Positions 1-64,000 of a DNA stretch of 64,000 bases are shown piece after piece. Made by a program: the position numbers and the translations under genes. The stretch spans positions 106,268,001-106,332,000 of the forward strand of contig NC_135656.1 of assembly GCF_964188315.1 (NCBI RefSeq), in the 5' to 3' direction. Source of the stretch: Podarcis muralis. Taxonomy: Eukaryota. A model generated the notes under the pieces. It was not told the DNA's origin. It searched no databases and saw only the letters and a list, made by a program, of their open reading frames with translations. Position 1 is the first letter of the stretch. Every line of letters starts with the position of its first letter.

Positions 1-245
1 GGTTTGTACGAAGCCTAGGAAGTAGCCTTTGATAATCTTCAGCAGGCCGTCCCACTCTTGAGGCGTGAGGCCGCTTCTGCCCCAAGGCTGGAGGAACTTG
101 AACTTCCAGGTGTTGGTATCCAACGTAACTACCGCCACGTCTCCCAGAAAAGTAGTGCCCTCGATGTCAGTGTCACTGGCATTGTGGAACACCACCGTCT
201 GAAGCAGGCAGAGGGCATGGGGTGTTTCCGGGAGAGGAAGGGAGG
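1..245 (-). CDS. CD1: CD1-like (MHC class I-like) alpha-1 domain exon, truncated by the window edge
   Basis: Minus strand: acceptor ctcttcccccaccag followed by a phase-1 open frame SLPLPETPHALCLLQTVVFHNASDTDIEGTTFLGDVAVVTLDTNTWKFKFLQPWGRSGLTPQEWDGLLKIIKGYFLGFVQT. The motifs LQ..F.N.S, LGD and FLQPW...EW..L..I..Y match the CD1 alpha-1 pattern, and phase 1 is typical of class I domain exons. The ORF track misses it because there is no ATG. Confidence 0.8.
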
Positions 246-272
246 CTGGTGGGGGAAGAGTAGATAAATAAA

Positions 273-411
273 GGCTGGGTGGCTCAGTTGGTTAGAGCAT
301 GGTGCTGATGACACCAAGGCCGTGGGTTCGATCCCCGTATGGGACAGCTGCATTGCAGACCCCTGGACTAGATGATGGTCAGGGTCCCTTCCAACTCTTC
401 TGATTCTATGA
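273..411 (+). mobile_element. tRNA-Ile-derived SINE with CR1-type 3' tail
   Basis: Head ggctgggtggctcagttggttagagcatggtgctgatgacaccaaggccgtgggttcgatcccc resembles tRNA-Ile (A and B boxes), followed by ggactagatga...ccttccaactc..tgattctatga, the CR1 3' end. Confidence 0.75.
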
Positions 412-584
412 ATAATAGGCAAGAGGAAACATCTATGTCCCACTCCTGCACCCTTCACAGCAGCTTGACGTACAAGAAAGAAATCAGGTGGCCAATTGCT
501 CCGGAGCGGCAGGGCTCCTCTGCCTTTAATGTTAATAGTTGAGGAGAGAATTTCGGCTGGTGATCGCATCAGGGGAAAAGAGAG

Positions 585-826
585 AGAGTTTGGATTTGAT
601 ATCCGGCTTTATCACTATCCAAAGGAGTCTCAAAGCGGCTAACAATCTCCTTTCCCTTCCTCCCCCACAACAAACACTCTGTGAGGTGAGTGGGGCTGAG
701 AGATCTCAAAGAAGTGTGACTAGCCCAAGGTCACCCAGCAGCTGCATGTGGAGGAGCGGAGACGCGAACCCGGTTCCCCAGATTACGAGACTACCGCTCT
801 TAACCACTACACCACACTGGCTCTCA
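585..826 (-). mobile_element. tRNA/L2-tailed squamate SINE (Squam2/Anolis SINE2-like)
   Basis: Near-identical copies at 18122-18362 (+) and 20878-21117 (-); 5' gagagccagtgtggtgtagtggttaagagc head. Confidence 0.75.
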
Positions 827-1557
827 AGACAGCCCGGGGGGTTCCCACTTAGGAGAATGACCAGGAAAGCACCCCCCCCGCCAGACACAGCAGGTGGGAC
901 AGAGCTATCCCTCCAACATCTGTGTCTCTGCAGCTAATCTGGGCAGGGCAGGTGGGTGGCAAGGGTGAGGAGGGGTAGATGCAAATACTGCACTCCTCCC
1001 AATGTGTCCACACAGCCACTGGCCTGCTCTACACACACACCTCCCACCAAATCAGCCACAGCCACTCTTGTGTTGATAAAGTTGCTCCACAGCTCGGCCA
1101 AACCACACTGCTGTTTGCAACCCTAAAAAGCCTCCCACCGGCTGTCACCATTTCTTTCTTACGTATAATCACAAGAAGGCAAGTCTATCTTCCATAGCCA
1201 TGGCTCATAAATAAACCTTATCCGTCAACCTTCCTGTGAACTGTTAATTAAAAGCTTCCTGTTTGCAGGTTCTGCCTATTTTATTTCTCCTGGTGGTTCA
1301 TTGTTAAGGGATTAATGAATAGCCCTCATGGTTATCCCACTGAATAGCTTTCTCTAATGGCTCCAATGGTAGCTTCTGTTCCCAAGAAGGCAGAACTTTG
1401 ATTAACGATTGCCTTGCATTATTTTTTCATTTTCATTTAATAGCAAAATAGCATTATTTTGTTATTGAAAAGGGGGGGGATGAGAGGAAAGCCTGCATAG
1501 CCTCCCCCACCCCATGAAAGAATGAATTTGGATTGAAATTCCCCATTAAAGACAAGC

Positions 1558-1745
1558 ATAATAATGATGATGATGATGTTATTATTAATACCCCATCCAT
1601 CTGGCTAGGTTTCCCCAGCCACTCTCTCTTTTTGCAATGAGGGAACCTCCAGAAGGCCCTCGGAGCAGGACCTCAGGGTCTGGGCTGAATGATGGGGGTG
1701 GAGACGCTCCTTCAGGTATTCTGGGCTGAGGCAGTTTAGCATCAC
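1558..1745 (-). mobile_element. L2 LINE 3' fragment
   Basis: Matches the window's other L2 3' ends (ctggctgggtttccccagccactct motif with a (TTA)n-like tail). Confidence 0.55.
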
Positions 1746-2644
1746 TAAACAAACATCACTTCTGCTGTCTTTTTGGAGCTTAAGGAAGACCTTCCTCTTC
1801 CATCAAGCCTTTTATGTAGAGATCTTGCCCAGTCTGCATCTACATGGGAATTTTTAAAAAGATGTTTTATTATTTTATTGCTTGGTGTTTGCCACCCTGA
1901 GCTCCTTTGAAGCATCGAGTATAAACTTAAACAATAATAATAATAACAACACCAGCTACTAACAACAGCAAGCGGTACAGGACCTGAAAACAGGAAGCTT
2001 TAAATTACAAGCACAGGAGCACCAAAACAGTGCTTTGCTTGCCTGCTCTGCGCCTGTATTCCTATATTTCATGCTAGACAGACCGGTGCTGCAACTGTAT
2101 TTTCTAGCTGAAATCCCCAGCAAATATCAGATATGAAAAGGCCCCAACACAGCAAACACTGGACTGCAACCATTTGTCAACACCTTCGGGTGACACCAAT
2201 TTTAATCTTATTCCAAGAAGACACACTGAAACCAACTGACTTAAAGCAATGGCTCTATTCTGAATATGACTAACATTGGAAATTGCCTAATATCTAGAGC
2301 AGGGGTTCCCATACTGTGGTCCACAGACCAACAGTGATCCATGAGCTTCGTCCAGGTGGTCCAATGCATGTCCACATAAAATCTCCGTATCGTTTTTAAA
2401 CTGTCTTTTATTGCTTCTTTTATTGTAATACAATTAGAATTTGGTGGCTCCCCAGCTTCTAATATTGGGTTTAAAAACAAGAACAAAAAATACCCAAGCA
2501 TTTGAGAGTGATTTAGCCTTCCTGACTGGTAATAAAGAAGCTGAAATGCAACCACATCATTTTGGCGACGTTTCCTGTTTTTAAATCAAATGTGACTGCG
2601 TTCTTGGCAATCGGCCACTGACATGTATATTTAATTTAATAACG

Positions 2645-3020
2645 CTACCGTAACTTCCCAACTGGCTCAACAACACTTACATCTTGCACCAGGTCCTGGG
2701 TGCCACTGAAGACTAAATCCAGGGTCGCCACCTTTTCCAGCCATTCTAGGGCACAGTTGTTTAGGGTACCTAGAAATTTTGCCTCTTTGTCATGATTGGA
2801 AAACATAGGCAGCCAGTTTGTGTCACTCACGACTTGGAACATTTCCTCTTTTGGGAGCTTCCTTGATTTCATTCCTCTTCTCAAGATCTCACTGAGCATT
2901 TTGAACAGAAGCACCCCTAGCACTAAATGACTCTTGGGGCCCAGTATCACCACCCAAAACAATTCTGTGGACAAATCTGCTGCTTTGAGGATGTCTAACT
3001 TGCTGAAATCAATGCCCCCT
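2645..3020 (-). mobile_element. CR1 LINE ORF2 endonuclease remnant
   Basis: Translation KEAKFLGTLNNCALE...ATLDLVFSGTQDLVQDVSVVEPVG resembles the C-terminal part of the CR1 APE endonuclease (KFL...LDL...DLV..V.V). Confidence 0.6.
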
Positions 3021-3232
3021 TTGCCATACAGAGCCACACACACACACACACACACAGCCCAGTAGGTCCTTCCCTGCCCTTCCTATTTCCAGAGGCAACC
3101 GCGTCTCCGTTCCACCAAGTAAATGCAGAATTACAGCTTTTGTTTGTTGCAAGGCTACAGACAAGAATATATTTGCTCCTATGAGATAATGCACTGCGTG
3201 TGTGCACGGAAATGTTTTAAAAGCAAGAAAGG

Positions 3233-3902
3233 TACCATATTTTTCGCTCTATAGTACGCACTTTTTCCCCTCCAAAAATTAAGGGGAAATGCATGTGTGT
3301 CCTATGGAGCGAATGCAGGCTCCTTGGCTTCAGCGATAGCAATGTGAAGCCTCCAAAGTGCAAAGGGAGCGCTCCCTCTGCGCTCCGGAGGCTTCGTGTT
3401 GCTTTCGCTGAAGCCTGGAGAGCGAGAGGGGTCTTCAGGCTTCAGGGATAGCTGCCTGAAGCCTTCGGAGCGCAGCACGAGTTCCCGCTGCATTCCGGAG
3501 GCTTCAGGTTCCTTTCACTGAAGCCAGGAGAATCTTTGCGCTGCTCCCCAACCTGGTATTTGAGGCTGGCGGTGGGGGAAAGCAGCGCTTCCCCCCGCCA
3601 GCCCCAAAGAGCAGGTCGAAAGGAACCCGAAGCCCAGCGGGAACTCCTGCTGCGCTCCGGAGGCTTCGGGTGAACACACCTTGAATGCACAGAATGCACC
3701 TTGTTTTAGAGGGGGAGAACAAGAAAAAAAAAATCTCCCCCTCTCTGCGCAGCGGCCCTTCAGGAAGGGGCTCCGTTTCTCCTGCCACTTCGCTGAAGGG
3801 GCGCTGCACAGAGAGGGGGAGATTTTTCCCCCCTTGTGCTCCCCCTCTAAAACAAGGTGCGCCCTATGGCCGGGTGCGTCCTATAGAGTGAAAAATATGG
3901 TA
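3233..3902. mobile_element. Non-autonomous pogo/Tigger-like DNA transposon (MITE)
   Basis: TIRs taccatatttttcgctctatag and ctatagagtgaaaaatatggta (1 mismatch), TA termini, internal repeated gctccggaggcttc units. Confidence 0.8.
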
Positions 3903-4019
3903 GCATTAAAATCACAGATCACGCCCCAGTAGAAGTTACCCTTAAAATAGGAGAGGGAACGCAAACCACCCCATCATGCTCCTTCAGTCCCATCCTAACC
4001 ACAAATAAACAAATTAGAG

Positions 4020-4350
4020 AGAGTCTCACAAAAACTCTCCAAAACTACTTCAAAGAAAACAATGTAGACAATATAACAACTCCCCTCCTATGGGATGCAA
4101 TGAAAGTGGTCACTAAAGGAGCTTGCATAAAAGAGAAAAAATCTCTTAAAAAACAAACCTCAAAAGTTAGCAAAACGGAACAAGACATCACGGCCCTCTC
4201 ATCACGCTACAAACAAACAGGATCTAAAAAACTCCTTAAACTTATAGAACTAAAAAAGGAGAGAACTAGACTCCCTAGAAATGAACAAAACAATAGTCAA
4301 CATTCTATACTCTAAACAACGCTTCTACAAGTTTGGAGGGGGGAAATTCC
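4020..4350 (+). mobile_element. L1/Tx1 LINE ORF2 fragment
   Basis: LWDAMKVVTKGACIKEK matches the post-endonuclease LWDA.KA..RG motif of L1-clade ORF2; A-rich sense strand. Confidence 0.65.
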
Positions 4351-4951
4351 AGGCTATTAGCAAACAGGTGATAGGTTATTATTTCACATTGGCTATCAGC
4401 TAGAGACTGCATTTTGATACAGTTTAAAATTCTTGCATCCGTGCGTTAAAGAGATGTGCTGCGTGAAGTTTATTTAGACCTTGTTTATCTGCAAACCGTG
4501 TGAACACCTGTTTTTGGTACCAGCCACCATTTACTGCCACATTAACCACAGTAACGGTTTCGTTTTAGTGCAACTTGCAGAAGTGCGGGAGCTGAGATGG
4601 AACCCCTCCTATAACCCCTCTGAAGATGGAATAATAGTGCTCATCTTGTCTCCCTTTGCTGAGTTGACAGAGAGACCAGCCCATTCCTTTCCATTGAACA
4701 GTGGTCTGTGATGCCAAAATATCTATTCTCTACAGATGTCACCAAGTGAAATATCTCCCTGGCACAGAGCAAAACGTTTAGCACCTGCTAACCACATGAA
4801 ACTGTTTAGATAGGCAGGTGCAGAATACGCTTTAAAAGTTGTCAACTCGACCCATGCATTGAGAATGCTGCTTTTCAAAAGACTGAAAGTATTGTGGAAC
4901 CTTAAAAAGACTATAATCATTTCCTTGTGGCACAAAGTTTGTGGTTTATAA

Positions 4952-5171
4952 TACAGTGGTACCTCAGGTTACAGATGCTTCAGGTTGCAGACTCCGCTAA
5001 CCCAGAAATAGTACCTCAGGTTAAGAACTTTGCTTCAGGATGAGAACAGAAATCACGTGACAGCAGCGGGAGGCCCCATTAGCTAAAAGTGGTGCTTCAG
5101 GTTAAGAACAGTTTCAGGTTAAGAACGGACCTCCAGAACAAATTAAGTTCTTAACCCGAGGTACCACTGTA
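4952..5171 (+). mobile_element. Tigger-like MITE (tacagtggtacctcgggtta family)
   Basis: TIR cagtggtacctc...gaggtaccactg with TA flanks; about 220 bp; similar copies at 5790-6008, 7342-7563, 8412-8541, 36042-36258, 44012-44243 and 52209-52443. Confidence 0.85.
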
Positions 5172-5399
5172 CTAACTTGTTCAGGGTTGTTATAACAAAA
5201 AGAAATTCTGAAGAACTCCAAAAGGCTCTTTCCTCCTGAGTGAATGGGTGGGAAACCAGCAAATGCCATTCGTTGTAAACAAGTGTTAAAAGTGAGGTAT
5301 GTCAGAGCGAAAATACGTAACTTTACATATATGCTCATGGGGTCTGAACAGCCAGGAAATGAACAGGAATAAGACTTTCAGTTCATCTTGATGGAGATG

Positions 5400-6120
5400 T
5401 TGCTGTGCCTGTAAAAAAGGTAAATTCCATGCTAGGGGTCATGAAGAAAGGAATTGAAAAGAAAACTGCCAATATCCTAAAGCCATTACAGAAATCTTAT
5501 GTTGTGGCCATATTTAGGAATACAGAATACAATTCTGGTCAGCTCACCTCAAAAAGGGTATTATAGAGGGGGGAAAGGTTCAGAAACGGGCAACCAAAAT
5601 GGATCAAGGTGAAGAACCATTAGCCCTGTGAGGATAGGCTGCAGCCTTTGGAACTTTTTTATGTTTAGAGAAAAGGTGACTAAGATGTGACCTGATAAAA
5701 GTTGATAAGCTTGGAAAAAAGGGGATGGGGGGGGGAACATTATCCCTTTTTCATAACACTGCAGCTTGTGGACACCCAGCAAAGCCGAATACAGTGGTAC
5801 CTCGGGTTACATACGCTTCAGGTTACAGATTCTGCTAACCCAGAAATAGTACCTCTGGTTAAGAACTTTGCTTCAGGATGAGAACAGAAATGGCGTGGCT
5901 GCAGCAGGAGGCACCATTAGCTAAAGTGGTGCTTCAGGTTAAGAACAGTTTCAGGTTAAGTACGGACCTCCGGAACGAATTAAGTACTTAACCCGAGGTA
6001 CCACTGTACTGGAAGATTCAGCACCGATTTAAAAAAATACTTCACGCACCACATAATGAAGACGCGGAACTTGTTCCCACAGGGAGCAGCGATGGTCGTC
6101 AACTTAGATGAGCAAATTCT
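5400..6120 (+). mobile_element. Old CR1 3' fragment interrupted by a Tigger-like MITE (5790-6008)
   Basis: Degenerate CR1 RT C-terminal sequence (aattctggtcagctcacctcaaaaagg...) continues on both sides of the MITE. Confidence 0.55.
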
Positions 6121-6126
6121 TGGAGG

Positions 6127-6440
6127 GTAGGTAAAGGTCAAGGACCCATGGACGGTTAAGTCCAGTCAAAGGCGACTCTGGGGTTGCGGCGCTCATCTCG
6201 CTTTCAGGCCAAGGGAGCCGGCATTTGTCCACAGACAGCTTTCCGGGTCATGTGGCCAGCAGGACTAAACCGCTTCTGGCGCATTGGGACACCGTGATGG
6301 AAGCCAGAGCGCATGGAAATGCCATTTACCTTCCTGCTGGAGTGGTACCCATTTATCTACTTGCACTGGCGTGCTTTCAAACTGCTAGGTTGGCAGGAGC
6401 AGGGACCGAGCAACCAGAGCTCACCCTGTCGTGGGGATTT
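6127..6440 (-). mobile_element. Sauria SINE (older, diverged copy)
   Basis: Reverse complement of the Sauria SINE body, with aggtaaaggt tail. Confidence 0.8.
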
Positions 6441-6744
6441 GAACCTGTGCTCCGGTCCCACTTGCAGGTTTCCCCAGGCATCCAGCTGGCCACTGTGAGA
6501 AGAACAGGATGCTGGATAAGACGGGCCATTGGTCTGATCCCGCAGGGTCCTTCTTATGTTCTGACAAAGACCCATATTTTATTTATTTAGGTAAATTGCG
6601 TCACCATCACTTCAATTTCCCCAGGTTCTCTCCCCCCTTCCCCACATCTCTACTCAACATCGCGCTCCGCATTCTAGATAAGTCTCCTTTGCACGATGCT
6701 TTCTCGAAGCCAGAGACCACACATGAAAAGCCACCCATGCTCTG

Positions 6745-6995
6745 GAGGGTAGGACTCGAACCAATGGCTTCAAGTTACAAGGAAGGAGATTCCGACTAAA
6801 CATCAGAAAGAACGTTCTGACAGTAAGACCAGTTTGACAGTGGAACGGTCTTCCCTCAGGAGGTTCGGGACTCTCCCTTCTTTGAAGGTCTTTAAGTAGA
6901 GGTTGGGTGGCCGTCTGTCATGGATGCTTCAGCTGAGATTCCTGCATTGCAGGGGGTCGGACTAGATGACCCTAGGGGTCCCTTCCAACTCTACT
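6745..6995 (+). mobile_element. CR1 LINE 3' end
   Basis: ggcttcaagttacaaggaaggagattccgactaaacatcag...ggactagatgaccctaggggtcccttccaactct. Confidence 0.75.
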
Positions 6996-8297
6996 TTGGG
7001 ACTTGGGGGGGGGGGCTTAATATATATTTTTATTTTCCCCAAATTTCATGAACTAACATTTAGATTAGATCAAAAAGCCAAGGACCCTGAAAGGATTTCC
7101 TGTTCCTCTGGTTTGGAGAAAATCCAATGACAAGCAAAACCAACTAGTTTCAGTTTTCCCCACATCCTCCTTCCAGTCCCATGAAGGCAACATTGTGGCT
7201 ACAGAAGAGGAAGCTGACCCCCAGAGCTGTCTTTCCCCAGGGCGCTGGCCTCTCAGGGGCGCCCCAGCGAGTGGGGGAGCTGCACGGCTTTACTGGTGGC
7301 CTCCCCTTTCCCCGCACGCCTGCCAGCTGCGCCCCGCCAACTACAGTGGTACCACGGGTTAAGAACTGAATTCGTTCCGGAGGTCCGTTCTTAACCTGAA
7401 ACTGTTCTTAACCTGAAGCACCACTTTAGCTAATGGGGCCTCCCGCTGCTGCCGCCATGCGATTTCTGTTCTCATTCTGAAGGAAAGTTCTTAACCTGAG
7501 GTACTATTTCTGTGTTAGCAGAGTCTGTAACCTGAAGTGTCTGTAACCTGAGGTACCACTGTATATGGGTGGCAGGCGCGCAGCTTTCCTCCCAAGCCTC
7601 TGCAGGGATCGCTCTCCCACAGCGGCATGGGGGAGAGTTGCGCCCCCCCCCCCAGATGGCTGGCAGTGCACAGCTACGGCCACCCCAACGCTATCTGCGG
7701 TAATTTGGGGACGCTGGGCGGATATTTGCACCCTGGCGCCGCATCTGCCAAAGACAGCCCTGCTGACCCCCAGGCCAGAGGCAGGCAGGGGGTGGCTGAC
7801 TGGCTGGCTGAGGTTGGCGGGGGCATTGCTCCATTTGCCCGAATGAACCAGCCTCGGCCAGCTGTGGGTCTGCCACTGCTGCCACCCCAGTATCTGCCAC
7901 AGAAGGTGGCCCTACTGGAAAGACAGCCCTACTCATTTTGAGAATCTGCATCCGGAGTCTCTTTTTGCCTTCACTAGAGTCCACTTGTGAATCTCCAAAG
8001 AAGGCAAACATCAAGACCCCCTAAACCTCCTTCCAAACTAAACAGCTCCAAGGAGCAAGCACTGCTCCCAAATCAAAAAGTGAGGTGAATGAAATGCTGG
8101 CAAGTACAGACAGTGATAATTCAGCACTTTCACAACTGTAATTCACAAACCGGATTTTATTTTACCTTGGCATCCTGGCATTAGCAAGCCAATTATTTCT
8201 TATTTTATTATTTCTCAAGTTTGTATACCACCCTTCACCCACAGATCTCAGGGCAACGTGGAAACACAAGATGAAATCACAAAATACACAACAGAAG

Positions 8298-8784
8298 CAG
8301 GGCCAGATTTAGGTTTGATGAGGCCCTAAGCTATTGAAGGTAATGGTGCCCTTTATGTGTCCAGCTGTCCTTTGCCATGCAACCAGCCCATGCAGAATGT
8401 TGGCTCCCTATACAGTGGTACATCGGGTTAAGTACTTAATTTGTTTTGTTCTTAACCTGAAGCACTATTTCTGGGTTAGCGGAGTGTGTAACCTGAAGCG
8501 TATGTAACCTGAAGCGTATGTAACCCAAGGTACCACTGTATATAGAAATGGGCAAACCAGTGATATTTTAGGGAGCAGGCTAGCAGGCGGGGCCCATTAC
8601 TTACATCCTAGGAGCCCACACAACACAAAGCACTGTTGCTGCATGTAGGTTTCATTTCATTTGTTTTTATCTTATATTTTGGAAATGTACATCCAGGTTT
8701 TTTTTCTTTAATTTTTTTTGGGGGCCCCAAGAGAGTTGGGCCCTAAGCTACAGCTTGTTTAGCTTATAAATAAATCTGGCACTG
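8298..8784 (+). mobile_element. Non-autonomous hAT element with a nested Tigger-like MITE
   Basis: Termini cagggccagattt and aaatctggcactg with a perfect 8-bp TSD aacagaag on both sides. Same family at 12545-12855, 32140-32799 and 60095-60378. Confidence 0.85.
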
Positions 8785-9099
8785 AACAGAAGCAAGAACA
8801 AAACAAAACAATAACCTAAACCTCCTACAAACGCACATAAAAAGTCGAAGAGGGAAGTTTTCGCTTGGAGCTTCTCTGGGTAGAGCATTCCACAAATAGA
8901 ATTAACGAGTGCAATGCACATTTGTTTCGGTTTAATCCACAGGTGACAGCACAGAAACACTACTTCAAGGCTTGCATACTATGCCAAGCACTCCTTATTT
9001 CCAGGCAACTATCTCCCAAATTCCATTTAAAAAAGGAAGTTCACATACCTGGGCTGGCTCTGCAGGGCGACGAGGCGAGGAACCCAAACAGCAGCAAGA

Positions 9100-9950
9100 C
9101 CCAGGCTGGAGATTGCAGGGCTCGCTTCTGGCCCCTTCTCACGTGCATGCTGGAAGCAGGGGCACGCGCGGAAAGCGAAAGTAGCTCGCTTTCCCTCCTC
9201 CCGCAGGGGAGATTCCTAGTCCGCAAGGAAGAACCCACGGAGCGACGGCGGAACTCCAGGACACGGTCTCGCCCTCCCTGCGCCGGGATCGCATTTCTGC
9301 ATGCCAAGCGGGTGCTCCCGGGCGACTTTCCCACGCCGCTTCCGTCCGCGCATCCTTGCAGGTGCCTCATTCCAGGATGGGTGCCCTGCCACCCAGGGGT
9401 GGAGAAAGCAATCCGAGCGGCGGCAGCAGCACCAGCTGCAGTTTTCCTGGGCTCCTGGGCTCGCCCGCCCGCCCTCTGCAGCCACTAGGGGAGGCCGTCT
9501 CGGGACGCGGCGGAGGCGAAGGCGAAGGAACCACCCCTCTTCTCTGCGCTCCGCTCCGTCCTCGCCTAGCCTGGAAGGGGCGGCGCCTCGTCCCGCCCCA
9601 GACAATGCCCGCCCCGGCTCGGCCCTCCCCTCGCTTCCCCCACGTGGTCGAGCGCTGGCGATAGACCTTGAGCCTCGCTTCCTGTGTGGCTGTGTGCGCG
9701 CGCGGGCCGCGGAGAGCCCGACCCGAGTGGCGACTGCGGCTCCCCCACCCACGCATCCGGCTTGGATCGATCCCGGGGGTGGCGGAAGGTTCTAAGCCCA
9801 CCCCTCCGAGCGCCTGATCGGGTGAGCAGGGGAAAGGGGGGTGGGGTGGGTTCCTGGTGGCAAACTTGATCCGGAGCGCAAAGTCCCCTTTTACGCACAA
9901 CCACCACCGTCGGCTAGGGGTCCTGGGTGGGGCCCGAGAGGCCTGTACGG
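9100..9950 (+). promoter_or_regulatory. CpG island, probable promoter/first exon of ZNF unit 1
   Basis: Dense CpG and GC-rich sequence; plus-strand donor cgg|gtgagc near 9820; ZF exons lie downstream. Confidence 0.6.
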
Positions 9951-10586
9951 GCGGTTATTGCTGCTGCCCTGGGAGGAGAAGGTGGTGCTGGTGCCTAGTG
10001 GTCTCTCCTCCCCTCCAGATGAGGTGCCTGTCAGTGGGAACGGACCCCCCCCCCCCAACCACGGGGGAAATGTGAGCCAGCACCAGCACTGTCTTTTGGA
10101 GTGGTGAATAGTGCCCTGTCTTGCCTGCCCCACATCAAGAAAACCATAGAAATACTTAACTAACTGACCAATCACGTCGGTTCTGCTGCCCCAAACAAAA
10201 GGCCTGCCCCTCCCCCCCCCGCAACAAAAACCCTGGCTACGCCCGTGTGTCCTGGGGTTCTTGAGGCCATGGGGTGTCTGCTAAATTGCAGTGAGGATGA
10301 GTGACAAGCAATGTCTGTGGAACTTCTCTTTATTGTACTTATTTTACCCTCCTGTTGTCCCCGGAGAGACTCTGCACTTGGACTGTGAGTGAGGATCCTG
10401 TGACCTTCCAGATCCTGCTCCCATCGTCTCTGACCACTGGCTGGCCTTGCTGCCTGGGGTTGAGAGGACATGGGAGTCCAGCGATATCTGGGCAGCCACA
10501 GGTTGCCCACCGCTGATGGGGCCACGTGCTGGTCTGTGGAGGATCTTCTGACTTCTCTGGAGGACCTCATGAAGGAAGCTATAGGA

Positions 10587-10722
10587 CAGGCATCCCCAAA
10601 CTCGGCCCTCCAGCTGTTTTGGGATTACAGTTCCCAACATCCCTGACCACTGGCCCTGTTAGTGAGGGATAATGGGAGTTGTAGTCTCTAAACAGCTGGA
10701 GGGCCGAGTTTGGGGGTGTCTT
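10587..10722. mobile_element. Palindromic hAT-type MITE
   Basis: Long hairpin (ccaaactcggccctccagctgttt...aaacagctggagggccgagtttgg) with 8-bp TSD ctatagga. Relatives at about 22420-22565, 35200-35345, 38608-38743, 39567-39705 and 52660-52795. Confidence 0.8.
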
Positions 10723-10985
10723 CTATAGGATGATCTGCTCCTGACAGCAAGCCTGCAGTCCCCAAACTGTGGGTTGGTTCAAATCAGATGTGTGAGAGCT
10801 GTTCACTGAGGGTTTCAGGCAGTGGCTGTTCTGAGCCCTACCTGGACTGAATCTGTGAACTTTTGCACGTGAATCTAAGGTGAACTGGGATATGGCCCTT
10901 CCCCAGTTCAGTGTGAGGGGCTGCGCAAAATCCACAGCAACAAGGACATGTCTGTGTATTGATAGCTTTTGTATTGTACGCTATG

Positions 10986-11340
10986 GGATGCGGGTGACGC
11001 TGTGGGTTAAACCACACACAGAGCCTAGGGCTAGCCGATCAGAAGGTCGGTGGTTCGAATCCCTGTGACGGGGTGAGCTCCCGTTGCTCAGTCTCAGCTC
11101 CTGCCAACCTAGCAGTTCGAAAGCACGTCAAAGTGCAAGTAGATAAATAGGTACCGCTCCGGCGGGAAGGTAAACGGTGTTTCCGTGCGCTGCTCTGGTT
11201 TGCCAGAATCAGCTTAGTCATGCTGGCCACATGACTCGGAAGCTATGCGCCAGCTCCCTTGGCCAATAAAGCGAGATGAGTGCCGCAACCCCAGAGTCGG
11301 CTACGACTGGACCTAATGGTCAGGGGTCCTTTTACCTTTA
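10986..11340 (+). mobile_element. Sauria SINE (subfamily A)
   Basis: Full-length gggatgcgggtgacgctgtgggttaaacc...ttaccttta. Confidence 0.9.
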
Positions 11341-11697
11341 CAGTGGTACCTCGCAAGACGAATGCCTCGCAAGACAAAAAACTCGCTAGACGAAAGGGTT
11401 TTTTGTTTTTTGAGCTGCTTCGCAAGACAATTTTCCCCATGGGCTTGCTTCGCAAGACGGAAACGTCTTGCAAGTTTGTTTCCTTTTTCTTAACACCGTT
11501 AATACAGTTGCGACTTGACTTCAAGGAGCAACTCATAGAACGTAGTGTGGTAGCCTTTTTTGAGGTTTTTAAAGACTTTGGTGATTTTTGAAGCTTTTCC
11601 AAAACTTTCCCGACACCGTGCTTCGCAAGACGAAAAAAATCGCAAGACGACAAAACTCGCGGAACGAATTAATTTCGTCTTGCGAGGCACCACTGTA
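11339..11697. mobile_element. Tc1/Tigger-like MITE (tacagtggtacctcgcaagacg family)
   Basis: TIRs cagtggtacctcgcaagacgaa and ttcgtcttgcgaggcaccactg with TA flanks; inserted at the SINE tail. Confidence 0.85.
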
Positions 11698-11799
11698 CTT
11701 TATATTGTACGCTGCTTAGAGATTCTTTTAAAACACTAAGCTGATTGTAACAACAACAATTGCAACCAGCTTAATATTATTATTACAATCAGTTGTTTC

Positions 11800-11858
11800 T
11801 TATTATTATTATTATTGTTATTGTTATTGTTATTGTTATTGTTATTGTTATTGTTATA
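11800..11858. repeat. (TTA)n/(TTATTG)n microsatellite
   Basis: Read directly from the sequence. Confidence 0.9.
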
Positions 11859-12544
11859 TTTCTACCCCGCCCATTTGAGTTGAAACAGTCCAATTCCCCC
11901 CCCCCCCCCGCACTCCTGTTGCAAAGGGGGATGTTAACAGTGCAGATTAAGAGAAATCTCAGGGAAACTGATAGGCCAGAATACCAGCCAGAAGTAATTT
12001 GGAAAGAGTGTCTTCCAGAACAAACCAACAAACAAAAATGTATAAAATTGGGAGATATAAAACCTCAGATACAAGAATGACCATATCTCTCTTTGTTTTG
12101 TTTTACATTTCCTAGCCATGGAAACTCATGAAAACACTTTTGTGAGTATTGAAAAAAGTGTGTGGCTTTCTTCTTGGACCAGAGCAATGACAGAATGTCC
12201 TCCTGTGGCACGTTAAAGGAAAGCAAACTCATTGCGGTAGCGGTTTTTGTGGGCCGGATGCCACTTCGGTGCATGCTTGACCCTTGGGGTCCCTTACAGC
12301 TCTACAGATCTATGAACCAAGTCATCCTTTGTGTCAGCAAATGCATCTACTGCGGCCTGTAAACTTGACCCGTCCATCAAAATTTCATCCCACCGATGAA
12401 GAGACCTGTTATCTCAAAATGGACCGCCTACCTTCCACCTCACCTCAGGTGGCTTTCCACTCGAGTTTGGAGGTTTCGTCGTTTCATATTGTGAGGTTTT
12501 CCTCGGAATTCCTGTGGTAATTTTTGACTGTTTTGCAGCCAGAG

Positions 12545-12855
12545 CAGCGCCGGATTTATGTATAAGCTAAACAAGCTATAGCTTAGGGCCCTACTCTCTT
12601 GGCCCTCCCCGCTCAAAAAAAATTCACTATTAATATACTTCTTCTTAATTGTATTTCAGTTCAACAATTACTTTGATCAAATACATATTTTGTTATGTGC
12701 AAATGGCTTTAGATACCTATTAAGTCCATAAATTACCACATAGCATATATTCAACACTAAAAACAGCAACAGTTTGTTGTTGACAAAGGACAGCTGGATA
12801 TATAAAGGGCCCCATTCCCTTCAGTAGCTTAGGGCCTCATCAAACCTAAATCCGG
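12545..12855 (-). mobile_element. Non-autonomous hAT element (same family as 8298-8784)
   Basis: Reverse complement of the 8298/32140 family with cagcgccggattt terminus. Confidence 0.8.
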
Positions 12856-12941
12856 TGTTATCCCCACTTTTTTAGGAAAAGCTGGAGACGGTTTCTAGGA
12901 GATAAAAATAGGACTCTTCCTTCTGGGGCAGAAGGTTTTTC

Positions 12942-13556
12942 ATGGAAGCACCGCCACAGCCAAGAACATCGGGTATAAGGAAGGAGTACCCGTGCCCGGA
13001 GTGCGGGAGGAATTTTAAACGAAACTCTCACCTTGTCCGACATAAACGGCTCCACACGGGCGAAAAGCCTTACAAATGCCCGGAGTGTGGGAAGAGCTTC
13101 CGGCAAAGCACGGATGTTAATACACACAGGAGAATCCACACAGGAGAAACGCCCTTTCACTGCAACCAGTGTGGGAAAAGCTTCCGCTACCGGACGGGTC
13201 TCGTGAAACACGTGAGGGGCCACGAGGAGGAGAAAGCGAAGGCCTGCCGGAGTTGCCTGGAATGCGGGAAAATCATCAGCGGCACTTTAGTCTCCGTTGC
13301 CAGCCAGACGTCCCACGCGGTGGGAAGATCCCATAAATGCCCCGACTGTGAGAAAAACACCCAAGAGAGCTCCCATCTTGTCGTGCACATACCGGGCCGT
13401 GCAACGGAAGAAAACTATATGTGTCCCGACTGCGGAGAAGGGTTTTGCCACAGCTTTCAGCTTATTGGACACAGGAACCTCCACGCCAGTGAGGAAATTC
13501 TGTATTCATCTGTGTTTGTTTCTGGGTCGTACCACTTTGCTCCAAGGGAGCGCTAA
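12942..13556 (+). CDS. C2H2 zinc-finger exon (3 intact fingers, 2 degenerate, 1 near-intact); may be decaying
   Basis: [73 protein letters not shown], then fingers lacking His ligands. An in-frame TAG lies at 12909-12911 upstream of the ATG. Confidence 0.8.
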   Translation: [204 protein letters not shown]

Positions 13557-13637
13557 GTGCGCACGCTGTGGGATATGCTTAGCGCATTGCCACCTCTGAT
13601 CCTTATGGGCATAGGGTGCATAAACTGGGAGTCCCAG

Positions 13638-13881
13638 TACAGTGGTACCTCGGTTTAAGAACAATCCTGTTTGCAAACAATTCGGTTTACGAACTTCGCA
13701 AAACCGGAAGTAGTGTCCCGGTTTGTGAACTTTACCTTGGTCTAAGAACGGAAGCCGAACGGTGGAAGGGCACCGCAGTGGGAGGCCACATTAGGGAAAG
13801 TGCGCCTCAGTTTAATAATGGTTTCAGTTTAAGAACAGACTTCCGGAATGGATTAAGTTTGTAAACCGAGGTACCACTGTA
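13638..13881. mobile_element. Tigger-like MITE
   Basis: TIRs cagtggtacctcggttta and taaaccgaggtaccactg with TA flanks. Confidence 0.85.
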
Positions 13882-14059
13882 TATGTGTTGCCTCTTCACC
13901 CTTCATGTGCCTTTCTCACTTCCAGCACCTTGCCTCTGTCACCCCCACTGCTTATGGGGCCAGGACGTGCAAGCTCTATTGCATTCCATTGCCTCTTCAT
14001 TGTTTCTTTTTGCCTTGTGGTTCCCTTGTGTTACAGTCTGAATTTTGTGGGATGCCAGT

Positions 14060-14268
14060 GTCAATCCGTTCAACTTCCAGAATTTTCGGAAACCAAGGCG
14101 TGGCTTCCGATTGGCTGCAGGAAGCCGCTGCAGCCAATCGGAAGCTGCGTCGGACGTTCGGGTTCCAAAGAACGTTCGCAAACCGGAACACTCACTTCTG
14201 GGTTTGTGGCGTTTGGGAGCCAAAACATTCGACTCGCAAGGCGTTCGGGATCCGAGGTATGACTGTAC
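14060..14268. mobile_element. Tigger-like MITE fragment (related copy at 19396-19590)
   Basis: Internal palindrome cttccgattggctgcaggaagc..gctgcagccaatcggaag; ends in gtatgactgta. Confidence 0.6.
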
Positions 14269-14509
14269 AGTAAAATACCGTATGTAAAAAATAAATGAAG
14301 CAAAAAAAAGAAAAGAAAAGCCGATTGAAAATCAAATCTAACAATGGCTGTGACGGGAAGAAAAATCACTAAGTGGTTTACCAAGACCACCATCCATTTT
14401 TGAGCGGTCTGTGGGTGGAAAAGTTTGGGAACTGCTGGAATAAAAGATGTAAATGTTGTTGACCATAATAGTTTTATTACATAATGTATAATGAAATAAT
14501 GAAGATCTG

Positions 14510-14650
14510 TATCTCGGCGGTAGAGCATGCAGAAGGCCTCAGGCTCAATCCCTGGCCTCTGCAGACTGGGGAGCAGCTGCTAGTCAGTGCAGGCAGTACT
14601 AACCTAGATGGGCCAGTGGTCTGACTCAATGCAAGGCAGCTTCCTAAATT
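14510..14650 (+). mobile_element. tRNA-derived SINE fragment (Squam3-like)
   Basis: gcagaaggcctcaggctcaatccctggc...ctagatgggccagtggtctgactcaatgcaaggcagcttcct. Confidence 0.55.
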
Positions 14651-14669
14651 CCTGCTAGAATAATAAATT

Positions 14670-15270
14670 AATAATAATAAATTTTTATTTATACCCCGCC
14701 CTTCCCGGTTCAGAAAACCAGGCTCAGGGCGGCTAACAACAAATTTAAAACACTTAATTGATGCAATGAAAAACAGCATAAAATACAGTATGAAACGTGA
14801 ATAATAAATTCAGAATTCAAAAATCAATTTAGGGGGGAAATCCATCCAATAAACATTAGGTGATCACCAGGGCTAGCTGGCTAAATTAGTCCTATTTGGG
14901 CTAGCGAGGAGACCAGGGGAGAATTAGCTGTGGGATCCCAGAGTGGGTAATCTTCATAAAAAGAGGAGGGGGAGGGAAGGAAGGGGAATAAAAGATCAGG
15001 CTAAGTTCAAGTTGAAAGGCAGGCGGAATAGTTCTGTCTTACAGGCCCTGCGGAAGGAAGTTAAATCCTGCAGGGCCCTGGTCTCATGGGACAGAGCATT
15101 CCACCAGGTCGGAGCCATCACTGAGAAGGCCCTGGCCCTGGTGGAGGATAATCTGACTTCCTTAGGGCCTGGGACCTCTGAACTATGGTTATTCATGGAC
15201 CTTAAGGTCCTCTGCGGGGCATACCAGGAGAGGCGGTCCCGTAAATACGAGGGCCCTAAGCCACAAATGC
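14670..15270 (-). mobile_element. L2 LINE 3' fragment
   Basis: Minus-strand frame ...PYLRDRLSWYAPQRTLRS...ARAFSVMAPTWWNALSHETRALQDLTSFRRACKTELF, the L2 RT C-terminus. Confidence 0.75.
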
Positions 15271-15752
15271 AATATAACACAATATTAGTAACTTCGTATT
15301 ATTTTTAAACACCCTTTTGGGTCACCGGCCATTTAGCAATGTGTATTTTCTTAATAAAAAGGTTTCTGTACTCCTGAACCAGATATTGAATGGGGAGCCA
15401 TACTTAAATGAATCAGCACTTGGCGCAAAATAAATATTTGGTAGTGGTTGTTGTTTAGGATTGCATTTGGTTTTGGTTTTTCAAAAAGGCCACTCAGGTA
15501 CACTGAGTAAGTTTACCTTTCCCTTTTCCAGCAGCAGTAGCTGTGTCATGTCCACTGATGTGAGCATAACACAGGAGGGTGTACTTACTTTGCCGCTTAA
15601 TTTTGTGGCTTTCAGAGGAGGAGCAATGGTTGTGTGGTGCTAGGAGTCATCCATCTGGGAGCAGCATCAAGGGAAATCTAGCCTAGCAGAAATCTGGCCC
15701 CTCTATAAGAACTGCTCGTTTCATCTTGTTATCTTTCCCTGCTTTGTGCCAG

Positions 15753-15866
15753 GATTTCAGATTCCTAATCCCGGTACTCTTTGCGGCCTGGAGCCGGGCG
15801 TGGCGCCTTTGCCCTCGGACCATCAGGATGAGGAGCAGAGGGAGAGTCCAGGAAGCATCTGTAGAG
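15753..15866 (+). CDS. KRAB-B-like exon
   Basis: Acceptor ctttgtgccag, donor AGAG|gtgagg; 114 nt, phase 1-1. (G)FQIPNPGTLCGLEPGVAPLPSDHQDEEQRESPGSICR resembles KRAB-B (GF.IPKP.....LE.GE.P); phase-compatible with the 17303 exon. Confidence 0.6.
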
Positions 15867-16129
15867 GTGAGGGAATCGAGAGAGCCAGCAGGAGACCCTG
15901 CTAGCTGAAGAACTGGGGGCTTCTGAAGGAGATTCTCTGCTCTACATAACTCCCTGTCTTTCCCCCTTGACTCTTAGGCCCTGTCTGCACTACACATTTA
16001 GAGCAGTTTTGTTGGCATCCGTCTTGTAAAACTTTATTCGCATTAGCCAATGGCCATAGCAACAATAAAACATTACAGTATATGCAGAAAGGGAAATTGG
16101 ATATAAGAGCACAATTTAAAGTCCCTTCT

Positions 16130-16540
16130 TCTCTTTCCATGGTTCATTTTGCATATAATAAATCCCTGCATCTTTTACATAAACTAAACCATTCCGTACC
16201 TATTCCATTATTACATCCATCAAAATGAATTTATCTTAATGCTGCCAACATTTCCAAGTGTACACAACTTCCCCACATATATTCGATAAACATTTCCCAA
16301 TCTTCTCTAAACGTATGTTGTTCTTGTTCTCTTATTCTGTATGTTAAGTCTGCAAGCTGCACATATTCTGCCAGCTTAAGTTGCCATTTTTCTATAGGTC
16401 CCATATATTGGTATATCACAATGTTTAGCTGGCGATATAACATGGTATTGAAAGACAGACATCGCTCAGCTCTAGCACACAATACGATTTGCCATAAAAC
16501 AATGAAACCAAAATCACGATATGGACTTCAATCCGTTCTT
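16130..16540 (-). mobile_element. L1/Tx1-like LINE 3' fragment
   Basis: Frame ...EKWQLKLAEYVQLADLTYRIREQEQHTFREDWEMFIEY matches the 42735-42971 frame; a partial copy lies at about 44280-44390. Confidence 0.65.
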
Positions 16541-16749
16541 GGACAATATATCTCTCAGCCCTAGTGCTGAGAGTTGTCAGGAGACTCCCTATTCCCCTCG
16601 CGGGTATTACAATTCCCAGAGTTCCCTGGGAAGAAGGACGGACAAGACTGTTAAGCCACTCTAGGAGTTGCAGCTCTGCGAGGGAAATACAGAGCAGCAG
16701 GCATGTTTTTAAATGTAATTGCTTTTTAGCACGCTTTAAACTGCTTTTA

Positions 16750-17103
16750 GGGACACGGGTGGCGCTGTGGGTTAAACCACAGAGCCTAGGACTTGCTGAT
16801 CAGAAGGTCAGTGGTTCGAATCCCCGTGACGGGGTGAGCTCTGTTGCTCGGTCCCTGCTCCTGCCAACCTAGCAGCTCGAAAGCACGTCAAAGTGCAAGT
16901 AGATAAATAGGTACCGCCCTGGCGGGAAGGTAAATGGTGTTTCCATGCGCTGCTCTGGTTTGCCAGAAGCAGCTTAGTCATGCTGGCCACATGACCCGGA
17001 AGCTGTACGCCGGCTCCCTCGGCCAATAAAGCGAGATGAGCGCCGCAACCCCAGAGTCGGTCACGAGTGGACCTAATGGTCAGGGGTCCCTTTACCTTTA
17101 CCT
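16750..17103 (+). mobile_element. Sauria SINE (subfamily A)
   Basis: Full-length copy with (ACCTTT) tail. Confidence 0.9.
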
Positions 17104-17302
17104 AAACTGCTTTTAAGGTGTTGCAACGGTAATTGCTTTTGGAATGTGTTAATCTGTTTTAGAATGTCCTTGCTTTTGTTTTTAAATTTGCGTATCTGTT
17201 TGCCATTCTGGGTTCCTTGGGGAGGAAGGGCCTGGGTATAAAGTCAAGGGGAGAATAATCGTGGCTGTCATTTCTTTTGTGACCCTGTGATTTCTGTTCC
17301 AG

Positions 17303-17928
17303 CCTGTGATGATGCTGTGCCCACGGAGCGTGAGGAAAAGGACCTCTCATCCCACGAGAGACTTTCTCGGACGTTACTGGGAAGGCTGCAGATACTGGAT
17401 CCCCGAAGGAAAGAGGCCTCTAAGGCCAGGCCCGGCTTCTCCAGGGGGCAGTGGAAACGGCCGGCGGCGAGGGGAAGGGAATCGGCGGAGGACGGGAGTG
17501 CCGCCTCTCCGGTGTGTGAGCGGTTCCTCCGCTCAGAGAGGCGGCACCTCTGCTTCATGTGCGGGAAGAGATTCCGGTACGAGTCCCACCTGGTCACTCA
17601 CGAGCGGATCCACACGGGAGAGAAGCCCTTTGAATGCAGCACCTGCCACAAGAGCTTCCGGGACCGCTCAGACCTGAGCAAGCACCAGAAAACTCACTCG
17701 GCGGACAAACCCTACAAGTGTCTTGACTGCGGCAAAAGCTTTCACCACCAGTTGACCTTTATTAGGCACCAGAGGCTTCATCCCAGGGAGAGCTCCTCCC
17801 GCGATCCGAGCCGGGTGTATTTTGCCATCCTCCCCTCGTACCACGTGGGCGCAGAGATGAGCATTGGGGATGGGACGGAGCCCCCTGAGAGCCTTGGCTT
17901 TCCTTTTAAACAAAAAGTAAGTTTCTAG
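17303..17928 (+). CDS. C2H2 zinc-finger exon (3 fingers) with a strong phase-0 donor at 17916/17917
   Basis: Acceptor tttctgttccag; CFMCGKRFRYESHLVTHERIH, CSTCHKSFRDRSDLSKHQKTH, CLDCGKSFHHQLTFIRHQRLH; AAA|GTAAGT just before the stop. Confidence 0.85.
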
Positions 17929-18081
17929 CCCTTAAGGTAGCGAAGGTGGGATTGAAAGCAATGGGGCAAAGGGGGCGGGACCAGAGATATAGGGCCTGAG
18001 TAGGTTTCCTGCAAGGGTTCTTAAGAATTCCACATCACTTGCCTCCTTGGTCCAGTATTTTCTTTTAAATGCAAGCAGGGT

Positions 18082-18082
<1 letters not shown>

Positions 18083-18121
<39 letters not shown>
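18083..18121. repeat. (CA)n microsatellite
   Basis: Read directly from the sequence. Confidence 0.95.
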
Positions 18122-18123
<2 letters not shown>

Positions 18124-18362
18124 AGAGCCAGTGTGGTGTAGTGGTTAAGAGCGGTAGACTCGTAATCTGGTGAACCGGGTTCGCGTCCCCACTCCTCTCC
18201 ACATGCAGCTGCTGGGTGACCTTGGGACAGTCACACTTCTCTGAAGTCTCTCAGCCTCACTCACCTTACAGAGTGTTTGTTGTGGGGGAGGAAGGGAAAG
18301 GAGAATGTGAGCCCCTTGGAGACTCCTTTGGGTAGTGATAAAGCGGGATATCAAATCCAAAT
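18122..18362 (+). mobile_element. Squam2-like SINE
   Basis: Same family as 585-826. Confidence 0.75.
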
Positions 18363-18646
18363 CCAAACACACAGTGAGAGAGAGAACCTTGTCTATCAAT
18401 GCTTCAGCTGTAGGAAAAGATTTCAACCCATTTGCATCAGAGTGCTTCTTGGATACTCAAAGCTGTTGAGGATGTTGAGGTTTTAGAGTACCTTTCCAAT
18501 GCCCTCTTTCCTTCGCCATTAGCTGATGAGCCCCAAGGAGACAAGGCCAGATATGGGGTGGGGGAAACCCTAAGGGCCTAGCAAGGGTGGCTGGGGCAAC
18601 CCAGTCGGATGGGTGGCATATAAAAAATAAAATGATGATGATGAAT

Positions 18647-19395
18647 TTCAGTAGGGACAAATGTAAGGTTCTTCACTTAGGCAGGAAGAACCAGCTGCAC
18701 AAATATAATATGAGGGACACCTGGCTTACTAGCAGTACATGTGAGACAGATTTCGGAGTCTTGGTGGACCACAAGCTTAACACGAGTCAACAGTGTCATG
18801 CAGCAGCAAGAAAAGCTAATGCTCTTCTGGAACGCCCTCCCACCAGATGTCAAAGAGATAAACAGCTACCTGACATTTAGAAGACATCTGAAGGCAGCCC
18901 TGTTCAGGGAAGTTTTTTATGTGTGACATTTTAATGTATTTTTAATCTTTGTTGGAAGCCGCCCAGAGTGGCTGGGGAAACCCAGCCAGATGGGCGGGGT
19001 ACAAATAATAAGTTATTATTATTATTATATAGACTGATCTGTATACTGTCCAGATCAAGGGAAGTCATAGTACCACTCTATTCTGCCTTAGTCAGACCAC
19101 ACTTGGAATACTGTGTCCAATTCTGGGCACCACAATTTAAGAAGGATGTTGACAAGCTGAAACGTGAACAGAGGTGGGTGACCAAGATGATCAAAGGTCT
19201 GGAAACTAAGCCTTATGAGGAGCTCTGAATGTTTAGCCTGGAAAGGAGGAGACTGAGAGGAGATACGATAGCCATCTTCAACTACCGTAAGGGCTGTCAC
19301 ATGGAGGAGGGAGCATGCTTGTTTTCTCCCACTCTGGAGGGTAGGACTCGAACCAGTGGCTTCAAGTTGCAAGAAAGGAGATTCTGACTAAACAT
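18647..19395 (+). mobile_element. CR1 RT C-terminal fragment interrupted by an L2 3' end (about 18820-19025)
   Basis: FSRDKCKVLHLGRKNQLHKY...QQCHAAARKANALL continues after the insert as [37 protein letters not shown], a classic CR1 motif. Confidence 0.85.
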
Positions 19396-20162
19396 TCGAC
19401 TTCCAAAGCATTCAGAAACCAAGGTGCGGCTTCCGATTGGCTGCAGGAAGCTTCTGCAGCCAATCAGAAGCCGCGTTGGATGTTCGGCTTCCAAAGAACG
19501 TTCACAAACCAAAACACTCACTTCTGGGTTTGTGGCGTTCGGGAACCAAAATGTCCAAGTACCAAGGTGTTTGGGATCCAAGGTACGGCTTTATTTGATA
19601 TGCCAATGCTATCTCACGCTTCTTTCAGTATCACTAAAAGGTATTTGTATTGAAGCTATGGCAGTATGTATGTTAGTTTCAGTTTAATTGCTTGAGGAGG
19701 ATCCCAGTTTCCGGGATGCCCAGTCCCTCTGGGACTGAGTCTCCCTGCATAAGCCTTGTGTTCATCATCTGAGACCCCTTCTACGAGTGCCGCCTATGAG
19801 GGAGGGGCAGATTGTGGCATCACGAGAACAGGCCTTTTCAGTGGTGGCTCCCCACCTGTGGAATGCTCTTGCCAGAGAGATGCGTCTGCCACTGTTTCAG
19901 GATGAGCACTTTTAGTAATGTTATTTTATGTTTCTGATGTTCTTTTAAATGTTGTCGTCTGAATCCTTTTATAATTGAAGTGAGGGGAAAATAAATGCAA
20001 TACATAACTAATGGGTTCAGCTTGGTAGATGAAATGATCTCATCTGTTCTTCTCCTGCACATTCTTGGGGTTCTTTAACACTCCCCCCAGAGACAATTTG
20101 GGGGTGCCTGAGGGGAGGCAGAGAAAGCCCTGTTGTGCTGGCAAAAACCCTTCTGTCGGCTT

Positions 20163-20480
20163 TCATTTGTTGTTTAGTCATTTAGTCGTGTCTGACTCTT
20201 CGTGACTCCATGGACCAGAGCACGCCAGGCACTCCTGTCTTCCACTGCCTCCCGCAGTTTGGTCAAACTCATGCTGGTAGCTTCGAGAACACTGTCCAAC
20301 CATCTCGTCCTCTGTCGTCCCCTTCTCCTTGTGCCCTCCATCTTTCCCAACATCAGGGTCTTTTCCAGGGAGTCTTCTCTTCTCATGAGGTGGCCAAAGT
20401 ATTGGAGCCTCAGCTTCACGATCTGTCCTTCCAGTGAGCACTCAGGGCTGATTTCCTTAAGAATGGATGCGTTTGATCTT
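20163..20480 (-). mobile_element. BovB/RTE LINE 3' end
   Basis: SILKEISPECSLEGQIVKLRLQYFGHLMRREDSLEKTLMLGKMEGTRRRGRQRTRW with (CTAAACAAC)-like tail. Confidence 0.9.
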
Positions 20481-20790
20481 TCACTAGCAGGACTCATTAG
20501 TTGAATCCCACTCTAAAATAATAAAAATATTTGAAGCACATTCCTAACCTTTGTGGGTTAAGGAAAGAGGGGGGGATTTATTATTATATTATATTACGGG
20601 GTGATAATATTCTGGAATGATAGAGTTCAGTCATATGCCTCATGGAAAATGATACCTATTGTATTTTGAATTTGAACCTGAATTCTATCGTTTTATAAAA
20701 CGCAAGTGTTTTTTTACTCGGCTACTATGCTGTCCTTTCTCAGCCCCCAAAGGCTCGAGTCATTTGTGGTTGTTCTCGTTTTGGCCTTGC

Positions 20791-21690
20791 AGGTGACAAT
20801 GTGGCAAGTGTAAGGAAGGCAGAGAGCTTTCTCTGGAGTGAATGTCCTGTGCTTTCACATAAAAAGAAGAAGAAGAGGAGTTTGGATTTGATATCCTGCC
20901 TTTCACTCCCCCTTCAGGAGTCTCAAAGCGGCTAACAATCTCCTTTCCCTTCCTCCCCCACAACAAACACTCTGTGAGATGAGTGGGGCTGAGAGACTTC
21001 AAAGAAGTGTGACTGGCCCAAGGTCACCCAGCAGCTGCATGTGGAGGAGCGGAGACGCAAACCCGGTTCCCCAGATTACGAGACTATCACTCTTAACCAC
21101 TATACCATACTGGCTCTCAACTTGGATGCTGTTGAAGAGATTTAAGAAATCACGTTCCAAGACCTGCAAAATGGAGTGGGGGCGAGAGACCACGTAAGCC
21201 ATGGAGCTTTTCCACAGAGCAAGACATCTTGCAGGAAGAGGAGGAGTCGGTCGCCTGCCGGAGATTTGATCGAAACCACGTTCCGGTTTAGAAGCCACGC
21301 AGCCAAGAAACCACAAATTGCTGGAAAGGTTTAAAGCGATACTCGTGCACCGTTGTGCGTCAAAGATTGTACGCTCTGGAGGAGTCCAGCCAAAGCACAA
21401 ATTCTAGGAACATTTTTTTAATGCAAGTTTAAAGGCTAAGAATCCCTAGAATGGCAAAATCAGACCATTTCATTGCCCTTCCGGAAAGTATGCGGTGGAA
21501 GAGAACTTGTTCTGTCAGACCTTCTTTGCTGTTCCTTCTGCAGGGTTTCCCCTCTTCCAATGTGCAAGCCTTGATTTATGTCAGAGAAGCCATGGCGGAG
21601 CAGGAACCCTTTTGATAAGAAAAGTTTCACATACAATAGGAGAAAGTTTACAAATGCCCAGAGTGAGGAAATACTGTGTTGCCAAATCCT
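20791..21690 (+). pseudogene. Decayed terminal zinc-finger exon interrupted by a SINE (20878-21117)
   Basis: Acceptor ttggccttgcag|gtgac (phase-1 GD start typical of ZF exons); remnants KRYSCTV, PFHCP and EKVYKCPE*G with in-frame stops. Confidence 0.5.
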
Positions 21691-21767
21691 ACTATTATAA
21701 AGTTACACTGTCAAGTTGCTTTGAGACTTTGGGGGCAAGAATGGTAATAAATAATATTAATAGTCAA

Positions 21768-22202
21768 TGGCGCTGTGGTCTAAACCACTGATCCTCTTGG
21801 GCTTGCCAATCAGAAGGTTGGTGGTTCGAATCCCCACGACGGGGTGAGCTCCCGTTGCCCGGTCCCTGCGCCTGCCAACCTAGCAGTTCGAAAGCAAAAA
21901 AGTGCAAGTAGATAAATAGGTACCGCTCCGGCGGGAAGGTAAACGGCATTTCCGTGCGCTGCTCTGGTTTCGGTGCTCCGTTGCGCCAGAAGCGGCTTAG
22001 TCATGCTGGCCACATGACCCGGAAAAACTGTCTGCGGAAAAACGCCAGCTCCCTCGGCCTGTAAAGCGAGATGAGTCATATGTGACTGGACTTAACCCCA
22101 GAGTCGTCTGTGACTGGACTTAACCCCAGAGTCGTCTGTGACTGGACTTAACCCCAGAGTCGTCTGTGACTGGACTTAACTGTCAGGGGTCCTTTACCTT
22201 TT
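21768..22202 (+). mobile_element. Sauria SINE with an internal 28-bp tandem amplification
   Basis: tgtgactggacttaaccccagagtcgtc occurs about 3.6 times at 22081-22180. Confidence 0.85.
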
Positions 22203-23149
22203 TTTTATAAGAGGGAAACCAGAAGTGTGGTTGTACAGTATGCTAGAAGGAATTTGCTTTTGAGGGCCCCTGGCTTCACACAGGATCCCTCTGGATGAAG
22301 GACTTACGTTCCTACTTTTTTTCCCTAGACTACCTGGCAATATGATAGACACTTGTTCATTCAGAGGTTTATAAGCAGAGGCTGGTTGGTTGCCTATCAT
22401 GGATGATGCAGCCCAGGTGCTTGTGTGTGGGGAAACCTTTGGCCCTCTGGATGCTCCTGAACTACAACTCCCATCATCCCTGGCCATTGGCTGTGCTTCT
22501 TGGGGCAGATGGGAGTTGTAGTTCATCAGCATCTGGAAGGCCAGAGGTTTCCCACGCCTGCTATAGCAGGTGGATTTCCTTTATTGGCATGGCAGGGTCA
22601 AATACAGAGTCTTTTGAAGTCCGTTCCAATGCTATGATTGCAGCATTTGGACTTTTTAGTTTAGGGGAAATAGGAGTAAGAGACAAGACGACGGATGTCT
22701 ATAAAAAGTATGCATAGGAAGGAGAAAGTGCGTCGATACAAGTTTTTCTCCCGTTCTCTCTCATAGCACTAGAACTAGCGCACATCCAGTGTAACTTGAG
22801 TGTTGGACGATTCAGTACTTATTCACACAGCAGCACCTAGTAAAATGATGGAATTTGCTTCTGCGGTGATGGCCGCCATCTTGGATGGCCTTAAAAGAGG
22901 ATTGGACAAATTCAGGGACGACAAGGCAAACAATGGCTACTGACTCTGATGGCTATTCTCTGCCTCTGCTTCTGAAGAGCGATTGCTGGAAACTGGAGGA
23001 GGGGAGAGTGGCTGTTGCGCTCAGATCATGCTTGCCGGTTTCCCACAGCCATTTGTTTGGCCACTGTGAGAACAGGATGCTGGCCTAGATGGGCCACTGG
23101 CCTGATCCAGTCATCTCTTTTCACATTCTTATGATTCTGTGACATCATT

Positions 23150-23648
23150 TGTCAGGAACGAGCCAGCGCCAAGAGAAAGTTTGCAGCCAACTGCAGAAAG
23201 CAGCCAGGAACAGAAAGGCTTAGGTGAAAGTCAGGCGGGGAGACCCGGCAGCTGCAGACTTCGGCTCTTCCACACCTTGATGGGCAGGGTGATAAGGCAG
23301 TAGCTGAGAGGAGGCTAGAGAACAGCTAAAGCTCACAGTAAGCACAAATAGGAGCGAATAGATTCAGAGACAGCCTCTCAGAACAAGAAGAGGGTGGGGC
23401 TGATTCACTAAGTCCGAGGAGTCGGCAAATGGGAGGGCTGCTAGACAGGAAGCAAAACAAGAGATGGAAAGGTCGTAAGTTCAGTATCTTCTGTTGACGC
23501 CAGAAGGAGTCTTCAGAAGGGTCATCTTGAGTAATGATGCCGGAGGCTTTGTCGGAGCCGTCCGGAGCTGTTTGTTTTTGCAATAAATCCTCCTTTTTAA
23601 TTACCTACGCTTATTGTGTTATCAAGCTGGGAACCTGGACTCCTGACA
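23150..23648 (+). mobile_element. Solo LTR (499 bp)
   Basis: Termini tgtcagga and tcctgaca form an 8-bp inverted repeat; 5-bp TSD tcatt on both sides; AATAAA at about 23581. Confidence 0.8.
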
Positions 23649-36988: not shown

Positions 36989-38002
36989 ATGGCGGCTGAG
37001 CTGAAGGAACAGAGATGCGTGAAGGAAGAGCCCGGAACGACGGCGGTGCTGGCGGGCGGCTCGGAAGAGACGGTCTCCCACAGCTGCAAGCGGGAGAGAG
37101 AGAACAGGGGCCGAGACTTGCCAGAGAAGCGAGAGAGAGCTGAGAAAAGCCGAGAAGAAGCTGCTCTGCCACGCAAGGAGCAGGGCTTCGGGAATCTTGA
37201 CCAAATAGTGATCCAGCAGCTGATCCACATTGGAGGAGGCGGGAGGAGGCGCGGCAAGCAGGGGGAGAACTTCCGCCAGGACTCGGGCCTCGGCAAGGCT
37301 TCAATCGTCCGCCTGGGAGAGAAGCCGTACCTGTGCATCGTCTGCGAGAAAACCTTCCGCAACCACTCGGGCCTCATGGTCCACCAGCGGATCCACACGG
37401 GGGAGAAACCCTACAAATGCCCCGATTGCGAAAAGAGCTTCAATCAGCGCTCGCACCTGACCTCCCACCGCGGCACCCACACCGGAGAGAAGCCCTTCAA
37501 GTGCTTTGCCTGCGGGAAGAGCTTCAGCTACAACTCGGGCCTGGTGATCCACCAGCGCATCCACACCGGGGAGAAGCCGTACCAGTGCCCCGGGTGCGAG
37601 AAGAGCTTCAGCCAGAAATCCCACCTGCTGTCGCACCAGAGGACCCACGTGGGGGAGAAGTCCTTCAAGTGCCTGGACTGCGGGAAGAGCTTCAGCTACA
37701 ACTCGGGCCTGGTCATCCACCAGCGCATCCACACCGGGGAGAAGCCGTACGAATGCTCAGACTGCGGGAAGAGCTTCAACCAGCGCTCGCACCTCGTTTC
37801 GCACCGAGGCGTCCACACGGGGCGCAAGCCCTACTCGTGCCGGGATTGCGGGAAGAGCTTCAGCTTCAACTCGGGCCTCGTCATACACCAGCGGCTGCAC
37901 ACGGGGGAGAAGCCTTATGAGTGCTCCGAGTGTGGGAAGAGTTTCAATCAGAAATCACACCTTATTTCACACCAGAGAGTCCATGCCGGGCAAAAGCTCT
38001 GA
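36989..38002 (+). CDS. C2H2 zinc-finger protein, 8 fingers in an alternating A/B pattern (337 aa)
   Basis: Helices NHSGLMV, QRSHLTS, YNSGLVI, QKSHLLS, YNSGLVI, QRSHLVS, FNSGLVI, QKSHLIS; acceptor tctcaacag at 36980. Confidence 0.92.
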   Translation: MAAELKEQRCVKEEPGTTAVLAGGSEETVSHSCKRERENRGRDLPEKRERAEKSREEAALPRKEQGFGNLDQIVIQQLIHIGGGGRRRGKQGENFRQDSGLGKASIVRLGEKPYLCIVCEKTFRNHSGLMVHQRIHTGEKPYKCPDCEKSFNQRSHLTSHRGTHTGEKPFKCFACGKSFSYNSGLVIHQRIHTGEKPYQCPGCEKSFSQKSHLLSHQRTHVGEKSFKCLDCGKSFSYNSGLVIHQRIHTGEKPYECSDCGKSFNQRSHLVSHRGVHTGRKPYSCRDCGKSFSFNSGLVIHQRLHTGEKPYECSECGKSFNQKSHLISHQRVHAGQKL

Positions 38003-38017
38003 CTAGCTGGCGGCAGA

Positions 38018-38498
38018 TACCATATGTTTCCGTGCATAACACAACACGCCCCCTATTTTGGGGGACTACATTTTAAGAAAATGGGGGGAGATGGCCCAGA
38101 GTTGTTGAGCTTTTTTTTTGGGGGGGGGGGAATGCAGAAAATCACTCGCCCGACTCAAAAATGCTGAGAATCGCACGCATCACCAAAGCTAACAAGCGTC
38201 TGCCCGCCCGCCACCAGCAGCCAGCAATCGGCCGCCCAATTGGCACAGCAGAAGCCAATCTGAAACACCCCTTGCCGCAGCCACCAATCACCCACCCAAC
38301 TGACGCAGCAACAGCCAATCCGAAGCAGCCCTTGCCGCAGACACGAATCACCCACCCAATCACCGGTGACAAGCTGCTGCTCGCAGCTGAGACAAATCAC
38401 CCGTCCGCCCTCTGCACTATCTGTGTATAAGACAAAGTCCAATTTTTAACATTCTTTTTGAGTAAAAACTCTTGTCTTATACACGGAAAAGTACAGTA
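38018..38498. mobile_element. pogo/Tigger-like MITE immediately 3' of the ZNF stop codon
   Basis: Imperfect TIRs taccatatgtttccgtgcataac and cttatacacggaaaagtacagta; internal duplicated unit of about 60 bp. Confidence 0.65.
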
Positions 38499-38607
38499 TG
38501 CCTTCTATTTAGCTGTGGTTCCTGCACAGGGGTTGGACTTGATAGCGTTTCCAGCTCTGCAATTCTATTGACAGGACTATAATTCCACCTCTAAAAAGGA
38601 TCTAGAA

Positions 38608-38743
38608 CAGGGTTTCCCAAACTTTTGTCTCTAGCAGTTTTTGGACTACAGTTCCCATCGTCTCTGACTCCTGGCCCTGCTAGCTGGGGATGATGGGAGT
38701 TGTAGTCCAAAAACAGCTGGAGACCCGCATTTGGGAAACCCTG
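38608..38743. mobile_element. Palindromic hAT MITE
   Basis: TIR cagggtttcccaaa/tttgggaaaccctg; perfect 8-bp TSD atctagaa. Confidence 0.9.
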
Positions 38744-40488
38744 ATCTAGAACACTGGTCTCTAAGCAGTAGCTTGCAGGTAATGAGGCACCGCCAGTATT
38801 CCTTAAGGTGTGTGCCGTGTGGCAGTGGCATGGTTTTATTAGAATTTTGAAGGTGAATTTATACAGGTGTGTATAAACTGCACATTCGATGAGAGCAGCC
38901 TTTCTTTTTGCTACAGATCAACAGCAGTGCACTGAGAAGGAGGACTGAAGGGAGAGAGAGAGAAATCTAGGCATTCAACAAGAAGATAGTTACTGCTGAA
39001 ACCCAGTATTAAAAATCCAACATTAATCTCTCTCCCTCCTCCACTTTTCTGAAGTGAAAAAACCCTTAGACTTAAAGCTAGAGGATTTATTGATCAACTG
39101 CTATAGGAAAGTATTTAAAACCACCTGTTAAACATTTTATATTGGCCTGTCAAGGTATGCTTCTTAGTTGGTGTGGAATCTGCAGCCTGTTTCAGAAATT
39201 TGCATCAGTGTAGGAAGGAGAGTGAATCTTACTTGCTGGCTCTGTTTTCCGTGCCTAAAAAAGGGATCCTACCTGTGTACAGCTGTGTGTGAGCAGATCC
39301 CCTTTTCAGATGTTACACTGAATGCAGGGCTGATGGGCCAGTAAAGTGTGGAATGTCACAAGGCACATTCTCTCTCTCTCTTTACCTGTTCAGCCTGCAA
39401 GTGGAGGCAACTTTGGGAAGAGGGCTTCTTAAGTGAAAAAAAAAAAGAGTCAGATGTGATGTTGGATCCTCTAGATTGGATTACTGCAATGTACTCTGCA
39501 TGGGGCTGCCTTATGGGGCTGGCCGCAGCAGCCAAGCTTGTGACTTGGGGCCCTATTTCTTAAGAGCAGCCTTTCTCAACCTGTGGCTCTCCAGATGTTG
39601 TTGAACTACAACTCCCATCACCCTAGCTAGCAAGGCCAGAGCTCAGGGATGATGGGAGTTGTAGTCCAACAACATCTGGGGACCCACAGGTTGAGAACCG
39701 CTGCTTTAGAGTGTATAACTACAGTGGACGCTTGGGTTGCGAATGTGATCCATGCGGGATGCATGTTCGCAACCTGCAGCATTTGCAACCCATGCCTGCG
39801 CGTCTGCACACGCGCAGGTTGCGATTTGGCGCTTCTGTGCATCCACGACTGCCAAAACCCGGAAGTAACCCAGTCCCGTACTTCCAGGTTTCGGCAGTCT
39901 GCAACCCGAAAAAATGCAACCTGAAGCAGACGCAACATGAAGTATGACTGTACATTGTTCAGTTACCGGTTTGTTTGTGAGCAAAACTCAAAAGTGTTGG
40001 TTACTCTACAAATGCCATTAAAAATCGTTTGGGATCTGAAGGGCCATCTGCCCCCTGAGCCCACCCACCCACTGCAGTTGCCCTCAGATGCTCTGCTTCT
40101 TGTCCCAACTCTGACTGGCTGGCACATGAGGCAAGGACTTTTCGGTTCTGGCACCTAGTTTGTGGAACACCTTGCCAAAAAGGCCCTGTTGGCCCCCCTC
40201 ATTCTTAGTCTCTCGACATTTTTACAAAAGGGAAACATTTTGTTCCACTGTGCCTTTTAATACCAGGCTTTTGTTGTTGTATAGGTGTTTTGTTTTTTTT
40301 AATTTGCAGATTGTCGTTTGTGTTAACTGATGCTGTGAACTGCCCCGATGCCCATGTGAAGAACCGAAAGCTGGGGGAAGTAACTATTTTAATAAATAAA
40401 ACAGTATTTATCAATATTTTGTTATAAGAGACTGTTGTAACTTAACTGGGGGGAAACCCAACATCTATATACAGCATGTTGCTGTATA

Positions 40489-40884
40489 TACAGTGGTGCC
40501 CCGCAAGACAAATGCCTCGCAAGACGGAAAACCCGCTAGACGAAAGGGAGGTGCTTCGCAAAACAAATTTCCTATGGGCTTGCTTCGCAAGACGAAAATG
40601 TCTTGCGAGTTCCTGCAGGGTTTTTTTCCTCCCCCCCCTTTTTCCCAAGCCGCTAAGCCGCTTAACAGCTGATCCGCTAAGCTGCTAAGCCGCTTATCAG
40701 CTGATCACTAAGCCGCTTATCAGCTGATCCGCTAAGCCGCTTAACAGCTGATCGCTAAGCCGCTAATCAGCTGATCCGCTAAGCCCGCTAAGCCGCTAAT
40801 GGGCTTGCTTCGCAAGACGAAAAAAACCGCAAGACGAAGAGACTCGCGGAACGGATTCTTTTCGTCTTGCGAGGCACCACTGTA
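40489..40884. mobile_element. Tc1/Tigger-like MITE carrying a minisatellite of about 24 bp
   Basis: Same TIRs as 11339-11697; internal (ccgctaagccgcttaacagctgat)-like array at about 40649-40800. Confidence 0.85.
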
Positions 40885-41739
40885 CATTTACTAGTGCATA
40901 TTACAGTACTGTAGTCTCTCAAGTTGGTTTGTTATAATATATAAACTCTATTTGGAAGTTTCCCTTGCACTTTGGGCAAACTTGGGAGGTGGGAGCAGGG
41001 CTGTGCTGATGAGCCTCACCCGTGGGGCCCACATGCAAAGTGCAAAGAAGTGCAAGCAGGCAGCCTTTGCCTGCATGAACAAAGGGGGCTACACTATCAG
41101 GAATCCTAGTTGTGTAGGATTCCTGATTGCATGGAAGCCTGTGTGTATGTGTGTGAAGGCTGCCTCCCTGCATGTTTGCACTGTCCCTTCAGATGCCAGC
41201 AACTTACCAACTTACTTACGGAGGCCAGGGCTGGCTGATGGTTCCCCTCTCTCTTTCTCACGTTTGTTCAACTTCTGAATAGGGCTATGAACGGTTACAT
41301 TTCTGTATCTGAAGCATAGACACTGCCTGTAATCACCCCGCCTGCTTGCAATAAATGGAGTGTGTGCAATGACCAATCGCCTTATTTTGTATTCTATTTT
41401 CACAATAGATATTGGTTGCATCCTCGGATTTTTTTTACTCCCCCTGCCCCCTGCCACTTCTGCCACCAGGCAAAACTTCATGAAGGCAGCATCACATGGA
41501 TGTGTGAAGGAACCATCAAAGATCCAACAGCACAAGCAGAATTTTGGAGATTGCTTCCTGTTGCCTCGTACGTTAGACTTTTCCAGCAGAGCAGATCATA
41601 AAAAGAGCCTTGTTGATACAGGACGGTCTACATACACAGCGTTGTTATTTTGTTGCTGAAAGTTAAGAGCGTTGCTACTAGCGATATATTGCAGTTTCTA
41701 CAGCCTACGTATAGTAGGGGTATTTTAAAAGAGAGTCAT

Positions 41740-43000
41740 AGTGATCCCATAGCTAAAAGTGGAAGCCGGTAAATGTGTCCTCTTTATAGCTCTTCAAAAT
41801 ATGGCAACCTTATCTGCCAGAGCCTTCTTGTTTGGTTTGTTTAAAATTTATTTGGTTTTTCAAAAGTTTACAGTCACATGTCCAATTTACAACATAAAAA
41901 CAAGATTCCAGGGAATCTTGTGGACTTCCCTCCTCCCCTTTGTGGGTCCTCTTGTTCATCATTTCCTCCTGCACCTCTAAGGATAATCCAAAATCTTTTA
42001 CCTCTCCATTGTGTAGCAGGAACCCCCCCCACCCCAATCATTCTGCTTGTACAAACTTCACACACACACACTCACACACTACATACGCCACATTTCTGTT
42101 ATAAATTCATAGAAAAATCAACCATACATTGGATTTGCACTGTTCCATTTTTATTTTACTCCATATGACAAGAACTAACAAAAGGGGAGGGGGGTTTGAC
42201 CCTGGTCAGCCAAAATCCCTTCACTGTCTCAGCACATCTGCAGGAGCCCTGCCCAGATGATCCCAGACAGAAGACAATCAAGACCACAAAGAACTTGCAT
42301 ATGGGAGTGGATTCAGCATGGACTGAAACAAAGGACAATGATCAGATCTTCCCTCAGGGGGCAGGAAACTGCAAACTCCCCTTTGTCTCCTGGAAGTGAC
42401 TCATGGGGAGGGGGGAAAGGAGGAACCAGCCAGGTGACAAGATACTCAGGTTACCACCAACTCCTCCCTCAACCCCTCCTTTCTGTAATGTATGCATGAT
42501 GTTTCTGGGGATGGGCTTGACCTAGAGGAGGGGAATTTCAAAAGTTTTTATAAGACCTTGCACACTATTTTTCTGGGTCTTTCCTCTCACCTGCAAGTGA
42601 GGGGAACACCCTGTCGCGACAGTCTTTCTTCAATAAAGACCAGGCCTACAGGCTGCTGATTTGCTTCAATTTGCTCTGGTTGGTGCTTTATTTTTGTCCA
42701 AGGGAGCCCTAAGATTTTTCCTGTAACAATTGTGTCAAAAATTCACCATTAAACTGGGAGTGATATTCCATCCTACTAACGAGTTTAACTGTTTACAGTT
42801 GTTTTTAGAATAAGTTATAAATTCTCCCCATTCCTTATTAAAATTTTGGTCTTGCTGATCTCTAATTCTTTTGGCCATTTCGGCATAGTCCATCGACTTG
42901 ATCTGCATTTCTTCTCTGGTAGGGACTTCATTCCATCTCTGGGCCAATAACATCTGCGCCATAGCTGGCAACCTTCCCTTTTTTTGCGGGAAATTCCCTT
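41740..43000 (-). mobile_element. L1/Tx1-like 3' fragment, split by a solo LTR
   Basis: Frame AQMLLAQRWNEVPTREEMQIKSMDYAEMAKRIRDQQDQNFNKEWGEFITY, an L1-clade ORF2 C-terminus. Confidence 0.65.
42012..42728 (+). mobile_element. Solo LTR (717 bp)
   Basis: TG...CA termini (tgtagcagg and cctgtaaca); 4-bp TSD attg on both sides; TATA-like tttataag at about 42546 followed by AATAAA at about 42631. Confidence 0.75.
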
Positions 43001-43129
43001 ATTCCAGTGCCGTTTCCCACTGCTTCCCGCTGCTATCCCGGATTGTTAGATATCCCGTAGACGGTCCCCGGGACAGGTGAGGCTGCTGATCCCTTATTTT
43101 CAAATCTGAAAGTTGACAGCTATGATCTG

Positions 43130-43500
43130 CGCAGCCGTGGTCGCATGTATAAATAGTTTTATCTGTTCCCTTTGGGATTTCGGCACCTAGAATTCCTGAG
43201 TCGTCTTGTTATTTAGAAAGGAAAATATCTCGGAGCTTCCCTGGTGGCGCCACCAGAGGGAGCACAGGAGTCGGGGAAAAGAGCGGCGGAAGTGGCTGCC
43301 CCGCTTTCCCCTTTCGTCGTCTTCGCCAGCACTGAGCTTCCGTGGTCAAGCGCAGTTGCGTGATGCGGAGTTTCCCCGGGTGCCCCCCCCCCCGGCCTCG
43401 GATGACGCCGCCTTGGTTCTTGCTCGTCCTGCGCATGCTCAGAGGAGGAAGCGGCTCCTGCTGGACCCAGAAGGATGGAGATGGCGTCCTTAACTCCCGG
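43130..43500 (+). promoter_or_regulatory. CpG island/promoter of the KRAB-ZNF gene
   Basis: CpG-rich region directly upstream of coding exon 1. Confidence 0.65.
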
Positions 43501-43531
43501 AGGAATGGGAGCAACTGCAGCCGGCTTGAAA
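43475..43531 (+). CDS. KRAB-ZNF coding exon 1 (MEMASLTPGGMGATAAGLK)
   Basis: ATG to phase-0 donor AAA|gtgagc; joins in frame to the KRAB-A exon. Confidence 0.65.
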
Positions 43532-44641
43532 GTGAGCGAACTCCCACAAAGAGTTCAGGAAAGTCCGTCCCCCACGTGGTTGTTCAGCAGAGCATGTGCG
43601 GATGCGGATATATGAACCATACAAACAGGCGGCAGGCAGAAAACAAACAGGCGAAGCTTTCCCACCACCTCTTCTTCCTCCTTTCTTCCCTCTCCTTCCC
43701 ACTCGTTCCTCCAGCTTATTTTTTCGAAGGGGGGGGAAGGGTTGACCCACTTTCCCTTAAAAAACGGCTTCTGCGGTTTTCCACAGCTTCACAAGGCTTA
43801 TGGAAACTTGGTGGCTTTCCGCTCTATTTCCATGCAGGAAAGCCGCTGCACCTGCTGAATGCCCGCCTGCCAAGCTGCTGTTAATGGCACAGGAGTGGGC
43901 GGGTGGGCGGGCATGGATTAGATCTTTTAGAGCATTGTTGGAAGGGGGGCTGTGTTCTCTCTCTTTTTTGTATACATATGTTAAATTTTCTGTTTTACAA
44001 TTTAAAGTACTGTACAGTGCTACCTTGGATTACATACGCTTCAGGTTACAGACTCTGCTAACCCAGAAATAGTACCTCGGGTTAAGAAATTTGCTTCAGG
44101 ATGAGAACAGAAATTGTGCTCCAGCGGTGCGGCGGCAGTGGAAGGCCCCATTAACTAAAGTGGTGCTTTAGGATAAGAACAGTTTCACGTTAAGTACGGA
44201 CCTCCGGAATGAATTAAGTACTTAACCTGAGGTACCACTGTACTAATATTTACATCCTTAAGATATCAGTGACTTCCCTTCTTCTCTTTCCATGGTTCAT
44301 TTTACATATCATAAATCCCTGCATGTTTTACAGAAACTATACCATTCAGTATTCCATTATGACATCCATCACAACTTATTTACAGTGTTGAATTTAAATT
44401 CAACAGGGGGTTGTGTTCTAACATTCTGGTTGCGTTCAAGCCAAGGGCCCATCTTGGCCAGCATCTGGTTCTCACAGTGGCCTTATGGGAAACTCTCAAG
44501 CAGGTTCTTGGTGCAACAGTCACAGAATTGTAGAGTTGGAAGGGATGAGGCCCTTAGGGACTGTCGCCATCACAGCCTCTGGCAGAGAGCTGGTGGAGCC
44601 ATCCGGAACTCCATTTGAGAGTTGCTTTCTCTTTGCTGCAG

Positions 44642-44762
44642 GTGATGTTTGAGGACGTGGCTGTATATTTCTCCCTGGCAGAGTGGGCGGAGCTAGCCAA
44701 ATGGCAGAAGGACCTCTACCAGGCTGTGATGGTGGACAACTATGAAGCGGTCACCTCTCTGG
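44642..44762 (+). CDS. KRAB-A exon
   Basis: VMFEDVAVYFSLAEWAELAKWQKDLYQAVMVDNYEAVTSLG; acceptor tttgctgcag, donor G|gtaagg. Confidence 0.92.
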
Positions 44763-46304
44763 GTAAGGATCTCCCTTGCTTGTGTGTGTATGTCCTGTGG
44801 TGTTTCAGAGAGTCTGGAAGCAGCAGAGAAATAATGCTGGTGTCAAGGTTTGCAGAGGGGAGAGCACCTCTTTGTTGAACTGACCTTGGAGGCAAACGTA
44901 AGGTTTTGCCATCTGCAAATTGTAGTACAGGCACCAGTCTGAAACGTTTCGTTTGAACCAGCATTTCCTCAACTTGGTGCCCACATAAGAGCATCAGAAA
45001 AGCTTGTACTGCCAGTTAAGGCCAAAGGGGCCACCATCCTGTTGTCACCAGATGCCCCGATGGGACGCCTGCAAGCAGTGCAACAGCAGCAACTCTCCCC
45101 ATTTGCAATTTTATTAGCATTTATTTCCCTTCTTTTTCTCCAAGGAGCTCAAGGTGGCCCTGTGGTTCTCCACCCCCCCAACCCCTTTAATCCCCACAAC
45201 AACACTGCGAGGCAGGCTAGGCTGAGAGGCAGCCGCTGCCTCTAGGTCACGCAGCGAGCCCCCTGGCCGAGTGGGAACCCAAACCTCAGTCTTCCAAGTC
45301 CTAGTCCAGCACTCTAACCACTCGTGCACCACACTGGCTCAATTCCCTGCAACCCATATTCAAAAGGAACATAGCCATCATAGCCAAGAGCCGTAATCAC
45401 TCCAATCTGTGGGCAACCCAATTCGTGCACCCTGCCAGCCCTTCTTGAATCCCAGGAAAATGCAGCTGGTGTGTTTGTGGTTTTCTGCTGCTGCTTCCCT
45501 AACCCAACCACGAAAGGGAAACGAAAAAACGCATCTCTGGCGATTGGCTTCCTGGCTGGATGTGTGAGTGAGCAGCAGTGCCCCCCCCTTCCCTCCAGCA
45601 GCACGCCCCCCAGAATAGTTGCCACCCCACTGAATCCGCCCAGCCTGCATACTTGGCTTAGTCTGAGTTCTTACAAACGTGTAATGGGTATTACTACTTC
45701 TTGTTTATTTATTTTATGAATCTCTTTCCACGTGCATCTCAAGGCAACTTACAAATAAGTCATAGAAATCAGCTAGAAATTGTTTTCAAAATGATACAAA
45801 GTAGAGACTTTGTGTCACTAGAGCTGGAAAAGCAGAGGGTGGGAGTCTTCAGATGTTTCAGGAAAGTACAGCTAGGAGGTGCCTGTCAACATCACAAGAG
45901 GGATGCTGTTCCATAGATCAGGGGCAGCCACGGCAAAGTCCCTGCTCTGAGGTTTTGGTGGCATGTGTTTCTGTGGCGGCTTGGAAGAGACACTCTTCTG
46001 CAGAGCACAGTGACCTGCTGGGTGTATAAGGGATAGGAACAATTTTCTGCCATTGTACTTGGACAACGTATTTGTAAGGGAGGTGCGGTATCCTAGTGTG
46101 GTACAGTGGCTAGAGTGTTGGTCTGAGATTCCCCACTCAGTCACGAAGCCCCCTGGGTGACCTTAGGTCAGCCAATACCCCCACTGCAGGGCTGCTGTGA
46201 GGATGGAATGGGGAGGAGGGGACCCTGGCACGCCACCCTCAGCTGGTACATAAATGTAAGAAACGAGTTATGAGTAAAGTTGCTGTCCTCTGCTCCCACA
46301 ACAG

Positions 46305-46409
46305 GGCACCTGTCCATCAAACCGGAGCTCATCTGCAAAATAGAGCGCAAAGAGGAGCCCTGGGTGGAGGAATCCCTAGAACCCCTCAAATGGAAGAGAC
46401 CCTGGTTGG
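46305..46409 (+). CDS. KRAB-B exon
   Basis: (G)HLSIKPELICKIERKEEPWVEE; 105 nt, phase 1-1; acceptor cccacaacag, donor G|gtgagt. Confidence 0.88.
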
Positions 46410-47104
46410 GTGAGTTGATTTAAGGGGTGGTGGTTTTTGCCTTCCTCAGCCCTTTAAGGGTTCCCCGTTAACTGGTCCTTACCAGTGTTGTGATCAGGCC
46501 GCACTCTTGTGTATGTGACGCTGGCCTCGCTGGTAATGGATAACAGAAATCCCACCTCTCTTGCTCTGACTGGCAACATCTTAGGACACGGACTAGGACT
46601 TGGGGGAACTCAGGTTCAGATCCCCCCTCCCCATTCACTGATGAAATTAACTGGGCAGATTTGAGGCAATCGAGTTCTCTCACCCCCGCCTACCTCGCAG
46701 GAGGACGGGCCACATACGTAATCATAGAAACTAAGTAGTTTTATGCAGCAGGGTAATTCCAATCCATGCTTTAGGCCAGTAGTTCTCAAAGGCAGGAGAG
46801 GATGGCAAATGTGGTGGGAAGAGTCAAGGACAGTCAAAGAAACATTTAAACATTTCAGTCTATTATAGTCCCAAAATATTTTTTTGTTGTTTGTAGAATA
46901 TGGATCTCTTTTCAAAACGAGTGCCAAGACCATCAAGTGATACTGCAAGCTCACACTTCACATTGAGTTTGTATACACAGGGTTAGGGTTATTTTGGCAA
47001 TGATCTGTGTTTTTACGTAGCTGCATTGTTTTATACTTTCTGGACACCCCATGATCATAATATTGAGTTGCTTTCTATGCTATAAATAAAGCACTGCTAG
47101 GAGC

Positions 47105-47455
47105 TGATGGCGCTGTGGGTTAAACCACAGAGCCTAGGACTTGCCAATCAGAAGGTCAACGGTTTGAATCCCCGCAACGGGGTGAGCTCCTGTTGCTTGG
47201 TCCCTGCTCCTGCCAACCTAGCAGTTCGAAAGCACGTCAAAGTGCAAGTAGATAAATAGGTACCGCTCTGGTGGGAAGGTAAACGGCGTTTCCGCACGCT
47301 GCTCTGGTTCGCCAGAAGTGGCTTAGTCATGCTGGCCACATGACCCTGTACGCCGGTTCCCTCGGCCAATAAAGCGAGATGAGCGCCGCAACCCCAGAGT
47401 CGGCCATGAGTGGACCTAATGGTCAGGGGTCCCTTTACCTTTACCTTTACCTTTA
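47105..47455 (+). mobile_element. Sauria SINE (subfamily A), intronic
   Basis: Full-length copy with (ACCTTT)n tail. Confidence 0.9.
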
Positions 47456-47726
47456 GGAGTTGTTTCTTTTTGTTTGCCACTGCATTTCTTATCAATAAAA
47501 AAAATTCAGTGAGGTGCAAGCAAATGTTTATTTCCAAAAGCAGTGGTTCTCAAAAAAGTTTTGAGAAGCACTGCTTTAGCTGTCATGACTAATGGGTCAT
47601 TGGCAGACCATCCTCTGTGAATTTACCTTTTAAAAAAGCTAGTGGCTTTTTTTCTGGAGAGCTACAGGTTCCCCAGCCCTGGGTTAGGGCAGTATCTTCT
47701 CTAAAGCTTTCACTTTTCCCCTGCAG

Positions 47727-48676
47727 TCCTCAGGCTGAGTAACAACATGAAGCAGAATTCTCATCGGGAAGTTTCCAGGGTGACGACACTGCAGAATCCT
47801 GAGCCGGGAGAGACTTTGAAGAGCTGCTTGCCTTGTAGATCGGTGAGGCGAATAAATGTGGAGAGATTCGCTGAGTGCTGCCAAGGTTTTAAGACTTGGA
47901 AAGGACCCGGAGTCCATCAGGACCAAGGGGGAAGTAGGAACGCACACGCCGTCTGCGGGCAGAACAGCCGGAAGCATCCGAGACGCAAGGCAGACGAGAG
48001 CCAGAGCCTTTGGAAGTGCCCCGATTGCGGGAAAGGGCTCTCCAATCAAAACGCCTTCAAAAGGCACCAGAAATTCCACACGGGCGAGAAGCCCTACCAA
48101 TGTCGAGAGTGTGGGAAAAGCTTCATGGAGAGCAGCCACCTCACTCAGCACCAGAGGATCCACACGGGGGAGAAACCCTACACGTGTTTGGACTGCGGGA
48201 AAAGGTTCACTCAGATCTCGCACTTCATTCACCACCGGAGGAGCCACACGGGAGAAAAGCCCTACGGCTGCCCCGAGTGCGGGAAAAGCTTCAACTTCAA
48301 GTCGGCTCTGATTCGCCACCACCGGATTCACACGGGAGAGAAGCCGTACGAGTGCCCCTTGTGCAGGAAAAGATTCAACGTCAGCTCCCACCTGGCGAGG
48401 CACCAGAGGAAGCACCTCAAAGAGGCAGCGCTCAAAGCCGTAGAGGGCGTCAGAGGAAACCCGGTCTTTCTTGGGCGCTGCGGAGCACCACGGCCGTACG
48501 ACTGCATGAACTGCGAGAAAGGTTTTTTCCGGAGCGGAGACCTCGTGAGACACCAGAGGATCCACACGGGAGAGAGACCCTATCTGTGTAGCAAATGCGG
48601 GAAGAGCTTCAGCTACAAATCCAGCCGCCTGAGGCATGAGGCAGGACACATACGAGGGGTTGCCCTGAAGCGCTAG
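47727..48676 (+). CDS. KRAB-ZNF terminal exon, 7 C2H2 fingers (5 + spacer + 2); full predicted protein 410 aa
   Basis: Acceptor ttttcccctgcag, phase 1, in frame with the ORF from 47747; canonical fingers and TGEKP linkers. Confidence 0.92.
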
Positions 48677-49364
48677 ATTTCCTGAAGCCGAGAGGAGCTC
48701 TTCTCCAGCTTTGGTGATGGGATTCCCAAGAATGCGACGTGCAGAGACTTTCCTGCATACTAACAACAAGCAAAGCGGCAAAGGAATTCTGCAACTTCAA
48801 CATTTTCCGCAATCAGAATAAATTCTGCAACCAAAAAATGGACAGTCTTTTCCCCGAAGTGCACTTAATTTGCACACCTTGTTCTTTCTGCACATGTTTG
48901 TTACTGAGAATTTTTCTAGAGAATTTGCTTCTATATCAAACTCCTTGTTTTGTTTTGCATTGTTTTGGCATGTTACAAATTCAGCTTTGGAGATGTACAC
49001 AGGGTTCTAAAGGAGATTGCGATTCTCCTAACAGATATGAAGAACCCTGCCCTGCCTCCACCCGATCCCAGCTGCAAAAATAAAAAGAGGTGCAGTTAAG
49101 ACTTGGAAATGGCAAACATTTCTTGGAAGGTCACAAAGATTCCTTGCTATTTAAGTGTCCCTTCAACCAGGCAAAGCTATACAGGCAGAGGGCCTTCTCG
49201 GTGGTGGCGCCCGCCCTGTGGAACGCTCTCCCATCAGATGTCAAGGAAATAAACAACTATCTTCACTTTTAGAAGACATCTGAAGGCAGCCCTGTTTAGG
49301 GAAGTTTTTAATGTCTGATGTTTTACCGTGTTTTTAATATTCTATTGGGAGCTGCCCAGAGTTG

Positions 49365-49402
<38 letters not shown>

Positions 49403-49466
49403 AATTATACAATTCCCCCAGCAGTTCTCCATCCCCTTCTGTATGTTATAACAACACCTTGAACTT

Positions 49467-49940
49467 TGTAGCGATCCAGTTGTGAACCCAACTAGAAACT
49501 TGGGGTATAGAAAGTTCAGCTAAAGCAGGATCCTGAAGCAGAGATTTTCAGATTCTCTCCCTCTCTTTAATGTGAGAGAGATTCCTGCCCAACTCTGCTC
49601 AGGAGTCAAGACAACAGAGATGGTCAGTTCAGTTGGCCTTGTTTGTCCTTACCCAAAGCTTGGGGCGCAGTCCAAAACAACTAGAAGGCACCAGATTGGG
49701 GAAACTTGCAGTAATTGGTATTGGTTTGTCCTTACCCCAAGCTTGGGGCGCAGTCCAAAACAACTAGAAGGCACCAGATTGGGGAAACTTGCAGTAATTG
49801 GTAAGCAAACTGCGTAAGCCCGCAAGAGACGATGCGGGGAAATAAAAATCCTCTTCTGTCGGAGCTCAGGTTTGTAAATAGAATCTGAAACACAGCAGAC
49901 AGAGACAACCATAGGGACTAAGTGCGCAAGGTTGGCTACA
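49467..49940. repeat. LTR-like element with an 83-bp tandem duplication (49641-49803)
   Basis: tgtagcga...tggctaca ends; duplicated gtttgtccttaccc..aagcttggggcgcagtcc...gcagtaattggta; no TSD found. Confidence 0.4.
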
Positions 49941-51986
49941 GGGGAGGAAGCAGGATGCTTGCCTCTCTTAACCGTTGCCTTTTTGAAGCGCACTACGTAA
50001 GCGCTTAGGGAGGAGCAAACCAACAGCAACATCGCAGAACATAACCTTGTCACTGCAGCAGCGTGATGGGGGCATTACAGGTAGGTACATCTGCCCCTGT
50101 GCTTTGGAATGAGAAGGAATGTGCTTTTCTCTGCCTTGTTCCACCCCGTAACGGCTTTCAGGTGTACTCCGATGGGAACCACAATGAGAAACTTAACTGC
50201 CGTGCAAAGACCAAAATCCTGTCTCTGCCCCTTAGGCAGAGATGCAGCTGGAGAACAAATGTTTAAAATATTCCTGTCTTTGAGGAGGATGGTGAGAACG
50301 TGTTTTTTGGGGGTGACCGCTGTTTTTATGCCAGATGCCAGAACTGTTCAGCTCTTGTGATCCAGCCCAATGCCAAAATGGAGAAGAGAGAGAGATGGGG
50401 TCGTCTCACTCACATTTGGCTGTGGCCCCACCTGCCACCCGCATGTGCAGCCCTTGGCAGGAAAAAAAAGATCCCCACTCCTGGACTAAAGCCACAGTTC
50501 TCACTTTGGGTGAGAAACGTCCTGGGTTCAATCCTCAGGCAAGCCCATGCGTTGTAAATACAGAGACTCCATGCAGATAGTCATTTGAATGCATCGTGAT
50601 TTAAATTCACAATGGGTATGCTGTGGGAATGGTGGTAAGGAAGTCAATTTCATCTATGAACTTAATGCACACATATTTAGGAGTAATTCTCTGGACGCTT
50701 TTTTTAAAAAAATAATAAATCAAGACCCTATACAGTAAATTTCAAATTGTTCTCCGTTTCTTCTTACCTGTGGGCTAAGCCCACTGAAATTACTGTACAA
50801 GAATGCCATTCAAAACATGTAGCTCTTCAACAGAATACTGCGTGGCACATGTTGCAGCAGAGGGCCAATCATTGGAGTTTGCCTTTCTAGGGCAAATTTT
50901 GTGAGTGGCAAGTATTCTGCATGCATATGCGCGAAAGGATATATATATAATCCAAATGCACACACCGTAAGGAATTCACATTCTACCATCCAAATCCAGT
51001 TCATACAGTTTTAAGTAGAATTGATTGATTGATTGATTGATTATTTATTTATTTAAAATGGGGATGAATCAGAAGGGAGGGGGAGAGTTAAGTGGAACTG
51101 GAAAACCACAGAGGAGCAGGGGGAAATCAAGGCCAAGGCACCCTCCAAAGGATTAAAACCATGCCCCTTAATGAAGGAGAATTCTAGCAAGCCCTCAAAA
51201 CTAGGCAACCACCATTTAAAGAGCCAGACACCTGGGTTGTTGTTTTTTTAAAAGATGGTTTTAAAGCTGAAATTCTTGCACTGCCGACTTCTTGTACCAA
51301 ATGCTGCATGTGCGACTGATCCCACAGATGTGAAACATTTCCTACACCCTTGGAAATAACGCCCTGAAACAGACCGTGAAAGTGGACTGCCCGCCACTTC
51401 CTTTTAAACACTTCCTCCCTCTGCACCCCATGCTTTTATCCACCCCACTTGGGAGACCGAATGCACACAGCTTTGCCTAAAAAGAAAAAGATGTAAGAAT
51501 CAACAGTCTTGGGCCAAGAAAAGCGGCATTCCTTTGCCTTTATAAATCAAGCAAACATACCCAGAATCAGAATTCTAGAGTTGGAAAGGGACCACAAGGC
51601 TCTTTTGTCCGATATGGGGCTTGAGTCTCATGCTCTACAGGCTGAGCGATCTCAGCAAGAATATATTATTATTATGCACCACTGATTCTGTTTCAGCTAG
51701 TTGCAGAGAGGAGCAAAAATCTATGCACGGTGCTGACTGCCTCCCAAGGTCACCCGTAAGGAGTGCTGCTCATCATCCCTCCTGTGGCTTCTTGAGATTT
51801 ATTGAGGCATGAATACTGTGCACTGCCAAGTCCATCTCCATAGCATTAAGGGATGGATAGAAATCTTAGGGCACCATCCACCCATTACTTCCAAAGCCTC
51901 CATGGGCTTCAATTTCAAGTTAATAATATGTGCCCCGTTCCCACTGCAATAATTGGGACTTACTGTGGCAGGAGTGCAAAGGGAAT

Positions 51987-52640
51987 ACAGTGGTACCTTG
52001 GTTCTCAAATGCCTTGGTACTCAAACAACTTAGAACCCAAACACTGCAAACCAGGAAGTAAGTGTTCCGGTTTGCGAACTTTTTTCGGAAGCTGACCATG
52101 CTCCGTTTTGAGTGCCACGCTTCCGCTTCGAGTGCTGCGCTGAGGTCTGTCTGTTTTTGCTATTTCTTTTGCGTTTTTGTTTTCATGGCTTTTGCGTTTT
52201 TGTTTTCAGTACAGTGGTACCTCGGGTTACATACGCCTCAGGTTACATACGCTTCAGGTTACAGACTCCGCTAACCCAGAAATAGTACCTCGGGTTAAGA
52301 ACTTTGCTTCAGGATGAGAACAGAAATTGTGCAGCGGCAGCGGGAGGCCCCATTACCTAAAGTGGTACCTCAGGTTAAGAACAGTTTGAGGTTAAGAATG
52401 GACCTCCGGAAGGAATTAAGTACTTAACCTGAGGTACCACTGTTCATTGTTTATTGCTTTCATTTTATGGATCAACAGTCTCGCTAGATAGTAAAATTCA
52501 CGTTAATTTGCTGCTTTAGGGGTTGTTTTTAAAAGGCTGGAACAGATGAATCCATTTTGCATTACTCTCTATGGGAAAGCGCGCCTTGGTTTTGGAACGC
52601 TTTGGTTTTGGAACGGACTTCCGGAAAGGATTAAGTTTGG
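51987..52640. mobile_element. Tigger-like MITE with a second MITE nested inside (52209-52443)
   Basis: Outer TIRs cagtggtaccttggttctcaaa and tttgggaaccaaggtaccactg. Confidence 0.8.
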
Positions 52641-54368
52641 GAACCAAGGTACCACTGTAAATGAGCTTTTAAGGATATCACCTGTAGCTCTGCAGATGTT
52701 GCCGAACTACACCTCTGATCACTGCTTATGCTCGCTGGGGCTGATGGGATTTGGGAGTCCTACAACATCTGGGCGGCCACAGGAAAGCTACCCCTGCTCT
52801 GGCAGCTTCAGGGCGCAATGGCACAACTCTGCTTTCAGACCACCCCATTTCTCACAGCTGTACAGTATCACACCAACCCACACATTCAAACATCATTATT
52901 AGTCTGAGGAAAGCCACAGGTGACATGTGGGGTGGATGGGGGGAGAGAGACAGACCCTGCCCCTATAAAAGGAATACTGCAACAGTGTCTTTTGCCTCTG
53001 GGAAGCAGACAATCAAGGCTGGAAGGCAAGACTTCTTCCCTCTAGGTCCATCCCCATTACTTGGTAAAGGAACGAGCGACAAATAACACAGACACATAAA
53101 GGTCCAGCTTGGGGATACCTGAATGTATTTTGCATTCCAGTGATTTGCTCTTGGTACAGAACCAAGAGAGAGAGATCCCCATAGATACCACGAGGCCCCA
53201 GGCCTTTAACTCGGCTGTAGGAAAAGTGAAGATTCGGAGCAACAAGTTAACCCTTTTTCTAGGCTTTTAAAAAAACAAAAACAAAACCCACACAGAATTA
53301 CATGATTTCTCTATCTTGTGGACAGATGCAAGTAGCGGAAGGGAGGCAAAATTTGGCTGAGCTTGTCGCTACCACACTAGAGGAAACATCCCACAGTACA
53401 TTTCAGAGAGCAATTCAAAGTGTTGGTGCTGACCTTTAAAGTGGCCTAAACGGCCTCAGCCCAGTATACCTGAAAGAGCATCTTCACCTCCATTGTTCTG
53501 CCCAGAAACTGAGATCCAGCTCCGAGCGCCTTCTGGCGTTCCCTCATTGCAAGAAGCGAGGTTACACGGAACCAGGCAGAGGGCCTTCTTGGTAGTGGCG
53601 CCCGCCCTGTGGAACGCCCTCCCATCAGATGTCAAGGAAATACACTCACTATCTGTCTTTTAGAAGACATCTGAAGGCAGCCCTGTTTAGGGAAGTTTTT
53701 AATGTTTGATGTTTTACTGTGTTCTTAATATCCTGTTGGGAGCAACCCAGAGTGGCTGGGGAAACCCAGACAGACGGGCGGGGCATAAATAATAATTTAT
53801 TAGAATAAACTGACTTGCTTTTAGTGTTTAAACCTTCCTGACGGAGCCATTCTCTCACCCCATGTGTGAGGAGGCCTGAGCTGGGTGCTCAGCTGTGTAT
53901 GGTTTTAACCAGCCTCTTTTGCTTCAGACAAGAATGGAGTCTGAAACTAGTGTTTTTTTATATAGCAATTACTTAGGAACTTTTTGCCATTTTGTAACCA
54001 AGCAACATTTTACTGCCTTTGCAACTTTGTTTTTATTGCTGTATGGAAAAGCACATGAATCTGACCTTTGAAGAATTTTGTAAGTAAACCAGTTTATAAC
54101 TTACTAAATGTATGATTGATCTTTGTGCTAGGGAAGCGAGATACTTTGGAGAGAACTATTAAGAAGGGACATTTTGGAATTCATTTGAAAGGGTTTTGAC
54201 ATGTTAAATCTCTGCTGAGGCTCTCCCACCGGAGAGTACTTGCCCCAAAAGTGGGTCTTGGCTTCCAGGGTTGCAACAGTTCCCCCCCTCCTTACTACCC
54301 CCTCCTTTCTGCCCAGCACGGTAACTATATATACTAATGCCCACCCCTCACAAAAGGGGGGGGGATAA

Positions 54369-54964
54369 TTATTTGCTATCCTCCAATTCCAAGAAGTTAC
54401 CCCCTCCACTCTGCTGTGCCTGGCGAGGCTGCCGTTGTATACTGCTTGTCGAACGCAGGACCTCCGCGACGGACACCACGGCGTCAACCATGGGGTGGAG
54501 GATATCCCTTGTGCGCCGAAGCTCCGCCTCAATCATGTTGAGCTCCTTAATCCTAATCTCCCTCTCCAGATGGCTGTCCCTGGCCCTCGCCTCTCTATCC
54601 AGCTGGGCCTCCCTTGCCCTGGCTTCGCGGTCTAGCTGGGCCTCGCGTGTCCGGGCCTCTCTGTCCAGAAGCATCTCCCTCAGCATCGCCTCACGGAACT
54701 CCCCGGCGCTGATCTCGCCCCTCTCGTGAAGCGCCTCCATCGTCTCCCAGGTCCGCCGGTAGTCGGTCATGATCTCGTGCATCATTTCTTCGTGGGACCG
54801 CCTCTTCCTCTCCCGCATGGACGCCATCCTCTCTGCTGTCGTCAGGGGGCGCCCCAGGGAGTTGTCGCGCCTGCCTCTGCCTGAAGGGAGAGGGGAAGCA
54901 AATTGTAATCTCTGGTGATTGCAAAGGTTTTTTTTTACTAATTGCTCATCCCCAGCTGGCACGG
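54369..54964 (-). CDS. Myb/SANT gene terminal exon: coiled coil with 11-aa repeats
   Basis: Acceptor ttctctgccctttgcag (phase 1), alternative in-frame acceptor ccttcag at 54881-54882; ERMASMRERKRR...DREARTREAQL-DREARAREAQL-DREARARDSHL...; AATAAA on the minus strand at 54032-54037. Confidence 0.75.
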
Positions 54965-54983
54965 CTGCAAAGGGCAGAGAATA

Positions 54984-55340
54984 AGGTAAAGGTACCCCTG
55001 CCCGTTCGGGCCAGTCTTGCCAGACTCTAGGGTTGTGCGCTCATCTCACTCTATAGGCCGGGAGCCAGCGCTGTCCGCAGACACTTCCGGGTCACGTGGC
55101 CAGTGTGACAAGCTGCATCTGGCGAGCCAGCGCAGCACACGGAACGCCGTTTACCTTCCCGCTGGTAAGCGGTCCCTATTTATCTACTTGCACCCGGGGG
55201 TGCTTTCGAACTGCTAGGTTGGCAGGCGCTGGGACCGAACGACGGGAGCGCACCCCGCCGCGGGGATTCGAACCGCCGACCATGCGATCGGCAAGTCCTA
55301 GGCGCTGAGGTTTTACCCACAGCGCCACCCGCGTCCCCCT
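54984..55340 (-). mobile_element. Sauria SINE (subfamily B) inserted in the acceptor polypyrimidine tract
   Basis: 13-bp TSD agggcagagaata at 54971-54983 and 55341-55353. Confidence 0.9.
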
Positions 55341-55914
55341 AGGGCAGAGAATAGCAGGTGGCTGGGACTCCAGATTCCCTCTTTCCCTTTGGGTTAATCA
55401 GGGGAGCAGGGATTTACAGAAGCCTGAAGCTTTGCAAAATGTAGAGCAAGCTAGCACTGGGGCTGGGTGCAGGGGTTATAAGATGACTGGCAGGTGGTTT
55501 GGCCCGCTGGGCCAAAACACATTCCCCACCCCTGTGTTATCGAGGGCCTCACTAGAGCCAAAGAGACCCGGGTTCAAGTTCCCCTCAGTCACAATGCTCG
55601 CTGAGTGGCCTTGGGCAAGTCACTGCCCCTCATCCTAAGCTGCATCCATCACATGTCTGTTCTAAGGACGACATGGTATGTAGGAGAGAGCTATGTACTG
55701 AATTCCTTGGAGGAAGAATGGGATAAACATTCAATAAAGAGCCAGTTTCTTGTGCTGATCTTTAACATTGTCAGGAGGAGGCCCCATTCCATCCCCTTGT
55801 TCCTGGATGCCAGGGCCCAGACTGACAATGTCCCACAGAGCAGTATGAAGCACATATGCGCTTGCCTTGAGTTCCAGGACAGGTGGGATATAAAAATAGA
55901 AAAATAATAAAACG

Positions 55915-56095
55915 AAGTAAGAGCTGTTCGACAGTGGAATTTGCTGCCCAGGAGTGTGGTGGAGTCTCCTTCTTTGGAGGTCTTTAAGCAGAGGCTTGAC
56001 AACCATATGTCAGGAGTGCTCTGATGGTGTTTCCTGCTTGGCAGGGGGTTGGACTCGATGGCCCTTGTGGTCTATCCCAACTCTATGATTCTATG
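55915..56095 (+). mobile_element. Young CR1 3' end
   Basis: ...cccaactctatgattctatga; differs from 28801-28941 at only a few positions. Confidence 0.85.
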
Positions 56096-56313
56096 AATAA
56101 CCCTAGTTGTATGCTGCCGTGTGCCACTGGTGGGTGTGCATTAGGTGGCAACACAAGAAAAGGCTGTCTTTGTAGTGGTACACCTGGTGCTGAAACACTG
56201 TTTGCCCAGGCATTTTCAGTGATTCAGGGCTGTGCTAGGGAGCCTGCTCTATGGTTTGCGCTTCCGATTTACAGCTGTTTCGAATGTGATCTTATGGAAT
56301 CTGCATCTCATAC

Positions 56314-56484
56314 CCTGTCCTGGGATCCACTGAGGTGAAGGGAAGGTTGCAAATGCTCTCAATAAAATCGCATCTAAGCCACAGCGGCAATTTTGCTTGG
56401 AAGGGTTTATAATGCCACCAAGCGTCATAATACATCTGCTGTCAATATTCAATGTCATTGGTAGCATAGCTGATATCATATCAC
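56314..56484 (-). CDS. Candidate in-frame cassette exon of the Myb/SANT gene
   Basis: Acceptor ttgattccacag, donor CAGG|gtatga; 171 nt, phase 1-1, no stop. The peptide is not recognisable. Confidence 0.3.
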
Positions 56485-57080
56485 CTGTGGAATCAAGCCC
56501 ACTGAGCTTCTCCCTTTCTGAGAGCCTTTCCCCACCCTCTCAGCCAGCCAAACCCGCCCCACAGACACTTTCCCTCCCGCCTCCATTTTCTGTCCTTCCT
56601 ATACCCCTTGCTTCCTTTTTCTTGCCTGCCTGCCAGCTTATCCCATCATCCAATCAATTTGCCAGGGTGGAGCTGCCCTCGCCCGGAATGAATGCTGATT
56701 GGCTGCAGGGATGAAAATCTAAGCAACCTCCTCCCAGGCTCTTTCAGAGCTTCCCAGGCCCCCTCCCTCTCACATTCTGACCAAAATTGGCCAGACCTAG
56801 ACACACAGCACCATATGGCATTCCCGGCTAACTGGGACGGTTTGCATAGCATCCAACCTTACGCAGGCTCCACTTCCGAGACTAAATTTCACGTCAGTTC
56901 CTCTCTGGCAAGGCACATCTAATTCGGGTCTCTAAACAGGGGGAATTCAGGTCATGCCACCCTACCCCACAAGAGCCCAGAATTGTTCTTGTCGGTTCCC
57001 ACAGCCGGTTGACGCCTCGCCGGCCAAACAGCCATGAGCACCCACAGAAAGGCCACCGCAGCAACACAACATTTGCTCAC

Positions 57081-57720
57081 CAGCCAGAGAATGGTGCCCA
57101 TCTTCGCTGGGGCCAGCCACCGGTTGCCCGTATAAAGGCAGAGATTTGTCACTGGGGCACTCCTCCCCTATTTTGGTTTCAATCACATCCGGGTCGCCGG
57201 CCACCAGCTCTCGCGAGACCCCGAGGTTCGGTTCCGTTTCGGTGTCCGTGTCCATGCTCGAGAGCGTGTTTGGCGGCGTCATCTGGTTGCCCTCCTCTTC
57301 GGAGACCTGCGCCTCCATGTCCTCCGCCTCTTCCGTTTTCACCACCACCCGGGCAGACCCGTCCATGCTCGGCAGGCTCCGGTTCGCCACGCCGTCCATT
57401 TCTCCGCCAAACATCCGGTCCAGCTCTCGGAAGTAGCGGCAGGAAACCGGCTCGGCGCCGGCGCACACCTGCGCGTCCTTGGCTCTCCGGTAGCTGCGCT
57501 TCAGGTCCCGGGCCCGGTTGCGACACTGCGAGGCGTTGCGCTCGTGACCCCTGGCGATCATCTGGGCCGAGAGGTCCTCGTAGATGTCGCTGTTGGGGGG
57601 CCGGTTTTCGATCCACCTGAGAATCAGCAGCTCGCCCCAGAGGGCCAGGAAGTTCCGCGTCTCCATCTCTGACCAAACCGGGGCGCGGGGCTGCAAGCGC
57701 TGGCGCGGCGTATGTGGCAT
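57081..57720 (-). CDS. Myb/SANT-like (trihelix, Myb_DNA-bind_4/MSANTD-type) domain exon
   Basis: WSEMETRNFLALWGE...IYEDLSAQMIARGHERNASQCRNRARDLKRSY...CRYFRELDRMFG followed by an acidic linker; phase-1 donor GCTG|gtgagc. Confidence 0.88.
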
Positions 57721-57899
57721 GCCTGCTTTGGCCTAGCCAGCCCAGGTTTATCAGCACTGGACTCCAGGCAGCTCCAGGTGCCCCCACTACCTGAGAAGTG
57801 CCAAACTTCCCTCAGGAGACCCAGCAAGCCACAGCTGGAGGGAAAGAGCCCACAGCTTGCATGGAAGAGGAAGGCACCAGAAGAAAGCCAAGATGGAAC

Positions 57900-59900
57900 C
57901 TTTTGCACCAGCGAGTGTTCACATGAACAGTTGTTAGTCAGTAGTAACGTCGTGGGCGGAGCTTTGGCCGGGACTTGCAAGGATCTCTTTCGGACACTTG
58001 GCATGGCCAATCCCGCCTCGAGGCGTCACGGCCCCCAACCCACCGAGTGGCTCCTTCCAGGGAGAGGTGGAAGCAGCTGCGCCAGCGAGCCAATAGGCCA
58101 AGCGGAGAGGCGGAGGCGGCGGCGGCTGCTCTGCTGCAAGCAATGGATCCACCCTGCCTTTGCAGACAGGAAAAGGAAGGATTCCCGGCGGCGGCGGCGG
58201 CTTCCCGCACACCCCTTTGCTCGCCTCGTCCGGCTTTGCGCGCTGCAAGCGGTGGGACTCCATCGGAGCGCCTAGCGGAATCTGGGGAGGCTTCTCTCTG
58301 GAGCGCATTGTGCCTCTAAAGGAAAGCTACTGGGTCCTGCCCCCCCTACTCTCTCCAAGCCCCTGGATCTCTTGCTTTTCTTTCTGTGGTCGGGAGCAAG
58401 CAAAGCCATGTCAGCGTAAACATATATTTCAAACAGCGCGAATGTTGACCTTGGAGAACTGCTTGCAATTGCGCCGCTGTTCTCCCCCTGCTGGTTTCGT
58501 TAGAAATCTGCAGAGCTGCAAAAAAAGGACGGGTGCTCGCAAAACAGCAGCGGCAGCCGCCCCTGGATCAGTCCCTGAAAGAGCGTTGAAGAGAAGCTTG
58601 CAAACTCTTGCAGTTGGAAGGAATGCAGCAAATGGTCATGGAGGGCAGCGGGATTGAAGGGGCAGGATCCGTGCACCAGGGCTGCTTGCACATGGCATGG
58701 TGGAATGCTACCATTAATGTGTGGGGAGGAGACGAGGAGTTGGGGGGGGGGATGCCAGTGGGAAGCCGGGTGCCTATGGCTGGTACTGCAAGAGTTTGCA
58801 AGAGATCCCGATCTCCGCCTCGTAGAGTCGCTGATGTTCGCCTTAAAGATTTCTTACTCCGTTCCCCACGATTTTCAGACGCTTTGATTTTGCCCTCCGG
58901 GGGGCGCCCAAGCCCATTTTGTTAAAGCTGCGTTATATATCATATACTATATATCATATACTATTCTCCAATAGTTTAGACCTGGAATTAAAGTTTAGGA
59001 ACCAGCAAACCTCCTAGAACCGCCTGCTAATAACATTGTTTTTTATAGAGACGCCTACCCAGAAATTTAGACTGTTGCTGTGTGTTTTGATCTGTTTTGG
59101 GTTTGTTGCTGGTTTTATTTTTCTGGGTCTTTTAAATTATTGTTAAATCTTTTTACCTTTTCCGTGAATTGCTTCGAGGGTTGTTGTTGTTGTTAGCAGT
59201 GTATATGTTTCTTTAATGAACAAATAAAACATATGGGGCCCCCCCAATCACTATTTTATTTTATTTTATTACTATTTTTAAACCAACCCAGATTCTTCCT
59301 CACCTGCTTGAATGCACCTGAACACCTTTCTCTACCAGCCTGCCCCACACCGGGTGACCTCGGGCCCCCTCACTATCCTTCAGCCTAGCCTACCTCACAG
59401 GGATGTTGTGCGGAGGCTGAAACAGGAAACGGGCGCGCTGATTGGTTGGCTGGCCGCTTGGGCCGGCGTCCCGACGCGCGCCGCGCGACAAACCAGCTCC
59501 GCGAGGTGAGGGTTCGGGCGGCGGCTTCGCTCGGCGGCTCTGAGCATGCTCGCGGGAGCCGGGCATGCTCAGTTAACAACGAGGCATGGGCTCCCTGGAC
59601 CTGCGTCCCGTCCGTAGATGTCGATAGATACAAGTAGATAGGTAGATGGACACGCGAGGGGGCACCATGTGAGTAACGAGCGGCGGGACTGCGTGGGCCC
59701 CGGGCGGAGGCAGGAGACGCGAGGAGGGAGGAGCCCGGGCAGGTCTAGCGACCGCCGCTCCTGCCTCCGACGGGGGACGGCTCAGGCGGAGGGAGGTCGA
59801 GGCGCCCTCTGCTTCGCTGCCTCCCCCTCCAGCGCTGGGTGGGATGGGGATGCTTGCCCTCGGGGGAAGGGAAGCAGCCCCCACGGGCCTGGCTGCTATT
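57900..59900. promoter_or_regulatory. Divergent promoter region with two CpG-rich blocks (about 57900-58300 and 59420-59900)
   Basis: CpG-dense blocks between the Myb/SANT ATG (57720, minus) and the HDAC11 start (59667, plus); CCAAT at about 58090 and ATTGG at about 59441. Confidence 0.65.
59667..59668 (+). CDS. HDAC11: HDAC11 coding exon 1 (split start codon AT|G)
   Basis: gcaccAT|gtgagt; the G at the start of exon 2 completes ATG in frame. Confidence 0.75.
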
Positions 59901-60939
59901 AGTCCCTATTAAATTACACAAAAAAAAACCCCACCTCTTTGTGGCTACTTTTGTCCTGCCTCATAATAACCCAACGACGTAAGTGCTGCTGCTGCTGCAG
60001 CCTCTCGACTCCAGAGAGTAAAGCAATGGCTGGAATAATAACTCATAATAATAATAATAATATCATTTATACCAGTACCAGATTTACATATAAGCTAAAC
60101 ATGTTCTAGCTTAGGGCCCCCCTCTCTTGTGCCCTCCAAAAAAAAATTAAAGGGAAAAAAAGATGTACATTTCCAAAATATAAGATAAGAAACAAAATAA
60201 AGCCTACATACAGCAACAGTGGCAAATGGCTTTAGATACCTATTAGGTCCATAAATTGCCATATAGCATATATTTAACACAAAAAATGACAGTTGGTTGT
60301 TGATAAAGGACAGCTGGATATATAAAGGGCCCCATTATCTTCAGTAGCTTAGGGCCTCATCAAACCTGAATCCGGCCCAGCAGTGGGTGACCAATCCTAT
60401 CTGGTTGGGTTTCCCTAGCTGGCCACTCTGGGCGGCTTCCAGCAAAACATAAAAACGTGACAAAATGTCAGACCTTAAAAACGAAACAAAAAAGCTTTAT
60501 TATTAGTATTAAGAGCCTGTAAGGTCTTTTTGAGGACTGCAGTCACCTTCATTCGCGGCAGTGTTGGGTGGTTTGTTTGTTTGTTTGTGTGTGTTGTTTG
60601 TGCACAAACAGGTAATGGGGTGGGGATAGTTAAACATTTCAAATGGGGAATTGTATGATGTGACAGTTGCATAATTAGGTAATGCCAGTTTGCAACACCA
60701 GCAGTTGGTTTGCACCTTGGGAGATGAGGCTTGTTAAAGAGCAGACCTTTAGTTCTGTGAATAGCATGGTTGCATATAGATAATGCATTTATTTGAGCCA
60801 AGTAAGCGTCAAGTGGCTTGCTGGATCCTGAACTTCAGAATGTGGTACTGTGTTTTAAAAATTATTATTTTGCTGTTTGAACATTTTTATTCACGGCCCT
60901 CTTAGCTAAGGATGAAAAGTTGCATCAGAAAGTGGTAAA

Positions 60940-61275
60940 GTTAAAGGGACCCCTGACCATTAGGTCCAGTCGTGACCGACTCTGGTGCTCATCTCGCTCT
61001 ATAGGCTGAGGGAGCCGGTGTACAGCTTCCGGGTCATGTGGCCAGCATGACTAAGCCGCTTCTGGCGAACCAGAGCAGTGCATGGAAATGCCATTTACCT
61101 TCCCGCCGGAGTGGTACCTATTTATCTACTTACACTTTGACGTGCTTTCGAACTGCTAGGTTGGCAGGAGCAGGGACCAAGCAACGGGAGCTCACCCCAT
61201 TGCGGGGATTCGAACCGCCGATCTTCTGATCGGCAAGTCCTAGTCTCTGTGGTTTAACCCACAGCGGCACCCGCG
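60940..61275 (-). mobile_element. Sauria SINE (subfamily A) in HDAC11 intron 1
   Basis: Reverse-complement full-length copy. Confidence 0.9.
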
Positions 61276-62054
61276 GCACTCTTTCTAATATTATCCCAGT
61301 CATGTAAAATACAGTACTTAATTCTAAATTAAAAGTTTTAAAATTAAAAATGTTCATTTTTGGAGTGAACCCTGTGATATGACTCTCACATTCTGTGTTG
61401 TTCTAAGTGACAGAAATCAAATTAAGGCTGCAGTCTTGTGCACTGTTACAAGAGAGTAAATTACATTGCTCAGTGGGACTTTTGAGTGATATGCATAGAG
61501 TTGTGCTCTAAAATGCTTGCATTTTCTATTATATCAATTGGAACAATAATCTGTAATGAAATTTCCTGAATGGGAATTGATTTTAATTCAGGCAGGCAAA
61601 ATACTATACATATTTATTTATTACAGTACTGTTTTGCCTCAGCTTTCAATCTTTTCTTACGCCCTCAGTTTTGATTAGGAATGGCCAGTCATACCATGTC
61701 TCCCAGATACACAACTTAGCACTTCGTGTTCTTATAAGAGGATTAGACAAGTTCCAGGAGGACAAGGTTTTCTATGGGCCCCTTACAACTCTACAGTTCT
61801 ATGAATACCAGGAGGGGAGAGTGCTGTTGAACTCATGTCCGCTGTAAGAACAGGATGCTAAACTAGATCATTGGCCTGATCCAGCAGGTTCCTGTTATGT
61901 TCTCATGTTTAGGGAGGAGCTATATATTACAATTGGCAGTTGGGCCAATTAACGTGAAATTATAATACATTTGGCTCCTGTCCTCTGAGCTAAAAAAACA
62001 GCATGAAGGATGTGAGGACATCAGGGACAGGTAGGAGCCATATGTGTAGCTATT

Positions 62055-62195
62055 GAGCATGGCTCAGTTGGTAGATCACGAGACTCTCAATCTCAGGGCC
62101 ATGGGTTCGAACCCCACATTGGGCAGAATATTCCTGCATTGCAGGGGGTTGGACTAGATGACCCTCGTGGTCACTTCGAGTTCTATAATTCTGTG
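62055..62195 (+). mobile_element. tRNA-Lys-derived SINE with CR1-type tail
   Basis: gctcagttggtagatcacgagactctcaatctcagggccatgggttcgaaccccacattggg resembles tRNA-Lys; followed by cctgcattgcagggggttggactagatgacc. Confidence 0.65.
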
Positions 62196-62638
62196 ACTCT
62201 GCTGCTATCTAGTCTTCATGTGCAAAGTCTCTTGCCACATTCTACAGTCCCACGTGTGCAAGCTGCTCCCGCCAGCTGCGCTCATTGGCTTTGCATGGCC
62301 AGAGCCAAGTGGGCTGGGCGGATTGGTTGGCACTTCCAGCAGTGGGTGACCAAAGACAAGAGGCCTTTTCTGAAGGCTGCTTGAGATGTAAGAGGGTGGC
62401 TTTCCCAGCCCAGAATGCCTCCTGTGCCCAACAAAGCTACAAGCAATGACATTTGGTAGTACTGGATAGTTTGGTTTGGCCTCCCTCACTTTTGATCTCT
62501 TATAATGAATGGTATTATGCCTGTTATGCATTCCACGTCTGGTGCTCCGGAGGGCAAAAGAATAACTGGAAAAAGAATATTCTTGTCTATGTTGCGTTAC
62601 ATAATTTGGGCACATTTATGTGGAATGTATTTAATAAT

Positions 62639-62639
62639 A

Positions 62640-62676
<37 letters not shown>
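62639..62676. repeat. (GAT)n microsatellite
   Basis: Read directly from the sequence. Confidence 0.95.
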
Positions 62677-62677
<1 letters not shown>

Positions 62678-62818
62678 AATTTTAAAAAAAATTATTTATA
62701 TCCTGCTCTCCCCAGCCAAAGCCGGACTCAGAGTGGCTAACAACAATAAAAGTAACACAGTTTACAGTTTTCTCCTTTTTGGTATTTGGATATCTGATGT
62801 TGTTACTGTTTCTGTTAG

Positions 62819-62967
62819 GCCTCACAGGACAGAACTCTACCACGACATCCCGCCAACATGCTGGCCGATTGTGTATTCTCCAGATTACAATATTACATTC
62901 ATGGGACTGGAGAAACTACATCCATTCGATGCTGGAAAATGGGGGAAAGTAATAAATTTTTTGAAAG
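62819..62967 (+). CDS. HDAC11: HDAC11 coding exon 2
   Basis: PHRTELYHDIPPTCWPIVYSPDYNITFMGLEKLHPFDAGKWGKVINFLK, the HDAC11 N-terminus; AG/GT boundaries; 149 nt. Confidence 0.97.
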
Positions 62968-63367
62968 GTAAAGTGCGTGCCGAACGGAAAGTCTCAAGCT
63001 TTGTAGAAATTGTGTTGTGTCAGTATTCTGTAAAAAGCCAACCTGCAAGAAGTAATTCCATGTAGATAGTTACTGATGTGTGCAGCAGTTATGATTACTT
63101 TGGTATTTTTATTGTATTTTATATGGACGATTAGTATGCCTTCTGTGTGTTAGATCTGCAGTTCTGCACTGCCTGAAAAGCAGCAGTGGTATAGCCATCG
63201 GTCCTGAATAAACTATCGTTTCCTGCTTAGTGCGCAATGGAGTTTACAGCAAAGCAGAAGCCTAATTTAGTAATGGAAAATCCTATGTGCTGTCTTCTGC
63301 AGGATTGAAATGTGTGCCTTATTTACATGAGATGTTGGATGTAATGTGCTTTTCTTTTTCAATTCAG

Positions 63368-63468
63368 AAGCAAAACTAATTGCCGATGATCTGATTGTAC
63401 GAGCTCGAGAAGCAACTGAAGAAGACCTTTTAGTTGGTCACACAAGAAGCTACTTGAATCGATTAAAG
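63368..63468 (+). CDS. HDAC11: HDAC11 coding exon 3
   Basis: EAKLIADDLIVRAREATEEDLLVGHTRSYLNRLK; acceptor tcaattcag, donor AAG|gtgttg; 101 nt; the gene continues beyond the window. Confidence 0.95.
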
Positions 63469-64000
63469 GTGTTGTATCTTCTACTTGTGTTTGAAACAAA
63501 CTTTGATCCCCCCGCTCGTCCTGTATGTTTCTCTCTCTCGCACACACAGAAAACAAAATCCTCAGTACACGTCAGTGAACATAAAGCAGGAAACGGCAAA
63601 AACATTTTCTTTCATAGCTTTAGAATTCTTGTTTTCATGATTTCCCCCCTAAGTCTTAGGTTAGAACATAGTCCTTAGGTTATAGTGGCGGGTGGGAGCA
63701 GTGTTGATTAGAAAATTAAAAATACAAATCTGCCACAAATTATCTATAAATAAAAAAACCCCTGAAATCATTAAGAAGTTATTATGTAATTTTAGAACTA
63801 TGTTTTGATAGAGTTTACCTTGTGAAGTTTTATATTTTAGGGAACTCAAATGGCAGTACAGACCAACGGTAAGAGGAACGTGAGTGTCTAGATTGAGAGA
63901 CACGCCTTAGTTGTACTCTCTTCTTGGTACCTCTGTTTGAAAGCTGGAAAAGCCAGTTTCATATTAAAGCTTCACAGAGATTATCACCTGACTGCCTTTA

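What the first reader, a model, noticed from the sequence alone, without database searches (positions are those of the whole stretch)
54369..59900. Apparently domesticated Harbinger-type Myb/SANT gene head-to-head with HDAC11
Seen: a spliced, stop-free minus-strand gene (about 383-411 aa depending on acceptor) with an N-terminal trihelix/Myb-SANT domain, an acidic linker and a C-terminal coiled coil. Its ATG lies about 1.9 kb from the HDAC11 start codon, in divergent orientation across CpG-rich DNA. No Harbinger transposase ORF, flanking TIRs or TWA target duplication were seen in the window. Known: this architecture is that of the PIF/Harbinger accessory DNA-binding protein and its domesticated derivatives (NAIF1, MSANTD family). 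In Arabidopsis, Harbinger-derived SANT proteins act inside chromatin complexes (HDA6 with HHP1/SANT1-4; ALP1/ALP2 with PRC2). Inference: this could be a squamate-specific domesticated Myb/SANT factor co-regulated with a class IV HDAC, possibly a DNA-targeting partner.
Basis: partly seen in the sequence, partly recalled or inferred. Interest (0 to 1): 0.72.

Follow-up and report, generated by a model that had tools for sequence, protein, structure and literature searches.

The report
Tamed Harbinger Myb gene beside HDAC11
This is a real two-exon lizard gene, descended from the DNA-binding helper gene of a Harbinger jumping element and kept almost unchanged in lizards and snakes, but nothing here shows that it works with its neighbour HDAC11.

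Summary
On the minus strand, exon 1 (57720-57081) and exon 2 (54880-54372) encode a 383-aa protein identical to NCBI's model for Podarcis muralis LOC114592113. It has an N-terminal Myb_DNA-bind_4 (trihelix) domain, an acidic disordered linker, a basic motif and long C-terminal helices. One such gene is annotated per species in about 35 squamates, from geckos to snakes. Mean column identity is 89% and dN/dS is 0.05-0.12 (0.01-0.02 in the Myb domain).

The Harbinger origin is well supported. The nearest proteins with the same layout include Myb genes that lie beside DDE_Tnp_4 transposase ORFs. One sits in a three-copy, 99.9%-identical 11.4-kb gecko element with TIRs and 3-bp target duplications; another sits in a turtle. 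They share the second motif and the intron position. The window has no transposase.

No full-length relative was found outside squamates. A sister paralogue sits in the PPP2R3C locus.

The HDAC11 link is weak:
- The two genes have separate CpG islands and separately conserved promoter blocks.
- ATG-to-ATG spacing is 1.9-9.2 kb across species.
- Three geckos have no HDAC11 within 10 kb.

Verdict: a new, undescribed member of a known kind (NAIF1/MSANTD-like domestications).

The parts
57081..57720 (-). Coding exon 1 (ATG at 57720; 213 codons plus 1 base): Myb domain and acidic linker
   Evidence: ORF and splice donor. Identical to residues 1-213 of P0179. The mRNA contig L008 aligns up to this boundary.
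57412..57678 (-). Myb_DNA-bind_4 (trihelix) DNA-binding domain, aa 15-103
   Evidence: Pfam E 1.7e-16. The PDB profile hit is the GT-1 trihelix 2JMW, E 1e-3. Nearly invariant across 12 squamates. dN/dS 0.01-0.02.
57082..57405 (-). Acidic, disordered linker, aa 106-213
   Evidence: 24 D+E against 6 K+R. pLDDT about 30. dN/dS 0.08-0.18.
54881..57080 (-). Single intron (GT...AG) carrying a tRNA-like SINE.
54372..54880 (-). Coding exon 2 (169 codons plus 2 bases of the split Gly codon); stop at 54369-54371
   Evidence: Identical to residues 215-383 of P0179. Matches orthologs. The L008 junction falls here.
54768..54848 (-). Motif 2: a basic RxRKRR cluster (a likely nuclear-localisation or partner-binding site) followed by an EEMMxEIM-type helix start
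   Evidence: Invariant in squamates. Shared with single-Myb Harbinger-type proteins but not with multi-Myb SCAN/KRAB proteins.
54435..54839 (-). Two long C-terminal helices (coiled-coil candidate)
   Evidence: AlphaFold2 helices 230-268 and 274-364 at pLDDT 85-97, in P0001 numbering.
54577..54644 (-). 33-nt (11-residue) tandem repeat inside the helical region
   Evidence: Tandem Repeats Finder: period 33, 2.1 copies.
57790..58220 (-). Conserved non-coding block just upstream of the ATG: the gene's own 5'UTR and core promoter
   Evidence: 73-79% identity to the same position in gecko, boa, Pogona and Anolis loci. The L008 5'UTR is colinear up to about 57981.
53835..53861 (-). Short conserved element in the 3'UTR
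   Evidence: 27 nt at 89% identity to the 3'UTR of mRNA contig L008.
59400..59800 (+). HDAC11 CpG island, with the start codon at 59667 followed directly by a GT donor
   Evidence: CpG observed/expected 1.0-1.1. Sequence read. Positions 59523-59573 are conserved beside the Pogona HDAC11 CDS start.
62823..62972 (+). HDAC11 coding exon 2
   Evidence: ORF translation. 92% identical to the exon in Pogona locus L012, whose gene carries PF00850.

Best explanation
This is a bona fide host gene (Podarcis muralis LOC114592113). It arose before the radiation of living squamates by domestication of the Myb-like (trihelix) accessory gene of a PIF/Harbinger DNA transposon.

Shown:
- It is one annotated gene per species.
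- It is intact and of nearly constant length (383-386 aa) in about 35 squamates.
- It is under strong purifying selection.
- It has lost the transposase.
- It is spliced into mRNA in at least one squamate.
- It keeps the two-motif layout and the intron position of Myb genes carried by live Harbinger elements.

Inferred mechanism: it acts as a nuclear, sequence-specific DNA-binding adaptor. The trihelix domain would bind DNA. The basic RKRR motif would serve nuclear import or partner contact. The long C-terminal helices would self-associate or dock a partner protein, as Harbinger Myb-like proteins do with their transposase and as NAIF1 does with HARBI1. In this way it would bring a regulatory or chromatin activity to defined sites.

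Its position head-to-head with HDAC11 is most simply inherited microsynteny, with two separate promoters.
For: Gene model and identity to XP_028575846.2.

Myb_DNA-bind_4 domain. GT-1 trihelix as nearest solved structure.

Orthologs, one LOC per species, in lacertids, Varanus, anoles, agamids, phrynosomatids, six geckos, Rhineura, Tiliqua, Elgaria, Hemicordylus and many snakes.

dN/dS of 0.05-0.12 overall and 0.01-0.02 in the Myb domain, with dS about 1.

Intron-less 385-aa ORF in Logan contig L008, with the junction mapping to 57081|54880.

Harbinger link:
- P0136 (gecko) lies in an 11.36-kb element present three times at 99.9% identity, with a ~13-nt TIR, 3-bp target duplications (TTA in L006) and a convergent DDE_Tnp_4 ORF.
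- Turtle P0057 has the same Myb plus DDE pairing.
- hhalign of the squamate gene against these single-Myb proteins gives 99.8% probability over columns 10-254, including motif 2.
- Motif 2 is confined to single-Myb proteins.
- The intron before motif 2 falls at the same or nearly the same aligned position.

No transposase and no SCAN exon in the window.

Helices and disorder.
Against: - The source Harbinger lineage is not resolved. On the 100-column domain tree the gene and its paralogue sit on a long branch, and the tool warns of long-branch joins.
- No TIR remnants were sought systematically, and none are expected after about 200 My.
- Expression in this species is only suggested: 12 runs hold 0.40-0.44 of the words, about the exonic share, and none is on record as RNA.
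- DNA binding, nuclear localisation, oligomerisation and any partner are untested inferences.
- Absence from tuatara and other outgroups rests on annotated proteins, not on genome searches.
Confidence: 0.8

Rival explanations
1. One reading: the protein is co-regulated with HDAC11 from a shared divergent promoter and serves as a DNA-targeting partner of this class IV deacetylase. This would parallel the Arabidopsis HDA6-HHP1-SANT1-4 complex.
For: The head-to-head order with a PF00850 gene holds in the window (1.95 kb), Pogona (4.45 kb), Anolis (6.3 kb) and Candoia (9.2 kb). Harbinger-derived Myb proteins do sit in HDAC, HAT and PRC2 complexes in plants (PMC9392472).
Against: There are two separate CpG islands with a mostly CpG-poor spacer. 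Each gene has its own conserved promoter-proximal block at a fixed distance from its own ATG, while the spacer varies almost five-fold. By homology the TSSs lie at least about 1.4 kb apart. In Eublepharis, Gekko and Paroedura no HDAC11 exon lies within 10 kb; a same-strand gene lies upstream instead. The Myb gene is just as conserved there. There are no expression or interaction data.
Confidence: 0.07
2. The gene did not come directly from a transposon. It arose by duplication of a Myb exon from an older host gene of the ZSCAN20/ZSCAN29/ZKSCAN2-like type, which is abundant in reptile zinc-finger clusters such as the one that fills 12.9-48.7 kb of this window.
For: The highest summed scores after the orthologs go to multi-Myb SCAN/KRAB proteins. 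A C2H2 zinc-finger cluster lies next door. One Ensembl cobra model fuses a SCAN box to exon 1.
Against: Per-domain scores of those proteins (70-77 bits) are no better than those of transposon-borne Myb proteins (82 bits for turtle P0057). They lack motif 2 and the C-terminal module, which the gene shares with single-Myb Harbinger-type proteins. There is no SCAN exon in the window, and the zinc-finger genes are on the other strand.
Confidence: 0.08
3. It is an ordinary, recently inserted or decaying Harbinger copy whose Myb ORF happens to be open.
For: Its family is that of live Harbinger Myb genes.
Against: One annotated gene per species in about 35 species, with the same conserved upstream block in the six loci compared. 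Amino-acid identity of 80-89% between geckos and snakes, with synonymous sites saturated. No transposase within 10 kb in any of seven loci examined (gene tables).
Confidence: 0.01

Closest known systems
Harbinger transposon Myb-like accessory protein (here: P0136 in an active 11.4-kb leopard-gecko element; P0057 in a painted-turtle element)
   Same: N-terminal Myb_DNA-bind_4 domain, acidic linker, RxRKRR/EEMxxEhM motif, helical tail, similar size (347-368 against 383 aa), and an intron just before motif 2.
   Different: About 33-37% identity in the domain. The window gene has no transposase partner, no detected TIRs and no other copies, and it evolves under strong constraint.
NAIF1 and MSANTD1-4 (vertebrate genes domesticated from Harbinger Myb-like genes; PMC9392472)
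   Same: The same kind of event: a Harbinger Myb-like ORF kept as a syntenic host gene under negative selection, and predicted to be a DNA- and protein-binding factor.
   Different: Those genes date to the base of jawed vertebrates or sarcopterygians and occur in all tetrapods. This gene was found only in squamates, and it has a different length and C-terminus. NAIF1, MSANTD3 and MSANTD4 were grouped by that paper with a different set of Harbinger Myb-like proteins from MSANTD1 and MSANTD2; that they belong to another Pfam family (Myb_DNA-bind_5) is from my own knowledge and was not tested here.
Squamate paralogue nested in the PPP2R3C locus (P0033/P0169 of Rhineura; relatives in Podarcis, Tiliqua, Hemicordylus, Heteronotia, Elgaria, Lerista)
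   Same: 52% identity in the Myb domain, end-to-end colinearity including motif 2 and the helical tail, the same intron position at the Gly before R-[GS]-RRD, and a sister clade at SH-aLRT 99.
   Different: Different locus. It is longer (about 460 aa of its own). NCBI models splice it to PPP2R3C 5' exons. It is less conserved (76-81% across squamates).
Arabidopsis SANT1-4/HHP1-HDA6, ALP2/ALP1-PRC2 and HDP2/HDP1-HAT complexes
   Same: Harbinger-derived Myb proteins that act as DNA-binding subunits of chromatin-modifying complexes (PMC9392472). They are a model for how this protein could work.
   Different: Independent plant domestications. There is no evidence here of any complex, and the HDAC involved there is class I (HDA6), not class IV.
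ZSCAN20 / ZSCAN29 / ZKSCAN2-like proteins
   Same: They carry the same Pfam domain; automatic names of fragments of this gene borrow theirs.
   Different: They have SCAN and/or KRAB boxes and two to eight Myb repeats, and they lack motif 2 and the coiled coil.

Membership tests
Pfam Myb_DNA-bind_4 (trihelix/SANT-like) domain proteins | Match to PF13837 above the gathering score | tested here: met
   60.8 bits against a cutoff of 27, E 1.7e-16, profile positions 3-89 of 89.
Pfam Myb_DNA-bind_4 (trihelix/SANT-like) domain proteins | Three-helix fold like plant GT-1 | tested here: inconclusive
   The profile hits GT-1 2JMW/2EBI at E 1e-3. AlphaFold2 gives helices 18-38, 46-56, 60-86 and 95-104, but at pLDDT of only 50-74. 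No fold search was run.
PIF/Harbinger Myb-like accessory gene lineage | Homology, beyond the Myb domain, to Myb genes that sit in elements with a DDE_Tnp_4 transposase, TIRs and 3-bp target duplications | tested here: met
   Gecko element. Turtle pair. hhalign 99.8% over columns 10-254. Motif 2 distribution. Intron position.
Active or relic Harbinger transposon copy | Transposase ORF, TIRs, TWA duplication, multiple copies | tested here: not met
   No DDE_Tnp_4 similarity in the window or in L001-L003, and none annotated in L011-L013. One LOC per species. TIRs and target duplications were not searched for systematically.
Domesticated (host) gene | Orthologous position across species | tested here: met
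   The same conserved upstream block and exon structure occur in six loci. HDAC11 is the neighbour in four non-gecko lineages.
Domesticated (host) gene | Purifying selection (dN/dS far below 1) | tested here: met
   0.05-0.12 per exon and 0.01-0.02 in the Myb domain, by Nei-Gojobori over 10 species pairs. dS is near saturation, so the ratios are approximate.
Domesticated (host) gene | Spliced transcript | tested here: inconclusive
   Met in another squamate: L008 is an intron-less contig with UTRs. In this species there is only a word share of 0.40-0.44 in 12 runs of guessed RNA type.
MSANTD1-4 / NAIF1 orthologs | Presence across jawed vertebrates (or sarcopterygians) at their own syntenic loci | tested here: not met
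   Full-length matches occur only in squamates among 5.8 billion and 1.84 billion proteins. None of the 20 nearest non-orthologous hits looked up carries those names. No named MSANTD sequence was compared directly.
Bidirectional-promoter gene pair | Divergent TSSs less than about 1 kb apart in one shared CpG island | tested here: not met
   The ATGs are 1,947 bp apart. The 5'UTR reaches about 57981 by homology. There are two CpG islands with a mostly CpG-poor gap. Spacing is 4.45-9.2 kb in other species. The true TSSs were not measured.
ZSCAN20/29-type SCAN zinc-finger proteins | SCAN box and C2H2 fingers in the same gene | tested here: not met
   No SCAN similarity in the window. The C2H2 exons are on the opposite strand.

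The most novel reading that the evidence does not exclude
The protein is the sequence-specific targeting subunit of HDAC11, the only class IV deacetylase, whose recruitment to chromatin is poorly understood. On this reading the linkage of the two genes in non-gecko squamates reflects co-regulation, and it would be an animal counterpart of the plant HDA6-HHP1-SANT complex. A softer version: together with its PPP2R3C-nested paralogue it forms a squamate-only pair of Harbinger-derived regulators that work with a domesticated Harbinger transposase of the same genome.
Probability: 0.08. Interest if true: 0.8.

Novelty: new member of a known kind. Interest (0 to 1): 0.45.

Why it matters
Domesticated Harbinger Myb-like genes are known in vertebrates only as the ancient NAIF1 and MSANTD1-4 set. 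This gene adds a younger, lineage-restricted case and, with its PPP2R3C-nested sister, a small squamate gene family. Its Myb domain is among the most conserved sequences one could ask for: about 98% identical between geckos and snakes. The gene is catalogued only as 'uncharacterized LOC' in about 35 genomes, and I found no paper on it. Live Harbinger elements carrying closely comparable Myb genes still exist in geckos and turtles, so the step from transposon gene to host gene can be compared directly. The suggested HDAC11 link would be of wider interest, but the present evidence does not favour it.

Tried and rejected

They lie in the intron. Disclosure: the local tblastn still used the whole window as its subject. 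No query was built from those letters and no hit fell there.

Exon joining. Each exon was searched by reference and compared with the database protein P0179.

Family and structure searches.
- NCBIfam gave only noise.
- A PDB sequence search gave only the GT-1 domain.
- Structure searches were not run, because the Myb part of the model has low confidence and the rest is plain helices.

Look-ups and earlier notes.
- The context look-up for P0033 failed; its longer isoform P0169 worked.
- Findings searches by place and by sequence were blank.
- A search for 'HDAC11' with 'bidirectional promoter' gave nothing relevant.

Tree. The domain tree (100 columns) cannot say which Harbinger lineage was the source.

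Rejected match. A 30-nt match of the HDAC11-side spacer to gecko locus L002 looks like a shared SINE fragment and was not taken as synteny.

Outgroups.

Full report
WHAT IS THERE

On the minus strand an ORF starts at the ATG at 57720 and runs to a GTGAGC donor at 57080. A pyrimidine tract ending in CAG at 54881 opens a second exon, 54880-54372, which ends with TAA at 54371-54369. The split codon reads GGC.

Each was handled by reference. Both are letter-for-letter identical to the two parts of the database protein P0179 (XP_028575846.2, 'uncharacterized protein LOC114592113', Podarcis muralis, 383 aa). The window is therefore wall-lizard DNA and the 383-aa model is NCBI's current one.

No ortholog model uses it, and the natural mRNA contig does not either.

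ANATOMY OF THE PROTEIN

- Residues 15-103 match Pfam Myb_DNA-bind_4 at E 1.7e-16.
- The only solved structure that a profile of the family reaches is the plant GT-1 trihelix domain.
- Residues 106-213 are acidic (24 D+E, 6 K+R) and predicted disordered.
- Exon 2 opens with an invariant basic motif (RxRKRR followed by EEMMxEIM).
- Exon 2 then forms two long helices (230-268 and 274-364, pLDDT 85-97).
- Those helices contain an 11-residue (33-nt) tandem repeat.

IT IS A CONSERVED HOST GENE

A word-based search found full-length relatives of 375-386 aa only in squamates. Cluster look-ups list one LOC per species in about 35 species:
- five lacertids;
- Varanus;
- anoles, Sceloporus and Phrynosoma;
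- Pogona and Phrynocephalus;
- six geckos;
- the amphisbaenian Rhineura;
- Tiliqua, Elgaria and Hemicordylus;
- boas, vipers, elapids and colubrids.

Mean column identity in a 12-species alignment is 89%, and the first 100 residues are almost invariant.

I made exon-wise codon alignments of the window, Anolis, Eublepharis, Candoia and a Logan contig. They give dN/dS of 0.05-0.08 (exon 1) and 0.06-0.12 (exon 2). The Myb domain gives 0.01-0.02 and the linker 0.08-0.18. dS is about 1, so these ratios are approximate, but pN is far below pS throughout.

Logan contig L008 (1,655 nt, run SRR12656980) carries an uninterrupted 385-aa ORF with UTRs. Its junction maps exactly to 57081|54880, and its 5'UTR is colinear with the window up to about 57981. 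So a spliced mRNA exists in at least one squamate.

For the wall lizard itself the evidence is thinner. Twelve runs of guessed RNA type hold 0.40-0.44 of the sampled words, roughly the exonic share of about 0.37.

One local tblastn still had the whole window as its subject. I state that openly.

WHERE IT CAME FROM

A profile search of 1.84 billion representatives gave one full-length cluster, the orthologs. After that came two kinds of partial match.

1. Long reptile and fish proteins with two to eight Myb_DNA-bind_4 repeats, often with SCAN or KRAB boxes.
2. A swarm of single-domain proteins of 200-450 aa, mostly from turtles and lizards.

Two of the second kind were placed in their genomes.

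- P0136 of the leopard gecko occurs at three loci. Each lies inside an 11.36-kb element that is 99.9% identical between loci. The element is bounded by a ~13-nt inverted repeat (GGCTGAATCCACA-type) and 3-bp duplications (TTA at L006). It carries a convergent ORF matching DDE_Tnp_4 at E 7e-31. This is a live Harbinger.
- P0057 of the painted turtle is likewise followed by a convergent DDE_Tnp_4-like ORF, 43% identical to the gecko one.

The squamate gene aligns with this single-Myb family at 99.8% probability over columns 10-254. That span covers the Myb domain, the linker and motif 2.

A motif-2 profile finds convincing hits only in single-Myb proteins and in the paralogue family. The few hits in multi-Myb proteins score about zero (i-E of 6.7 or worse).

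The intron before motif 2 falls at the same Gly in the paralogue. In the gecko element's Myb gene it lies within about two aligned residues of that position, and in the turtle gene it lies in the same short interval.

Per-domain scores also put transposon-borne proteins (82 bits) at least level with SCAN-type repeats (70-77 bits).

The window has no transposase similarity and no SCAN exon. Direct descent from a Harbinger Myb-like gene is therefore the best reading. Descent from a ZSCAN20/29-type host gene is disfavoured but not excluded.

The domain tree cannot name the source lineage. The gene sits on a long branch, and the tool warns about that.

A SISTER GENE

The best single-domain match outside the orthologs (101 bits, 52% identity) is P0033 of Rhineura. 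It is colinear end to end, including motif 2 and the helical tail. It lies in the PPP2R3C locus, next to PRORP. NCBI models splice it to the first two PPP2R3C exons.

Relatives at 67-81% identity, almost all with the same 'PPP2R3C isoform' label, occur in Podarcis, Tiliqua, Hemicordylus, Heteronotia, Elgaria and Lerista. The two families are sisters (SH-aLRT 99). Squamates thus have a two-member family from one domestication plus a duplication, or from two captures of one element family.

THE HDAC11 QUESTION

A 'caccATgtgagt' start lies at 59667, 1,947 bp from the Myb ATG, and HDAC11 exon 2 follows at 62823-62972.

A PF00850 gene is also head-to-head in Pogona (4.45 kb), Anolis (6.3 kb) and Candoia (9.2 kb).

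Four observations argue against a shared promoter.
- The window has two CpG islands (57200-57600 and 59400-59800) separated by a stretch (58600-59400) that is mostly CpG-poor.
- A 430-nt block at 57790-58220 is conserved at 73-79% in all six loci at a fixed distance from the Myb ATG. The HDAC11 side has its own small conserved block near its own start. The spacer between them is not conserved and varies almost five-fold.
- By homology the TSSs are at least about 1.4 kb apart.
- In three geckos no HDAC11 exon lies within 10 kb. A same-strand gene without Pfam domains lies upstream instead, shared by Eublepharis and Gekko. The gene is as conserved there as anywhere.

Conserved neighbourhood over this depth is common and needs no functional link. 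The plant precedents are real: HDA6-HHP1-SANT1-4, ALP1/2-PRC2 and HDP1/2-HAT (PMC9392472). They show what such proteins can do, but they are analogies, not evidence.

HOW IT MOST LIKELY WORKS (INFERENCE)

The protein would be nuclear. Its trihelix domain would bind a specific DNA motif. Its helical tail would self-associate or hold a partner. [quoted passage not shown] It is also the job of NAIF1 with HARBI1 (PMC9392472).

Candidate partners include HARBI1. They also include the domesticated Harbinger transposases that earlier notes of this scan report in the same genome (s1-179013, s1-180230). I did not check those notes.

COMPARISON AND NOVELTY

The event is of the NAIF1/MSANTD kind, but the gene is not one of those. 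They occur in all jawed vertebrates or sarcopterygians at other loci. This gene was found only in squamates.

The MSANTD paper mentions no lizard, squamate or HDAC11-linked gene, and my other searches found no paper on it. It is annotated but uncharacterised. I rate it a new member of a known kind, of moderate interest.

Noticed in passing
window 12942-48676, + strand: At least five large C2H2 zinc-finger exons lie at 12942-13556, 17287-17928, 29366-30283, 36989-38002 and 47747-48676. They form a tandem zinc-finger gene cluster that converges on the 3' end of the Myb gene. No SCAN exon was detected in the window.
   Followed up: partly
L010:23282-25498 (Rhineura floridana, PPP2R3C locus): A sister paralogue with the same architecture and intron position is nested in PPP2R3C. 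NCBI models splice it to PPP2R3C exons 1-2 in several squamates. It may be a genuine host-transposon fusion transcript or a chimeric gene model.
   Followed up: partly
L004:5031-16382 (also L005, L006; Eublepharis macularius): An unusually long (11.36 kb) Harbinger element, apparently active, is present in three copies at 99.9% identity. Besides the four-exon Myb gene and the DDE_Tnp_4 ORF it holds a second Myb_DNA-bind_4 ORF on the other strand (8897-9295, E 1.2e-12) and a 49-nt perfect palindrome at 13108-13205.
   Followed up: partly
window 55100-55340 and 61040-61360: Two copies of a tRNA-like SINE, each with a GGTTCGAATCC-type box. One lies in the Myb gene's intron and the other in HDAC11 intron 1. 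Both give spurious ORFs in both frames.
   Followed up: no
window 54881-54964, - strand: An in-frame alternative acceptor lies 84 nt upstream of the one used. It would add 28 residues. No ortholog model or mRNA contig uses it.
   Followed up: yes
L009 (Logan contig, run SRR22184594): A 992-nt contig of unknown species carries residues 73-211 of exon 1 at 72% identity and then reads on without exon 2. It is probably genomic DNA of a divergent squamate. The organism could not be determined.
   Followed up: no
P0037, P0041, P0064 (turtle Ensembl models): 'SCAN box domain-containing' turtle proteins carry a Myb domain that clusters tightly (SH-aLRT 99) with the transposon-borne turtle protein P0057. 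Either SCAN genes repeatedly capture Harbinger Myb exons, or these gene models run into transposon copies.
   Followed up: no
window about 62600-62700: A trinucleotide microsatellite in HDAC11 intron 1 reads as runs of Asp or Met in two frames.
   Followed up: no
L002:5642-6046 and L011:2650-3065 (geckos): In geckos a same-strand gene without Pfam domains, conserved between Eublepharis and Gekko at 73%, occupies the place upstream of the Myb gene where other squamates have HDAC11.
   Followed up: partly
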